The notes under the pieces: generated by a model | What the model saw: only the letters and a program-made list of their open reading frames with translations | Database searches by the model: none | What the model was told of the DNA's origin: nothing | Part shown: positions 1 to 64,000 of the stretch, piece by piece | Layout of the letters: each line of letters opens with the position of its first letter | How positions within the stretch are numbered: the first letter of the stretch is position 1 | Position numbers and translations under genes: made by a program | DNA from: Dimorphilus gyrociliatus | Lineage: Eukaryota; Animalia; Annelida | Reading direction: 5' to 3' | NCBI GenBank assembly: GCA_904063045.1 | Contig: CAJFCJ010000007.1 | Span: 1,867,404 to 1,931,403 of the forward strand | DNA: 64,000 bases

Positions 1-703
<703 letters not shown>

Positions 704-1061
704 TTTCCTGTCTCTCTACAATCGAACTCGCCTTATTCTTTAAAGTGATTCACGTATGTATCGTTGAAATCGATTTCTCAGAATTTATCGTATCATAATT
801 TTATCAAATGAATTTCTTCAATCGAAACTACTTTTGAATCGATTTGAACTCATATCGATAAAGAATTTAAGGGTTAAATAACTCTGTATTTTTGAAGATA
901 CTAAATAATTCAAATATAAAATTTTAGGTTAGAAGAAAAATTTTTATGCTACTTAAGCAATGGCGTATTAATACGTTGCAACAGAAGCTAGCGACGTGGC
1001 CGCGGCCATGATGATCTGAGGATTTCGTCAATAATTTTGCAACGTGACATTATTCAACAAA

Positions 1062-2666
1062 ATGGTAAGTAGACAGCTAAAAATCTTAATAGAATACTGC
1101 AAAATAGTCATTTGACAGGTTCTTCTAGCATCGGCTGTTTGCAACAAATCTGGTAAAGCCGTTGTTTCACGGCAATTTGTCGAGATGACTCGATCAAGAA
1201 TAGAAGGGCTTCTAGCAGCGTTTCCAAAATTAATGAACACTGGTTCTCAACATACATTTGTGGAAACAGAAAGTGTTCGATATGTTTATCAACCTTTAGA
1301 AAAGTTATATGTGCTGTTGATAACCACAAAAGCTTCTAATATTCTTGAGGATCTAGAAACCCTCCGTCTTTTTGCAAGAGTTGTTCCAGAATATTGCAGG
1401 GCCTTGGACGAAAAAGAAGTAATACGACAAGCTTTTCAATTAATTTTTGCTTTTGACGAGATCGTCGCTCTAGGATATAGAGAGTCAGTGAATTTAGCCC
1501 AAATCCGCACTTATACTGAGATGGATTCTCATGAAGAGAGAGTCTTCAAGGCTGTCAGAGAAACTCAAGAAAAAGAAGCAAAAGAAAATATGAAAAGAAA
1601 AGCAAAAGAGTTACAGCAACTCAGAAAGGATCAATCTAATAGATCAAGACAGACTGGCAGCTATGCTCGATTTTCACCTCACTCATCTGACTCTGCAGTG
1701 ATAGAGCCGGAACCCATTAAACCAAGTTATAATAAACCAACTCCTTCCAGTGAATCTTCAAGTAAGGGAATGGTAATTAGGAAACCTAAGAACGATGATA
1801 TTTTTGTCAATAAAATAAAATCAGAAGGGCAAGAAGTCGTTGCTCCTGCTACTAAATCCGCTCATAAGGCACCAGTTTCATCTATCAATGAGGAAGGAAT
1901 TCATTTGAGGAGCGAAGAAAAGATGAACGTTACTATAAATAGACATGGTGGTATACAAAATCTAGAAATACAAGGATTACTACAATTAAAAGTTAATGAT
2001 GAAAAATCGGCGAAGTGCAAAATCAGAATGAGCACCAAACGATCAACTGACGTTCAATTACAAACTCATCCAAATGTTGACAAGAAACTATTTCAGAACG
2101 AAAGCTTGATTGCTTTGAAAAATCCCGATAAACCCTTTCCATTGCAGCAAGATATAGGTGTTTTAAAGTGGAGATTACCATCAAGTGATAAATCATATCT
2201 TCCCTTATCTATTGTGGTGTGGCCAGAAGACAACGGCAATGGTGGATGTGATGTCTCAGTTCAGTATGAGTTAGAAAGAACTGATCTTGAATTACGAGAA
2301 ATTACCATTAGCTTACCATGCCCCTCAAATCCTACTGTTGAAGAATGTGGCGAAGGGCTGGCAACATATAACCGTAGTGGGCGGCTTGAATGGAACATTC
2401 CCGTTATTAACCGCTCTAATCCGAACGCTGATTTACAATATACTTTACCATCTTCGGCTTCTCCAGATAGTATGTTTCCTGTTGATGTTTCATTCTCATC
2501 TGAACAAAATTTCTGTCAAATAACGGTAATTTCTAAATTTTACGCTAATGAAGTGGTAACAATGATCATTTTTCAGGTAGAGGAAGTCGAATCAGTCGAA
2601 AATAGGGAAAAGTTGCAATTCTCAACACAAACCATATTTTTTACTGAGAGTTATAAAATTATATAA
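1062..2666 (+). CDS. ARCN1: Coatomer subunit delta (archain); exon 1 is the ATG alone, introns 1065-1118 and 2526-2576
   Basis: M|VLLASAVCNKSGKAVVSRQFVEMTRSRIEGLLAAFPKLM longin N-terminus; QTHPNVDKKLF and GVLKWR in the mu-homology domain. Confidence 0.97.
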
Positions 2667-2823
2667 TAGCTTATTGGTACAATTATTAATAAACGATGTA
2701 GATTTTATTATCGTCAATAGATGGCGTAAAACGTCCTATTTTAAACACTAAGTGGCGCTCTATCGTAGCCGGATATCCGCTTTACGCAGACATTTTTAGA
2801 TCAACTTGTCTAAGTTATTTAAT

Positions 2824-5231
2824 ATGCATCTAATTTGGTTATTTATCTTTCTGTTAGAATTTAGGTTTATAAAACAACAAGGCATAGGATCAGGTTAACT
2901 TATTTATGATCTTCAACCGAAGAGACCTAATATTATAATATTTTTTCAGATTTTATTTCCGATGCTTGTAGCTCTCTTCCAGAGAAGGGTACTTGCTCTG
3001 ATTGCATTCAAATTAATCAAAATTGTGCTTGGTGTAAGGAGTTTTATAACCCCAATGTAGAAAATACACAATGTGATTCTTTCGAAAAACTACAAAAAAC
3101 TTGTAAATCAATCGAATATCCTGGAAGTAAACTTGAAGAAAATACTCTTGAATTGAGAGTGAACCAGGAATTAAAATTTACTATTCCGTACAAACAACCG
3201 GAAAATTATCCAGTTGATTTGTATATGCTGGTAGATGCCGCCAATGGAATGAGAGACTTCAGCAAACAGGTCAAAGACTTATCACCTAAAATTGTACAGA
3301 GTTTAGAAAAGTTAACGGCAGGCGATTTTAAAATTGGGTTTGGTACATTTAGTGATAAATCTTTAGTACCAACAGTGCGCATGAATAGGGATTTGTAAGT
3401 TTTTAATATTTTTAGAAAATGTAGATATATTTTCTGCTTTTACAGCACAGTATTGACAAGAGAAAATTTTGAGGAACCACCTCATATTTTCCATAACATC
3501 GTACCGTTGACAAAGAATGTTGATCTTTTCCAAGAATCTATCGCTAATGTTACAATAACGAATCAACTAGACTTCCCTAATTGTGGATTTTCTGCTGCCA
3601 TGCAAGCTTTACTATGTGAAGACGAAATTAAATGGAGAAAGGGCGCTAGAAAAATTTTACTAATTGCAACCAATCATTTTTCACATCTCGAAGGCGATGG
3701 ACACTTATTGGGATTATACAATAGATATGAAGATCATTGTCTTATGAAGAATACACAAAAATTGATCTATGATCATCAAGATTATCCCTCAATAGAGCAA
3801 ATTCGAACAAAAACTTTGGAAAAAGAAGTTACAATATTATTTGTTGTTCGTAATTTTAAAGATCCTCAACACTATGATCAAGATGCTGGTGTTAGTCTTG
3901 CCATGGATACAATTATTAAGGAATATAATAACTTTGCAAAAAAAATAGGTGGAAGTACCAAAACAGCAAAATTATTGGATGACTCGAGTAACGTTGTGGA
4001 AATTATTAAGAAGTATTACAAGGAAATTAGCGGAGAAGTGGAGATCTCTTGGAAAGATCAACATAATTCAGGAAATTTGGAAGTTAAACTTGAAGCAGAA
4101 TGCGAACCCGGGAAAGTTACCAATAAACATATTTGTAGAAAAGTTCAAGCAGGAACAACAGTGAAGTTCCACATTAGCGTTAAACTAAAAAGTTGTAATG
4201 AAACTAATGAGAGAAGTATGAAACTAGCCATTGGGGTTCAAAATAAAGAATTTGATCTTAAAGAAGTATGTGATTGTAATTGCGAAAACGAAAGCAAACA
4301 AGGAGCGAATATTTGTAGCGGTAAAGGAACACAAATATGCGGTAAGTGTACTTGTAATGATGGATTCACGGGTGAAAATTGCCAATGCGACAAAAAGTCA
4401 CAAGATCATGATGCGACCAAATGTGACGATAGTACTTGTAATTATAGAGGGAAATGTCAGTGCGATGGAACTTGTCGATGCTTTGAAGGATATCATGGGC
4501 CTGATTGCAGCTGCAAAGATAATGAAGGATGCAAATTTTACAATAATGAAGTTTGTGGTGGAAAGTCGCGCGGTTATTGTTTTTGCAAAAATTGTACATG
4601 TCTTGACGAATACGAAGGAGATAATTGTGGCTGTCTTAAGAGTAACAATACCTGTAAAACTGAAAACAATCTCATTTGTAATGATAAAGGCGTTTGCGAA
4701 TGTGGGAAATGTATATGTGAAAAGGATTACTTTGGGCCAACTTGTGAGATATGTTTAACGTGTGAAAAGCACTGTGATGATTCCTTTGACTGTGCTGTTT
4801 GTAAAGCCTTTAGTAATTATACTAAATTTACTCCTGATGAATGTAAAAGGAATTGTGAACATGTAACTGTCGTTGACCATAAAGTAGGAGGACAGGAGTA
4901 TTTTACTCAGTTGTGTGTGCGGTCACTGCCTAACAAGTGTCGCATATTTTACTCTTATCATTATTCTACAGGAAAATTGAAAGTTTGGAACAAAACAAAA
5001 TGTATTGAAAGTAGCAGGAAAACAACATTCATTGTCATAGGTGTGATAGTTGGTATTGTTCTTGTAGGAATATTTATTATTTTAGCTTGGAGAATTGCTG
5101 TAACTATTAAAGACCGTAGGGAATTTAGCCAATTTGAAAAAAATATGGACTCAGCTCAATACGAGACAGCTGATAATCCACTGTACAAACCAGCGATAAA
5201 AACGTTTGAAAACCCTATGTATAACTCTTAA
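2824..5231 (+). CDS. Integrin beta subunit with degenerate MIDAS; introns 2894-2949 and 3395-3445
   Basis: Signal-peptide-like exon, PSI domain (CSDCIQINQNCAWC), beta-I domain (YPVDLYMLVD, GFGTFSDK), Cys-rich EGF repeats (CSGKGTQICGKCTC), TM helix and two cytoplasmic NPxY motifs (NPLY, NPMY). Confidence 0.93.
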
Positions 5232-5296
5232 TTTGTTATAATTTTATAGATTTAATTTCTTGCTTTTTACTTTTAGATCTTAAAACTAGTCTCTTT

Positions 5297-5329
5297 TATA
5301 TATATATATATATATATATACATATATAT
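5297..5329. repeat. (TA)n microsatellite
   Basis: Direct reading of a TA run downstream of the integrin stop codon. Confidence 0.9.
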
Positions 5330-5774
5330 GCATTAGAATATATGCTGCTTTATTGGTGCTAATAATACATTAAATTTATACTTTGTTAAGAATATCTGTC
5401 TCTGAATCAATATTTAGACAACTACTGATTAAAACACTTAGAGAATTGATATAATTTTACACTAACCAGAGGGACTAAATTTTGTATGATTTTTTCCTTT
5501 ATCTGGAATCAATATCAATTGTCTAAACATAGGTTCTAAAAAGATAGCTATTTGAAAATATTATTTAGCGCCTAAAAACGTGGAATCGAATCGATCCGAT
5601 GTCGATTCTAAGCTGGTAGCTGATTGGTTAACGTCATCTACACTGAACACTCTCCGACGACGCCATATTTTCGTTTGTTGCCGGGTGGCGAAAAGTGATA
5701 AAATTGTAGTTAAGTAGGCGTTATTTCGCAAAATTCCTGATTATTAGGTTAAAGTCAAAGATCAAGGATAGAAA

Positions 5775-7510
5775 ATGCAGAACGGAGATATAGACGAAGA
5801 GTTAGCTTGTTCCGAAAAAGAAGTCGAAAGGAATCAGGACAGGTAGTCACATGGCTTACACGTTCACTGGTGTTTGTTTGTTCGCTTTATGATAAGTCTA
5901 AACAAACGATTTCATTTATAATTAAACTATCTTATTCGCGAATTAATAAAATAATGAAATTTTTTACAAATAATTGTCTTTTATCGATGACAGGAAGAGC
6001 AGTAAAGTGACTATAAAACACCTACCCCCAGAAACAACGAAGGAAAAAATAGAAGAGCTAATAGATTCTTTTGGTAAAATTAGTCGCTGTGATATTATTA
6101 CTCCAAATCCTGAACAAAAAGTTGCTTACATCACATTTGAATCTTCTGACGAAGCTATTCAGTGAGTTGTTTTACCAAACTAAACAAAATTATAAAAATG
6201 TGATAATTAATTTTTAATTCATGTTTATTCAATATTCTAGGGCCCTGGAAAATCTTAATAATAAAGAATACGAAGGAAGAAATTTAAGTGTCGAATTAGT
6301 GACCGGCTCTAAATCAAAACGTGGGCAGCATGCGGGAAGATTTGGAGGACGAGGAACAGGATATCCGCTCAGGATTTTGGTACCAAGTGATTTTGTAGGT
6401 GCTATTATCGGTCGTAAAGGTCAAACGATTAAAAATATTACAACGCAAAGTCGGGCTAGAGTCGACGTTCATTGCAAAGAAAACACTGGCTTACTTGAAA
6501 AAGTCATCTCAATATATGGCCAGCCGGACAATTGTTCGAATGCCTGCAAAGAAATATTGCGCGTTATGCAACAGGAAAGTGAAAATGCAAACAGAGGAGA
6601 AGTAGCTTTGAAAATGCTTGCGGAAGATCGTCACTGTGGTCGAATTATTGGAAAAAAAGGAACAGTTATTAAACAGATTCGAAGTGAAACTGATACAAAA
6701 ATATACGTAAGCAATTTGCAAGATGTACCGGCGGTGTTCCCGGATAGAGTGATAACAATAAATGGAGAATTGGAAAGGATGCAGAAAGCTGAAAATATAA
6801 TATCTAGTAAACTCAGAGAGTGCTATGATAAAGAATCGGTGTCACCTGGTGTTCATGCTCCGTATATACCTCCACCTCCATCTGGTCTTATGACACCATA
6901 TCGTATGCCTTTTATGCCTCCTCCCACTTACATGCAACAACAGCCAGTTCCTTTTCAACTCCCTCCGCTACCTTTCGGCGACTCTTGTCAAGTCCATGTA
7001 CCCCATACATCAGTAGGAGCAATAATAGGAGCTGGTGGCTCAAGCATCAAGCAGATCATTCGTCAATCAGGAGCCTTTGTTGCTGTTGAGCAAAAGGCAG
7101 ATGAAAATACTACAAATGAAAGAATTGTAACAATAAAAGGTTTGATGGATGCTCAGTGTAGGGCATTATATCAACTTTATGAAAGAGTAAATAGTGATGT
7201 GTATGCCAGTTTCGAAACTTGTCGTCTGCGCATTACCATTAGAGTTCCGAGAAGTATGGTAGGAAGAGTGATTGGAAAAAATGGGAAAAACGTTCGTGAT
7301 GTTCAACGAATGACAGGAGCCATAATCAAATTACCTGACGAAACATCTGGAGGTGAAGATACCCCCGTTGATGTGTTTGGTAACTTTATGTCCGTACAGG
7401 TTTGTATACAGTTTATATTCATGTTAAAATCCTAATTGCAAAAACCATAACAGCAAGCTATGTATCAAGTTCGAACTCTAATCGCTACAGCACCTGGAAG
7501 GCAAGATTAG
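5775..7510 (+). CDS. IGF2BP: IGF2 mRNA-binding protein (IMP/ZBP family): 1 RRM plus 4 KH domains, 4 exons
   Basis: RRM (KVTIKHLP...VAYITF); KH1 PLRILVPSDFVGAIIGRKGQTIKNIT; further GxxG loops GKKG, GAGG and GKNG. Last exon QAMYQVRTLIATAPGRQD*. Confidence 0.92.
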
Positions 7511-7880
7511 TTGCAACAGCAACGTTTTGGCAGCCTTCATCTCAGGACCTTAAGGGCCAAAATCTACTTTTCTACTTGTTAACGTTTTTCATTTGTTGTT
7601 GTTGTTATTTGTCTTTTATTATGAGAGTATGTTGTTGGGACGTGTTGAAAAGTGGACGAAGTCGGACATCAATGTCACACAATATAAAATAGGCTTCTCA
7701 ATTTTCTCCGTGCATGCTATATATATCCTATTGGTTTTTTTCGCGTTTTACTCTTGCCTAAAGAACTTCACTTTTAAAAGTGTGTAGCTTTAAAAAATAT
7801 AATGCATTAGGTTGTTGTTCGGACGGTTTTTATTATATTATGCATGCTTATTAATGGTTATCCAATAAAGTTCGATTTCT

Positions 7881-10800
7881 CTAACAGTATAAAAGTGATC
7901 TCCTTGCTTCTTTAGCATCTTGTGCCGATGAACATAGAACGCAATATGGCTGAAAATCATTACACTTTAAAATTGTTATCAACTGAATTTCTAGTATAAC
8001 GTACCAGACTTTGATTTTGCAGACACTCTTCGTGAAATACATGTCTACAATTGAATAGAATAACGTCCTTTAAAAGCGTCGTATCAGTCTTGATAATTAT
8101 CTCAGAACACACTCCGCATGTTTTCCATTCTATGAGATAATCGAATAATTTATAATTTAATTATTTAATTTTTTATACAAACCTAAGACAGATATTGACC
8201 TTCTTCTGAGTACATGTAACTTTTGGAAAAGATTGACGGAGTCAGTAATTAGAATATTTCTGCATCCTCTCCTTAAATTTATTTGAAGATTATAGTCTTG
8301 AAGAAGCTTTACTAGGGAATCTCTGAGTCCCGGTATCTGCATTCCACCTTTTATTTGACGAATTATAAAAATTGGATCGACATGCGATCCAATATTATTT
8401 AGTAGACTAGTTATAAAATCAGCTTTATCACAAGCATTAGAAATGAGCATTTCCCAAAGGTATTTCTCGTTTTCTTCTTTACAAAATATTATAGCCTCCT
8501 CCACATTCTTCATTCGATTCATTAATACTTGAAGAGCTTTTTTTTTATTACCCATTCGATCTAATCATAATATTTCGACTTAGTGTTTATATCTTAACAA
8601 TTCAGTATTAACGTACTCAATAAATACACAACTTCCTTGTTGAAGTCTCTATCTTCACACACCTTAAGAGCAGTATTCAATGTATAATGAGCCGAGTTGC
8701 GTAAAAATTGCAGCATCTCCTTCCTGTCATAGTCAGCATATAATTGTATTTGCTTATCGTGGTGAATCTTGCCTATTTCTTTATCCCTTATAAAAAGTTG
8801 ATGTAGATACTGTAAATAAAATCTCTATAAGGAAGATCAAAAATTCACAAATTTAATAACCATGTGCAAATATTTAGGTCTTTCTTCCAACTGCTTCACA
8901 ACTTCATCAACCTAACAATTTTTAGAAAAGTTAAAGGAGTTTTTTATCTGAGCCACAACTTACACTTATGGTATGAGAACTGTCAAGGAGTAAACGACTG
9001 GTCTTCTCCGAATTAAGGTCAAATAGTTCTACCAAATTATTTTTTATTGCTGAATGCAAAGAATGTTTTTCTATTACAGAAAACACCCGATTGTGCTTTA
9101 AAGATAAGTAAATGTCAAATCCACGCATAAAATCTTTGTCATATTCATATAATCTGGCTAAACACTCGAGCAATACTCTATTCTCACTTTCTGCGGCTAG
9201 TTTTTTATTTACCATTCTAATGATGGACTTAACATCATATATGTGACAAGGCCATTCTTCCAACAAATTCCTGAAATACTGTTAAGAGGAAGAGATAAAA
9301 AAATATTCATTAAGTAGATTACCTACTTCAATGTCATTCTTTAAATAGTCATCCAATATTAATTCGTAAATATCTGGTGAAAGTTGTGGATCACATCGTT
9401 GGACGAATGGAGCTATCACTTTAATTTGGTGCAGTTCAACAAATTTGTAAAATATGTTAGACCACTGTTGCTTATTTGATCCTAAAATTCTGTATGATAA
9501 TGAAGCAGCTTCTTCAAAATCACCCTCTTCAATTAATTTTTGAATACTCTCTTCTCCGACTGCCTATTTATGGTTCTTAATAGTAAAACAATCTATGTTC
9601 ATAATGGTTTTAACCTGTGCATTATATTTTTTTAGTTCCCTGGAATGCTGCTGAGCAACAATGACAGCCTCTTCATACTTAGCATTATGTAACAACCAGG
9701 ATACATGATCATCCATATCTCTTTCTTTGGCTATAACCAAATCCTTTGGTGTGACAATATAATATGTATTCTCATCAGGTAAACATTCTGTGAAAGTGAA
9801 AAACTAACTAAGTAGTTTTTTTAAAAGTTAATCAAACCTAGGTGATAATCTATGCATCGATAAGCCTCATATCCCCTAAGAGAAAGAGCTTCATCAGATA
9901 GAACTACATAGTCATCAGCTCCACTAGTGTTTAAAGGCTGCTCGACAACAATCATATGAGCTCTTTCGTTTCTATTCTGTAATTGCTTATACGCTTAATA
10001 ATTCTTATCAGCTTCATGATATTTTATTCTTACTTCGGACTCAGGCTTAGACCAGGTTAAAAGAACAATGTTGTCATTCAACATAGAAATGCCACAAACA
10101 TAGTATTCAATATCTATTGTCATAGCTAAATACATACTCCTTACAATTTTCTCCCCAACCTTCTCCTCTTTAACTTTTGCCAACTATGCACATAGAAACA
10201 TATTGATTGATATTTAGAATACAACAGAATATGATTGACAAACCCGAACACGTTGACCCCAGCCAACCAATAGTGAATTATCGTCCTTCCAAAACAATCG
10301 ACAAGGATACAAATCGGAGCTCAAGCTTCAATAAAAAATAACCTTTGGAATATTTAATTACAGAATATTACGCTTAAAATTTTTACCCTTTAATATCTTT
10401 ACAAATAGTTGATATTCTACACCGCAACTCAGTGTCAAATATTCGAACAGAGTGGTCATTTGCCCAAGCAAATCTGGAACCTTTCCATTGAATATTGCGA
10501 ATAGTCCCTTCTCCTTGATGTAATATTGTACTATGATAACGATTTAGTAGCCCTCTTCTTTCACATAGAGCCAGCTGAAACAAAATCCGAGATTTGTCAT
10601 ATTAAATTTGAGAACCGTCTTGCCTTACTGCATCATCCCCGCAAACATAAGTTTTACTGCTTGAAGATTTATAAAATGTAGGTTCAATTGCAACTGCTTT
10701 TATTGGTCGATTATAACTAGTTGTTTGGTTATAGTCTCCATGATACAAGCCATTGATAACAACTCTACCATCATCAGAGCAACTGGCAAGGTAGTCTCCG

Positions 10801-11277
10801 TTATCGTCAATACTTATCTGATTTACTCGAGCAGTATGCTAAAATACGTCTATGTTATTAAAAGAATCGAAAAAGAAAACTACTAACTGAAGGCAAGTTT
10901 TTTTTACAAATGTTGTTTCCTTGATGATCTAAAATGTGTATCATACCCCAATCAGTACCAAGAGCAAGAAACTGTAGATTATTATTTATTCCATAACATG
11001 ATAAATTGAGTATAGAATATTCACAAACCTTTGTGTGAACAGCCAGGCATGTAGCAACTTCTCTTGAGAGGATACGAACTACATCATGTTCCACCCTTGC
11101 ATACTTTAACTTCGGCTCTCCTTCCTAAATAACAACGCTAACAAATATGGAAAAAAGATAAATCGCAATCATTACCTCTTCGTCGCTACTATCTCCATCT
11201 ATGCTTACTTCACCTATACTGGACTCACTTGACTGTTGTTCTTGGATTTCAAGATTTGACTGAGATACAGCCGCCAT
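7881..11277 (-). CDS. VPS41: Vacuolar protein sorting 41 (HOPS subunit), multi-exon
   Basis: Acidic N-terminus, WD40 region (FLALGTDWGMIHILDHQGN, GEGTIRNIQWKGSRFAWAND), CHCR repeat (LWEMLI...HVDPIFII) and C-terminal RING-H2 (CGVC...CRHVFHEEC...CVLC). Confidence 0.95.
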
Positions 11278-13046
11278 TTTACAACTATTATATCACATGA
11301 TCACATCAAAATAAAATAGTTCTTTCTTTTATCAGTTTTAAGAAATGTAAACAAGAATACAATTAATTTTTATTTAAGTAATAGCATCAAAGTTAATTGA
11401 AGTAAATTGTGAAGATACTCTGCAGGAAACTCAAAGAGAGTAATATTAAAAATAAATAGGGAGCATGTAGTAGTAAATAATTCATTAATTAATGATTGAA
11501 AGCAAATTATTATTATGAAATAAAATTAAAAAGAAATATCTATATACATGGAAAAAATTCCAATGAAAATAACCACATCTTAAAATTCGACGCTCCTTTA
11601 ACTATTATTGAGAAAAAAGTTCCGATCTGAGAGCCTTTGCTTTACAGTATTATTTTAAACGAGTATTTTGTGAGGGATTTGGCAAGGTATGTAAGGATAA
11701 TTATTGTAAGTTAAACACCTCACAATCATTGAGGCAAATGGCGCCAAAGAACGTCCTAACGATATTCAAATTATGTAGTAATTAGCATAATTTATTGTAA
11801 AGTTGGTCACCGCGTATGAATATTCTGGGTTTTGCTAAAAGCCGGTGCTTGTTGCTCAAAATTTCTTAAATGATTAAATTTTTACAGCACTGATAATGTT
11901 CTTTTTAACTTAGATCGTTGTTAAAAGGCGATTGTTAATAGCTTTAGGGAAGTTAAACAAAATTATAACCTTTCTACCCTTTATTTTTAAAATTCATAAC
12001 AGTGAATTTTAAGTAAATGAAATGCTTAATACTCTAAAGTTATTGGAACTATCAAAGTGACATAATTATATTTGGGTAAACTTTCTTGAGTTAGATACAT
12101 TCTTAGTTATTCTTTAAGAATTTCTTTATCTTTTAACCATGTTAGTGAGATACCATAAATTCTTAATTTAGCCGTACCCGTATTTTGCGAAATATATAAA
12201 TAAACTCTAGTGAATTTTCGAATCGCGGTAAGAGCGTAAAAAGGTAAAAAGGTAAGTTTATATAATATGAATTTGCGCCGTAACGAAAAATTATAATAGT
12301 TCAAAAATGATATATGTGGTGACTATTTACATTGGCATAATTTATCTAGGAAATGCTTATTTATTTCGGCGCGCTTTAGACTCTTGTTCAATTAAAAAGT
12401 CTCATTTCATTTGTATATCAAATGAAAAGGTTCTAAATAAAAAAAATATATAAAAGTATTTATATTATGCATAAACTTGTATATTATAGACGGTATAAAA
12501 CGTCTTTTAGAGTGAATGTTTTGATTATTAGCATATGTTCTACATAATTTATATTGGCGCGAAATATTTTTAACAAAAATTATGTGTACGTCTACTCTGC
12601 CCGCATCTTATTACACACTTCAATTAATTAGACCTACAACGGAATGTTAAGTACACACTGCACACTGTATATAGTAGGGAGACGCAAAACTAGGTGCAGT
12701 TCGGTAAACTATCGATCTGACTGTACTGTCGTTACTTAGTGCTATGGCAACGAAATTTAGAGACGCTTTATGCAAAAAAGAATTATAGTAAACCAGAAAA
12801 CTTTTAGTAATTATTGCATAAATAAGTATCTTTATGTTCATGAGTGGTCCGATAGTTTTTTTATTCGCAAAAAAGGAATAATTACTAATACTACGTAGCG
12901 TCCTTTGTTGAGCGCGACGTCGACGGATCGATGTAATATGGAAAACGAAAAGAAGCATAAACGCCTATGTGAAAGTAATTTAGGATAGTGGAATAAACCA
13001 CTATGCGTCAAGCGTGGCCGACTCGTACGAGTGCGCTTGGGGATGG

Positions 13047-13060
13047 GTTGCCATGGCAAC
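13047..13060. promoter_or_regulatory. RFX X-box, perfect palindrome GTTGCCATGGCAAC
   Basis: Exact match to the canonical X-box consensus, about 200 nt upstream of the POU6 ATG in a CpG-rich region. Confidence 0.7.
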
Positions 13061-13102
13061 GGCGATATCTGTACGATGCTGCGCTGTATAGATTGGCGTT
13101 GT

Positions 13103-13119
13103 AGAGAGAGAGAGAGAGG
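13103..13119. repeat. (GA)n tract in the POU6 promoter region
   Basis: agagagagagagagagg read directly. Confidence 0.7.
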
Positions 13120-13261
13120 AAGCGTTCTCCTGCAACAGAAATTCATTGCGCGAGCAGTCGTTTCGGTGTAGGCGGCTTTGAGTCTTTCTACAAATTACTA
13201 AAAGAATCTATAGAATCGACAACTAGCGGCAGTCAGTCAACCGCTCACCGACGCCCGTCCC

Positions 13262-15217
13262 ATGTTGCAGTGCATATCTGTCTCTAGTGCGGCGCTAGAA
13301 AAACAACAGCAGCAGGTGAGTGGCGCAACTGTAAATGCTCCTCCTCTCATTACACTTTACAATTAGATATTAAAATATGAGGGTTGGTTATGTTGAGAAT
13401 GGGGCACTCGGTTGGTGCTGCCGCCAAGCGTCGGCAGAGTAAACTAGACGCGTATCTTGTATTGTGACGCTTTAGTGCAGAGACGGCGACGTCACAATGA
13501 TGGTTAGCGTCAGTTGCGAGCCCACTTGAATATAAACTTTATCGAATATTTTTGATTTTGCAGGACGTGTGCGTGTCTGGTTCGATTATACGGCCATCGA
13601 CCGGACAACTGGATCCAATCAGCTGCGCGGAAGAGATGCAGGCGATGGAACCACCGGACGGTGCCGATGTTCCTCCCGATGTTCATGAACCGCTCAATGG
13701 CGAGACGAAGCCTGATCCAGCAAAACTCGCCCAAACTGCCATCATCAAGCAAGTGCGTAAGCTACTGGCGTTTAAATGTTTTCCTTTTTCCTGCCTTTTC
13801 CGAATTGCTGCTGTATGCACGAGATGACGCGTTGCAGAGCGCGTCGATCGATAGACGCCGCATGACGCTTCTGGCGCGATGCTTCTGCGTTGTGTGGCTT
13901 TCTCGCTTTTCCTTTATATTATAAAAATTGGTAATATTTTTCGACAGGACGTCATGCTGTCTGGATCGACCGCCTCGCAATCACCAGCCCCTTCGTTGAC
14001 CGTTAGTGGAAATGCATCAGCCGTTAACGCACTGGTCGATAGCGGTCTTTTTGTATCTGTACCGTCTAACGACCTAGAAACAAAACTCGAGTCGTCCAAT
14101 ACGAATACTTTACTCGGTCAGCCACAAGTTGCTCCTCAACTGATTGTTACAGGAGGAGGTGGTGGCGGCGTTCAACATCTTCTCATTCCAGTCTCTACGT
14201 CAAACGGAACCCAACAGTTACTATCAATACCTATATCCTTGCCGTCAGGTTCGTCCGGTTCACATATTCAACTGCTCGCCACGTCAAATGGTCAATTATT
14301 GGCTGCCAATATTCCAAATGCTCTTGGGCTGTCCAACGGCGCATCAACAACGACAACTTCTTCTACCGGACTGACGCAAATCATAACCAACTCTCATGGT
14401 CAACTTCTAGCCGTTGCTGCTCCCTCTAACGGCACTTCTCATGCTTCTTCAGCTTCTTCCACCTCTTCCACGTCTTCGACGAACGCCCTCACACAACAAG
14501 TCATTTCAACAATCTCGCAAGGGGCTCTTGCCTCTAGCGCCTTACCTCCTAACGTTAACCAGTTATTACCCAATACTATTTCAAACTCTACGGAATCGAC
14601 AACAATTGATGGCATTAATCTGGACGAAATAAAGGATTTCGCGAAAAAGTTCAAGATTTGGCGCCTGTCTATGGGGTTAACTCAAACACAAGTTGGTCAG
14701 GCTCTAAGTGCCAGGGAAGGTCCAGCTTATAGTCAATCGGCAATATGCCGTTTTGAAAAACTGGACATAACGCCGAAAAGTGCTCAGAAAATAAAGCCAG
14801 TACTTGAACGGTGGATGACTGAGGCCGAAGAACGCTACAAGAACGGCATGCAAACGCTCACGGAATTTATTGGCTCCGAGCCGTCTAAGAAGCGAAAACG
14901 ACGAACGAGTTTTACGCCACAGGCGCTCGAAGTTCTCAACGACCACTTCGAACGAAATACTCATCCGTCAGGTATATTTGAATTACTGATTACCCATGTA
15001 CCAATAAATGATTAAAGAGAAAGCATGAAAAACCATAAAATAGAATTTTCAAAAATTTTGATTATCAATAATTAACAATGTCACAGGTGCTGAAATGACT
15101 GAACTTGCTGAAAAGTTGAACTACGATCGTGAAGTTATTAGGGTGTGGTTTTGTAACAAACGGCAGGCTTTGAAAAATACAATAAAGAAACTGAAAGCAT
15201 CCGAAGTAGCACCCTGA
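13262..15217 (+). CDS. POU6F: Class VI POU homeodomain transcription factor (POU6F1/2, pdm3-like), 4 exons
   Basis: POU-specific domain GLTQTQVGQAL...AYSQSAICRFEKLDITPKSAQKIKP; homeodomain RKRRTSFTPQAL...RVWFCNKRQ spanning the last intron. Confidence 0.95.
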
Positions 15218-16413
15218 TAAGAGATTCGATATACGAACGTCGTGGCGTCTCACACAATACTAGTCAAAATTATCTCTGCAGTTTCGTGTTCTGCTATTTA
15301 TTTGCCATTCTCTCGAGGACGAAATATTTCTCACGTTCGTAAGTGTTCAGGAAAGAATTGACCGACATGAGAAATGTTGTGCGTTATTAGCTAGATTCTT
15401 ATTTTTTATACAATTATTCTACATGGTTTTCGTCTTAATTTCATAGAATGTTTTACTTCTATTAATTCGCCAAAGTGCTACGCTTTTACGTATTGGTTTG
15501 TTGATTTTATTTGATTGTTTCTTTTCCTTTGCATGAGTGTATAATCAATGAAGAAATAATGAACATTAGCATAACCTATGTACATTTAATAGTTCTAAAT
15601 CATTTACTGAACGGGGCGATCCAATCATGCATTCGCACATCCAGGCAGTAAAGAGACTAAATATACTGTAATATACTTAATTCAACTTGGTCTTTTTCGC
15701 CTAAACTGTTTATGTAACTTAAATAATCTTTATTTGATAATGGCTTCTTTCTAGCTGACTGATTTGGGCAGGTAAGTTGGAAGGAAGAGAGTCAAAATTT
15801 ACAGTAATCTCATCTTAGTTTCTCCTATGGACAAGGGATCAATTTTGTCGATTGGAATTGTTCTATAAACCATAAATTGTTTTTAACAAAGCTGAAAAAT
15901 TAAGCTTGATTGAGGACAGTAAGATAACAAATCTGGATTTGTTGTTATATCAATCTGTCCATGTAAACTAATTTTGAAGAAACTTATAATAAAGTTCCTG
16001 AAACAATTTAAATTTCTTTTAGCAATTCCTTTGCGCAATACTTATTTCAATATCGGGAATATATCAATGATTGCGAGACTTAAAACTTAAAAAAACCAAA
16101 CAAGTGAAAATTCTACATTAGAGCATTGAGAATTTCAATTGAAACAACTTTTTATATCAAAATAGCCTCGATATTAAGGTAAGTAAAATGCTGATTGGTC
16201 GAAATTTTGCCTGGCATATGTAGACTATTCTCAATAACTTATATCCTAGGTTTCATAGAGGAAGCCGTAACCATATTAGTAGGATAAACGTGTCGCCAGC
16301 GTGTCGTTGTTAGTGCGGCCCTGCTACCGAAACGTGTTATCATTATAAAACGAAGACGTTGGCAGGAATCGTCAAAGATACTAGCAATCGGATAGACTTT
16401 GCGAATAATAAAA

Positions 16414-17690
16414 ATGTACAAGCTATTTTGGAAATTCCTCTTTCTAACTGTTCTCATCTTACCAATAACAGTCAATATAATAGGATTTGAGAATGGCAAA
16501 ATGATTGCTTTCGCCGAAGAAGACAACCTCGAAGGAGAAGACGGGGAAGAGGCCAGTGTAGAATCAGATGAACCAGCAGCTACAGAAAATGAGCCGACGG
16601 ATGCAACTGCAGCAGAACAAACAGATAAAGAGGAGGAAGAGGAGGAAGAAAAACTAAAACCGTCTCCTGACGCCGAATCTTCCATATTATTCGTTACACC
16701 TACTTCAACAGATTTACCGGCTGGAAAGCCAGTCCGAGTTTTGGTTGGCTTAACCAACAATGGTGACAAAAATTTCATTGTTGATACAATTGATGCGGCC
16801 TTCCACTACCCGCAAGACTACTCTTACTACTTTCAAAATTTCACCGTTGTTAAATATGATTCAGTTGTAGAGCAAAATAAGCAAATGACTTTCGACTACG
16901 TCTTCACTCCAAGTGATTCTTTCAGTTCTAGACCGTTTACTTTAACTGTTAATCTCAACTATAAAGATGCGGTAAGTGCTGCTCAAGATACTATTCGTAT
17001 CCTTCAGTAAAGGCAAGCTGTTGTCTATTTAGACAGTCTTGTAAGAACATGGAGGAATAATAATCATTTATCCATTGCTTTTTCTTACTGGATGTGTGGA
17101 ACAAATTTATTAATATTCTTTATTTTTCAGGACGGAAAAGTCTTTCAGGATGCTGTCTTCAATGAAACGATTACCATGGGTGAGCCTGACGAAGGGTTGG
17201 ATGGCGAAACGTAATAACACTATCAATATGCTCCCTTTTGATTTATAATATGAGGCAATTTCAGATTTTTTTTGTACGTCTTCTTAGCAGCGATGGTCGT
17301 TTTAATGATTGTCGGAATCCAACAATTGCTCATCTCTTTTGGCAAAAAGAAACATTTGCTTAAGCCCAAACGTAACATAGTAGAAACAGGGACGCAAAAA
17401 GCCGATGTTGACATGGATTGGATCCCAAAACAATCCCATATGAGTAAGTTTTGCTTGACAAACGGTCTTGTTCAAAGCAAGTTACCAGCGGAAAGAGATT
17501 TTAAAAATCTCTCAACCTCCTTAGAAACTTGCAAAATAGAGAGGATTAGTTTGACCGTCATTGTATAATGTATTTTACTTGATGGTTAGGAAATCCTAAC
17601 AAATCTATATTTAACACAGAAAAATCACCCGGTCGATCGCCGAAATCATCACCAAGACAGCGTAAAAGGGGAAATGCCGAGAATGCTTAG
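16414..17690 (+). CDS. SSR1: Translocon-associated protein alpha, 4 exons
   Basis: Signal peptide, acidic stretch, PSPDAESSILF...LPAGKPVRVLVG...YYFQNFT, TM helix, VETGT...DMDWIP and a basic C-terminal tail. Confidence 0.95.
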
Positions 17691-17898
17691 TAATTTATAT
17701 ATCGATCACTTTGTGACTGCTGTTGTGCGCGATAAATTACGTTTAATAGTTCCTATTAATGGTTGAAATTTAAAAAATAAATATTAAATTAAGAATAAAA
17801 CTGAATTTTTGTTTTAACCGGTCACAAAAAACCGGTTTGGTACTGATTAATATCATTAATATTAAAATAATAAACGGCGATCGTTGATTGGTTGGACA

Positions 17899-17906
17899 TG
17901 ACGTCA
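17899..17906. promoter_or_regulatory. CRE (TGACGTCA) with an adjacent CCAAT box upstream of CYHR1
   Basis: gattggttggacatgacgtca, about 50 nt upstream of the ATG at 17953. Confidence 0.5.
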
Positions 17907-17952
17907 GCAAAACAATCCCAGCTGACTATTGCAAAACATTTCTAACGCCAGC

Positions 17953-19680
17953 ATGGAAGAAATAAGTATTGACGATAAAACGACGGAGGAAGAACCCGTC
18001 ATAAAAAAAGCTAAATGCGTAGGAGAGGAAAGGAAAGTGCCACGTCTTGAGGACAGGTTGAATGGGATTTTATGTTGCGCTGTTTGCTTGGATTTACCAT
18101 CAACGCAAATTTTCCAGGTTGGCTGACCCAATTTCCGACCAAAATTGATAATAGTTTCTTTCATAGTGTTCTTTCGGACACCTTATGTGTGCTTCCTGCT
18201 ATACTCACCTCTTGGCTGATGCTCGCCTTAAGGACGAGGGAGCAACATGTCCTAATTGTCGATGCGATATCAGCAAAACAGCCTGTTGTCGAAATTTGGC
18301 TGTGGAAAAAGCCATATCAGAACTACCCGACGATTGCCCACATTGCGGTCAGAAATTCTCCAGATCCGAACTCGACCATCACGTGCGGAGCACGTGCGCC
18401 GACAGGTTCGTCCCTTGCTGGCTTGCATTTCAACCTTAAGCGTAAGATTAAGTATCGCGTAATGTGATGAATGCATTGAATGGAAAAGCTGGTTGCCTTG
18501 TCGAAGATTGCACTGTTCAACAATATATATTAGTATATACATATTTTTATTGCTTAAAAAATCAACTATTTCAAGATAATAGTAAACACAAAGGTGATGA
18601 ACTGTTGTATTGGTCTTACTTAGCCTTATCTTGGTAAGTATTTCAAGTTAGAAAAAGTAAAGCGGGGTGGGGCAGCTGGGGTGCGCCTGTTTAGGTTAGC
18701 TAAGTTAGGTGAAAGGCTAGGTAAAAGCAATTCAACAAATCTCACCAGATATATTCAAACAAACATCTAATGATCAAGATGAGTGAAAGAAGGATCGATT
18801 GATTGGAAGCAAAGAATTTGAATTTTCATGCCACTTTATTTCTGTTGCAGCGGGGTGGGGTAAGACGTACGTTATGCCCTATACAAAAAATTTATTCCAA
18901 TTGGTAAGTTGCGATTTTCTCTAACAAATGAAAAGCCTATTTTCTCGCGGTTGAATTCGCTTAAATTTTCTAAAATTTTACTAACTATCATTTTATTAAT
19001 AATTCTAATTTTAACAGACCAGTTGAATGCAAATACTCTCAGCTTGGTTGTTCATGGTGTGGACCTTGGCACGAACTGGAAGTGCACGTGTCAGAATGTC
19101 CCCACCCAAAAAAATCCGGAGAGGATATCCTTCCAGCATTACAGCTTATTGAACGAGATAAAGACCAGCAAATCGAAGTACTCAACAGTATCGTGAGAAT
19201 GTTATCCTATGAAAGCGTATCGTTTTGTGGTTTGTAGTTTAATAATTCTTACATTACTTGATAGAATGTTTTTGTAATTTAACAGATATACAACTGAGAC
19301 CTTTCAGGTCTGAAGACTTTTTGACGAAATTATTTTATGAATCAAGTCGTTTTACAGCTTTGGAAAAACAGTGGGTAGTCAAAGCTAATGTCAATGACAA
19401 CCAGAAATACCCAGAAAGAGTCATTAATCGCCGCTTATGTATTCAACTTGTCATTAAAACAAAACTTACCGCTTCTTTAACTATTTACTACTTTCTTATA
19501 CCTGGACCTCATAGCTCAGTGAAAACTATGAAAACAGATTTACGCAATTTCGAATTTGGACCCGAAGCTGTGGAAACTCCCTTCACTGAACTCTCCTTAG
19601 TTGACAATGCTGAAACTAACAAGTTATTGGCAGCAAAGACTATCAATTTTCGGATCGTTCTAATTCAAGTTCCAAAGTAG
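17953..19680 (+). CDS. CYHR1: Cysteine- and histidine-rich protein 1 (RING / TRAF-type zinc finger), 4 exons
   Basis: [18 protein letters not shown]|[11 protein letters not shown]...ATCPNCR...[13 protein letters not shown]; last exon ends [12 protein letters not shown]. Confidence 0.92.
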
Positions 19681-20035
19681 TACTTGACCAGCTCTGGACT
19701 GTTGCTTTTGCTTATGTTTTCTTTTGTATGCACCTTGCTTATTTGCATAATCGACTCAATCTGGTTTGCTAGTTATATATGTATATTTGAAAAACCTAAA
19801 CTAATTGTTAATAATTAGTAAAGCTGTAGCATAACTAACGAAAAATTAACATTTATCGCTTGAGCAATACAGTTAATGAATATAATATAAGATAATATAA
19901 TGTAGGTTTCTATGTTTGACATTCAATATATGTAAAATATAGTGACTAAAGGTACAATAAGTTGGATTGCAAACAATAACAAATCTAGAGAAACTGGTAT
20001 AAATCGCGAATACCAAATTTCGAAATCGAATATTC

Positions 20036-20045
20036 GCGCATGCGC
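20036..20045. promoter_or_regulatory. NRF1-type site GCGCATGCGC upstream of macoilin
   Basis: Exact palindromic consensus about 160 nt upstream of the ATG. Confidence 0.5.
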
Positions 20046-20202
20046 TTGAGAATTTTCTTTAGAACGGTTAGATACAGATCAAGCTGCTTGTGAACAACCC
20101 TTGATCAGTTTCTAGCGGAAAACTTTTTAACTACAAATTTATTTGACTTAATCGTACAGCTCACCGATTTTTCTAACTTTCGATCGCACAATTTTCATGA
20201 CT

Positions 20203-22102
20203 ATGAAACGGCGAAATGCCGAATGCGGCAAACTACGTCGGCCGCTTAAGAAGAGTAAAATAACAGAAGGTATATATGGCAGGTAATGAATGATAATTAT
20301 GAGCTGGATGAACCACTGAATTTCGTACTTGCAGCACTTTACTTTATGTAAAATTTCTTCTCGTTTGGTCATTTGTACTGATGGCCGATTACATAATTCA
20401 ATTTCGATTCGAGTATCTTTGGCCATTCTGGCTACTCTTGCGAAGTGTACATGATTCGTTCAAGTATCAGGGGCTGGTAAATCTTTAAAATGCTTAGGAT
20501 TATAAGATTACTTGTAGTATATTTATATAATCAGGCTTTCTCCGTTCTCTTCGTTTGCATCGCCATCACCTCGGACGTCATTTGCTATCTTTTCATACCA
20601 GTTCAGTGGCTCTTCTTTGCGGCTAGTACCTACGTTTGGATACAGTACGTTTGGCACACAGACCGCGGACTTTGCTTATCAACTGCCTCGTTATGGATCA
20701 TATTTGTATATTTCGAAGCATCCTTCCGACTTCGAGAAGTCAATGTTCGACATATTCCTTTTCATCTAGACTTATGTCGACCCTTCGCAGCTCATTGTAT
20801 TGGGTATCCGGTGGTAACCCTTGGCTTTGGTTTTAAAAGTTACGTTTCTTATAAGCTTAGACTTCGGAAGCAGAAGGATGTACAGAAAGAGAATGAATTC
20901 TTTTTCGAACTCCTACAACAAGCTCTTCCCGCTGAACAACAAGCCCTAATAGAAAAGCAAAAAGCTGCTGCTGCTGCTGCCCTCCTCACCAATAATAAAG
21001 AGGAAGTGATATCGAATGTCACTCCTTCGACCCCTCAAACTCGCAAAGCATTAGCAACTACTGATGCAACTTTTATTGAACAGAGAGATTACTCGGATAA
21101 GAAAAAATCATTAAATGACTATGAGGAAGAAAATGCTGTTAACGAAGCTAAATCTCTAAAATCTTCTAAGACTAACAATAAATTAAATTCTAATAGTAGT
21201 TCGTCAGCTACCACACCATCGTCATCTAACTCATCAGCGTATTCAAGGGGATCCAGTAAAGGAAAGTCACCACCCTCAAAGGATAACAAAGACGAATATA
21301 TTAGTCGATTAGAAAATGACCATCGTCAATTGCGTAGCGACATTCAACGATTGCGTAGCATTGAAGCAGAATTGCGAAGTAAGTTGTTGGAAATTTCCTC
21401 CAGCGAAAAGCAATATAAAGCAGAAGCGGACCAACTGAGACACGATAATGATTCGTTACAAACAAGACTCCATCATCTTGTAACCTCTCGACAACAAGAC
21501 AAAGTGACCATAAATGGCCTCCAAACAAAACTTTCTGAAGTTTCTAAACAAAAGCAATCTGTAGAGGCTAAAGCAGCTCAACAGAAGTCTGAATGCAATA
21601 ACGATAGTTGTAGGCAAAAGAAGAAGGAACTAGATCAGGATCTAAAGATTGCAAAAAAAGACTTGAAGCTCAAAGAAGAACACGTGAAACAACTAGAACA
21701 AGATATTCAACTGTTGCAACTATACAAAGAGCAGCAGTCTCAATCAGAGGACTTAGCATCTAAAATTAATTCTTTAACACAGACCAACTCTATTTTACAA
21801 GATACTTTGCGTTCAGAGACGCGTGTAAAACTGGATTTGTATTCAGCAATGGAAGGAAAACAGAGAGAGATAAAGACTTTAAATGGTGATACAATGTATA
21901 TTCTGTTTAGGTTTATTATTTGACAACTTTGACTATTTCAGATGATATTATACAAAGAAATCGGCTTATATCAAAATTAGAGTCTCGGATGGCTGAAGTT
22001 ATGGCTTTAGCTCCAGCTGCAACACCAGTAACATCATCCTGGCCATCAGCTATTCCGGCATCAACATTAAATCCCCGAGCTTCTGATTATATGCCAGAAT
22101 AA
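20203..22102 (+). CDS. MACO1: Macoilin (TMEM57), 4 exons
   Basis: MKRRNAECGKLRRPLKK N-terminus; FRFEYLWPFWL; DLCRPFAAHCIGYPVVTLGFGFKSY; long coiled coil with SETRVKLDLYSAM. Confidence 0.95.
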
Positions 22103-22285
22103 CCATCTAATCGGAATATTTTGTGCGATTATTCTCCTTTAATATATTTAAATGTTTATGATAATGTCAATGTGCTTGCACACAACTCGTAAAAATGACG
22201 CTAGTCGTTATTATATTTTTGTTGTGAACTACGTGAAAACAAACAGAAATGTAGTAAGTGTCCTACATGGGAAAAATACAAGGGC

Positions 22286-22756
22286 TTAATATTTTTTAAG
22301 AGTTTTTTTTATCAGAGCCATTCGTTGCCTATGAGCTTCGGCAGTTGGAGCTTTGCGAACTGATTTTATGTCGTCTCCGCTGTATCCTGGAATAAACATA
22401 TGATAGCTTCTTTCTAAGTAGATAAGAACATCTTTCACGTCCAAGCAATTGGATTTCCGATGTTTGGCCAACTGGCAACTATGTGTGACAACATTTTCTA
22501 TAAAATCATCTGCAATCTGCAGAAGCGCTTCCTCGGCTTCTTCATCTAACTGGGCATTAGGATCAACACGACGAACGAGATCAGATAGTCTTCTCTTATC
22601 AAGCAGATTCAATTCAGTTGTCTGATGCGGCTTAAAAGCCGTAGTTTGTGCAACTGGCTTAGTAACGTTCGAAGATGTTTCTAACTTCAAAGGCGGTATT
22701 ATAGATGGATTTTGAACAGGCATTTTGACTGATGTATTCATTTTCGCTGGTTCCAT
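22286..22756 (-). CDS. TAF12: TFIID subunit 12, CDS intronless
   Basis: Histone fold LLDKRRLSDLVRRVDP...IADDFIENVVTHSCQLAKHRKS...TAEAHRQRMALIKKTLKK. Confidence 0.96.
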   Translation of the reverse strand: MEPAKMNTSVKMPVQNPSIIPPLKLETSSNVTKPVAQTTAFKPHQTTELNLLDKRRLSDLVRRVDPNAQLDEEAEEALLQIADDFIENVVTHSCQLAKHRKSNCLDVKDVLIYLERSYHMFIPGYSGDDIKSVRKAPTAEAHRQRMALIKKTLKKY

Positions 22757-22841
22757 TGTCGCCGGAAACACTAAGCGACCTCTTTATTTCAACTGGTAAA
22801 TAAAAGTAAAACATTCCTAGTTTGCACATAAAAACTTTAAC

Positions 22842-24317
22842 ATGAATGCTATATTATTTTTTTGTGTATTTATTGTCGTTCCTTTGACATTATCTGTATG
22901 GTTCGCTAATGTTTATTCTTATGTTTTTCATGAGGGTTCAGGTGTTGCACCTGCGTCACCATTTAGGGTATGTCTGGCCATCCTTCTACCTATGATAATC
23001 GTTCGTAACGGTCTGAAAAAGAAAAGTTTAGGTACATCTGGAGCTGTAGGGAGTCTCATAGTCGGTTTTATAATGACAATTAGCAATTATTGTTTTATGG
23101 CTGCACTCCTTACATTTTTTTATCTTGGCTCAAAAGCCTCCAAATTTCGAGGTTCCATAAAAAAATCTTTTGAAGATGATTTCAAAGAAGGAGGCCAAAG
23201 AACCTGGATTCAAATTGTATGTAACGGTGTTGTTGCCACACAGTTGGCGTTATTCTATGTACTTGAAGAGGGGTGTTCTGAAATAATTATTGACTTTAAA
23301 AATAAATACACAAGCTCTTGGTTAGCTATTGGTGTTGTGTCTTCTTTGTCATGCTGGTAGGTTGGTACTTTGGAGACATCCAAAAATTTGTTATGTTCTT
23401 TTTATAGTTGCGGAGATACTCTAGCCTCTGAGATAGGAAGTGTAATGTCATCTAATAGTCCTCGACTTATTACAACATTTAAAAAAGTTCCTAGAGGCAA
23501 GTGACATCATATATCATCTTATATAACATTTTAATTTTAGAAATTTATTAGGTACCAATGGGGCTGTGTCTGTTATTGGATTAATCGCTAGTGCATTAGG
23601 TGGTAGTCTAGTTGGTTTGGCCTATTACATTGCCATTTTACTGACCAGCAATTCAAACGTACTTCGAAGTGGACCTAGACAATACTATGTAATTATTGTG
23701 TCCACTATAGCCGGCCTCTTTGGCTCTCTTGTAGATTCCTTACTGGGCGCTACATTGCAGTATTCAGGTATGAGTTTACGAATTAGTTGTATATCAAAAG
23801 CGTTTCTCTTCTCATCTTGCTAAGCAAAAAGAGTTTAGAAATGATTGTAAACTTTGTTCTACTTTCAGTTCATTTTTTCTTTTACATTCAAAATTATTCT
23901 GAATTTAGAATGAAACTATGATTCGACTTTATTCTTTTCAAAAAATATTTATACTAACTTAATATCAACTGAAATATAGAAAAAAGTCAACTTTTTCATT
24001 TTACTAGATGCTTTTACAGGTTTCTATTTTTGAAGCTTGTTAATTTCAATTTTAGTACTCTTCTGTTCATTTCACCGGATATCCGCCAAGAAATCTATTT
24101 TCATTACTAAATGCAATTTCACGTTTCACCATCTTAATTTTCAAAAATATTTTTAGGAGAAGACTTGACCAATGGTAAAATTGTATCCGTTCCGACTAAG
24201 AGGACTAGGCATATATGTGGTCTATCAATATTAGACAATCATGCCGTTAACTTACTTTCATCTCTTTTAACTGCCTTGGTAATTCCTTATACTGCTTTCT
24301 ACTTGTGGGCCTCTTAA
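22842..24317 (+). CDS. TMEM19: Transmembrane protein 19 (DUF92), 4 exons, intron 2 is GC-AG
   Basis: KEGGQRTWIQIVCNG, GDTLASEIG, GTNGAVS, GSLVDSLLGATLQYSG and LDNHAVNLLSS. Confidence 0.93.
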
Positions 24318-24859
24318 TGTGAATGAATTCAACTGGAAGATAATTTGACAAGAGAATAACTGTTCAATGGTATTTGGATTGTAAAGTAAATTTTTGCAAA
24401 CTGTTTGAAGTGTATACTTTTTCAGTTATCTTTTTATTACAGTATTGGTGATGTCTGTATGAAACACATCTATTTCAACTTGAAAAGTCTTTTATTTATA
24501 AGGACTGTTGAAAACTATCAATTCAACACTGAGGATAGTTTGTACCTAACCGGAAAAACTTTCTAAATACTAAAACAGAAATGTACAATTTCAATAGGTA
24601 TGCACTTCTAAACAAACTGTACGCGTACATTCGACAATGACATCTACCTTATTTTCTGCCTTTGAGTCAGTTGATAAGAATTTAGACGCCATCTGCATTA
24701 GTTTATAAAAAGAGATTTTCAAGTGGTATAGGTTTTCCCATGTGTCCTTGACTCAAGGTCGAATTTCAATCAATTCTTTCCGCGTGTCGCCTAACCGCTA
24801 ATCGTATTTATATGTAAATGCAATGGAAAAAAGCACTAAAATGTCTTAAAAAGTAAGAT

Positions 24860-25849
24860 TTAACCACTAAGTCCATCTGTTTCCCTCCTTTGTGGTTGCT
24901 TGACCACATTCCTACTTCGACATCGGCGGTTAGCAAACCAACAAGAAATTTGCGATTCTTCCAAGCCTGTTTCTTGGGCTAATTTTTTTTTATCGGTGGC
25001 ATTCGGATATGGATGAGTCGTGTGTTTGATGTACCAATCGTGAAGGATTTCAACAGCTTGTCTCGGAAGAGAATATTTTCCTCCTTTTCCTCGAGGAGCA
25101 TTTAATTTTAATCTGCCTTCATCCCTAAGTGTACGAATTTCTTGTATCTTTTTCAATTTTCTAGGATGTAGAGAGCTGTTAAAAGGAAGTGTATTATAGT
25201 TGCGAACTCTCCGATTAGCAAACCACTTCTTGACCTGTGAAAGACGGATTCGAGCTCTTATGGCAATTTTCAACATATCGTTGTGAGTAGGGTAGGGATA
25301 ATTAACGTTCTCCTCATACCAGGCCTTCATCAGCTTAATCGTTTCTTCACTAAAGAACTGACGTCGCTTTCTTCTACAAAATAATTCTCCTTCTATATCT
25401 TCTATTAGATAGATCCTTTCCAAACGATAGTGACCATCTACCGCGTTTTTCATTACAATATTCTCCTTGGCTAAAGTCTCAATCGCTTCCTGATTTTCTC
25501 TTTGTAATTTATTTACCTGTAGTCGGTAAGACACGGTAAGCTTATCATTTCCAGCATCGGTCAAGAGTCGAATCAATCTCTCTTCATTCTGTCGTATCAC
25601 ATTTTCGTTTATTTCTTCATTAATTGGAAATTGCACATGATTATTATTTAATATCTGTTTTCTTTCGCCTTCTGACCGAGATCGAATGGTTAAGTCCAAC
25701 GGGCAATCATTAATTATATCTTTTAATTCGCTATTGTCTTGATTGTTTTCTTCTAGACCAAGTAGACTTTGAACTGTAAAGGAACGATACTGACGTATTC
25801 CAGTCTGCAAAGCACCGTTCATGTTTGTGTCTATTTTGAGAATAGACAT
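24860..25849 (-). CDS. Intronless TALE-class homeobox protein with two homeodomains
   Basis: HD1: ENVNYPYPT...VKKWFANRRVR. HD2: KHTTHPYPN...ISCWFANRRCR. Both carry the TALE PYP loop. Confidence 0.9.
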   Translation of the reverse strand: MSILKIDTNMNGALQTGIRQYRSFTVQSLLGLEENNQDNSELKDIINDCPLDLTIRSRSEGERKQILNNNHVQFPINEEINENVIRQNEERLIRLLTDAGNDKLTVSYRLQVNKLQRENQEAIETLAKENIVMKNAVDGHYRLERIYLIEDIEGELFCRRKRRQFFSEETIKLMKAWYEENVNYPYPTHNDMLKIAIRARIRLSQVKKWFANRRVRNYNTLPFNSSLHPRKLKKIQEIRTLRDEGRLKLNAPRGKGGKYSLPRQAVEILHDWYIKHTTHPYPNATDKKKLAQETGLEESQISCWFANRRCRSRNVVKQPQRRETDGLSG

Positions 25850-26508
25850 TCGCTATGTTGGTCGGTTTCGAAGTTTTTACGTGGTCTTAACTATTAAGGA
25901 AAGTTTTTAAACTCTCTTTGCTCAATCAAAATCAAGAAGCAAGTCGGCATTGGGCCCGCCTAGTTTCTACCTTTACACAGAGGTCAAGTTGAATGTTTGA
26001 CAATCTTAAAGCGATTATTAGGGGTAATTAAGCCCCTGATTGCAGCAATTGGCGCCAAACTATCAGTCAGTTTGTCCGAATATCAAAGCCGTGGATTGTC
26101 GGTGTAGATTTACTATTACGCAATTTTTTTGTTTTGCCTTTAGCGCTGAAATGATACGTAACTCATTTCATAACGAAGGTTTCATAACGGTAATGGCGTT
26201 CTAATGGTAATGGCAACACACGATGCTAAATCAATGGACCGTAAACTAACGAGATGACGTGTACAAAGTTGAGATTACCATTATAATCTGACAAGTAGGT
26301 CGGACAGCTTTCATTGTAAGTAGGCGGAGTATTCTCCTAGTTTCCTTGAATCCGAATTTTTTATTTATTTAGTAAAACATATTGATAAAGATAATTTATT
26401 TGAAAAACACTATCAGTCTTACTCAGATTTATAATTGCTCAGATCGGCACTTGGCGCGCTTCCGGCGTCCTGGAAGGATATAAACGCCAGCGACAGCAGC
26501 TAAACAAC

Positions 26509-27206
26509 ATGTCGACATTGTCTGCTAACGAAACTTTACTTCTACAGCAAAGTGTAAAAATAGAAAATGGTGTCTATAAAGTTCCAAAAAAGATCCAAAC
26601 CTTGGCTCTTGAATTAAGACGAAAATATTGCCCCTTCTCTGAGAAGAAGGAAGGATTTTGTAAAGCCATCTGGGATGGAATAGTTTGCTGGCCGTCTGTT
26701 AAAGCGAATAAGACGATTGAATTAGCTTGTCCTGAATACATTGATGGATTTCGCGTAGATGGGAATGCAAGTAAAACATGCGATGAGAATGGTGAATGGA
26801 AAATTTACCCCTCACTCAATTTTTCACACTGGACAAATTACTCGTTATGCACAGTTGAAAAGGGTCTATGCGAAAAGAAGATTTTCGTAAGTGAATATTA
26901 GCATTATATACTGACTAATAGTAATTTGGAGTTTTATTTAGAATATATTAACTCCTATTCAAGTCATCTCTAATTCTGGTTATACAATATCGCTAATTTC
27001 GCTGGTATTAGCAGTCATTATCATGCTTCTATTCAGGTAGGAACATCTGAATATAATGTTAAAAAAAAAGCTAAAAAAAGCTGCTTTATTACAAATATGA
27101 TGTAGGATATCTTGAATATTGTTGATGAAATTTTTAAATTATAAATGTTGAATGAATATATGAAATATACATATATAATAGTATATACAGTACAGTATAT
27201 ATTCAG

Positions 27207-27248
<42 letters not shown>

Positions 27249-28421
27249 TAATCCTCTTAACAGAACAAATTATCACAAATCTTTATAAATCATGTTTTGT
27301 TTGTAGAAAACTACGTTGTTCACGGAATTGGTTACACATTAATCTGTTCATGTCTTTTATTCTGCGAAGTTGCATGACTCTCCTGAAAGAGCAACTTCTT
27401 GTTGAAGGTGTTGGGTTAAAGTCGGATGTCGAATATGACGAAAAGAAAAAGGTTTACTTCAAAGACGATTCTACGGTATTCACTTTTATTGCTTCCTATT
27501 TTCGCATTAACTAATTAGCTTTTAAAACTAGCATTGGCAGTGTAGGCTACTGTTTTCCATTTTTAATTACGCATTGGCATCTAATCATGTTTGGATTTTC
27601 ATCGAAGGTCTATATTTACATAAGTTACTTTTCCTTTTCGTATTCTCTGAATCAAAATCTGTAAAATGGTATGTTTTATGCGGTTGGTTTACCCCTCTTC
27701 TCTCTATCGTACCGTGGATTTGCGTAAGATTTTATCTGGAAAATGTTTTGTAAGTATCTTCCTTTAATCTATTATAATTTTAAAAACGCCTGTGCTTTGT
27801 ACTGTATCTAGTCAATAACATGTTATTGCAATTATATTCTACTAATTTTATACTGCACAATAATAACTTATTATTTTTAGGTGCTGGAATACACATCCAA
27901 CGGATTCCTACTTCTGGATACTGCAAGGCCCATTGGTAGCTCTCGTAATAGTTAACTTTGGCTTTTTCGTAAACATTCTACGGGTTCTTTTTTCTAAATT
28001 AAAAGCAACTAATTCGGGAGAAGTAAAAAAATATAGAAAGCTGGCAAAATCAACTCTAGTGCTCATTCCTCTGTTTGGTGTACATTACATAGTTTTTATA
28101 GGTTTAACAAAAGATGCTTGTAACATCCTCCCACAACCTCACGGCTATCATGTTGAAGTGGCAAAATTATTTTTCGAAATGTTCTTTAACAGTTTCCAAG
28201 GGCTAATTGTATCAATTTTGTTCTGTTTCGCAAATGGAGAAGTTCAAAGTGAATTACGGAAAGTATACGTTCGATTTAGAACCTCTGGTAGGATCTCAAG
28301 GAACGTAAAAGGCGATTCTTGTACTATTTCATCACTACAATTCGATAACTACAACAACAAGAAACAAACGAACCACTTGAAAGTTGCCGAGCACGTGCTG
28401 CTAATTGAAAGCAAGCTATGA
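26509..28421 (+). CDS. Class B (secretin family) GPCR, PTH-receptor-like, 5 exons
   Basis: Hormone-binding domain C...WDGIVCWP...CPEYI...C...G.[67 protein letters not shown]. Confidence 0.93.
27208..27244. repeat. (TA)n microsatellite inside a GPCR intron
   Basis: Direct reading. Confidence 0.9.
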
Positions 28422-30825
28422 GAGATAGAATATTACAAAATTAAATTAAAATCGAAAAAAGAGGGAAGAATATTATAGGATGTACACGCATATTGCAAAA
28501 GTTTGATACGTATTTTTGCTGTCAAACCTGTCTAAAAGCGGTATTTTAATAGGAGTCCTATATATGTACAAATAAAAAAATGAATAATCATAAATATAAA
28601 TATATGTACAGTATTCTATATATGTATTGCATGACGGAAAAGAAATAAGTGTAATAATACATTCAAGTAAGTAAAGCAATTGAATACACAAAACATGAAT
28701 AGTTGTATAATGAAAAAGTAATAAAAGTTTTATCATGACAACTATAGACAAATTAAATCTTCAATCTTCCTTTTATTTTATTGTCAATGAAAACTTGCTT
28801 CCAGCAGATGGTCTTCTGTATTTTGTTGTGTTACGCTTAATCTTCACAATGCTAACGTATTACCTTAAGCGCAAGATGGCGTGCTTTTTTATATTAAGAT
28901 TTGCTGTCGTTTATTGTATGAAGATAAACAAGGGAGCAATGAGAAAAAAAGAGGGGAAATTGTTGTATGTACGAAGACATAATGCTAACAAAATTGATTA
29001 GTATATGAACAACGGCAGCAACTCCAATAAAAACGCGTTGCTGCAGAACGCTTGCACAGCTAATGGTCTTCTTAAAGGACTCTAATAAACTTTTACTGCG
29101 AAAAAGTATCAATACTAAGGTGTTATCCATCATATTACGAACGGGCTCTATATTAATAGCATTATATCTAAATTAAAGATAAGGAATTCTCGTTTTTGAT
29201 TTCCTTATCGAAAACCCATCTGACGAAACTAAGTTAATACTTATACTCGTTGCTTCAATATGTACCAACTCAATAGCTTTTAGGAAAACCTTGTTAGTAC
29301 AAAAAGTAGTTTAGTTTAATATTTCCCTTAAAAAAGACTTGTCATTACCTTTTGGCAAACGTATAAATTAAATGCTCTATTCTCAGTATAAGAAAAAATT
29401 ACGATTTTACTATGATCATAGTATGCTGTCCATACACACACGAACCTATCAAATATCTTTAAATTCCATTTCTATACGCAGATGACATGTTTATATTCCG
29501 ATATTAAGAAACAAGTTTATTTATTTTTTTATTAAAGATCTTATCTCTAATTAAATTTGAAACCAGTTGAAAATGTTTGCTGTAATATATTATTTTTAGA
29601 ACTAATGTTTTTTCCACCTATTCCATCGTAGGCCTATTACAAGCACAAAAAATCATGAAATATGATAGAGAATGTAAACTTATCCAAAGATTGTTAAAAA
29701 TGGATAGTTTCCTTTATACTACTGCCTCGAAATTTCAAGTTAATTTTTAGGTATATATTGCTATAAATAATTAAGAACTAAGCTATACGTCTATTTTCGG
29801 ATCAGACTAGTAGCCTCATATTTTTTCCCAAACTAATTAGTCTAAATGCACTAGAATAGTATTCGTACGTAAATAAAAATACAGGATTATTATTATGGTT
29901 TATTAAGGAATTGTGATTAAAAAAATAATAGAATAGCTACCTGTTTTTTTTGTTTTTTTAGAAAAACAAAGCATCAAACGTTATTTCAATTGAAAAGAAA
30001 ATATCGTTCCCAATGAAGGACGAATTCCATATGATGAAATAATGGTTCAATTTTGGTTTATAAGAGAAACATATTATATACTATACAATTATAGTATATT
30101 TTCACTATGACTCCATCCATAACTGTAGAATTGTATTTTTTCTTTACTTTTTAAAATTTTTCAATAAGGTAAATGATATCAACATTAGGTTTATCAATAG
30201 AAAAAACCCAGCCCTTCTAATAGTTTAATAAACCACAGATTGAGGACAAATTCAGTCTCTGTTATTTTTAAACTGCAAGAGTTGTAAGAGGAAAAAGATA
30301 GGTAATTTGATAGTAAGTATCGAGTTCTCTCAAGAAAGACTGACAGAGATTGCACTAGATGAAAGTATAACTATATGAGTAAGTGAAAGTAAATGATTTT
30401 TAAAAGTATGATATTAAAAATATAGTATTAAAAATTTTATATGGTCTAATAGATGTAGAGGTATGTTGTTTTGTAATTTCAGGTGGATGAGAGAAAAGGA
30501 ATCATTTTTCAATAAACTATCATTACTCATGTTAGTATTTGCTAACAAATAAAGATCCGCTTGTAAGAGATTAGCGTACATAGTTTTAAAAAGAATAGAT
30601 TGTCTAAGATATTCTTGCATCAAAGATTTAAATTTAATAACATAGACATGTAAAACTTTCCTCTACTTCTCTATAATTCTTTCTCATTTCGTTGACGAAA
30701 ACTGTGATAAATTTTCGTTTTTTTTTTAAATTCGATTTCGAGAAGATGAAATTCAATTTTTTTTAAAAGAAGAATTCTAAAAAAGGACCGATTTTTACTT
30801 TTTCTGCAGTTTTATATAAATATAC

Positions 30826-30856
30826 TATATATATATATATTGTATATATATATATA
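30826..30856. repeat. Interrupted (TA)n microsatellite
   Basis: Direct reading. Confidence 0.8.
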
Positions 30857-31645
30857 CAAGCAATTGTAAAAGCGTTAACATGCAGCTTCAATGTTAAGAA
30901 GCAGACACATCATCTACACTTCCGGAAATTACAATTACTTTTCCATACCTGCTAAATATAAACTTTGACCAGGTTTACAATAAAAATCTGGTAGTTGGGT
31001 AGGAAGTATTCACATTAATTCTATTTATCTCCTGCTTCTAAGTAAAGAGGACGAGACGTAGGCTAATAAATTTAATTATGATGAAAAAATTAAAAGAGAG
31101 AACCTGGACATCTTCTATTTTTGAATCAACATCAAATATCAAAGCAATGTATATCTATCTAGTTCGTCTTGATAATGAAATAAAAATAACATAATTTGTA
31201 TATTCATTCAAAGGAAAAACTAAAATAAATATTACAGTCTCTCAATTATATCAAAAAATAACTGTCAAGCTACTGATTGATGAAAAGATATTGGAAAATC
31301 AACCGCGATAACTTCTCTTTTCTAGCACAGATTAATAAGCTATCCTTATTAATAATCCTTAGGTGCAATAGTAATACTGAGATATAACAAAAAACAACAA
31401 AGCGTCATAAGATTTAGACCGAGTAAGATGATTCGTTGGTTACCTGATGAAATAGAAATTGTTTTTCTCTTATTAAAGATATTTTTAACAATTGTCGTTT
31501 GCGTCGTTTAGTTTATTGACAAACTATTTTGATTGTGATGATTGTGGTGAAGCAACAAATTACCGAATGTGAAATAAACTTGAATTATATGATTCATGGA
31601 ATGGTGAATTGCATGCGGCTAATTCAGGTGCCCTCATATACAAAA

Positions 31646-32975
31646 CTAGCAATCTGTGTAATTTTTTTCCATAATGTAGTCGACTGGCTTAATGCACCAG
31701 GTGGCTTTAGTGTTGTCATATATCGTTGTAGAAGCCGGACTCCTAGCTGACATTCTCCGGTGGAGGAGAAACAGTAAAATTATTGGTAAAATAAAAGCAA
31801 TAAAAATTCCACCAATGGAAGCTGCTACAAAAGTACCAAAATAGACGACCTTATTTGACATTCCGTAATTCTTTCCAACTGCTCTGGCTAAACAGAACAA
31901 CAATGCCGTAGACGGTTTCCAGACGCCTTTTAAGCACGTCATACTCGTTGGTTGTCCGTGCTTAGAGCAGCCTTCCACTATCAACCTCGTGCTGTCTGTG
32001 CCATTCAAACGTCTTACCTGACTCGTAGCCGGAAGTGAGAGTAGGCTTATTGACGCCAAACTGCACGAGCTTCTCGTAACTGACATGAAAAAAAAATACA
32101 ACTACAAGACAAAATTAAATTATATTAAGATGAATAAACGATATTATAATGAAATAAATGTAACATACGGGAAGAGAAATGAATTAAGATAGGTCTTGTG
32201 AATCCTTTACGCGTTAGAGCGAAGGAGAGACGGTTGGTTAACGAAGTGAAGACGAGTTTCCAGTTGGATAATGGACAGACATTAGTATCGAAGACAATGC
32301 TCTCTTCGCTGATGCTCATTGAAGTACAAGATTCAGATGTATCGAATATTCTAAGTGAGATCGCTCGACCCTCTGGCACGTTTAGTGTCCATGAACATGG
32401 ACAAGCTATAGAATGGAGTATATAAGCAGATTCTCTTTCCTTGAGCTCTCGATTCGGGCACAAGGGTGCTTCACAGGATTTAATAATAATTTTTTTACAA
32501 GAATAACGAACATATAAGTGAACACGAAGTTCTGAAAAACACTCGTCTGAACGAGGAATTTCGTTAACTTTCAGCTGACATTCTCTTTTTGACATACATA
32601 TTTGGCGTAATTCGCGTAACACACTTCGTTTACATCCAAAATATCCCATTGCTTCTTCAATGCACTTCCCAATGCGTATTCGACCAAGATATCCTTCTTG
32701 AATTAGAATAACTTCATCCGCTTGAAGACACTTCAAATGCATTATTTCATTGTCACAGTATTCCAACAGTTTTTCGTCACCTGTTAAAAGGATATATTAA
32801 GATACTAAATGCGTAACCTCGAATCTTATCTCTTCCTAAGCTAAATATAATACAACATTTCCTTTTATGAAAATTAAAACTTTCTTACAGCTATTTTAGA
32901 ATTAAATTTCTTACCGGTTTTGATTCGGATGGGAAAGAGAGCAATGAAACACAAAAAGAATACTTGATGATACAT
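31646..32975 (-). CDS. Type I membrane protein: signal peptide, SUEL/galactose-binding lectin, CUB-like domain, sushi-like domain, TM helix; 3 exons
   Basis: Exon 1 MYHQVFFLCFIALFPIRIKT. SUEL pattern C...L.C...VI.I..GYLGR...C...C...C..KREC...C...LYVRYSC. CSWTLNVPEG (CUB-like). TM helix GGIFIAFILPIILLFLL. Confidence 0.75.
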
Positions 32976-33703
32976 CAGCACTTAAATAGTTTTTATACAC
33001 TTTACAGAATGCTCATCGAATGCAAAATATTGAATCGAATAGGGCGTTTTTCGCACCAAATTGACTCGAGAGGGCGCTTTTTTAGATCTAAGAGTCTGTT
33101 CGTTGCGTTCTTTCCGGTGTGCGCCGTCTATATTTAGGTTTAATGTATCGCTAAATGTGTAGAGATATGTATGCCCATTTCAAAACAGCTTCCATTAGAA
33201 TTTTCAAAAGTTGCCTAATCTGCAGATGGAGCAAGAAAAGCGAGATTAATGAGAAACATTTATAAGGCGTGAAGAGGAAACTGTTCCGTTTTTCGCTCTC
33301 TGGAAAAACCTTAGAAGCGCTGTCACTAATTAACAAGTAATTTGGAAAAAGAGAAAGAATGATATACTTATGGAGTAGAACAATGCTTCCATTTTCATTT
33401 TTCACAATACCTTTGGAGTTTGTCAAGTACCATTATATTAGTTTTCAGAGCCTTGTCTTGAAACTAATATACATTTTTAACACTTTATGATTTATCTATC
33501 ACATAGCTATAATATTTAAAATGAAGATATACATAAATCTTCCCAAAAGTTTTTTTAGCAAACAAACTTTTTCAATTTAATGAAAAGCTATAGCTGCCAA
33601 AAGGTATAAACTATAGCTTATGAAATTTTTTATATTGCATGAGCAGCCGCCAGGTGACGGTGCAATTGTTTGTCCTATCTTACTGTTCATTGCGGTGAGA
33701 ACA

Positions 33704-34243
33704 ATGACGAATGTAAAGTGGGTTGTATTCGTTTTGCCGCTCTTACTTATTCAAACTACCCAACAGAAGGGAGAAAAGCAATGGCTACATACAAAGCATG
33801 TTGTATTCTCCAATTCCGCACGTCAGTTGGTCCTTTATGGTGGTAGCAAGCTATGGATTACTTGTTTCACCAGTACGAGTAAAAATGACACGAAACCTTA
33901 CTTAAGTTTTCATGTATGTAAGAGGTAATTCTCTTTAATTTTGTTCTAGTATTTTATTCTTTTGAACTAGTGGCTCTGGATGGGTGTGAAGAAGACTTTA
34001 CGGCGGTCCGATCATTTACCAGGTTTGACTCTGCAAGACGGACAGCACGTAACGGCCGATAGTCTTTTAACGTGGCGACATATGATAATAAAACCGGGAT
34101 GTCAGCAGTGGATGAGACTAGGGAACAATAGTTTCGATTGCTCTATCAGTGATGGCCGACAAGTTAAATGGGCTCAGAAATTTGACGTGAAACTTTTACA
34201 CCCCGAGGAGTTCTGGAGACGGGGCGACAGTAGTGATGTGTAA
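33704..34243 (+). CDS. Small secreted single-Ig-domain protein (about 160 aa), intron 33914-33970
   Basis: Joining CAT|gtatgt to gaactag|TGG fuses two ORF-track fragments in frame. The product has a hydrophobic leader, LVLYGGSKLWITC, FHWLW and SFDC, with Cys-Cys spacing of 73 aa. Confidence 0.6.
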
Positions 34244-34401
34244 TGTATAAAACGTATCCATATAAAGTTTACATGTACAAGTACACCAAAGCGTTCATTA
34301 TCTGGCTTCCTTTAATTTCCAGAAAAAAATCTATTTTTGAATTACATATACATAATATATACATATAAATAAATATAATAAATAAAACACATATACTATA
34401 T

Positions 34402-34404
<3 letters not shown>

Positions 34405-34445
<41 letters not shown>
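34405..34445. repeat. (TA)n microsatellite
   Basis: Direct reading. Confidence 0.9.
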
Positions 34446-34448
<3 letters not shown>

Positions 34449-35364
34449 TTTCTGAGATAATTCATGTGTATTATCATATATATGTATATGTGATTTATTC
34501 TACGAAATAGTCGCTTTATTTATATATATATGTAATCAGATACACATTTGATGTAGTAGATCTGCTGCTGAACGGCTGAATGATTGAACAACTGAAACTA
34601 CTCCTTATACAATACCTTCTGCTTAATTTTTGCTGGCAAGTTAGGGAAACTACGCACTTATGTAGGCGTAATTTGCCTTTTATAGACATCTATAGTGCAG
34701 CCCTACTTATAACTCTTATTAATATAGATGTATTGTTGCGCTAAGTTTTCGCGAGACTCCAAAGAATTGAAGAACCACTGACGATGAAAATATTTTTCAT
34801 TATATAACAAATTTTGAGTCGGTGGATCGCAGTCTAAAAGTAATTATTAATCCAAAAAGTCTTTAATCCATCATCAGGATAAGTATTTAGTAATAATTCT
34901 TTTAGCCTGTTTTATTGCAGTTTGTTCTATTTATTGTAAGTAATTGGAACAAAAGCTTTTTTATTTTTGTACTCAAGGAAAATCATGTAAAATATGATCC
35001 GACTAATTCATTACCAAAAAGCAAAAACTATTTCCGGTAGCCTGATACCTTAGCTGGCTTAGTCCCTTTTCGAAATGTGATATAAATAAGAAAATTTTCG
35101 CGGATAAGTATCTAATGAGCGTTGAATCTTATAAATATTAAAAACCATTACTAGCCACCTAAAATCAAAGAAAAATACATCTGACTTTTAATTTCCAATT
35201 TTTAATACCAGGAATTAGAGAAGGCTTTAGACCGTTATTTTCCTTCTTTACAATTCTGTCAATTATTTATTACCATATTATTTTTACAGTCAAGAGCAGT
35301 ACAAATATGAAATAGTAAAGATATCTCTCTTAAACACACAACCATACATATAAATATATATTTG

Positions 35365-35391
<27 letters not shown>
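35365..35391. repeat. (TA)n microsatellite in the CCDC47 3' region
   Basis: Direct reading. Confidence 0.85.
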
Positions 35392-35395
<4 letters not shown>

Positions 35396-35506
35396 TGTAT
35401 ATATATAACCACTTTCACAAATTAGTTGAACGATATATAGAACTAAAAATTATAAAAAGCTATTAGATCGCCTAGAACAAATACATTTTATTAACGCTTT
35501 AACGAT

Positions 35507-37140
35507 TTAGGCCTTAACCTTCATCATTTTCATTTTAGGAACTCTCTTTCTTGCTTCTTTTCGATTTTCTTTTTCCTTAAAATAGTAAAATAAATTTTTT
35601 AAGCATTAAATCACTTTTATTCAAAGGTTTATACCTCTAGCTTTCTTTGCTTTTCTGGATCACCCTCATTCATGATCCTTTCCTTTTCTGCTCGTCGCTT
35701 TTCGTCACGCCTAGCTTGGGCTGCTTCTTGACGTTGAGCATGGGCAGCTTTATGAAATTTCTCCTCTACTCGTGCCCGATTTTTATCAGCTTTCATTTTT
35801 GCTTCTTTACTTAATCGTATTCGTTTCACTTTGTCAAGACAATTTAATACAACTGTCATTAATTTCTGTACTTCATTCATATCTTTCGTTTCTGAATCTA
35901 AATTAAAACAAAAAATCAGCACTTTTTTTGTTTGCGGAACAACAGCTTGGGGTTGGGTGTCGTCTTGTTGCTTTTGACCAGAATACTGATCAGAAATATG
36001 GATATAACTAATAGATTTTTCATGATTATTTAGTGCGGCCACCATCCGTCTGTCAAGAACAGCTGCTGTTGCTTCGCCTATTTCGGACATAAGGGTAAAG
36101 GAAGTTGGTATTTCGTATTTCTCGGGATTTTTTTTTTCTGTAGAATATAAACTAAGGTCATTCATATCCTTTTGTAATCTCGTGCTTAGCTTCTTATTAG
36201 CGATCAAGAGAACAAAACTATCCATTTCATTTGCATCCATATTTATCCTAATTGTCTGTGAAAAAAATCATCATTAATCTTGTTCCTATATCAGTTACTC
36301 AAAAATTCTTACTAATTGGTCTTGTTGAGGTTTGAAAATTCTTGCTAGAGAAGTCACCAAGTCATGTCTCTTTAACAATCTTAAAGTGACAAGCATTCCC
36401 TCGCAGCCAACTCTGCCTGTACACCATAAGCTATAAACATTCTCAGATTCCTTAAGGAGTTCATTACTGCCAGGTTCGGTTATATCCGTTCCTTGGCCAT
36501 CGTCACCAACAATTGCAAAGTTATCAGATAGTAATTTTTTGTGCGCATTTAGCCACGATTGAGCAATTCTATGGTTTTTAGATTTTCCAGCCAGAAAATT
36601 AAGAAAATATACAGCTAGACCAGAAAGCATTAAAATTTCTAAGTAATAGGAGTCCCAATTAGTTCTTAGATGATGTGGAATTTTAGTTATAGTAAGTGTT
36701 TCTGGCTCTGTCTTTCCTTTCGCATTCGATTTTTGATCTAACCCTTCAAATTCATCACTATCTTGTAAGTGCTCAAATTCATCATCATCCTAATAGCAAG
36801 CAAGTTTTAATAAAAAAGCATATCAACAGTTATCGAGAGTTACCTCCACAATAGCTTCTTCCTCCTCAGCTGTATCATCCTCTGTTTGACTCTTTGGTGA
36901 CTGTGCATCACCTTCTGTTTGAGGTGAAGAATCTTGTTGCTTTAATTCTGGTCTGGTTTCTTCAACATCTAGAAATTGTGAAAACGTGAGCAGAAACACA
37001 AAATAAACTACCTTTTCTGATAAAATACCTTCATCAAAATCTTCAAACTCAGCAAATTCATTATCTTCAGTATTTGTTGAATATAAGGACGGAATGAAGC
37101 TGAAGATAATAAGATATACGATGATGCTAGAATATTTCAT
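35507..37140 (-). CDS. CCDC47: PAT complex subunit CCDC47, multi-exon
   Basis: Signal peptide, acidic lumenal region, GKSKNHRIAQSW, LLKESENVYSLWCTGR, LRLLKRHDLV and LSKEAKMKADKNRARVEE...QRKLE; C-terminus KMKMMKVKA*. Confidence 0.95.
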
Positions 37141-38305
37141 GGCGTTGATGTAGCACACGTCCGTAGAGAGCGATATTTCAGAATTTTGCTGGCAAAATTT
37201 ATAAATAGATAGCTGCATGAAAATTGAAGTATTAAAGATTGAGACTGAGTTAAGAAAATATTACTCTTACTAAATGGAGACTAGTTTTACGGGAATTTAT
37301 ACAAATTATTCTGGAATTCAAAACGTAAAAAATGTTACACGGTGATACCAGTTGAACTCGGTTACCGCTGACGTCACAGAAATGCAATAGTAACGGCATC
37401 TGTAGCTACATTACTTCTTCGCAAGTTTAAGCCTAGCACGTCATAGATGTTATATTTAAATGAATTAAAAAAGAAAACTAATGCCCAAAATTACATTAAA
37501 AGACCATTAAGGCCAAATAACAGAGTTTCAACAACTTTAACGATTTTTCAATAAAACAGAAAGTTTAAAGCGAAATATTGATAAGTTATTTTATCCGCTT
37601 GACTGCTCACGTCGTATTTCCGAAGAGGGATTATAAGCTTTAAGGACAGTATCGTGAGTTTGCATATATTTGACCTGTTCTTTTGGTTTCAGCGCGCTTG
37701 AACCGGAAATCGTATAGTTCGAGTTGACGACTCTCTGATTGGTCGAACGTTTTGGCCGCGATCGCATATGTTTGCAGTTTTCAGCTGCGTAAACCTCTAA
37801 AGCGGATAAACTCACCGACAGGTCTTGTATATACACCGGTACGTGTTTATGTATATATTTCCTAAATAGTTGGCAACAATTTCGAGAATGATAGGCGAAT
37901 CAATTTGGAAAAGTCGATTAAGCGATCTATCGTCTCGCAACAGTGACCAACTAAAATGTGTTGCATATTTCGGTGTCGAGCAGCGATATTGCAGTCATAA
38001 AAGTGTTTGCAGTTGATATGTGACAGTGTCAACGCTTTATTTGTTCAATGTCGCAATTGCTCGGTCGACTTGTATCTATAATGTACTGTGTATTGGTAAA
38101 TCTTTGCAATAGAAATTATTTGAAAACGAACAACTACTTTGTTAACAGAAGCGGATAGCCCAAGGCTACATCGCAACGAACATAGTAGCTGACTGTAACT
38201 CGACCATCTCCAACCCCGCAGAATAAAAAACGCAACTCCGTTATCTAAATGTCGATAAGACAAAGATAAAAGGATCGATCTAAAGATCAGTATAACTACG
38301 AAAAA

Positions 38306-39397
38306 ATGACAATAAACTCAAGCTCCTCGGAAGTTATGAGTGGATCTGAAATGTTGTGGGTGTGTTGTTCTCCCGCCATTTTAGTTTTTGGAATTTGTGG
38401 AAATTTATTAACCCTATTAGTAATGCTCAGATCGAGAATGTCGGGTAATTCAACTAGCGTGTTCCTACCTGTATTGGCAGTTGCCGATAGTGTAGCGCTA
38501 GTGTCCGGAATAATACCTGAGTGGTTGGAGATGGCTCATATAATAAAACTGAAAGGTCTACACCCTTGGAGCTGTCGAACAGAAAAAGTCATCTTCTATT
38601 CATCTATTGACGCTTCGATTTGGACATTATTAGCATTTACCATTGACAGATGGTTGGCAGTCGTTTTTCCATTAAAAAAAACGTCCTGGTGCACTGAGCG
38701 CAGAGCAAAAATTGCCGTTTTAGTCGTTATATGTTCATCAATTGGGTTAAACAGTCATGTTCTCTGGACTAGAGGAACTGTTCGCGGGCTTGATAGATTG
38801 AAGAATGAAACTTGGACCAACCACTGTGGAAAACCGGAACCATACGCATACTTTGAAAAGTTTATACGTCCCTGGATTGTGTTTGGACTAGCGAATGCTT
38901 TGCCAGTTTTATTAATATGTTTTTGCAACACAATGATTGTCAGCGCTCTGATTCGAATACCACGCCGAGATGGCGCAATGGGTGTTCGAGATCGTGATAA
39001 GGCTAACGTTCTACAAACCACTTTCATGTGCCTTAGTGCTTCTTTTTTGTTTCTCTTTTGCGTAACACCAAGTATAATCGTACTCATAGGGCGCCCATGG
39101 TGGGACGAACGTTATTGGTATGGAGTTGTGAAAGCGGTAGCAAACCTTCTAACTCACGTTAACCATTCTGTAAACTTTCTTCTCTATTGTGTCAGTGGAA
39201 GGCGCTTTCGAGAAGAGCTCATTTCAATGCTACGCGGAGAAGAATCACCCACTAGTTTAAAGGCTCTACGACGAGCGACAATTATGGCAAGCATGGCATA
39301 TAACAGGAGAGAAACTTTGGGTACATTGGGCACATTAAGCACATTGGGACGCTCTTTCTCCTCGAATAATTGTCTCGATAGAGTCTCATGTGTCTAG
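38306..39397 (+). CDS. Intronless rhodopsin-class neuropeptide GPCR (FMRFamide / sex-peptide receptor-like group)
   Basis: GICGNLLTLLVM, LAVADS, DRWLAV and TM7 NHSVNFLLYCVSGRRFREEL (the NFxxY variant typical of this group). Confidence 0.88.
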   Translation: MTINSSSSEVMSGSEMLWVCCSPAILVFGICGNLLTLLVMLRSRMSGNSTSVFLPVLAVADSVALVSGIIPEWLEMAHIIKLKGLHPWSCRTEKVIFYSSIDASIWTLLAFTIDRWLAVVFPLKKTSWCTERRAKIAVLVVICSSIGLNSHVLWTRGTVRGLDRLKNETWTNHCGKPEPYAYFEKFIRPWIVFGLANALPVLLICFCNTMIVSALIRIPRRDGAMGVRDRDKANVLQTTFMCLSASFLFLFCVTPSIIVLIGRPWWDERYWYGVVKAVANLLTHVNHSVNFLLYCVSGRRFREELISMLRGEESPTSLKALRRATIMASMAYNRRETLGTLGTLSTLGRSFSSNNCLDRVSCV

Positions 39398-41677
39398 TCA
39401 TCAATGAAATAATTGTCAATCTTACAAATTCTAGTCCTCTTTGTTGTATAGTTTATAAACGGAATCAATATGTATATATTATGAAACAATTGAATGGTCG
39501 GTCATTCAATATATTCAGTTGCTCTGGCAAACTTTTCTCCAATGGTATCTGACTAGTGGAGGTATGTTACGTATGCGGAACTTGGTAAATGTGGGCGTAT
39601 TCATTTTCTTTACAGAGTTTCCGTAAGACTATGTTTCCCACAGATGGCGTCAAATTACTAGCTCTTTAGATAGGATTGATAGAGACCTAGCTCTCTTATT
39701 GATAGTAGGTCCATCTGCTTCAAAGTATCTATTTTCACTTTCCTATTGAAAAAGTACAGGCTAAAATGTAATTAGAGGCTTAGATAAAGCCTATCGTTCC
39801 AAAAGTAGCAACTATATAAACTGTTAGAACTGGTAATATTCGAATTAATCTAATATAATGAAAAAAGTTACGAGGGAAAATAAAGGATGACATCATAAAA
39901 ATTACAACTATTATATCTGACGGTTCCAATACATGCCCTGAGGGATTTTTTATTAAAGAAGACTGATGAATGGATAATTTTCGACAATTGTGATGAATCC
40001 CTGTCCAGTCATCATTTTTACACGTCCCTTTCCATGAGTAAGCCAAAGTCCGATCATTACATAAAAAATAACTGTACTTGAATTTTGCTTATTTAGGCAA
40101 TTGTCACAGGGGATGAAAAGAATTTAGAATTTCCATACACATTTTAAAATAGTTTTTAAAGACAATGTAAGAACGAACCCATTCTAAAAAAATTTGAATA
40201 CACGTCAATGATGTAGGGTTCTTTATGACAAAAATAACGATAGAAGTAAAGATTTTATTAATCGACAACGATCTCTATTGACACCTAAATAGAGTTTTTT
40301 CCCTCGTCTCTGCATTTGCAGTACACAGAAAAAGAATTACAGTCAATATTAACAATATCATAATCTGTAAAGGCAATTATTCTCACTGTTCATGTCCTTG
40401 TTAGTTTCATTTGAAGGCGATAGCCTAAAAAGTATTTATTGGATAAACTGTAGCTTACTTCAAATGTTGGTGAAGTCTGATAAAGCATATGATTTTCATT
40501 TCGAATTTTCCTTGCTTCCCTTTGAAATAATATTATTGATATTATATGTCCAAATATTCAGATGGACATGTATGAAGCACTGAACATTAATGCTTTCCGC
40601 ACTAATTACTATAATCAATACGTTTTATACTCGATTATTTAATATTTGATAAAATTTTATAGTAGTAACTAAAATTAGAAATAAAATCTAGTAAATAATT
40701 GTAAGATGCACTGGAATATGCCATAAAAAGTCCTCGAGACATTTTTTTCTATCTAAACTAATTGTTTGGGTATCCTTTCGTTTTAGTCAGGCTTTCTTTC
40801 GACTTTCTCTGCCTGTTCAACTGCTCTCTAGAAATTCTATGACATTTACGTGGTATCCAATTTTTCCATGATCTTCTTGGAAAATGTAATTTGTTAAATT
40901 CAACCAAACTGAGTTTTATGTGTAATTATTACAATTTTAACTCCACTCATTTTATGTCCATTTGTCCTTTATCCACTGAAAATTATTCTCTAAATAGCTA
41001 AATGCAAAACCGGTCAGTTACCTTTATAAGAGACACTTTCATTAGTATGTTGCAAGGCTTTATCGTTCATAGGTATGACATGCATGGCTATTAATGTTTA
41101 CGTGTGCTAAAATATGCATGAACAGTGGCTCAACAAATTATTTATAGCCATAAACGAGTGCATCACACGATATGAAAAATAAATAAAAGTGGTCAACATT
41201 AGTTGAAAATTTTTTATTCAGTATTTAATTCAACTGTTAACATTGTAAAGTTAACTTACCAAACACAATTGAAAGCATAGAAGTAAAAGAACATAAATAC
41301 TATATAGAAACAATTTTTTGACATAAACTGTTTCCTATGAAGAGCCTATGATTGGATCAGAGCCATCTAACGATTAGAGACAATGACGCCATCTCAAGTG
41401 AAAAACAATTACTGTATTTTAAACTCTCAACGAAACAATAGAAACGCGAGTATACTTTATGGGTACAAATGATATTGCCTATAACATTTCGTTAATTGTT
41501 ACTGAAATGAGTTATATATGCAACACAAAATCACAGACTAGGCGTGGGTCAGAACATAAAAAATTACGAAAATTTGATGCGCCAAGTCGAGCTCGCTCAT
41601 TTTGAGCTGTCATATCATTTCGCAAGTTTTTGGAAAGAGATTGCTAAAAAATGAGTTGGGAGAATAATCTCATAACA

Positions 41678-43199
41678 TTAGACGATGTGAAGAGGGCAAT
41701 GGAAGTTTGCTCTTTGACCATCACGTTGACCATTAGCCGACGGTCTAAGATATTGTAAAACTTTCCAGCTAAATGTAACTATGATAATAGCTACAAGACC
41801 ATCTAATAAATAATGATGAATTGAGTACATGCTTGCCCAGATAATCCATACAATGTATATCAGGAAATAGTTGCCTCCTGGAGGTCCAGTTAAATATACG
41901 GCAAAGGGCCAAGCAACGTGACCTGACGGAAACGATCCAAATATACAAGGATTACCACTATACATATTATGAAAGAGATGAGCGTGAAAGAGTTTATCAA
42001 CGCGGGCGAAAGCAGCTCCTTCACTAGGTTTAGCTGCAGCAACTGCGCTTCGTAAGTCTACGTCATTTCCGAGAGAGTCTACAAACCATGGAGGAGCTGT
42101 CGGCATGCATAACCAAACGACCATATGTAGCCACATAACTAGTGCAAGCAACTGTAAAAATCTTCCTGCATTTTCTGGCCGATTCGTGAGAAAGGCATAT
42201 ATCGGATAGAGAACAGGCCAAGCGTAATGTAATAAATAAGGAAGAGCTGCTAAGACATCTAATACAGAACAGTGTAAACTAGATACAATTCGATGAGGTT
42301 GAACAGTAAAAATCGCTTCTTCAATTCGGCTAATGGTGAAAACGTAAACGTCATCATCAGTTATTCCTAGAAAATGACGAAGTTTCACAAAATTTCCATA
42401 TACTGTCAGAAAAAGAAGAAAAGGCAAAGCTGACAAAGCCGTATTAACAAGGTAGGCTGATGGCCGGGATGAATCCTGACGAATAGGCCGGGAACATACT
42501 TTTCTCACTGCCCACTTGAGTCCTGCACATGCTTGCCAAATAACCAAACGTTTAAGACCTTCAACTGGGGATGCAGGCCGATTTTTATTGCTCTCAGTTT
42601 CCACTATAGAAGGCCGAGCAGCAGGCCAAGAAGCGGATCTAGAATGCCCGCTTATAACGTGTCCGGCAGCTTTTCCATATCTGGAGAGATAAATACATAA
42701 ATAAAAGAACTGGTTGAATTTAGTTTAGGGTTAATAGCGGTCAAGAAAACAAATTTATGTTTTAGCAACAGCAATGTTTGAACAATAGTCTGGATTTACA
42801 ACGCACCCTATCGTTTTTTCAAGAAATTATTGTATTGATTAGGATTTATTATAGGAAAAACAGGGTTAGCAACCGCTTATAGTTAACTCTGTTATCTAGA
42901 ACATTAAAGGCAAATTTAATTTAAGAATCACGTTTGGGTATACAAATAAACGTAAAAGATATAATGATTAATAGCATGACTGTCATTAAAAATAAATTAA
43001 ATTACTCATTTTACTAACGGGCAATAAAAATATCTCTCTTATCGATATTCGGCGTTATCTTTAGAGCAAAACGATACAGGGGTCAAAAGCGGCAGAAATC
43101 AAATGAGAACATCTAGGACAATACTTACGTTGATTGACCACCGTACTTAGATTCAAACACGGTACGTTGATCCAAAGGATCTCCCTCAATCTCCTCCAT
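41678..43199 (-). CDS. Aur1/Ipt1-type inositol phosphorylceramide synthase homologue (PAP2_3 family); exons 43129-43199 and 41678-42680
   Basis: LDVLAALPYLLHY, PTAPPWF, FARVDKLF, IFGSFPSGH and MYSIHHYLLD parallel the yeast Aur1 motifs (LDILAWLPY, PAAPPWY, LARIDKLL, FGAFPSLH, HHYFVD). Exon 1 MEEIEGDPLDQRTVFESKYGGQST joins in phase 2. Confidence 0.85.
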
Positions 43200-43958
43200 G
43201 GAGAACACGCCCATTAAGCAGTGGGCCTTTTAGCCGATATAAATTCAATTCTTAATTTCGTAATTCTTCAATATATTCTATGTTCCTTCTACTATCCTTT
43301 TTATTAGGTCTAAAAGATAAATATACACTATTGAGCGCGAAAGTATGCCGATACAATTCGCTGGTAAATCATATCGGCTTGGTACTCAATGGCTCAATGG
43401 CCGCCGTATTTATTTCGGCATGAAGCGACCTCTTTTGGTAGGATATGTCAGTATATTTTAGAGGCGCGCAATTCAAATTGTTCTCAATAGCAAATATTTT
43501 GTTAAATACAATAGTCAATAAACAATTGTATTATAATCTTGAGCGATATGAAAGATAGCTCTTTCGAATACCAGAATCTTTAATTAATTCTAGACGGTAT
43601 TTAATTTTTTTCCCATTATTACAGATTCCTATTTTCGGTTCATTAATTTAGAAAAACAATCTTAACCCGGATTGAAGGTTTACCGAAAACAAAGTTGAAC
43701 TAATTAGTTATATACGTAAATCGTTGCTTACATTTGAGAAGAAAAATCTATATGGTGGTTATCGCACAAAACAACTATATGAACTGATGACTCAGATACA
43801 CGCTGGAAGGACGTTTTATACAATGTGTATTAAACTTATAGCATATGATTAAAACTTTCATATATGCTTATAGTGATTTATAGCACAATAATAAACAAAA
43901 ATATATACAATAAAAACAAATAACAAAATCTACAGTCGTTCTCTAAAATTGTTTGTAG

Positions 43959-44564
43959 TTATGATTTCTTCAAACATTTTAGCAAATCTACTCCTTCCTT
44001 TGCTCTGTCTGGTATAAACGTTTGTAGAAGCTGCTTTAGTATTTTATTTTCATGACTCTGTTCTGCCAATTGACTCTTCAAGTTAGAATTTTCCTCTCGT
44101 AAAATATGTAAAGTTTTTTCAGTTTCTGCCTGTCTTTCCTTTGCCTTTTCACGGCATTTTCTGACAGATTCATTATTTTTTTGGCGTTTCTTCATGTATT
44201 CAAATGATCCTTTTTCCTCTCTCTTCCTCTTTGGAACTCTACCTTTACCTCTTCTAGTTAATGGCTCATTTGCTATTTCAGCTGAATCAGCTGGTTCTAT
44301 TTCAACTTTTACTAAAGGAGCTTCAATAATTCGACTATCCGGTTGTTTGAAATCAATACACATATCTTCATCAATCAATACATTATCAAATGATATTTCA
44401 TCAATGTTGGTGGTTGGAGTTAAATATTCCGAAACATTTACTGTTCCTTCCGTACTAGCTTCAATATTATTTAATCCAATTTCACTGGTCATAGGAGTTG
44501 GTGAAGTTGGACCAATATCGGAATCTATCTTCGCCATTGAATCGTAACTCTGAAAATATTCCAT
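43959..44564 (-). CDS. C/EBP-family bZIP factor (alpha/beta/delta-type, divergent), intronless
   Basis: KGSFEYMKKRQKNNESVRKCREKAKERQ basic region followed by a leucine zipper; acidic N-terminus with DEDMCIDF. Confidence 0.8.
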   Translation of the reverse strand: MEYFQSYDSMAKIDSDIGPTSPTPMTSEIGLNNIEASTEGTVNVSEYLTPTTNIDEISFDNVLIDEDMCIDFKQPDSRIIEAPLVKVEIEPADSAEIANEPLTRRGKGRVPKRKREEKGSFEYMKKRQKNNESVRKCREKAKERQAETEKTLHILREENSNLKSQLAEQSHENKILKQLLQTFIPDRAKEGVDLLKCLKKS

Positions 44565-44925
44565 GTTATCTGAGCGATAGTGCCTTCGAGTGTGAACTAC
44601 AATATCGTATATGGCCTTTAAAACTAGAAAAAAGTCCCAGATTTCTACGCAACAAGTTTTGAAAAGTTGGACAACATCTAGAACAATACTTAATATATTC
44701 CCTTGAGTACTTATAATTTCTTAAAGTCTATCTTAAAAGTGAACTATCAACACTCATAGATGTGCCAAATCTTAATTACTGTTTAATTTTAAGCAGAGAC
44801 AAACTTGGAACTATTTTATGATGTCACTTTTGCAACTGCTGATTGGTTAACCAAAAAACTCTCCGCTGGGCGGGCCCGGACAAGTGTTGAGGGAACAGGT
44901 ATCCACCCTGTTAATCTTTCTAAAA

Positions 44926-44935
44926 ATTGTGCAAT
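44926..44935. promoter_or_regulatory. C/EBP site ATTGTGCAAT
   Basis: Near-perfect match to the ATTGCGCAAT consensus, between the two C/EBP genes. Confidence 0.5.
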
Positions 44936-45421
44936 TCGGATATTTATAGGCCTACATTCAAGAAACGCTATTTAATTTGTAAAAAAATTTTAATTTTGTT
45001 TCCTCTTATTAGTCTTTTCTTATATGCTTTAAAGAAAAGTTTTTATTAATACGCCGCCATATTGATGACGAAACAGACGTATGACGAAAGATTGAGCTTA
45101 GGAATTCTAGACTTTTTAACCTTTTCTCCGTAGTTTATTGCAGCTATTTCTGAGGTAACTTAAGTCATTTTTTTCTGTTGAATCAATTGATATTAATGAA
45201 AGTTTTAAAAAATAATTTCTTATATCGATTTCGGCGAATGTTTCCCGCGTATGCTAAGTAGGTCAAAAATATGGCGATGCTTTACCTGATTTTGGCAGCA
45301 AAAATGTCCTTAATGTATAATCTAATCCAATAAAATTGTTAATTTAAACTTTTTCGGCTTGATATCGAAGTGAAGAGAGTAAAGTCTGTCGATTGCAGTG
45401 ATCTGATCGTAAAATATATAT

Positions 45422-45431
45422 ATTGCGCAAC
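45422..45431. promoter_or_regulatory. C/EBP site ATTGCGCAAC
   Basis: TTGCGCAA core about 80 nt upstream of the CEBPG ATG, inside a probable 5'UTR intron. Confidence 0.5.
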
Positions 45432-45511
45432 ATTTTGAAAAGCAGAGATGTCGCAATAATGTTATTTCACTTTTTATTTCGTAGAAAGATCGTAACTTCA
45501 TCACTATTTAT

Positions 45512-45838
45512 ATGGCACCAATGAAGAAAGCGGCAGCTGGATTAGCCTCTCCGGATAAAGAGAGCAACGAATACAAAATGAAAAGAGAGCGAAACAACAT
45601 AGCAGTAAGAAAGAGTCGAATGAAAAGTCGAATGAAACAGAAAGAAACTAATCTTCGTGTTGAAGAATTAAAGAAAGAAAATGAAGAATTGGAAGAGAGA
45701 ATTAAATTATTATCTAAAGAACTTGGAGTTCTAAAGGATTTATTTTTGGCCTACGCAGGAAATAATGTTTCAGCGGTTGATGAAGCTAAAAATATTGTTA
45801 GGAACGATCATGAATATTCGGCTCCGGTCAAACGTTAA
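45512..45838 (+). CDS. CEBPG: C/EBP gamma, CDS intronless
   Basis: Short protein without an activation domain: DKESNEYKMKRERNNIAVRKSRMKS...LSKELGVLKDLFL. Confidence 0.92.
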   Translation: MAPMKKAAAGLASPDKESNEYKMKRERNNIAVRKSRMKSRMKQKETNLRVEELKKENEELEERIKLLSKELGVLKDLFLAYAGNNVSAVDEAKNIVRNDHEYSAPVKR

Positions 45839-46028
45839 TATATTACTATTATTTAACATTCAATCGAATTTTTTCAGCTTGTATTTCGTTTTTTATTGTA
45901 TGACATAAAACTTCTTAAAAACTCTCTATCTTAATCTTTTTGTTCGACGTCCATCAGCAGAATTGTTTGCCATTTAAACGTCAAGTTTCTAATGTACGAT
46001 ACAAAAATCGACATTTATTATCAGAATA

Positions 46029-46599
46029 TCAGTATTTGTTAATACCAAATATTCTAACACCATGTAACATAGGCAATTTCGGTACCAATACCGTCAACAA
46101 AGATATGATATTGATAAAAAAATGAGTCCTATCGTATTTTGTATAGAAACTAGCCAAAATGAATCTGAAAAACGTCACATAATAAAAGATCTGCCACAAT
46201 ATATGAAATTTTGACTTACAATACGACTGGAGTTATAGTTAAAAATTTCTTTGAAGCTGAAAATTGCTCGCCATAGTCCATTTGTTCCCAGACAGTAAAG
46301 TATCTCGACTTTCCTTGATCAGTCGTTTCGAAAGGGGTTCCTTTTTCGATATGAAGGATGACCAACATAATCTGATCAAAAACAGTTATAATCATCTTTC
46401 GATTTTTGATGTCCTTGGTACTTACAATATTATGGAGTGTATGTGTTAACGTCCATGCCATTGCTACGCTAAGGAATGGTAAGCTGAGCAGAACATAGTG
46501 TAATATTGCTACAATAATAATATACGTTATCCACATCCCCCTACTATTAAAATAGACGGCATTTGGATTTTCCGGACCGCCGCTTGTACCGGGCTGCAT
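46029..46599 (-). CDS. ORMDL: ORMDL sphingolipid-synthesis regulator, 3 exons
   Basis: [38 protein letters not shown] and [17 protein letters not shown]. Confidence 0.97.
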
Positions 46600-47132
46600 G
46601 TTTGTTATAAAGAGTCAACAAAGCTAACAGAAATAACAGTAAGTTTTATTTCGCCTATCTCAAATCACCAAACTAATGACATCATCCGGTACCCCTAAAA
46701 GCTGAACCGAAGCCCCTATTGTTATTTTTCATGAGTAACGGTATATTATTTAGCATAGGAGGCTTCAAAAAATTTTTATGTTTTATAGTAACAGTGTTCT
46801 AAACATGAAAATAATTACACTATATTCTCAAAAGTTAGCGCTTAGCGTAAATAATTTTTATCTAATAAATTGAAACAGTTTTTATGTTTAAAAAATATAT
46901 AAAATTTATTACTCTAATATTAAAAAAGCAAGTGTTTATAGTTTTGTTCTCAAGGACACAAAAATGATAATACTAAATTTTATAAATTGAAGTTTTTCTG
47001 GTGAACACAAATTCAGCCAAATTTAGGAATAACCCCTCAAAAGTGATATATATTTTCATTTCCGTTTCCGTTACCAGCAATTTTCAAACGTTGACCCGCC
47101 TGAAGACTTACTTTCAGACTACCTTTAAAGAA

Positions 47133-48401
47133 ATGGAAAAAAATGATAGCAACATGTGTGACTGTCACTCTTCAGTGTGTATGGAGAATAGATTCATGGA
47201 GAATAAAAATATTTTACATATTGAGGTTTTTCAAAAACTAAAAAGTCTCGCTTCAGAAGACTACATCGAAGATTTAGTTAACGACTATCTTGATAACCAA
47301 TGCTCAAAAGAATTTGTAGGAAATACTATTGACTCTTTTGACTCATGTCCAGTTTTGAAAGATGAAATTGAGAAAATTTCTTTCGAAGGTCATGTTTTCG
47401 GAAGCAGAAAAACCTATATCTATTCTTGTCAAACTGAAGATCCTTACTGTGAAGAAATAGAAGAAGGTATCGTTGGAACAACTCTTTATACACTACCATC
47501 AGTTCAGTTTGACAATTTATGGGATAATTTAATATTTGACAGTGATGTCAAGCAAAAGTTACTGGATATGGCAGCTACAACCATTGTTTTGGCAGATAAG
47601 GGAGTCGACTCTAACGTTGTTACGTGTAATCGAATGTTACTTTTGCATGGACCTCCAGGAACAGGGAAAACATCTCTTTGTAAAGCTTTAGCAAATAAGC
47701 TATCAATAAGGCTTAAAAAAAGATTCACTAGTGCTGAACTCTTAGAGATAAATAGCCATAGCTTATTCTCGAAGTGGTTTAGTGAAAGCGGGAAATTGAT
47801 ATCTAAAACTTTTGCACGTTTGCACGAAATAGCGGCTCTCGATTCACAAACATTGTTAATAGTTTTAATTGATGAAGTAGAAAGTCTTGCGATGATGAGG
47901 CAAGCCTCTTCAAATGACCCTGGCGATTCAATTAGAGCGGTTAATGCACTTTTAACACAACTCGACCAACTTCGTCGTCATCGCAATGTTTTGGTCCTCG
48001 CAACTTCGAATGTAACGAAATGTATAGACGAAGCATTTGCAGACCGAGCAGATATGAAAATATTTATTGATAACCCAAGTCCTGCATCAGCCTACAATAT
48101 ATTATGTTCTTCAGTTGAGGAGCTGATTCGTTGTCGAATATTGGCCTTGCCTAATATAAAATATAAGAGATTCAATTGGTTTGAATCTTGTAATAAAGAT
48201 ACTCCTAAGTATGCACAGATGATTCATAGAATTGCTCACTGTTGTCAGGGACTCAGTGGAAGAACGCTAAGGAAGCTTCCTATCATTGCACTATCAAAAT
48301 CTCGCGACGAAATTCAAGATGCATCTTTAAAGATTGATGACTTTCTCGACGAACTTTTACAAACAGTCTATTTAAAAAAGAAAGAAAATGAAAAGTTCTA
48401 G
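47133..48401 (+). CDS. TRIP13: Pachytene checkpoint AAA+ ATPase TRIP13/PCH2, intronless
   Basis: NRMLLLHGPPGTGKTSLCKALA, INSHSLFSKWFSESGKL, LIDEVESL, DSIRAVNALLTQLDQ and GLSGRTLRKLP. Confidence 0.96.
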   Translation: MEKNDSNMCDCHSSVCMENRFMENKNILHIEVFQKLKSLASEDYIEDLVNDYLDNQCSKEFVGNTIDSFDSCPVLKDEIEKISFEGHVFGSRKTYIYSCQTEDPYCEEIEEGIVGTTLYTLPSVQFDNLWDNLIFDSDVKQKLLDMAATTIVLADKGVDSNVVTCNRMLLLHGPPGTGKTSLCKALANKLSIRLKKRFTSAELLEINSHSLFSKWFSESGKLISKTFARLHEIAALDSQTLLIVLIDEVESLAMMRQASSNDPGDSIRAVNALLTQLDQLRRHRNVLVLATSNVTKCIDEAFADRADMKIFIDNPSPASAYNILCSSVEELIRCRILALPNIKYKRFNWFESCNKDTPKYAQMIHRIAHCCQGLSGRTLRKLPIIALSKSRDEIQDASLKIDDFLDELLQTVYLKKKENEKF

Positions 48402-48500
48402 TTGAAAAATAGAAGCAATGTAAACGACAAATTTATTTTATTTAAACTTTCTACTCTCGAGTTGAACGTATTTGCATAACTCGTTTATACGACCAGTTTT

Positions 48501-49952
48501 TTAATTTAAAGAAGGTACACGACTATTATTCCATTTTAATTCGATTGTGGGCCATTTGGTCATCAAGCATGTCCGAATATTCGATGTGTCACCCAAGACT
48601 TGCACGTCAGGAAGATCACAAATTTCCGCCTGACCCTCAATAAATTCAACTTTATTTTCAGTGGATGATCTCGCCAAGCAATTTACATGAAATAGCGTAA
48701 ATTTTGTTACAGATTTATCTGCCTTCTCATTTGGAAAAAATTCCTCCATAAATTTAGATAGCATAATTATACCCAGACCCTCTTCATCCACTCTGCTTTT
48801 CATTATATTTACATAATCGGGAGCTGATTCCAGGTTGAGACTTTTAAGTAAATCTCCAAACTTGTCTATAGTGATAAATCCATTACATTCAGTATCAAAT
48901 CTAGCAAACGTTCGTCGAGCGGTTTGAGCTTGAGTCTCATGAGTTACCAGAGTTTCCTCTAGCGAGAAAAGGACTGTTAAATGCGTTTCACTTCCTAATA
49001 TCCATATTGGATAAGCAGGATTCTTTAAATTCCATCCTACTTCAGTATAACGAAGATGCTCCAGTTGTGTGAGAAATCCGATAGGTGAACGCGAAGGGAT
49101 GCCCTGCAATTTTAAACCGCAAACTTCTCTCTCTCCATCCCACAAGTTTGTTACAGCACTGCCAGTAATTAACAAGTTGATAAGACTCTGACTTCCATGA
49201 CCATGAATAGAGTCTATCAATACTTCAGAAGAATCCTCCATTTCCTTCTTAACAATTCCTAAGCCTGTTTAAAAATTTCTAAATAGAATGCATACATTAA
49301 ATAATATAGAAAAAGAACCTTTCGTAAGTAATACTGAGTACATAAGGAGAAGGACACCGAACTGGCATAGATACTCTGCAATGGAATTTTGAATTACTTT
49401 GCTGGCTTCCTTTGAGGACGTGCATTTTATTAATTTTAATCGGGAGTGAAATTCTTCATGGCCAATTTTCATGTTCGAATCATTTCCGGAATCAAATTGA
49501 ACGATGCAGTATTGTCCATTTGTCGATACCTGATGTAGCATATCACAAATAGAATTTGCCAGGAAGTATAACTTTTCATTATCTACAATTTGGCAAGAAT
49601 TATTAATTTTTATGTCATGTAAGAATGCAAACCTTCTAGACCCCTCCAATTTGTATCAGGTTTATTATCGGAAAATAATATGTTTTTCAACAAAAATGCT
49701 TGAGTCGATGCTATTACAGCACATGGGCCCCCTTGTTGTTGCACTAAAGCAATTGGTTCATTCTCACTGAACTCGAAACCTATTTGTCAACGAAAATAAA
49801 GAATACTGCGAAAAAGAGAGAAAACATAAGTAACCTTGATCCCAACGGTGAAATATTTCTGATTTGATTGTTGCGCCCCATAATAGCTTCTTCAAAGCTA
49901 AAATTTCTTGATGGTCGATATGATGAGGAGGGACATTTTCTGATGTTTCCAT
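48501..49952 (-). CDS. MINDY3: Deubiquitinase MINDY-3 (FAM188A), 4 exons
   Basis: Catalytic QQGGPCAVIA and ILGSETHLTVLF; QSLINLLITGSAVTNLWDG; EF-hand FARFDTECNGFI. Confidence 0.94.
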
Positions 49953-50263
49953 TTCATAAAATTTAAATGATACAGTTAGAGGCGGTCATGTTTCTTGTCT
50001 CGTACAGAGAATCTAAAAATTTTCCAAATTTTATTTTAATATGTATAAATGAGAATATAGTATATTGTATTAAAAAATATAATTATACGAAAATAATTGC
50101 TACTGAAAAACATATTTTTTTCAAAGTTTCTATTTAAAGCAAGGCTGCCTACCATATTTGTATTCAAAGATATCCTGTTATAGCTAATTATATTATAAAC
50201 AATATTTTTTCGATATTATAATTTTAGTTGCTTTATTTATCAACTCAGTGGTTTTTTGCCAAA

Positions 50264-52105
50264 ATGATGAGTGAAAATAAGTCAATTCCACAAAACTTGG
50301 AAACCGAACCTTTTGATAGGTTAAAAGATGAAGACCTTAGAGCCCTTTGTCAGACTGAAGAATCAATAAGACAGATGTAAAAACTGTTTCCGTTTTGCAA
50401 ACATTTTAATTAATACTTAATCAAAACAGGAGTAAATACAAAGACGATTATCAAGTATTACAAAATACTTTGAAGACTCTGCCCGATAAATATTCATATG
50501 ATATTTTAGTAAGCTTATAGATTTTAATTTTCAGAACTAACAAATCAATGATGATTTACATTATAGGTTCCTTTTGGGAACAAAGCTTTCATGCCTGGTA
50601 AGTTAGTTCATACTAACGAAATCCTAGTCCTTTTGGGTGACAATTGGTTTGTTGAAAAGTCTGCCAAGGATGCGTCTCAGATAGTTTCAAGGCGAATGAA
50701 AGGTCTGTCTTTGAACTAAATATACCACTTATTTAACAATACCAAGACCATCTGCCCTGAGTCTTCTTAATGGTCTCCTTTATATGCTATTGTTGATAAC
50801 AATAGACCTTTAATTATATTAGAATGTTCATTGATTATATACAATTGCATCATTTTGAAACTGTAAGTTCGTATATTGTTTTTAGTAATTGAAAATCAAA
50901 TCCAAGACATAGAAAAACAGAAACAGCTATTAAAATCGAGAGTAGAAAATTTGTCAGAGGTATTCGTATTCAATTTGAGAAGAAATGCAATTGTTTTCAT
51001 TACGGCTCTTGCTTATAGGCGGAAGGTGCTTTTGAAATCAAAGAAGCGTACGATGAGGAGGAAGAAAAGAAATGGAGGGGTGAGTATTATGCAATAAGTG
51101 GGCCAGAGGAAATAGTTAAGGATGCGCTTCTTTTGTACAAGAGCAACATAGAGAGAATGTAAGACGGAATTATCGAGAAGAACGCAGGAAGGAAAAAGAA
51201 GTAAGTGAAGATGATAAAGACGTTTGGGATTTATTGGACAAACTGGAACAAAATGAACAAGAAAAGGAAGAATTGCTTGAGTTAGTAGTTGTTTGTAGAT
51301 AGAATCTGAAGATCGGCGCCAGTCTGCTCATTTCCTAGATAAGAATCTTCATCATTCAAACTATGATGCAATGCTTTCTTACAGGAGCTGCGAAAATGTT
51401 GTATTTTTGATAAGCCGTAATTAGAGGCTTATCTGAACAAACATAAAGAAAAGTTTATATTAGAAATTGATCTGTTAATTAAATCCATTAACTTTAAATC
51501 TGCAGGGAGGGCGGTTACCTATCTAAAGATGAGGAAGAAAGTGACGATATAGGACATAACTCGATAACGTTCAAGCATACTCGTCTTACCGAACAGCAGC
51601 GTCGAGAGGTGCGTACTTTAACATTCTATACAGTTTTAAGATTTGCCTTTGGCGGCATCCATAGACAAAGAGTTGCGCAAGCACTTGCTGACGTAAACAA
51701 TATTTACGAACGCAGTGATGCAATTGCAGGTCGCCGAAGCGAATAGACGCGATGTAAACACCCCGGCTGACATCTACGAAAAGTTTGCGTGTCGGCAACG
51801 TATGAAAGACAGTCGGCTTAACGTAAGAGATCAAACGGAACGTCACTGTGAAAATAAAGTACGTAATCCTTTCTCACCCTCCTCATCCGATGAGCAAAAA
51901 TTGTTCAGCTTATCTTCTTTTATTGGGCGAGCAATAATCGTTCAGAAGAGTACACTTACATTTCTTTTTAACTAGTATTCGTATACAGGCTTTCACTCAT
52001 TCTATTGTTGAAAGAGAAAGTTCGATTGTTCAAGAGAAAGGAAAAGAGACCAAAAGGAAAGTAAGCAAATTTCGGGCTGAAAGACAACTTAATAAATTTT
52101 CTTAA
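50264..52105 (+). CDS. URI1: Unconventional prefoldin RPB5 interactor, multi-exon
   Basis: Prefoldin domain FGTKAFMPGKLVHTNEILVLLGDNWF; EIKEAYDEEEEKKWR; TPADIY; C-terminal URI box KVSKFRAER. Confidence 0.9.
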
Positions 52106-52507
52106 TAAAACACAATTTATTTATTAAAAAGTTATTTATTTAAAAAACGAATCAAATGCACACGGACAGTATTTATAAAAACGAACACAATAAAACTCAA
52201 CAATTTCCTTCTTACCCAACATACTTCAATAAATACACATAAATATGACTGCATGAAAGACAAAATGTCTTGAAGGGTTTTCAACTAAATGCGCGAATTT
52301 GAACACCAAGGGATTAACTCTTGCTAATCTGGCAGCTCATTGGAGATGTGTACGCCATATAAGAATGTTTAAAACAAATTTTTTGCAACTTTTGGAATTC
52401 TAACTTATGCATAGATAACCTCGCTATATTTAAGGAACTAGTTAGTATTTTACGCCAATTAATAAATATCGTTGAATAAATATGATTGACATTTTTAAAC
52501 TCAAAGT

Positions 52508-55318
52508 TTACATAGTTTTCGTGCGTAAGCACGTAATGCTTTTTCTTCCTTGAGAAAATGCTCGTTTAGAATGGCTTGGAGGGGGTGTGAGGAAAGTAGA
52601 AGATTCGACATTGGTAAGCTTCGGTGTTTTCGCCATTTCGGCTTTCCGTAGGATTGTTATATCGTTCTATAAACAAGCTTTAATTAGTGTGTTTCAATAC
52701 AATAGATAATGATCTTACATGTATATGTACACTGCTAATGTGGGTTTGTATATTATGGGCATCTTCTGACTTTACATGTTTCGGTCGATTGGGCTCTAAA
52801 GAATGTTTATTTCTAACATCGTATATAGGCTTCATCCAATTCAAACAACTTTCCAAACTTCCCATTGATAAACCTGTAATTGGAAAAAAACGATCAGTGA
52901 CGTCAAGCAGAACAAAATCAAATCGGTGAAAGAATGTCAATACGTATTATGAGTTATTGCGCGAACATTCGAAATAATTACCTGACACTTGCAGTGCAAC
53001 ATCAGTACTGATTTCGTAATAGATGGCAGATGCGGCCATGACACTTGGCTCAAATAATGAGCTTTCGTAGTCCAGGTAGCAAAGGTCTAGTAGCGTGGAT
53101 ACATCCTTAAACGTTTCCTGCCGGAATTGGGGCATGACAAAATTATCATCAACTTCACTGGCACTTTCAGTTTCATTTTGTTCCCATGATTCGCTATTCA
53201 TTATTTGCATGTAGACGCTTAACCATGCATTTGGTGTCATAGAGACCAAATTCCATTCGAGTGTATTCAGTAATATAATTTCAAATTCCATTATAGTATC
53301 TTCGGAGCAGGCCCCATCGGTCATATCAGCAAATTCCTTCAATCTTGGTGGATATATTTCCTCCATTTTAGATGCAACAAATAGTGCTGTTACTCCAATG
53401 AGCTGTAGTTGTTGTTTTTGAACATCTTTTGTTCGGCTTAAGTATCGGTCAGTGAAATTAACTGAAAGGCAAAATGTTTCGCGATGTAAATTGTAGGCGG
53501 CACAAACTTCCATCATCCAATCTATGAGAATAGTACGCATCGAAGGCGTTATGTACTTTTGTATATCACTGAACAATGATTCTTTGCAGTAATGAGAAGT
53601 GGGTCGATCGTGCATTGACTTCCATAATTGTTTATTATCAGCCCATCGAATATTCGGCAAACGAGATTGTGGAAGAGTATCAGGTCTTAAATGGAGTGGT
53701 CGGTGACACGTTGGAGTTCGAGGCGACAAAGCGGCATTCTTCACAGGCTGTCATTTTAAAAATTGCATCATTAGTGAGGCCTACCCAATGGCTATTTTAC
53801 TTTAGCAAATACACCTAAAGCCAATCAGTATTCAAAATGCAAATGAAGTAATGTTAATCGCTGACAGAATTGCCACAAGCACATTAATCTAGCCGAAATC
53901 ATTATAAAACCCAGCATAATGGCGTAAAAACCACTTTCGAAAACAGCACGAGAACGCCTGGCCTCATGCCAGATGACGTCACCTTTGACGGAATGACGTC
54001 AGACCTAATATTACTAAGTGCGTGAGGATTGAAAAGAGGCCTACCAGTGAGAGGGTGTGGTTAGATCTCGATGGGACCAAGAAACTAGACCACTGGGAGA
54101 TGTCAATTCAGAGTACATGAAAATGCTAACGCTTACGTCAGCTTAGACGACTAACGCGTACAAATGCATTCAAGCGTAACACGTCGCATCGCAGGTGACT
54201 CTAATGTGATGTAACATGGAAACAACACAACGAAATAGTGAAATAGGCGGTTCAGACTTATTACATAATAAAAGATCATAAACGTCGTTGCAAATTAGGA
54301 GTCCAAAGTTGCCGACTCTATAGTATCTGATAGATTAATCTGACTCAGGCAATATTTAGGATGAGAAGAAAATCGCTTTCTAATTTCAAACGGCTATCAG
54401 ATTGCTCTACAGATTAGGCGCACATGGGCGGATGAGCAACGAGACATCAATTAGCAATCGTAAAAGTGATGCGCAAACTGACACTGGTAGATGTAGACGC
54501 ACACAGCATGGGGCATTTCCTTTCACTTTCCAAAGGACGAACACGTCTGTGTCGGCACGCAAACTACAAAGCTTTCTGTTTGTTTCGTGTTTACAAGTAC
54601 CGCTAATCCGTTAATACCCCAGTAAAACTGATGAACACTGACCAAACTCTACATCAAACTTGAACAAACAAGTCAGTAGCGAGTCGTAAAGCAATCAACA
54701 CCTTACTTAGCTTTCTGTCATCTATCGTGTTGACTGCTGTAAACACGTTTTCATTATTTGTTCTACTTACTACAGAAGTCTATACTTTCACTTAGTGGTT
54801 ATTTCAAAACTCTTACTCTGTGTAATTACGAATACCTAATTTGCTTTTTTCGGTATCATTTAAGTTTCACTCTCACTTTTCTTGAATTCATCCTCGTTTA
54901 CCGTGCACTTTATCGTTACACCTGTCACATCGCTATCGGCTCAGTACGGTTGGAAGTACAATACAAGAGGCCAAGACACGGACAAGCTAGCTTGGAATTG
55001 GATTCTTACCTCTTTCACTCTCTCCAGACGTTGCTTCTTCCTGGGTTCGTCTACGCCCGCCAGTTGCAAATCCTAATAATACCAAGAAATATATATAATC
55101 TTTATGCGCATTGTGCTTTACAAAACTAACTTGAAGAGCTTCAGATTCGTCCGCTTTTCTCTTTTTTGATCTAGGTATTTGGGATACGTTTTCTAGGTCC
55201 GGTATATGAAGTTGTTCCTCTTTCTGTTTTCGCGCCTGTATCCTTATACTAAAATGGTATTTAGGATTAGCAAAATCAGCATTTCACTTTCTATTAAGAC
55301 TTACCTCTTTCTAGGCAT
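52508..55318 (-). CDS. CCNE: G1/S cyclin E, multi-exon; one internal exon near 54040-54090 is uncertain
   Basis: MPRK start, cyclin box MRTILIDWMMEVC...LHRETFCLSVNFTDRYL...KMEEIYPP, HNIQTH and the C-terminal Fbw7 degron FLTPPPS. Confidence 0.94.
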
Positions 55319-55767
55319 TCTCTTTGAGACGGAAATTAACGGAGCGTAACCTAAAGGAACACAAAGCCTATTCAAATTTATTGTATTATAAAAGAAAGAA
55401 GCTCGGCAACGACCCCATGTGTGACCCGTTTTTTCCTGCACCTGTCAGCTTTGTTCAGACCATAGTAAACTTATTTTTTATTCACATCTGCACGATGCAC
55501 ATGCCAAGAAATTACAGGTGATAGGAAAAACGTATAATAAATCAAATTATGTTCATATATATATGCCATTAGCTTTTCAGTGTGGCCTATTTAAATTTTA
55601 AGGTTCATCTAAATGGTCCTTGAAATTTTATATAAATTTCTAGGTGATTTTATTATTGATTCCACCGTGATGCAGACTACAATTCCCACAGAGACTTAAC
55701 TTTCAAGATAAAGCCATGTAAAAAAAATCACCTGCAACAATCGACCTCTCATATCGAGTTCACGATT

Positions 55768-56016
55768 CGCGCGGGAAAACGATTGTCGCGTTAAGTGTAT
55801 TCGATTGGTAGAATGAAATAACTATTTTATCTTCAAATTTTTTTAACTGATCTTCTACTATACTAATTTATTTAATTAAAAATATTCCGACTTTAAATCT
55901 ATAATAGCAAGAAATCGTACCAACGATAAAATACAATTTATTGCGGGAACGGTGGGTTCCGACTCCCGCCAAGTGTCTACCGCCGCTGGCCGCGCCACGC
56001 ACTTCTCGCGCCAAAA
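55768..56016. promoter_or_regulatory. E2F site cluster upstream of cyclin E
   Basis: TTTTCCCGCGCG (55768-55779, minus strand), TTTTGGCGCG (56007-56016, minus strand), plus GCGGGAA and TCCCGCC near 55943-55970. Confidence 0.65.
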
Positions 56017-56659
56017 ATCTTCCTAAGAGTTTGACAAAAGCTTGCCCTAACTCTTATGTTTTTATCACTTTCGAAGTGATCTCTCTAATAATTTACTAAA
56101 TTATAGTAAAGTAAATGAATCAGCACAGTTCAAAGGTGTATGAACAGGCTAAAGTGTTGAAGCCATAAATAAAGTATATATCATCTCGATTCCGATTAAA
56201 TTTTAACTTAAAATGATATTTGAGGATTTCAGTTTAAAATGATTATTAAAATCTCCATATTTACGAACAAGTTCATTGAAGCGAAACGTTCTTTTGGCCT
56301 ATCAAGCGGCCAGCAGGATAGACTAAGTTTTGCTTGGCTCTCGAATGATTTACGAATTATCAGTACAGTATCTAAAATAAATCACATACCGTTTTACAGT
56401 AAGACGTCCTCTTGATTAAAGTTTGTTCTTCTTTGAAAAACAGCTGTCCAGCAATGTTCCTTCCCCTTTTATGGTCGCACAAAGACTGCCTAGTGCCTAG
56501 GCGGGAGTAGCGGGACTGTCAAATCGCGTCTCGACTGCTTATTGGTTGAGAGTTTGCGAAGGTTAAGGTGATAAATATTCACTGCGTTACTCGAAAATTT
56601 GTACTTTCGTTTGGGCTTTGTAGTCGTATATTCGAAACTTATTGCCTTTTAGAATAGAA

Positions 56660-57633
56660 ATGCAAGCATTTAAGAAAATTTTTGGTCAATATAACCGAAT
56701 TGTTCTAGGCATGATACATGTACGAGCGTTACCAGGTAAATCCTAGAAATTAAGCAATAAAAGTACAGTAGTTCTATATCGCTCATTGATTAGGGTCTCC
56801 TCGCCACTCACTAACTTTTGACGAAATTTCCAATAAAGCCTGCGAAGAAGCCAAAATTTATAGTAAACATGGATTAAGCGGTATTGTTTTAGAAAACATG
56901 CACGATGTTCCCTATGAAAAGGAAATTGAGCAAAAGCCTCACACAGTTGCATTTATGACAGCAATTGCAACCAAAGTTCGTCAACAATTTCCACACCTTC
57001 CAATTGGTATTCAAATACTCTCCGGTGCTAATCAACAGGCCTTAGCAGTTGCGGTAGCAGCTAATTTAAATTTTATAAGGTGTGAAGGATATGTATTTGG
57101 GCATATCGGAGACGAAGGATATATTGATTCATGTGCGGCGAGCCTATTGCGATATAGAAAGTACCTAAATGCGGATAATATTTTGATTTTCACTGATGTT
57201 AAAAAAAAACACAGGTAGGCTTCTAATAGTTGTCTAATGACTTATAAAGTTATTGTTTCTTTAAGTTCTCATGCCATCACCGATGACATAACTACTTGTG
57301 ATGTTTCTAAGGCAGCTGAAATGTTCCTCAGTGATGGAATAATTGTTACTGGGCAAAGTACTGGTATATCTCCTGATGAAAATTTGGTGCAAGGTCATTA
57401 TTTCAATTTTATAAAAAATCTAGTCACTTATCATATTTTCTTTTCAAGAGGTTAGAGATAGCGTTTCTCTACCAGTTATCGTTGGCTCAGGAGCAAAAAG
57501 CGCGAATATTAAAACTCTAATGAATTGTGCAAATGCTTTTATTGTGGGTTCAGAATTCAAAAAAGATGGTATATGGTTTAATGAATTAGATGAAGATAAA
57601 ATATCAGATTTTATGTCTAGAATTACAAATTAA
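56660..57633 (+). CDS. BtpA/SgcQ-family TIM-barrel protein, 4 exons
   Basis: GMIHVRALPG, VLENMHDVPY, NFIRCEGYVFGHIGDEG, DVKKKHSSHAIT, DGIIVTGQSTG, PVIVGSG and FIVGSEFKKDG. Confidence 0.9.
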
Positions 57634-59423
57634 ATGTCTTTGCTGAGTTCTTCTTGTCTTTTTTTAAGCATATCTTCAAAATTTGCTCCTTCTAAAGATA
57701 ACAAGCCGAAAAGGTTATCTAATTTAGATAAATCTGGTCTTGTATCATTAAACACAAACTGAAGAACACTGATTTTTTCTTTTTTTAGAGCAGAAACCAT
57801 TTTTCCTTCTGCATGCTGAGGTAAAAATGAAACAAAAACCAATCTAGCGGGAAATACTTTCTTTGCATACTTCTTATATAGATCTATAAAATTGAATCCC
57901 TTGAATTTAGTATTTTCGTCTTCATCAGTAATTAGAATTATAGTTTTCACAATCTCGTTTCTTTGATAAAATGGGTAAAGGGCAGCTGCAGGGCTGGTAG
58001 AAAAATCTGCCTCAACAGAAATTGCAAGATCTAATGCTGATTTGATATCTGTTGGAACATTTTCAACTTCGTGAGCTTTGTTATCGAAAAGAACAAACTT
58101 AGCAGAAGACATAGCAGCCAAAATAGAAGCAATGATAGTGCTAGTACGAATTGCAATATCCATTGAACCTGATTTGTCTCCTGCAACAAGAATGGGAGAT
58201 TGCAAAGGCAGAGAGATTCCATTCATTTTTTCTTGGACTATAGATGAAAGTAAGGGAAAAAAGGTAGCTTTATTTTTATTGGGTACACGCTTTCTTTTAG
58301 AAAGAGTCTCTGTTTCTTCACACCATTCGTACTCACAGTTGGTCATTGATACATCCTCTCGAATCATTTTTATTGCTAATAAACGATCTAAGAGTTTCCC
58401 AATATTTAGGTTTATTTCTTCTCCATTTTCAATTCTTGTTTTGATGAAGGCATCGGCCTCTGGGCATGTCAATTCTTCATAGTACCAGAGAACTTGGTCA
58501 AGCGATTCATGCTTCGCTATTCTACCTTTCGACGCATTTGTCAGATTAACGTCCTTTACCCTTCTTATGTGACTATACGGTATGACGAACTCCTTGAGTA
58601 GATCGTTTGCATTTTCTGCACATAGATTGGCGCAAACCCAAGGCAAAGTATCATCAGGCGCCGGCTTTCCAAAGCAAAACGGTAGAAACCAGGGGAGAGA
58701 AGAGAAATCATTCGGATTTAGATGGCAAATATCAGCCAACTGGCGCCAAGGCTGGGAGGGAAAGTGTAGGGCATAAAATTCCAATTTTTCGGCCGACAGG
58801 GTGCGTACCCATCTTTTAACTTTATTACATACTGAGCTCGTTGCTGACCCTTTACTTGTTTTGATTCCTTCTAGATTCTCTATTTTACTCTTTAGCCTCC
58901 CCATTTTTTTGGGCTTAACCTTAGACTTTTGCATATCTAATCGCTTCAGTTTCTTCTTGATTGCCCTAATTTCTCTATTTGCATCAAGAATTGAAATTGC
59001 TTTAATAACCTCTACCAGTCCACATCTATTTTCGGATAGTAAGAATTTTTCGGTTATTCCATCGTCTCCTCGTAACCATGCTGCAGCTAACGCACGAACC
59101 TTAGCATTCTGACTTAGCTGAACGTTAAATTTCTCTAGAATTTCTAGTGCAGCCAAATATAAAGACCTGTAGTTCTTTTGAGCTTCGTAATGCTGATCAA
59201 TACTGATTGCTCCAGTAAAATATTCCCTTATATTTTCTTCAAAATTTATATCGGTGTTATCAACATTTTCCTTGTCCGATTCTTCCATTTTCCATTTAAA
59301 TCCATCTTGATTGACTGAGTTCGCTGCTCCCCTGCCTTGTCCTTGGCCACCTCGTCCCCGGCCGCCTCGTCCCCGGCCACCTCGTCCTCCAGCTCCCCTA
59401 CCACGTCCTCGATTTCCTGGCAT
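57630..59423 (-). CDS. Intronless protein: N-terminal RGG box, TROVE-like domain and vWA domain
   Basis: RGG/GR-rich start; PWRQLADICHLNP resembles Ro60 SHKDLLRLSHLKP; intact MIDAS (DKSGS...TSPAAAL...ITDEDEN). The vWA call is firm and the TROVE call is tentative. Confidence 0.7.
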   Translation of the reverse strand: MPGNRGRGRGAGGRGGRGRGGRGRGGQGQGRGAANSVNQDGFKWKMEESDKENVDNTDINFEENIREYFTGAISIDQHYEAQKNYRSLYLAALEILEKFNVQLSQNAKVRALAAAWLRGDDGITEKFLLSENRCGLVEVIKAISILDANREIRAIKKKLKRLDMQKSKVKPKKMGRLKSKIENLEGIKTSKGSATSSVCNKVKRWVRTLSAEKLEFYALHFPSQPWRQLADICHLNPNDFSSLPWFLPFCFGKPAPDDTLPWVCANLCAENANDLLKEFVIPYSHIRRVKDVNLTNASKGRIAKHESLDQVLWYYEELTCPEADAFIKTRIENGEEINLNIGKLLDRLLAIKMIREDVSMTNCEYEWCEETETLSKRKRVPNKNKATFFPLLSSIVQEKMNGISLPLQSPILVAGDKSGSMDIAIRTSTIIASILAAMSSAKFVLFDNKAHEVENVPTDIKSALDLAISVEADFSTSPAAALYPFYQRNEIVKTIILITDEDENTKFKGFNFIDLYKKYAKKVFPARLVFVSFLPQHAEGKMVSALKKEKISVLQFVFNDTRPDLSKLDNLFGLLSLEGANFEDMLKKRQEELSKDI

Positions 59424-61078
59424 ATTTATTCTCAATACTTCAATATGTGGCTCTTAATTAAAGAGTATCAAACATTGGTATGAAAGACATCGAGAAATTC
59501 TCATATATAAGCACTTTCCTATTACATGTATTTGTGCAATAAAAGCTATTGCAAGCGATTGCCAAGAATGACTCATTCTTTATTTATCATTGGTCAATAT
59601 AATTATAATTTTCTAATGCAATGATTTTAGAATATCTTGCATCTAGTAAATAGAATAAAAATACGACAGGTCTGGATTTAATTTTTTTTATTTACTTCTT
59701 TGTATAAATTTTTGAAAACAAAAAATTTGTTTGATTATTGATAAAATCTTAAACATAATGTAGCATGTAATCTACAAAAAAAAATCAAGCACATGTCTAA
59801 GTGGGGCACGTATCTCGTTAAACTCATCTGTCGTTTTCCCTTATCGGTATCAATAGATATCATTTGCATAAAGATATATTTTACTTTGATTATAAGAAAC
59901 AGGGTTATCGTAATATTTGACTCTATGGCGTCTTTTCGATTTTATAAACAAAATATCTGAGTCAGTCCGCGATAAATACTATCCTAGAATGTTTCACAAT
60001 TCTAAATGACTCATCATTTAAATTTGTGTACTAAGCAGATCATTTACAAAAATATGCATTTTTAAATGTTATTGAAATTGAAACCATTTTATAATTTTAT
60101 ATTATTATTTGAAATTCTCAAAAATAGAGCAAAAAGTTTATATACATTTGTGGAGGTTGACGCATATTTGTCATACATAGTAGATTTTTTATGGTCGATT
60201 TTTTGATAAAAAACCAGCTAATAGGCTTTCTCGTTAACTTTATATACCCACTGCCTTTTACAATATCTGTCTAGGTTAAATACAAATTCTGCCTCGTATA
60301 TTTTGACTTAAGTTATAATTCACAATTTGCAATATATGATGACTTTTTTTTGTCCAATGCTCACAATAAGGGTAGAATAATTTAGGGTAAAAGTTTTTTT
60401 TACGACATTGCCGCTTTCACTTTTTGCACGAAAATATCTATAAAATGATATATTACGTTCTGTTTTGTTCTTAAAATGGTCTTTGAATATCAAAGGTGAG
60501 TTGAGCGTGCAAAAAATTTTAGGGGACCAAAAATGTATACTTTTATCTATAAGTATAATATGTAGACAAAAGTATTTAAGATTACAATACTATGCTTCAA
60601 AGTTCAAAGAAAAGTAGGTCTGCTTTTTATACACCACACCACATGAAACGGGAAGGTAGGGGTGTCAGCTGAGTACTAGTAAATCATAATTAACTATTGG
60701 TTTTTACTTATCGACCTTTATAGTTCGTATAGTAAATTTAAAAAATAATTGTTTTGATGATAACTTTACAACTCAAAAAGTTCACACACTATAGTATTTT
60801 TTATCGTATTTTTATTTTTTTTTTAGTGATAATTTACATATCTCGTGTGAAATTAAGAAAAAACAGTAGTAATCTATAATATTATTAATTTCAGATTATC
60901 AGTGTAAATCTTTTTTCCTATCACTTTTATTAAAAATGTGATTCTTTGTAGAAATTAGGTCAAGAAAGGCGGGATATTTTTAAAAAGACTCCCCGTGTAA
61001 GTTCACTCTTTATGCTATCAGAATGCTCAGTGTATAATACAAATGCTTGCAAAAATATGTATTTCAACTGCTCTTTCA

Positions 61079-64000
61079 TCATACTGGGAATACATCATTT
61101 TGTATATGATTTGAATGAATTATAATCATTTCAGCTGCATTTAATCGTCCTTCTGTTTCATCCAAATTGCATAATGACATAGCTTGTTCAAGACTAATTC
61201 TCCCGGGATATAATCGTATTAAACGTCCCAACTGAAAATATTGAAATAGAATTCACAAATTAAAGCCACTGTTATTTGTTAAGAAATTATAATGTGGGAA
61301 ATTACCAAAGATGCCGGTAGGTGTTTTTTAAGAAGGTTTATTGTATGCTGACCCGCAGTGATCATTTCTGAAATAAATCCATAAACAAATCCAATTCGTT
61401 TATTAATACTTCCTCGACATGACAGATTTGCCATTAAGAATTCTTTACCTAAAACGGGGACATTCAATGATTAAATTAATCGTAAGATTTCGAAATTATT
61501 ACTCACAAAAAGCTGAGAATTCTCTTTCTATAACATCCTCTTCTTCAGTCTCTTCCGTTTCCATTTTAACTAATGCGAGAAAGAAATAATATTATTTATC
61601 CTAAACACTTACAAAGAAAAAGGTTTATTCTTACTGTGAAAGGGTGATGAGGGAGAAAGTTTTGATCTTTTGGATGGTATCTCATCAGTATCATTTAATC
61701 GAAAATCGTCAACTAATTTCCTTTTGTTTATTATCTCTCTGCCTAAAAACAATACGCGTTAAAAAGAAATTCAGAATCAAATTCAGGTTAAGTACCTCGG
61801 AAATACTCGGAAAGCATTAACGTTAAAAGCCGAGAGATAACACGACCTTTTGGGTCCTCAATGTGAGTTGGGGAAAAACCGAGACCATTTATCATGTTAG
61901 GTAGCGTATGCTAAAAATGCAAAAAATCTATCTTAAATATAATGAAAATTTCTGCTAATATCATTACCTTTAAAAGTGTGGTTAGCATTTTTTCTCTATC
62001 AAATGAAAAAAGTAAATGTAATATACATATTCCTTTTGTCAGATCTTCTATCCTGTCTTCTTTAAGAGTCTCTTCTAACAGTATTTTACAAAAATGTTGC
62101 ACATTCATTAAGCTTAAACTATATCGAAATTTGTGGATGTCTGACGTTTTAACAAATCCAGCACTTAGAATGTCTCTAAACACCTTTAACAAATAGTCTT
62201 CAACGTTCAAATCTTCTTCTATAAAGTAGAAAGGAACATGCTGATTTCCCGCATTGGCCAATAATACCAGGGGGTTTCTTACATCATCAACAATTTTTTC
62301 CAAAAGTATGCCCCTATCTTCCGTATTACTCCTGCTAAAATGGTCAGCTAGATCTACTGCTTTTATCCGCTTGGAATGTTCTAACAGATTTGCATAGCTA
62401 CAAAGCCATACGGCCATTACGGCCGCTATAGAGCACATTTCGCTTTTAATATTGAAAACGATTTCCTGTAGTTAAAAATTGTCGTCAAGTTGGAAAATGA
62501 AATGTGAAAGGAACTCTTACGGAAATACAATATTCATCAGGAAAATTGTTATCTATGTGGGATTTTACAATGAGACTATAAGCTTTCATAACAGAAAAAC
62601 ACACTCGCACCCAGTCAAAGTTAGAATCGATTTCCCTAAAATTAAAAATCTTCAGTTGAAGAAAAAAAATATCTTATGAAAACATACCGAAATGGAACTC
62701 TTCTAGATCGTAACATATTTTCAAGAATATAGTTAACAAGACTTTCATCCTGTTCAGTCTCAAACATACAAGGGACCATATATTTTCCAAATTTATCAGG
62801 TAAACAAGTCATTAAAAATGAAAATAGGGCGGTTTTCTGATCGCTTTCGTTTACTTCAAATAAAGTCTACAAGAAATTAATATTTCATTAAATTTTCACA
62901 AAAATTTCATAGGTAAAAAACCTCATTGCCATGATTTAATGTTATTGCTATCAACATTAGTAACGAAATATCAAAAATGGAGCTTCCTTCTAATTGAGAT
63001 TCGCTTCGACTAATGTACATTTGAGTGAAGCTAATAAAAAAAAATTTCCGTTTAAAACTATTCGTATAACGAAATTAGATAACTAACCGAAAAAAAGTTG
63101 AGGTCAAAGTTTTCAAAGTCATGGTGAAAGAAGCCGCCGTTGTTAATAGACCGAAGCTTTTACCAGATATCAAATTGTTCAATATTGTTGATAAACTTTC
63201 CGATGGAGGAGAGTTATCAATTTGATCATCGTATTCCTGACCTAACCTAACCTAAATGAATTAGATAGATTAGTTAATGTAATTATTAAAAAACCTTAAT
63301 ATCTACCACTCGATCTAAAATGCTCTCAAGGGGTTTTTGGGCTTTGATGATAAAACAGCATGAAGGAGCATTTGAGGGTGAATAGTGCCATAGTTCTTTA
63401 CGTTCGACATCCGGCAATAATGAATGTAATTCCCTATGATAGTTTCGATTGAAACAGTAAGAACTTTATTTTTATAAGTTTATTTTAATTCACCTGAGAG
63501 AGTGTAATTTCCTTTCTTGTTCTTCTGAGATAATTTTGTGTTTGTCGCGTAGTTCACTTAGAAAAAACCCCAATGTATTACATCTGTAATAAACAAAACT
63601 TTTAATTTATTAATTATATCATATATAGAAATTACCCAGCCCGTTTATCCGCCTTGTCAAATAAAGATCCATACTTGACCAACATCTCAAGGGCAGAAAA
63701 AAGATTCAAGTTACCACATGATTCTAGTTGAACCATCTGCTTTAATACCAATGGCACCTATAAAGTATTATTGTTAGTGCAAGTTCAAAAAAAGACATAT
63801 TTATTGGTTACCTTTAGATATAAATGAGCATTTACTTTTATTTCATCATCATTGTCTGTGCCGTCATGCAAGGTTAACCAGCTGGCTCTCAAAAATTCTT
63901 TGTATAATTTACAACGTTTTAAGTCGTGTAGCTTTTCCAAATTCAATAAACAATTGACAACTGTATCTGTTTGACTTGGTTGATGAACAGCTTCCATTGC
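61079..64000 (-). CDS. MED24: Mediator subunit 24, 5' end outside window
   Basis: ILNNLISGKSFGLLTTAA, IFDISLL, MCSIAAVMAVWLCSY and FCKILLEETLKEDRIE resemble human MED24 (MLSGKSLDLLLAAA, VCSLAVCAVAWLVAH, FCNNLIKELLKETRKE) as I recall it. Confidence 0.85.

What the first reader, a model, noticed from the sequence alone, without database searches (positions are those of the whole stretch)
3234..3700. Integrin beta with a dismantled metal-ion ligand-binding site but intact signalling tail
Seen: the MIDAS DxSxS reads D-A-A-N-G (3234-3248). The ADMIDAS DD reads RD. The NxDxPEGG motif reads QLDFPNCG, so the MIDAS Glu is lost. The STD motif reads ATN. Both NPxY motifs are kept. Known: these residues coordinate Mg2+/Ca2+ and the acidic residue of RGD-type ligands. 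Inference: a pseudo-integrin acting as a decoy, scaffold or cation-independent receptor. Four coordinated changes in an open ORF argue against sequencing error.
Basis: partly seen in the sequence, partly recalled or inferred. Interest (0 to 1): 0.7.

Follow-up and report, generated by a model that had tools for sequence, protein, structure and literature searches.

The report
Integrin beta without its metal site
A small marine worm makes, and has kept under strong selection, a complete integrin beta adhesion receptor in which four of the five residues that normally hold the ligand-binding magnesium ion are replaced, so it probably binds its partner another way.

Summary
Window 2824-5231 (+) is a three-exon, 766-codon integrin beta gene.

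**Metal sites**, aligned to human beta-3/beta-1:
- MIDAS: DLSYS reads DAANG (S121A, S123G), with E220N and D251N as well.
- SyMBS: N215 is Q.
- D119, D126, D158, D217 and P219 remain.
- The specificity-loop Cys pair is gone, and an 18-residue insertion follows strand beta-5.
- The membrane-proximal KDRREF, NPLY and NPMY are intact.

**Not an error or pseudogene:**
- Spliced contigs from two independent studies remove both introns.
- A related worm (L001, same gene order) carries identical motifs.
- Synonymous sites between the two are saturated, yet dN is 0.17-0.19. The beta-I domain is the best-kept part (92% identity, dN 0.056).

**Rarity:** an exhaustive search found no other relative above 37% identity. 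None of 143 representative beta chains has a genuine loss of three or more MIDAS residues.

**Reading:** a selectively maintained beta subunit that keeps the talin/kindlin-binding tail motifs but cannot use the canonical MIDAS-carboxylate bond. This is a new variant of a known kind.

**Untested:**
- Its ligand.
- Its alpha partner.
- Whether the genome also has a canonical beta.

The scan did not report this on other DNA.

The parts
2824..2893 (+). Exon 1: ATG plus a hydrophobic N-terminus (a signal-peptide candidate judged by eye, no predictor run), 23 codons plus 1 nt
   Evidence: Translation. The joint 2889(+4) to 2946(+4), GT..AG, skipping 56 nt, is present in the X2 contig. The same phase-1 donor, TCAG|GTTAA, is present in L001.
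2894..2949 (+). Intron 1 (56 nt, GT..AG)
   Evidence: joints table; splice sites.
2950..3394 (+). Exon 2: PSI domain, shortened N-terminal arm of the hybrid domain, and the first part of beta-I (strand beta-1, MIDAS loop, helix alpha-1, strand beta-2)
   Evidence: Pfam PSI_integrin and Integrin_beta. PDB alignments. Alignment A1 shows about 25 residues fewer than other betas between PSI and beta-I.
3234..3260 (+). MIDAS/ADMIDAS loop D-A-A-N-G-M-R-D-F, where canonical betas have D-L-S-x-S-M-K-D-D: S121A, S123G, D127F
   Evidence: Identical in L001. The X1 variant at 3239 is synonymous.
3354..3356 (+). Retained Asp equivalent to beta-3 D158 (SyMBS ligand) in FGTFSDK
3395..3445 (+). Intron 2 (51 nt, GT..AG, phase 2)
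   Evidence: The joint 3394 to 3446 is present in both the X1 (RNA) and X2 contigs.
3446..5231 (+). Exon 3: rest of beta-I, C-terminal hybrid part, four I-EGF repeats, beta-tail region, transmembrane helix, cytoplasmic tail, stop TAA at 5229-5231
   Evidence: Pfam. E=1e-70 to full-length human beta-3 over residues 15-592.
3360..3503 (+). Specificity-determining-loop region (interrupted by intron 2), without the disulphide Cys pair found in all 16 compared betas
   Evidence: Alignments A1 and A2.
3564..3587 (+). Q-L-D-F-P-N-C-G in place of N-x-D-x-P-E-G-G: N215Q, E220N (the MIDAS/SyMBS Glu is lost), D217 and P219 kept
   Evidence: Identical in L001.
3666..3674 (+). A-T-N in place of [ST]-T-D: D251N
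   Evidence: Identical in L001.
3852..3905 (+). Lineage-specific 18-residue insertion (NFKDPQHYDQDAGVSLAM) between strand beta-5 and the following helix
   Evidence: It appears as an 18-residue gap in human beta-3. It is absent from or much shorter in the 16 other betas. It differs at 1 of 18 residues in L001. In the truncated AF2 model it forms a loop plus an N-terminal extension of the helix: strand 128-135, helix 146-167, with low pLDDT at 141-150.
4269..4856 (+). Cys-rich stalk (I-EGF1-4)
   Evidence: Pfam I-EGF_1, EGF_2 and EGF_integrin hits, several below cut-off. Aligned to the beta-3 EGF repeats. Exon 3 holds 48 Cys.
5028..5090 (+). Transmembrane helix (FIVIGVIVGIVLVGIFIILAW)
   Evidence: Translation; aligned to the beta-3 transmembrane helix.
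5091..5228 (+). Cytoplasmic tail: membrane-proximal KDRREF (5109-5126), NPLY (5175-5186), NPMY (5211-5222)
   Evidence: Pfam Integrin_b_cyt, E=8e-16, full length. Alignment to the beta-3 tail.
2714..2797 (+). Conserved non-coding blocks in the 157-nt spacer before the start codon: AGATGGC 2719-2725, AGTGGCGCTCT 2751-2761, CCGGATATCCG 2769-2779, CAGACATTTT 2787-2796. Candidate promoter elements.
   Evidence: Alignment of the window against the L001 upstream region, although synonymous sites are saturated between the two. Function not tested.

Best explanation
This is a real, expressed integrin beta-subunit gene (three exons, 766 codons).

Before this species and a related one split, the gene went through a burst of change that removed the canonical ligand-coordinating metal site. 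The protein has been held almost constant since.

**Shown:**
- All domains of a beta chain are present.
- Four of the five MIDAS side chains are replaced (S121A, S123G, E220N, D251N).
- ADMIDAS D127 is F and SyMBS N215 is Q.
- The specificity-loop disulphide is absent.
- An 18-residue insertion sits after strand beta-5.
- The tail keeps the membrane-proximal Asp and both NPxY motifs.
- The beta-I domain is under the strongest purifying selection of the whole protein.

**Inferred:**
- The protein still pairs with an alpha subunit, reaches the cell surface and couples to talin and kindlin through its tail.
- It cannot clamp a ligand carboxylate (RGD Asp, laminin gamma-tail Glu) onto a MIDAS Mg2+.
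- Whatever its beta-I top face binds is held by a remodelled surface that does not use the metal-carboxylate bond. That surface includes the changed loops and the insertion. The partner may be an extracellular ligand, with or without the alpha chain.
- It is therefore an active but non-canonical receptor rather than a dead decoy.
For: **Family and architecture:**
- Pfam Integrin_beta, PSI and Integrin_b_cyt.
- E=1e-70 to full-length human beta-3.

**Residue mapping:**

**Expression and splicing:**
- A 2,700-nt contig of run X2 lacks both introns.
- An RNA contig of an unrelated study (X1) lacks intron 2.
- X1 carries 8 synonymous differences and 1 non-synonymous.

**Orthologue:** L001 has the same neighbouring gene, the same intron phases and identical metal-site motifs.

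**Selection:**
- pS is 0.76 (saturated) against dN 0.17-0.19.
- Beta-I is 92% identical (dN 0.056), against PSI 60% and EGF 62%.
- A canonical annelid pair at the same overall identity shows beta-I 84% and EGF 77%.

**Burst then stasis:** the stem branch is 3.1-3.4 substitutions per site, against tips of 0.09-0.25.

**Established knowledge (my own, not read here):** single substitutions of D119, S121, S123, E220 or D251 in human beta-3, and the equivalents in beta-1 and beta-2, abolish ligand binding while allowing heterodimer expression in most cases. The ligand-carboxylate-on-MIDAS mechanism is restated in PMC11260871.
Against: - No binding, metal or localisation data exist.
- Beta-I is the best conserved domain in ordinary betas too. 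Its conservation could reflect alpha-subunit pairing alone.
- Asn and Gln replacements still offer oxygen ligands, so some metal binding, especially at SyMBS, is not excluded.
- The complete beta-I domain could not be modelled, because it spans an intron and the joined step was left out.
- The truncated model has only moderate confidence (mean pLDDT 69).
- No alpha partner or ligand is identified.
Confidence: 0.55

Rival explanations
1. Non-ligand-binding regulatory subunit. The protein pairs with alpha chains and/or binds talin and kindlin through its intact tail, but binds nothing extracellular. It would tune adhesion by competing with a canonical beta chain for partners.
For: - The tail motifs are intact and the MIDAS is dismantled.
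- Engineered MIDAS mutants of human betas behave as ligand-dead but still assemble (my own knowledge).
- Beta-I conservation could be explained by the alpha-propeller interface alone.
Against: - The remodelled top-face loops are nearly invariant between two species whose synonymous sites are saturated. These loops are the MIDAS loop, the specificity-loop region, QLDFPNCG and the 18-residue insertion. They face the ligand, and only partly the alpha chain.
- Beta-I is more constrained, relative to the stalk, than in a canonical pair.
- A decoy needs a canonical beta to compete with, and none could be shown here.
Confidence: 0.25
2. Still a cation-dependent integrin. The site is rebuilt with other ligands (D119, N220, N251, backbone carbonyls, water, and an intact-enough SyMBS made of D158, Q215, D217, P219 and N220). 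Ligand binding remains metal-dependent but with altered ion preference or affinity.
For: - D119, D126, D158, D217 and P219 are retained, and N and Q side chains carry oxygen ligands.
- Natural betas tolerate loss of ADMIDAS residues and of D251, for example mollusc paralogues with N or G at 251.
Against: - Both directly coordinating Ser hydroxyls and the directly coordinating Glu are gone.
- In the survey, no other genuine beta lacks more than two MIDAS residues.
- Single Ser-to-Ala changes suffice to kill ligand binding in human betas (my own knowledge).
Confidence: 0.13
3. Artefact or dying gene: an assembly or sequencing error, or a recently inactivated pseudogene that merely remains open.
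For: None beyond the unusual residues.
Against: - The same sequence appears in two independent spliced transcript contigs.
- The motifs are identical in a second species.
- dN is far below the saturated dS, and within-species differences run 8 synonymous to 1 non-synonymous.
- The ORF is intact with 55 Cys.
Confidence: 0.02

Closest known systems
Human integrin beta-3 / beta-1 (solved structures such as 8t2u_B, 7nwl_B, 4wjk_B)
   Same: The domain order is the same: PSI, hybrid, beta-I, four I-EGF, beta-tail, transmembrane helix, and a tail with HDR(K/R)EF-type Asp, NPLY and NPxY. E=1e-70 over nearly the whole of exon 3.
   Different: - S121A, S123G, D127F, N215Q, E220N and D251N.
- No specificity-loop disulphide.
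- 18-residue insertion after strand beta-5.
- Hybrid N-arm about 25 residues shorter.
- About 33-35% identity.
Canonical annelid beta-PS-type integrins (P0029 and its kin from Ridgeia, Paralvinella, Helobdella, Owenia, Capitella)
   Same: These are the best-scoring relatives after the orthologue (37% identity). A clade with them is not rejected: AU p=0.59, and the constrained tree is slightly better than the free one.
   Different: They all have D-x-S-x-S, DD, NxDxPEGG and [ST]D intact. The window's protein sits on a stem of more than 3 substitutions per site.
Mollusc beta paralogues with a partly relaxed site (Bulinus P0030, Haliotis P0032, Argonauta P0034, Batillaria P0042/P0188) and sea-spider Nymphon P0053
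   Same: They are natural beta chains that have lost D251 (N or G). In Nymphon, S123 is also lost. ADMIDAS residues are lost as well, and the tails are intact.
   Different: They keep both Ser/Thr (Nymphon keeps one) and the Glu. None has lost more than two MIDAS residues. They are not specifically related to the window's protein in the trees.
Vertebrate integrin beta-8 and insect beta-nu-type chains
   Same: These are examples of beta chains with a naturally altered ADMIDAS. Many representatives in the survey read KY, QH or TH in place of DD. The beta-8 and beta-nu names rest on my own knowledge.
   Different: Their MIDAS is intact and they remain metal-dependent ligand binders. Beta-8 also has a divergent tail, whereas here the tail is canonical and the MIDAS is lost.
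Engineered or disease MIDAS mutants (beta-3 D119Y 'Cam' variant, beta-3 S121A/S123A, beta-1 D130A)
   Same: The same positions are changed.
   Different: Those are single, deleterious changes. Here six changes are fixed together and kept by selection in a wild gene.

Membership tests
Integrin beta chain (family by descent and architecture) | Beta-I (VWA-type) domain, Pfam PF00362 | tested here: met
   E=1.4e-15 for the exon 2 part and 1.7e-36 for the exon 3 part. Together they cover profile positions 2-62 and 78-247.
Integrin beta chain (family by descent and architecture) | N-terminal PSI domain with its Cys pattern | tested here: met
   PF17205, 28.9 bits against a cut-off of 27. C6, C15, C18, C25, C28, C41 and C51 are invariant in alignment A1.
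Integrin beta chain (family by descent and architecture) | Hybrid domain split around beta-I | tested here: inconclusive
   The C-terminal part aligns with beta-3 and folds as strands in the truncated model. The N-terminal arm is about 25 residues shorter than in 16 other betas.
Integrin beta chain (family by descent and architecture) | Four Cys-rich I-EGF repeats and a beta-tail domain | tested here: met
   It aligns to beta-3 through residue 676 and beyond, and exon 3 holds 48 Cys. Most Pfam EGF hits fall under their cut-offs, and Integrin_B_tail was not hit.
Integrin beta chain (family by descent and architecture) | Single transmembrane helix and a cytoplasmic domain with a membrane-proximal Asp and two NPxY motifs | tested here: met
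   PF08725, E=8e-16, profile positions 1-44 of 44. KDRREF, NPLY and NPMY are present.
Integrin beta chain (family by descent and architecture) | Non-covalent heterodimer with an integrin alpha chain | not testable with these tools
Canonical metal-ion-dependent integrin beta (functional class) | MIDAS: D119-x-S121-x-S123, E220, D251 | tested here: not met
   It reads D-A-A-N-G, N and N, so only D119 is kept. It is therefore not filed in this functional class.
Canonical metal-ion-dependent integrin beta (functional class) | ADMIDAS: D126, D127 (plus backbone carbonyls) | tested here: not met
   It reads D-F. Loss of this pair is common among natural betas.
Canonical metal-ion-dependent integrin beta (functional class) | SyMBS/LIMBS: D158, N215, D217, P219, E220 | tested here: inconclusive
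   It reads D, Q, D, P, N. Three residues are kept and two are replaced by residues that still carry oxygen ligands. Metal occupancy cannot be judged from sequence.
Canonical metal-ion-dependent integrin beta (functional class) | Disulphide-bonded specificity-determining loop | tested here: not met
   The Cys pair is present in all 16 compared betas and absent here and in L001.

The most novel reading that the evidence does not exclude
This chain is the beta subunit of the worm's laminin receptor, or even its only beta chain, and both halves of the universal metal-carboxylate bond were given up together. Unchecked first-reader notes on the same genome report a laminin gamma tail without the integrin-binding Glu (s1-084175) and a laminin alpha that ends after LG3 (s1-084747). 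If both hold, this animal would run basement-membrane adhesion through a metal-independent integrin-ligand interface that co-evolved on both sides.
Probability: 0.1. Interest if true: 0.9.

Novelty: new variant of a known kind. Interest (0 to 1): 0.6.

Why it matters
The MIDAS of the beta-I domain is treated as the invariant core of integrin function. The ligand's carboxylate completes the metal's coordination, and that event drives the conformational signal across the membrane (PMC11260871). Papers on ascidian and cnidarian integrins report it as fully conserved.

Here a natural beta chain has lost it, has kept everything else, and has been under strong selection since. That makes it a ready-made test of three questions:
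- Can an integrin bind and signal without the metal-carboxylate bond?
- What does the beta-I domain do besides hold the metal?
- How does an essential receptor site get remodelled?

It also gives a defined case for asking whether receptor and matrix ligands changed together in a miniaturised animal.

Tried and rejected
1. **Canonical beta paralogue in this genome.**
   - Logan-derived hits P0012, P0014 and P0015, and the best canonical hits P0029 and P0189, were traced to their contigs. All come from other samples.
   - P0029 (GC3 0.56), P0189 (0.41) and P0012 (0.69) do not fit this genome, whose GC3 is 0.26-0.29. P0014 and P0015 do fit on GC3 (0.27, 0.31), but they group with the insect and mite betas in the tree.
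   - No named Dimorphilus protein appeared in either word search.
   - The question stays open.
2. **Genome paper.** The supplements that are held do not mention integrins. Five literature searches found no description of a beta chain without a MIDAS.
3. **Krill protein P0118.** It looked like a second case of a dismantled MIDAS. It is a chimeric gene model: a DDE transposase fused to the C-terminal half of a beta-I domain. Rejected.
4. **Placement in the tree.** It is unresolved because of the very long stem. An AU test does not reject a clade with canonical annelid betas. I therefore cannot say whether it is a derived orthologue or a lineage-specific duplicate.
5. **Structure.** Only the exon 3 part could be folded (mean pLDDT 69). 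It locates the insertion as a loop plus a helix extension, but it cannot show the MIDAS loop, which lies in exon 2. No fold search was run because the sequence evidence is already decisive.
Full report
**What is there**

The finding lies in a compact, AT-rich (35% GC) animal genome. An earlier follow-up note of this scan names it as the annelid Dimorphilus gyrociliatus. I did not verify that independently. It fits the 51-56 nt introns and the fact that the best canonical relatives are annelid.

The gene model follows from reading the sequence and its splice sites:

| Part | Coordinates | Note |
|---|---|---|
| Exon 1 | 2824-2893 | ATG and hydrophobic N-terminus (a signal-peptide candidate judged by eye) |
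| Intron 1 | 2894-2949 | 56 nt |
| Exon 2 | 2950-3394 | |
| Intron 2 | 3395-3445 | 51 nt |
| Exon 3 | 3446-5231 | stop at 5229-5231 |

The total is 766 codons. Both introns are confirmed by public data:
- A 2,700-nt contig of run X2 covers 2700-5285 and skips exactly these two GT..AG intervals.
- An RNA contig from an unrelated study (X1, a coral metatranscriptome) skips intron 2.

**The observation**

Pfam finds PSI_integrin, Integrin_beta (the two exon parts cover the profile from position 2 to 247) and the full Integrin_b_cyt domain. Exon 3 matches full-length human beta-3 at E=1e-70, from the beta-I domain to the last NPxY. Residue-by-residue alignments give the table below.

| Site | Canonical (beta-3) | Here | Window coordinates |
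|---|---|---|---|
| MIDAS/ADMIDAS loop | D-L-S-Y-S-M-K-D-D | D-A-A-N-G-M-R-D-F | 3234-3260 |
| SyMBS/MIDAS loop | N-R-D-A-P-E-G-G | Q-L-D-F-P-N-C-G | 3564-3587 |
| D251 position | T-T-D | A-T-N | 3666-3674 |
| D158 position | FGAFVDK | FGTFSDK (Asp kept) | 3354-3356 |

So MIDAS keeps only D119 and loses S121, S123, E220 and D251. ADMIDAS keeps D126 and loses D127. SyMBS keeps D158, D217 and P219 and has Q and N in place of N215 and E220.

NPLY (5175-5186), NPMY (5211-5222) and the membrane-proximal KDRREF (5109-5126) are present.

- The specificity-determining loop lacks its Cys pair, which is present in all 16 compared betas.
- An 18-residue insertion (3852-3905) follows strand beta-5.
- The N-terminal arm of the hybrid domain is about 25 residues shorter.

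**Is it real and maintained?**

The closest relative in 5.8 billion clustered proteins is P0001, at 77% identity. Its contig L001 comes from another sequencing sample. It carries the same upstream coatomer-delta gene, the same three-exon structure with the same intron phases, and identical DAANGMRDF, QLDFPNCG and ATN motifs. L001 ends in an Illumina adapter, so its C-terminus is missing.

Selection between the two species:
- Synonymous sites are saturated (pS 0.76) while dN is 0.17-0.19.
- By domain, beta-I is 92% identical (dN 0.056), PSI 60%, hybrid 58-70%, EGF 62% and beta-tail 80%.
- A control pair of canonical annelid betas at the same overall identity (76%) shows beta-I 84% and EGF 77%. 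The metal-less beta-I is therefore at least as constrained as a ligand-binding one.
- The X1 transcript differs from the window at nine places, eight of them synonymous. One is inside the DAANG codons.

Error, pseudogene and relaxed selection are excluded.

**How unusual is it?**

An exhaustive HMMER search of 1.84 billion representatives found 1,346 relatives. Nothing lies between 77% and 37% identity.

I aligned the best 150 together with the earlier hits and read the eleven metal-site columns. Among 143 complete rows:
- D-[ST]-[ST] and E220 are almost universal.
- The ADMIDAS pair is often lost.
- D251 is replaced in about seven. These are mollusc paralogues of Bulinus, Haliotis, Argonauta and Batillaria, and a Nymphon chain (names).
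- S123 is lost in two.
- The only other row with three or more MIDAS changes, krill P0118, is a chimeric gene model: a DDE transposase fused to half a beta-I domain.

In this sample the dinophilid protein is the only genuine beta chain with more than two MIDAS residues changed. Only the best 150 of 1,346 hits were surveyed.

Papers in the library describe the DxSxS motif as conserved in ascidian and cnidarian betas. I found none describing a natural loss.

**Origin**

In two maximum-likelihood trees the pair sits on a stem of 3.1-3.4 substitutions per site, with tips of 0.09-0.25, among spiralian betas. Placement is not supported. Holding it together with the canonical annelid beta clade gives a slightly better likelihood than the free tree (AU p=0.59).

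The pattern is a burst of change followed by stasis. Whether the gene is the derived orthologue of the annelid beta-PS-type chain or a lineage-specific duplicate cannot be told from these data.

**Mechanism**

Shown:
- The architecture and the replaced residues.
- The intact tail motifs.
- Expression and the selection pattern.

Inferred from established integrin biochemistry (my own knowledge, plus PMC11260871):
- Without the two Ser hydroxyls and the Glu, the MIDAS cannot hold Mg2+ in the canonical way.
- A ligand carboxylate therefore cannot complete the coordination sphere.
- The intact tail should still bind talin and kindlin.
- MIDAS mutants of human betas usually still pair with alpha chains.

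The remodelled loops and the insertion are nearly invariant between the two species. In the truncated model the insertion forms a loop plus an N-terminal extension of the helix after strand beta-5. By topology that is the metal-site face of the fold; this is my inference. I therefore favour a receptor that still uses its beta-I top face, but without the metal-carboxylate bond (confidence 0.55).

The rivals:

| Rival | Confidence |
|---|---|
| Ligand-dead regulatory or decoy subunit | 0.25 |
| Rebuilt, still cation-dependent site, since Asn/Gln and an almost intact SyMBS remain possible | 0.13 |
| Artefact or dying gene | 0.02 |

**Limits**

- I could not search the rest of this genome, so I do not know whether a canonical beta chain or which alpha chains exist. 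Attempts through Logan contigs failed.
The full-length protein was neither searched nor folded, and the MIDAS loop in exon 2 is absent from the model.
- Notes by other first readers report an altered laminin gamma tail and a truncated laminin alpha in the same genome. These are unchecked leads for a co-evolution reading.

**Verdict**

This is a new variant of a known kind, of real interest to integrin biology. The decisive tests are the integrin census, a full model and metal and binding assays.

Noticed in passing
window 2714-2797 and L001 1786-1870: The 157-nt spacer between the coatomer-delta stop and the integrin ATG holds blocks conserved between two species whose synonymous sites are saturated. 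The blocks are AGATGGC, AGTGGCGCTCT, a CCGGATATCCG(G) palindrome and CAGACATTTT. They are candidate core-promoter elements.
   Followed up: partly
window 1185-2666 (+): The upstream neighbour is a coatomer delta (ARCN1-type) gene, with Pfam Adap_comp_sub and Clat_adaptor_s. The spliced X2 contig that carries the integrin mRNA runs on for about 186 nt upstream of 2700, into this gene's 3' end. That may be overlapping UTRs or read-through. The same gene order is found in L001.
   Followed up: no
window 5974-7435 (+): The downstream neighbour encodes an IGF2BP-like RNA-binding protein with four KH domains (KH_1, E=1e-60). A short upstream ORF at 5974-6165 reads like its RNA-recognition-motif (RRM) part by eye; no domain scan was run on it.
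   Followed up: no
window 5295-5330: A (TA)n/(AT)n microsatellite lies just after the integrin stop codon. The read tool skipped 5286-5400 as a repeat.
   Followed up: no
L001 4094-4118: The Logan contig of the orthologue ends in an Illumina adapter (AGATCGGAAGAGC...). The stop codon of database protein P0001 is therefore an artefact, and its first seven residues come from the intron.
   Followed up: yes
P0118 (Meganyctiphanes norvegica, CAL4063328.1): This database protein looks like an integrin beta with a destroyed MIDAS. It is a chimeric model: a DDE_1 transposase domain at residues 73-136 is fused to the C-terminal half of a beta-I domain.
   Followed up: yes
P0030, P0032, P0034, P0042/P0188, P0053: Mollusc beta paralogues (Bulinus, Haliotis, Argonauta, Batillaria) have N or G at the D251 position. 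A tandem family in the sea spider Nymphon has D-L-T-A-N plus G251. Partial relaxation of beta-I metal sites recurs in invertebrate paralogues. Loss of the ADMIDAS Asp pair is frequent among the 143 surveyed chains.
   Followed up: partly
P0005 (Sarcoptes scabiei): A clear full-length integrin beta is named 'sodium-dependent multivitamin transporter-like' by its source. This is a mis-annotation.
   Followed up: no

Follow-up and report, generated by a model that had tools for sequence, protein, structure and literature searches.

The minus strand at 24860..25849 of the window (the whole 64,000-nucleotide stretch of Dimorphilus gyrociliatus DNA that was analyzed) carries a single unbroken open reading frame that starts with an ATG and comprises 329 codons, followed by a stop at 24860-24862. 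No other frame of at least 50 aa overlaps this interval in the ORF listing of the window. The orthologue in a second species shares the start methionine, and its end point lies no more than three codons away, so the frame can be taken as the whole CDS on one exon, and dN/dS values (see below) agree. The CDS is therefore intronless, as an earlier reading of the letters alone (the sequence-only reading) had stated.

Two TALE homeodomains are encoded, both on the minus strand and both found by Pfam, genome scan, family profiles and tree. HD1 (aa 159-221, 25187..25375) has a YPYP loop and the C-terminal end RVRNYNTL, and HD2 (aa 254-316, 24902..25090) has an HPYP loop and the helix 3 sequence SCWFANRR. 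Pfam detects Homeobox_KN (E 4e-25) and Homeodomain (1.7e-18), each in two stretches of the ORF, with aa 272-311 as the best stretch for HD2. The corresponding genome scan matches are C7:1892605-1892724 for HD1 and C7:1892320-1892439 for HD2. Both can be aligned gap-free to TALE homeodomains of 63 residues, which places them in the TALE superclass. In standard numbering, W48, F49, A50, N51, R53 and R55 are kept in both, with R5 in HD1 and K5 in HD2, while the specificity positions 47 and 54 differ (K and V in HD1, C and C in HD2). The two complete homeodomains with PYP loops, WFANRR and Ala50 described by the sequence-only reading are thus visible in the translation, and Pfam agrees. Its statements that they diverge from each other and lack MEIS, PBC or IRO boxes also held: HD1 and HD2 are only 29% identical, and PBC, Meis_PKNOX_N and IRO gave no Pfam match in the ORF even at E up to 1.

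The linker between the homeodomains is 32 aa long. It begins with a motif specific to the family (aa 222-243, PFNSSLHPRKLKK..., 25121..25186, minus strand), recognized by alignment and profile search, in which a helix is predicted at aa 229-243. At the other end of HD2, the C-terminal tail is short (aa 317-329, 24860..24901 on the minus strand with the stop): 13 residues follow HD2 here and 10 in the orthologue, versus 17 to ~100, mostly 40-55 and including a conserved block, in the relatives discussed below. This conserved post-HD2 ("blue") region is absent from both the query and its orthologue.

Upstream of HD1, two regions can be distinguished. The N-terminal region (aa 1-90, 25580..25849, minus strand) is weakly constrained, with a dN/dS of 0.56, and no relative was found to align to it. 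Next comes a PADRE-like helical motif (aa 101-157, 25379..25549, minus strand), which abuts HD1 and was delimited by hhalign, dN/dS and AlphaFold. The upstream motif of 14 annelid-type relatives matches the query by hhalign with an E of 2.7e-4 alone and 5.9e-5 when the orthologue is included, a weak match with a probability of 41-65%. Judged by eye only, aa 101-157 is similar to the published PADRE alignment over the C-terminal half of the latter. No Pfam family corresponds to the N-terminal motif of the relatives. An upstream exon of a paralogue on contig C6 matches the same profile columns better (E 1.9e-7, hhalign). BLASTP of the query N-terminus against that exon gave no match, the similarity being found by profile comparison only.

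The AlphaFold model, built from the family alignment, has helices at 78-98 and 102-158 (pLDDT mostly ~90, 60-70 near residue 158), two three-helix homeodomains and a linker helix at 229-243. It is mostly of low confidence over the N-terminal region, with a pLDDT of 39-60 per 10-residue block over aa 1-80. The pTM is only 0.35, so the model gives no information on domain packing.

Searching 1.8 billion representative proteins led to 4503 matches. The best single-stretch matches cover both homeodomains and the linker in register (query aa 160-318, E 1e-29 to 1e-35, ~40% identity), and two TALE-like homeodomains are present in 96/162 of the database proteins examined. Across 41 signature-bearing relatives and the orthologue the linker measures 17-54 aa, a range that includes the length found here. 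Published genes (Supplementary file 8, PMC6118893) were tied to database proteins through 12-residue words (n = 3): both TALE-IV homeodomains that the published alignment gives for Patella vulgata recur word for word in P0034, and words of Pinctada TALE-IVA.1 and Crassostrea TALE14.1 were found in P0038 and P0052. Since these three proteins carry words of published genes, the matches can be equated with the published TALE-IV family. According to Barton-Owen et al. 2018 (PMC6118893), a pair of TALE homeodomains is present in most TALE-IV genes. Each B-clade SPILE gene likewise has two (PMC8524836), and the features listed for SPILE clade B are "two homeodomains, modified PADRE domain" (Morino et al. 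2021, Table 1, PMC8524836).

The family signature extends beyond the homeodomain folds. In the published alignment, inspected by eye, the ending [KR]RVRxxNTL occurs in TALE-IV first homeodomains only, and the query has RRVRNYNTL; V215, R216, N219, T220 and L221 are invariant in the 26-sequence family alignment. The consensus that follows HD1 is SFNGSxHPKKL, with H228 and P229 invariant in the 26 aligned members. From its position, the post-HD1 motif probably corresponds to what Fig. 4 of PMC6118893 shows as the "green" region. For this post-HD1 stretch, a profile of 35 positions, built without dinophilid sequences, detects the locus with an E of 3.4e-12 (32/35 positions) and the C6 paralogue with an E of 6.8e-10. 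No other significant locus for this profile was found in the whole 78-Mb genome.

The homeodomain phylogeny proposed by the sequence-only reading as a check was carried out on 64 rows, without the other published SPILE clades and without Tgif or Mkx homeodomains of this genome. This careful tree replaced a first, quick tree of 233 homeodomains that was mostly unresolved (131/230 branches open). HD1 falls, with modest support (80/78), within a clade of all 22 TALE-IV first homeodomains, nested in a starred group from which the genome's own Pbx, Pknox, Irx and TALE-I homeodomains are excluded. HD2 groups with annelid A-type second homeodomains (92/92), which have TCWFAN, as in the TALE-IV A genes of Capitella, Platynereis and Spirobranchus. 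The A-type group can be called annelid because one A-type cluster contains a Lamellibrachia protein. In a tree of the whole two-homeodomain unit (146 columns), the gene lies in a non-mollusc group (90/85), with the mollusc genes as a starred clade. Its branch in this tree measures 1.57 changes per site versus a median of 0.34, four to five times the median, and identity to the homeodomains of any relative is at most 43-46% (HD columns 1-56). The placements of both homeodomains agree with TALE-IV, but the AU test on the few (63) homeodomain columns gave a p of 0.11 for the alternative in which HD1 and HD2 are sisters. As sisterhood is not rejected on homeodomain columns, the argument for a shared origin of the pair depends on the profile scores and on the motif between the domains.

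Internal duplication of a homeodomain has reportedly been proposed for Helobdella TALE-XIX A, and the same could be imagined here, namely a distinct, lineage-specific TALE gene in which internal duplication produced the second homeodomain and which only resembles TALE-IV. The AU result would allow it, as the 63 columns accept a clade of the four dinophilid homeodomains at the same p value, and the long branches and missing post-HD2 tail also fit. However, the low identity between HD1 and HD2 speaks against such a duplication, and each homeodomain fits the family profile for its own position better than the other profile. Once the signature columns are taken out, HD1 scores 73.9 bits on the TALE-IV HD1 profile versus 68.0 on the HD2 profile, and HD2 scores 82.8 bits on the HD2 profile versus 62.3 on the HD1 profile (preferences of 5.9 and 20.5 bits, respectively). 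Moreover, the inter-domain motif lies outside the homeodomains, is common to the family and is nearly unique in the genome, and the linker length is that of the family. We consider an independent duplication improbable.

The gene is preserved in a second species. The orthologue, encoded in three public assemblies, is 327 aa long and 77% identical, and its locus shares the same neighbors, being flanked by a head-to-head gene for a secretin-type GPCR (HRM domain) and, at the opposite end, by DUF92 and TAF12-like genes. In two annelids and Patella, these flanking genes were not found at distances of up to 6 kb from the relatives' genes. Compared with the orthologue, the whole-CDS dN/dS is 0.17 (NG86) or 0.19 (YN00), at a dS of ~0.8. 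Regional values (NG86) are 0.05 for HD1, 0.04 for the linker, 0.10 for HD2 and 0.115 for aa 91-158, with the highest value, that of aa 1-90, given above. The gene is real and maintained by purifying selection, which is strongest on the homeodomains and the stretch between them.

These data bear on the possibility, raised in part by the sequence-only reading ("possibly retroposed"), that the locus is a retroposed copy or a decaying pseudogene whose frame is open by chance and which evolves neutrally. The intronless CDS and the relaxed aa 1-90 would be expected of such a copy. Against it, the low overall dN/dS and the 0.04-0.10 range of the homeodomains and linker, at this dS, together with a syntenic orthologue, indicate that the gene is not decaying; the orthologue has an intact frame with the same start in the same gene order. 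A homeodomain pair on one exon is also normal in the relatives. P0012 (632 aa) and P0013 (730 aa), both from annelids, are single ORFs over their full length, and in Patella one exon encodes aa 144-582, a stretch with both homeodomains, so the missing introns can be accounted for without retroposition. No closer parental copy was found in the genome by genome scan or profile search, the only paralogue being the B-type gene on C6. The retrogene reading was rejected on these three grounds (one-exon relatives, synteny with the second species, no closer parent), and the broader alternative of a neutral copy, already largely refuted, is very improbable.

The locus is also represented in RNA. In a spliced RNA assembly (single run, unstranded), whose contigs skip the GT..AG introns of the neighbors, one contig spans 24155-26315 without gaps. 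Also present on this contig are the last exon of DUF92 and spliced GPCR exons, both of which are plus-strand. The locus is thus transcribed, and the contig is compatible with the plus-strand neighbors as well as with the TALE gene. That one RNA contig extends over window positions 24155-28500 would fit either transcripts of the three genes that overlap on each side of the TALE gene or plus-strand read-through across it. A separate RNA contig of 321 bases (23864-24184) looks like a retained DUF92 intron.

That the protein is a divergent member of a canonical class (PBX, MEIS/PKNOX, TGIF, IRX or MKX) is already refuted at the available resolution and has next to no likelihood left: the closest solved structures are MEIS, TGIF and PBX homeodomains (E ~1e-10 for HD2) and Ala50 is present in IRX and MKX too, but no PBC, MEIS or IRO domain accompanies the pair, identity to the canonical homeodomains of the genome is 23-38%, and the genome's Pbx, Pknox, Irx and TALE-I homeodomains lie in a starred clade that excludes HD1 and HD2, which is the opposite of the nesting in a canonical class that the sequence-only reading had named as refuting.

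Taken together, the in-register two-homeodomain relatives, the post-HD1 motif, the trees and the purifying selection bear out the proposal of a spiralian-specific, SPILE-like TALE gene. We conclude that the locus very probably encodes a functional TALE-IV / SPILE-B member, most likely the A-type copy of a dinophilid annelid, shortened to 329 residues. The gene is a fast-evolving addition to a described family, not a new class or clade; where the sequence-only reading spoke of "a novel or fast-evolving clade member", the unit-tree branch supports the second adjective, and the first does not hold for the clade, which is the published TALE-IV / SPILE-B. No description of TALE genes in D. gyrociliatus was found among the papers searched, which include the genome paper (PMC7854359).

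The known members closest in kind are Nipponacmea SPILE-B, Crassostrea TALE7/8/14 and the TALE-IV A and B genes of Capitella, Platynereis and Spirobranchus. The query shares with them two homeodomains in one chain and on one exon and the RVRxxNTL end of HD1 followed by NGS-x-HP-KKL; its HD2 has the CWFAN helix 3 of the annelid A type, and its upstream helix is weakly PADRE-like. The query differs from them in size (329 versus 500-900 aa): full-length relatives carry the helical motif 70-150 residues upstream of HD1, with a serine-/proline-rich spacer between, and both this spacer and the post-HD2 region are gone. Helix 2 of its HD1 is unusual, and position 52 is R instead of K in both homeodomains. 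The post-HD2 "blue" region has diverged in some TALE-IV members (PMC6118893). As this region is diverged in some members and not all members keep both homeodomains, its absence reads as a derived loss and does not exclude the gene from the family. The spacer and tail of the relatives would then have been lost in the dinophilid gene, which fits the compact genome (78 Mb, with introns of 51-131 bases).

The second two-homeodomain TALE-IV gene of the genome, the C6 paralogue (G000:C6:3182859-3183316, locus L011:1052-1797), resembles the gene in its two TALE homeodomains, in KRVRNCNTL followed by SYNGS, and in a PADRE-like exon upstream (L011:591-926). It differs in that its HD1 groups with B-type relatives (98/86), its HD2 is of another type (HWFTNRR), an intron interrupts the post-HD1 motif and at least one more lies upstream. 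Its exons were left unjoined, and its two homeodomains entered the tree as separate rows.

The wider TALE complement was surveyed in 30 loci fetched from the genome. These include three Irx homeodomains within 17 kb on the gene's own contig (G000:C7:1067984-1084500), two TALE-I, and a single homeodomain each for Pbx, Pknox and Meis; neither Tgif nor Mkx was found in this set. About nine further non-canonical TALE homeodomains occur in long open frames of the genome. To our knowledge, TALE-IV is the only TALE group with two homeodomains. Among the database matches, P0004, P0005, P0006 and P0008 are made up of six to eight TALE-like homeodomains placed back to back over 439-622 residues, and another ~40 have three to five. 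Multi-homeobox TALE genes were unknown before TALE-IV (PMC6118893).

Both HD1 and HD2 retain the DNA-contacting residues known from solved TALE complexes. The protein may act as a sequence-specific transcription factor that recognizes two different half-sites lying side by side, one through each of its linked homeodomains, with the conserved 32-residue linker holding HD1 and HD2 of one chain on neighboring half-sites. The best-understood model of a homeodomain pair reading two adjacent half-sites is the mammalian PRD-class protein DUX4 (6e8c and 5z6z on DNA), which likewise has two divergent homeodomains and a short linker in one chain. DUX4, however, belongs to another homeobox class, lacks the three-residue loop and has an independent origin, and the sequence match to it is limited to helix 3, so the likeness is mechanistic, not familial. 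The PBX-MEIS and PBX-HOX heterodimers also place two homeodomains with differing specificity residues on neighboring half-sites, but they pair via PBC and MEINOX domains on separate chains, whereas the query is a single chain with neither domain present.

As candidates for lineage-specific regulators of spiral cleavage, SPILE/TALE genes rank first. By analogy with the SPILE genes of limpet, mussel and Spirobranchus, the gene might have a zygotic function in certain blastomeres during spiral cleavage, and an early zygotic role like that of its SPILE-B relatives is our best guess. SPILE-B is expressed in the second-quartet cells of the limpet and in mussel 2d, and the SPILE genes of Spirobranchus are staggered along the animal-vegetal axis (PMC8524836).

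For the TALE-IV / SPILE-B member described here, the core maintained by selection would be the two-homeodomain unit and the inter-domain motif, the spacer and the C-terminal region being dispensable. Genome compaction left both the gene and one paralogue in place. Being compact and encoded by a single exon, the gene is a candidate for binding and structural work; it leaves the current picture of TALE evolution unchanged. A more ambitious version, which we regard as unlikely, is that of a naturally minimized two-homeodomain TALE factor, in which the PADRE-like helix is fused directly to HD1, the C-terminal region is lost and a bipartite site is read as by a built-in "heterodimer", the gene perhaps being co-regulated with the divergent GPCR gene via the conserved block described next. 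If this were true, it would be the most tractable protein for the study of SPILE DNA recognition and blastomere specification.

Finally, a conserved non-coding block (25961..26280, no strand assigned) separates the TALE gene from the divergent GPCR gene, with ~88-90% identity to the orthologous locus. The RNA contig traverses it and is spliced at 26315/26443. Farther on, 26421-26520 is 99% identical to the orthologous locus, compared with the dS of ~0.8 in the CDS, and the intron at 26316-26442 and the stretch 25850-25960 show no conservation. The block is probably a 5' UTR exon of the GPCR gene and/or a shared promoter. Among its words are the repeated CCATTACC and GTTATGAAA, a TAATTA near-palindrome at ~26021-26040, a TGTCAAAC word and a TGTCA core.

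Follow-up and report, generated by a model that had tools for sequence, protein, structure and literature searches.

An Aur1-family gene of the annelid Dimorphilus gyrociliatus and its probable role in transferring a phospho-head-group to ceramide

Inositol-phosphorylceramide (IPC) synthase of the Aur1 type is described in reviews and drug-target papers as a fungal enzyme (the protozoan and plant enzymes have another fold) that is absent from mammals (PMC12122681). A reading of the letters of one stretch of the Dimorphilus gyrociliatus genome (here the sequence-only reading) had proposed a fungal-type Aur1 homologue in this marine annelid, overlooked so far and either anciently retained or horizontally acquired. 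The stretch, which we call the window, has 64,000 nucleotides (contig CAJFCJ010000007.1, positions 1,867,404 to 1,931,403, of assembly GCA_904063045.1). Is the gene a real one of this animal, where does it come from, and what does its product make?

A spliced and expressed gene in an animal neighbourhood

The gene, DgyrCDS6057, has two exons and occupies positions 43199..41678 of the window on the minus strand; its spliced translation (357 a.a.) is 100% identical to the NCBI protein of that name (P0001). Exon 1 (43129..43382, minus strand) is spanned by RNA contigs from two runs (X1, record 4, and X2, record 8), and transcription reaches at least to about 43372-43382, which leaves a 5' UTR in front of the ATG at 43199. 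The coding part of this exon (43199..43129, minus strand) has 71 nt (23 codons plus 2 nt, phase 2). It is followed by an AT-rich spliceosomal intron of 448 nt with GT..AG boundaries (43128..42681, minus strand), and the resulting joint between 42680 and 43129 (CT..AC on the plus strand) is found in RNA-derived contigs of runs X1 (one contig, its shorter arm measuring 218 nt) and X7 (at a depth of 661). Exon 2 (42680..41678, minus strand) runs from the third base of codon 24 to codon 357 and the TAA stop (41680-41678), contains the entire catalytic domain, and is covered by RNA contigs from X1, X2 and X7. Transcript contigs extend beyond the stop codon into a 3' UTR (41400..41677, minus strand), and one X7 contig (record 9) carries another 824 nt past 41400. 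The RNA-derived joint and the identity to P0001 agree with the earlier gene model, in which a short 5' exon precedes a single exon holding the whole domain.

Strain X2 is 97-98% identical, and the coding sequence of DgyrCDS6057 differs between the strains by 18 synonymous and four non-synonymous changes. As a gene DgyrCDS6057 is genuine: it is spliced, expressed and under purifying selection.

The gene is flanked by a GPCR-like ORF (38306-39397) and a bZIP_2 ORF (43959-44564), both animal genes, as expected from the metazoan neighbourhood described before, and the GC content of its region equals that of the flanks. A contaminant or a chimeric contig is rejected because the intron is confirmed by RNA, the composition matches the flanks and orthologues exist in other annelids; we saw no sign of a chimera at the gene.

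Family, catalytic motifs and predicted fold

The Pfam family PAP2_3 (PF14378; in InterPro, the Aur1/Ipt1 inositolphosphotransferase domain) is matched with 56.9 bits (cut-off 27; E 3.2e-15) over positions 3-189 of the 190 in the profile. The match spans residues 91-281 of a 308-a.a. ORF (41678..42604, minus strand), equivalent to residues 140-330 of P0001, and the domain lies at 41762..42334 (minus strand; protein residues about 140-330). Among solved structures, yeast Aur1 is the only one matched by sequence at E<=10 (E 2e-12). Taken as sequence comparisons, the PAP2_3 and Aur1 matches far exceed chance expectation. All five motifs listed in the sequence-only reading (LDVLAALPY, PTAPPW, ARVDKL, FGSFPSGH and HHYLLD) are located in the 308-a.a. 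ORF, and its central claim, that an Aur1/Ipt1-family gene is present in an animal genome, holds on the evidence of Pfam, the PDB sequence match and RNA splicing.

The catalytic triad of Aur1 has been defined (PMC13133130; PMC12122681), and IPC synthesis in yeast is abolished by any of the substitutions H255A, H294A and D298A (PMC13133130). These three residues align with H278, H313 and D317 of the worm protein, where the triad is intact, as had been claimed. H278 ends the C2 motif P275-S276-G277-H278 (41918..41929, minus strand; HMMER alignment to 9vj3_A), and the nucleophile histidine and the activating aspartate belong to the C3 motif H312-H313-x3-D317 (41801..41818, minus strand; H293-H294-x3-D298 in Saccharomyces cerevisiae Aur1, ScAur1). 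An IPCS1-like motif, D165-x5-P171-Y172-x2-H175-x3-P179 (DVLAALPYLLHYAWP), is found at 42211..42259 (minus strand), with H175 corresponding to ScAur1 H157 and Y176 to F158. Altogether, ScAur1 H157, S253, H255, H293, H294 and D298 align with H175, S276, H278, H312, H313 and D317, and these six residues are invariant in our alignments of fungi, red algae, holozoans and annelids. So are the R-x-D and D..PY..H..P motifs, which are specific to Aur1-type synthases; PTAPPW is also common to the worm protein and ScAur1.

The likeness to Aur1 has clear bounds: identity is 20-23%, and C2 is PSGH in the worm protein versus PSLH in ScAur1. Compared with the published IPCS1 motif, D-h-h-n-W-x2-Y-x3-H-x3-P (PMC11402645), DVLAALPYLLHYAWP keeps D, P-Y, H and P, with A in place of W and a spacing of Y-x2-H. 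The IPCS2 motif (Y-x3-G-x3-G-L-x-R-x-D) is reduced to its A-F-A-R-V-D core (R250-x-D252), with AF in place of GL. The NCBIfam family NF052609 gives 57 bits, far below its equivalog cut-off of 480 bits. At its C-terminus the worm protein has an annelid-specific motif that sets it apart from ScAur1, C-P-L-H-I-V-COOH (41681..41698, minus strand), which is common to the annelid orthologues (..CPLNMV in Capitella, ..CSLNIV in Paralvinella; pattern C-P-[LF]-x-[IM]-V) and is, from its sequence, a possible sorting signal.

An AF2 model of DgyrCDS6057 has a pLDDT of 82.6, with a core above 90. Foldseek with this model matches Aur1 at E 1.5e-8, LpxE at 4e-3 and SMSr (8ijq_A) at 0.067; in VIA-align, Aur1 reaches Z 23.2 (9vj4_A) and 22.8 over 236 residues with an rmsd of 3.1 A, compared with 14.2 for LpxE, 11.7 for SMSr and 10.3 for LPP1. 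The modelled fold is Aur1-like, and yeast Aur1 (the catalytic subunit of IPC synthase; PDB 9vj3, 9vj4, 9ivc) is by far its closest structure. Six core helices (97-119, 162-188, 192-215, 277-288, 293-309 and 315-335) superpose on TM3-TM8 of yeast Aur1, and a further helix (62-86) is modelled with lower confidence. Aur1 has eight TM helices (an N-terminal domain of TM1-2 and a core of TM3-8). The structural alignment leaves out the residues of Aur1 before 43, so TM1 of Aur1 probably has no counterpart in the worm protein, which is the shorter of the two. Cytosolic termini and a lumen-facing His278/His313/Asp317 triad are predicted.

The sphingomyelin synthase group (SMS1, SMS2 and SMSr; PF14360) and the lipid phosphate phosphatases (LPPs; PF01569) have in common with the worm protein the PAP2 core, a lumen- or exoplasm-facing H-H-D triad and a six-TM core. 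However, a Pfam scan (E up to 0.1) gave no match of DgyrCDS6057 to PF01569 (PAP2) or PF14360 (PAP2_C), and the LPP signatures K-x6-RP (C1) and SR-x5-H-x3-D (C3) are absent from it and from all 22 proteins of its clade that we checked (C1 is absent from ScAur1 as well). An ordinary LPP or SMS identity is rejected because both the motifs and the structure scores speak against it; the protein does not group with either family, and Aur1 is closest in sequence and in fold.

Relatives in other animals and the origin of the gene

Word-indexed protein searches found five matches when the query was the window protein by itself and five when it was a 25-sequence alignment, Trichoplax being the sole taxon named; the named annelid orthologues surfaced with another query, a short-branched member of the clade (P0006). 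A look-alike search of the ESM Atlas gave large bacterial and fungal PAP2_3 clusters only, with no close kin. The named animal homologues have the same domain and are of the same size class as the worm protein (about 290-335 a.a.), and their functions are predicted only: Capitella teleta CAPTEDRAFT_203978 and Paralvinella palmiformis LSH36_99g00015, which share its clade and C-terminal motif, and, in a sister clade with PSLH, Anneissia japonica XP_033126660 ('IPC synthase catalytic subunit AUR1-like'), Antedon mediterranea, Trichoplax TRIADDRAFT_61536 and Hydra vulgaris LOC100211216.

Comparing all ORFs of the window by tblastn with five homologue-bearing contigs, we found the PAP2_3 gene as the only one in common and no shared neighbours. 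One of these contigs (L005) is of animal origin, with a Cys-loop receptor exon and a bHLH gene beside the homologue; another (L002) bears a reverse-transcriptase fragment. A study of metagenomes from wastewater nutrient-removal (activated-sludge) plants cites two JGI samples (3300056599 and 3300056999).

A literature search, in part loosely constrained, listed no study of Aur1-type enzymes from animals. The labels 'AUR1-like' or 'Aur1/Ipt1 domain' already stand on some animal homologues in RefSeq and UniRef. The term 'overlooked' is therefore right in so far as the animal proteins are uncharacterised and too strong otherwise: DgyrCDS6057 adds a new and as yet uncharacterised protein to a known family rather than a wholly overlooked one.

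In the PAP2_3/Aur1 phylogeny that had been suggested as a check, DgyrCDS6057 falls with the Capitella and Paralvinella proteins, members of two further annelid families, in a clade (clade A, support 100/99) that also includes many invertebrate contigs. It adjoins clade B (93/88), which is made up of Hydra, Anneissia, Antedon, Trichoplax and the unicellular holozoan Syssomonas; C2 is PSGH in clade A and PSLH in clade B. Rhodelphis joins the fungi and red algae in a group apart (100/98), with fungi as a clade of their own (100/99), and the bacterial PAP2_3 proteins lie outside in another (100/99). A 153-row mixture-model tree had given clades identical to those of the later, careful trees. Constraining clade A to group exclusively with fungal AUR1 costs 24.8 lnL (AU p=0.010, for groups named after inspection of the tree), and the label 'fungal-type' has to be dropped for a protein whose clade stands beside clade B.

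The sequence-only reading had left the origin between ancient retention and horizontal transfer. Our trees favour the former, an old vertical inheritance with many losses, because clade A adjoins an animal and holozoan clade, the fungal grouping is rejected and the bacteria are farther away; with sister groups in cnidarians, crinoids, placozoans and a holozoan, the gene would have been inherited by animals and lost from most animal lineages. Horizontal transfer from a fungus, an alga or a bacterium, or a misassembled contaminant, would fit the patchy spread among animals and the homologues in Myxococcota and Rhodobacteraceae (identity up to 34%). The bacterial proteins belong to the same family, have its catalytic motifs and come from producers of sphingolipids, but they keep to their separate clade. 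The RNA-confirmed GT-AG intron, the flank-like GC content and animal neighbours, the annelid orthologues with their common C-terminal motif, and the position of other animals and a holozoan protist as nearest outgroups, with the fungal grouping rejected, all count against such an origin, which we consider very improbable.

Proposed activity, its alternatives and what the family means

The best explanation of the whole, and in our view a fairly probable one, is an inherited Aur1-family gene whose product, a polytopic membrane enzyme, is a Kei1-independent, lumen-facing transferase of a phospho-head-group to ceramide, probably an IPC synthase. If the reaction follows that of Aur1, Asp317 would activate His313 for attack on the donor, a glycerophospholipid, at its phosphodiester; diacylglycerol would leave and a phospho-histidine head-group intermediate would form. 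His278 would then help to pass the head group on to ceramide, at its C1 hydroxyl. The donor would most likely be phosphatidylinositol and the product inositol-phosphoceramide. The enzyme would act as a transferase rather than a hydrolase, in its predicted topology and localisation, and its reaction would be analogous to the head-group transfer to ceramide by SMS enzymes.

Aur1 forms an obligate complex with Kei1 through EL2 (A123, Y129, G130, D131 and L137), TM8 and K274/K314. Its Kei1 or lipid contacts A123, Y129, G130, D131, L137 and K274 are replaced in the worm protein by R, F, T, V, V and G, and since they are not conserved they are evidence against a Kei1-type interface. The worm enzyme would probably need no such partner, as is the case for DdIPCS1 of Dictyostelium (DdCSS2), a non-fungal, Aur1-related enzyme that shows IPC synthase activity when produced by itself in liposomes and that resists aureobasidin A (PMC11402645). 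It is this published behaviour that we predict for the worm protein; in build DdIPCS1 may differ from it, with eight predicted TMs as in Aur1. The aureobasidin resistance positions F158 and A240 of Aur1 are Y176 and M263 in the worm protein, as in resistant mutants, and to judge from these residues the worm enzyme is probably insensitive to aureobasidin A.

Several observations point to inositol phosphate as the head group. The experimentally characterised precedents that we found, Aur1 and DdIPCS1 (PMC11402645), are inositol-phosphotransferases, and the NCBIfam name of NF052609, a bacterial family of the same fold, is phosphoinositol dihydroceramide synthase. Crinoids, which carry clade-B genes, contain glycosyl-inositolphosphoceramide gangliosides according to references 43 and 44 of PMC4393008. 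Against the IPC reading stand the low identity to Aur1 (just 20-23%), a subfamily different from that of every characterised enzyme, the partly kept fungal IPCS1 and IPCS2 motifs and the low NF052609 score. In addition, we know of no report of IPC from annelids. The TM5-TM6 loop, which is thought to determine the choice of head group (PMC12122681), diverges in the worm protein from the fungal one.

This divergent loop would also suit an enzyme of the same fold and chemistry that gives ceramide another head group, ethanolamine-phosphate or 2-aminoethylphosphonate from PE or its phosphono-analogue (a CPE or CAEP synthase), which we regard as unlikely. CPE and CAEP are typical sphingophospholipids of marine invertebrates. 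In clade A, C2 is PSGH as in LPP and SMS, versus PSLH in Aur1, and clade B is present in cnidarians (Hydra), animals rich in CAEP; a cnidarian lipid study is reportedly indexed under ceramide aminoethylphosphonate. However, every characterised PF14378 enzyme that we found uses phosphoinositol, and the glycolipids described for crinoids, which have clade-B genes, are of the IPC type. Molluscs are classic CAEP producers, and no named mollusc homologue surfaced in our searches, a weak point as these were not exhaustive for names. That clade A, and perhaps clade B, are CAEP synthases, acting after the PEP-mutase pathway to load ceramide with aminoethylphosphonyl taken from a phosphonoglyceride, seems to us quite doubtful; if true, an enzyme still missing for one of the typical sphingophospholipids of invertebrates would be identified, and the Aur1 fold would gain a new head-group chemistry.

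The protein could instead be a lipid phosphatase (hydrolysing a phospholipid, a lipid pyrophosphate or ceramide-1-phosphate) or pass its phospho-group to an acceptor other than ceramide, for example a glycolipid as Ipt1 does; Ipt1 too belongs to PF14378 (IPR026841). LpxE, PgpB, G6PC1 and LPP1 have the same superfamily fold (Z 10-14), and several clade-A proteins are annotated by JGI as 'membrane-associated phospholipid phosphatase'. But Aur1 scores about nine Z-units above any phosphatase, PF01569 stays below the reporting level (E 0.1), the C1 motif and the C3 arginine are missing from 22 out of 22 clade-A proteins checked, and the Aur1-type R-x-D and D..PY..H..P motifs are invariant. We hold a phosphatase or non-ceramide activity to be rather improbable, and the ceramide head-group transferase, probably an IPC synthase, remains our preferred reading.

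As the family, its fold and its chemistry are already known, the advance lies in distribution and physiology, not in mechanism. Natural variants of the Aur1 family are gained that are probably Kei1-independent and that match aureobasidin-resistant mutants at two residues, which is relevant to the specificity of Aur1-directed antifungals towards non-target invertebrates. The family offers a concrete enzyme candidate for the inositol-phosphoceramide gangliosides chemically described in feather stars, and a small laboratory annelid allows a direct test of which phosphosphingolipids are made and by which enzyme. The Aur1 family persists in annelids, expressed and under selection, with relatives in cnidarians, crinoids and placozoans; apparently, animals have these genes from the holozoan ancestor and vertebrates have lost them.

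Gene structure, transcripts and neighbours

The gene DgyrCDS6057 (minus strand, 43199 to 41678) consists of two exons: exon 1 begins with the ATG at 43199, has 71 coding bases and ends at a GTAAGT donor, the intron (43128..42681) is 448 nt long, and exon 2 extends from 42680 to a TAA stop codon (41680-41678). Its spliced translation (357 aa) matches the NCBI protein DgyrCDS6057 of Dimorphilus gyrociliatus letter for letter. Contigs assembled from public RNA libraries and aligned to the gene region cover the exons and leave the intron nearly free of coverage. The joint 42680|43129, which removes a GT..AG intron on the minus strand, is found in one metatranscriptome contig of run X1 and in a deep contig of run X7 (2017; depth about 660), in agreement with the two-exon model of the sequence-only reading. 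A minor splice form (depth about 24 vs about 660 in X7; also present in run X2) joins the donor of the main form (43129) to an alternative acceptor lying 70 nt downstream of it (joint 43129|43058), so that the remaining intron (42681-43058) stays in; it is probably non-productive, because it would bring in-frame stops.

The gene is carried by a 4.6-Mb contig, and the GC content of its region (about 0.32-0.36) is the same as that of the flanks. Upstream lies a single-exon ORF of 201 aa (43959-44564, minus strand; Pfam bZIP_2, E 9e-10), and ORF analysis found a 7TM receptor-like ORF (38306-39397) convergent with the gene. Both neighbours are animal-type genes, as had been claimed from the sequence. 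Nothing points to a chimeric contig or contamination, given the GC content and these neighbours. The X7 contig over exon 2 extends 824 nt past 41400 (region 40576-41400): either this is a 3' UTR of unusual length for so compact a genome, or the transcript overlaps that of the convergent receptor-like gene.

The marine metatranscriptome X2 contains a 97-98% identical relative of this gene, in which about 2-3% of sites over 41446-43382 differ, UTRs included (33 substitutions and one 5-nt deletion); the source is probably a second strain or a cryptic species of Dimorphilus from aquarium or marine samples. Of the 22 coding differences 18 are synonymous and four (in three codons) are non-synonymous, which indicates purifying selection on the gene.

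Similarity to Aur1 in sequence, fold and active site

Residues 140-330 of the worm protein are assigned to Pfam PAP2_3 (PF14378; 56.9 bits vs a cut-off of 27), and a PDB-wide sequence search (E<=10) matched only two S. cerevisiae Aur1 constructs (E 2e-12). An AlphaFold2 model built from a 127-sequence alignment has a mean pLDDT of 82.6 (>90 over residues 100-340). Foldseek with this model placed Aur1 at the top (E 1.5e-8), followed by LpxE (4e-3) and SMSr (0.07). Structural realignment superposed model residues 74-336 on Aur1 43-317 (236 residues, rmsd 3.1 A; Z 23.2 and 22.8), with lower Z for LpxE (14.2), G6PC1 (12.6), PgpB (12.4), SMSr (11.7) and LPP1 (10.3). Aur1 thus comes first in both comparisons, and the protein therefore does not group with SMS or the usual lipid phosphate phosphatases, the alternative raised in the sequence-only reading.

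All motifs quoted in that reading are found, collinear with yeast Aur1 in a HMMER alignment. Cryo-EM papers report that Aur1 H255, H294 and D298 are essential and H157, S253 and H293 contributory (PMC13133130, PMC12122681); the same alignment places these at H278/H313/D317 and H175/S276/H312 of the worm protein. The His-His-Asp triad is intact, as claimed: all six residues are invariant in alignments of annelid, cnidarian, crinoid and placozoan proteins, a holozoan protist, fungi, red algae and Rhodelphis, as are D165, P171-Y172, P179, P217, P221-W222 and D252, with R250 nearly so.

Distribution and origin

HMMER, run exhaustively over 1.84 billion cluster representatives, yielded 547 relatives (25 below E 1e-30), which were named by cluster look-ups and a word search. 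The annelid clade with the worm protein (clade A) includes Capitella teleta CAPTEDRAFT_203978 and Paralvinella palmiformis LSH36_99g00015. Clade B includes Anneissia japonica (which we take to be the species with the older name Comanthus japonica; XP_033126660, labelled 'IPC synthase catalytic subunit AUR1-like' in RefSeq), Antedon mediterranea, Trichoplax TRIADDRAFT_61536, Hydra vulgaris LOC100211216, Syssomonas multiformis and a EukProt entry labelled 'Inositol phosphorylceramide sy...'. Other eukaryotic relatives are fungal AUR1 (e.g. P0119, E 3e-97 to yeast Aur1) and proteins of Neocallimastix, Cyanidioschyzon and Rhodelphis. The best bacterial and archaeal relatives are from Myxococcota and Rhodobacteraceae (identity <=34%); a 153-row tree grouped fungal AUR1 with a clade of these bacteria (SH-aLRT 90), a grouping absent from the smaller careful trees.

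The contigs that carry clade-A members with no species name are eukaryotic, gene-poor and up to 8 Mb long; on one (L005) the gene adjoins an exon of a Cys-loop receptor and a bHLH gene. Two clade-A contigs come from JGI samples that are cited in a study of metagenomes from nutrient-removal (activated-sludge) plants. One clade-A gene (P0163; contigs L035:4047-5090 and L036:739-1782) is GC-rich and intronless, with gene-poor flanks of lower GC, and belongs to a cluster (that of P0014) of 11 near-identical members from many samples.

In a 79-row tree (IQ-TREE, LG+C20+F+G4 PMSF; ultrafast bootstrap/SH-aLRT) support was 100/100 for clade A, 99/93 for clade B, 100/100 for a further clade C with no named members and 100/95 for A+B+C, with fungi and bacteria each at 100/99. 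The link to fungal AUR1 in the sequence-only reading is disfavoured: forcing clade A and fungal AUR1 together lowers the log-likelihood by 24.8 units (AU p=0.010, for groups named after the tree was seen). In a 57-row tree with named annelids and Hydra added, rooted on bacteria, Dimorphilus is the first and longest branch of clade A (100/99), with Capitella and Paralvinella inside; clade B (93/88) is recovered, and on the other side from A+B+C (92/69) fungi, red algae and Rhodelphis form one group (100/98). Earlier, ancient retention and horizontal transfer had both been proposed. The separation of A+B+C from fungi and bacteria speaks for retention, and neither the 79-row nor the 57-row tree has a signal of transfer from fungi or bacteria. 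The simplest reading is that an old eukaryotic gene was retained in Holozoa and several animal phyla and lost from many others; clades A and B may be paralogues, or one gene evolving at different rates.

Putative product and departures from fungal Aur1

The experimentally characterised PF14378 members met in this analysis are phosphoinositol transferases. Aur1 transfers phosphoinositol from PI to ceramide (PMC13133130, PMC12122681), and DdIPCS1, an Aur1-related enzyme of Dictyostelium, works in liposomes when made alone and is aureobasidin A-resistant (PMC11402645). PMC4393008 (citing its refs 43 and 44) places glycosyl-inositolphosphoceramide gangliosides in feather stars, Comanthus japonica among them. 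Given the presumed synonymy with A. japonica, at least one of the animal groups with a clade-B gene makes IPC. By homology, the worm enzyme would be a lumen-facing ceramide phospho-head-group transferase, most probably with PI as donor and IPC as product, without Kei1; on balance we lean towards an IPC synthase. The worm protein scores far below the equivalog cut-off of the bacterial family NF052609 (NCBIfam; same fold, named phosphoinositol dihydroceramide synthase): 57 bits vs 480.

The least certain part of this assignment is the head group, and we know of no IPC from annelids. The TM5-TM6 region, proposed to determine donor specificity (PMC12122681), is divergent in the worm protein. Another head group on ceramide, e.g. 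phosphoethanolamine or aminoethylphosphonate, is therefore possible, if unlikely. It is about as unlikely that the protein is a phosphatase or a transferase to another acceptor. PAP2 hydrolases carry phosphate-binding signatures, C1 K-x6-RP and a C3 arginine (S-R-x5-H-x3-D), and neither occurs in the worm protein or in any of the 22 clade members checked; the Aur1 and SMS transferases lack them too.

The putative IPC synthase differs from fungal Aur1 in several features. Of two motifs described as specific to fungal IPC synthases (PMC11402645), IPCS1 is partly retained (the worm DVLAALPYLLHYAWP has A replacing W and Y-x2-H replacing Y-x3-H), and of IPCS2 only A-F-A-R-V-D remains. The C2 motif is PSGH, as in LPP and SMS, whereas Aur1 and the sister clade B have PSLH. 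Aur1 residues in contact with Kei1 or a bridging lipid (A123, Y129, G130, D131, L137 and K274) correspond to R, F, T, V, V and G, and the aureobasidin-resistance positions F158 and A240 to Y176 and M263. Unlike clade B and fungi, clade A has a C-terminal motif, C-P-[LF]-x-[IM]-V-COOH (residues 352-357, 41681-41698), kept in Dimorphilus, Capitella, Paralvinella and most other clade-A proteins; possible roles are an ER-export signal, a PDZ-type signal or a lipidated cysteine.

The existing annotation of the gene is 'DgyrCDS6057' only, and several animal homologues are already named Aur1/Ipt1-type in UniRef and RefSeq. Our literature search, partly too loosely constrained to weigh much, turned up no publication on animal enzymes of the Aur1 type. 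The worm protein is an uncharacterised enzyme of a known family, in a distinct subfamily and an unexpected host group, and not a new kind of system. The view that an Aur1-type sphingolipid synthase is missing from all animals stands corrected, and the gene is a candidate for the enzyme behind known invertebrate lipids that lack an enzymatic explanation.
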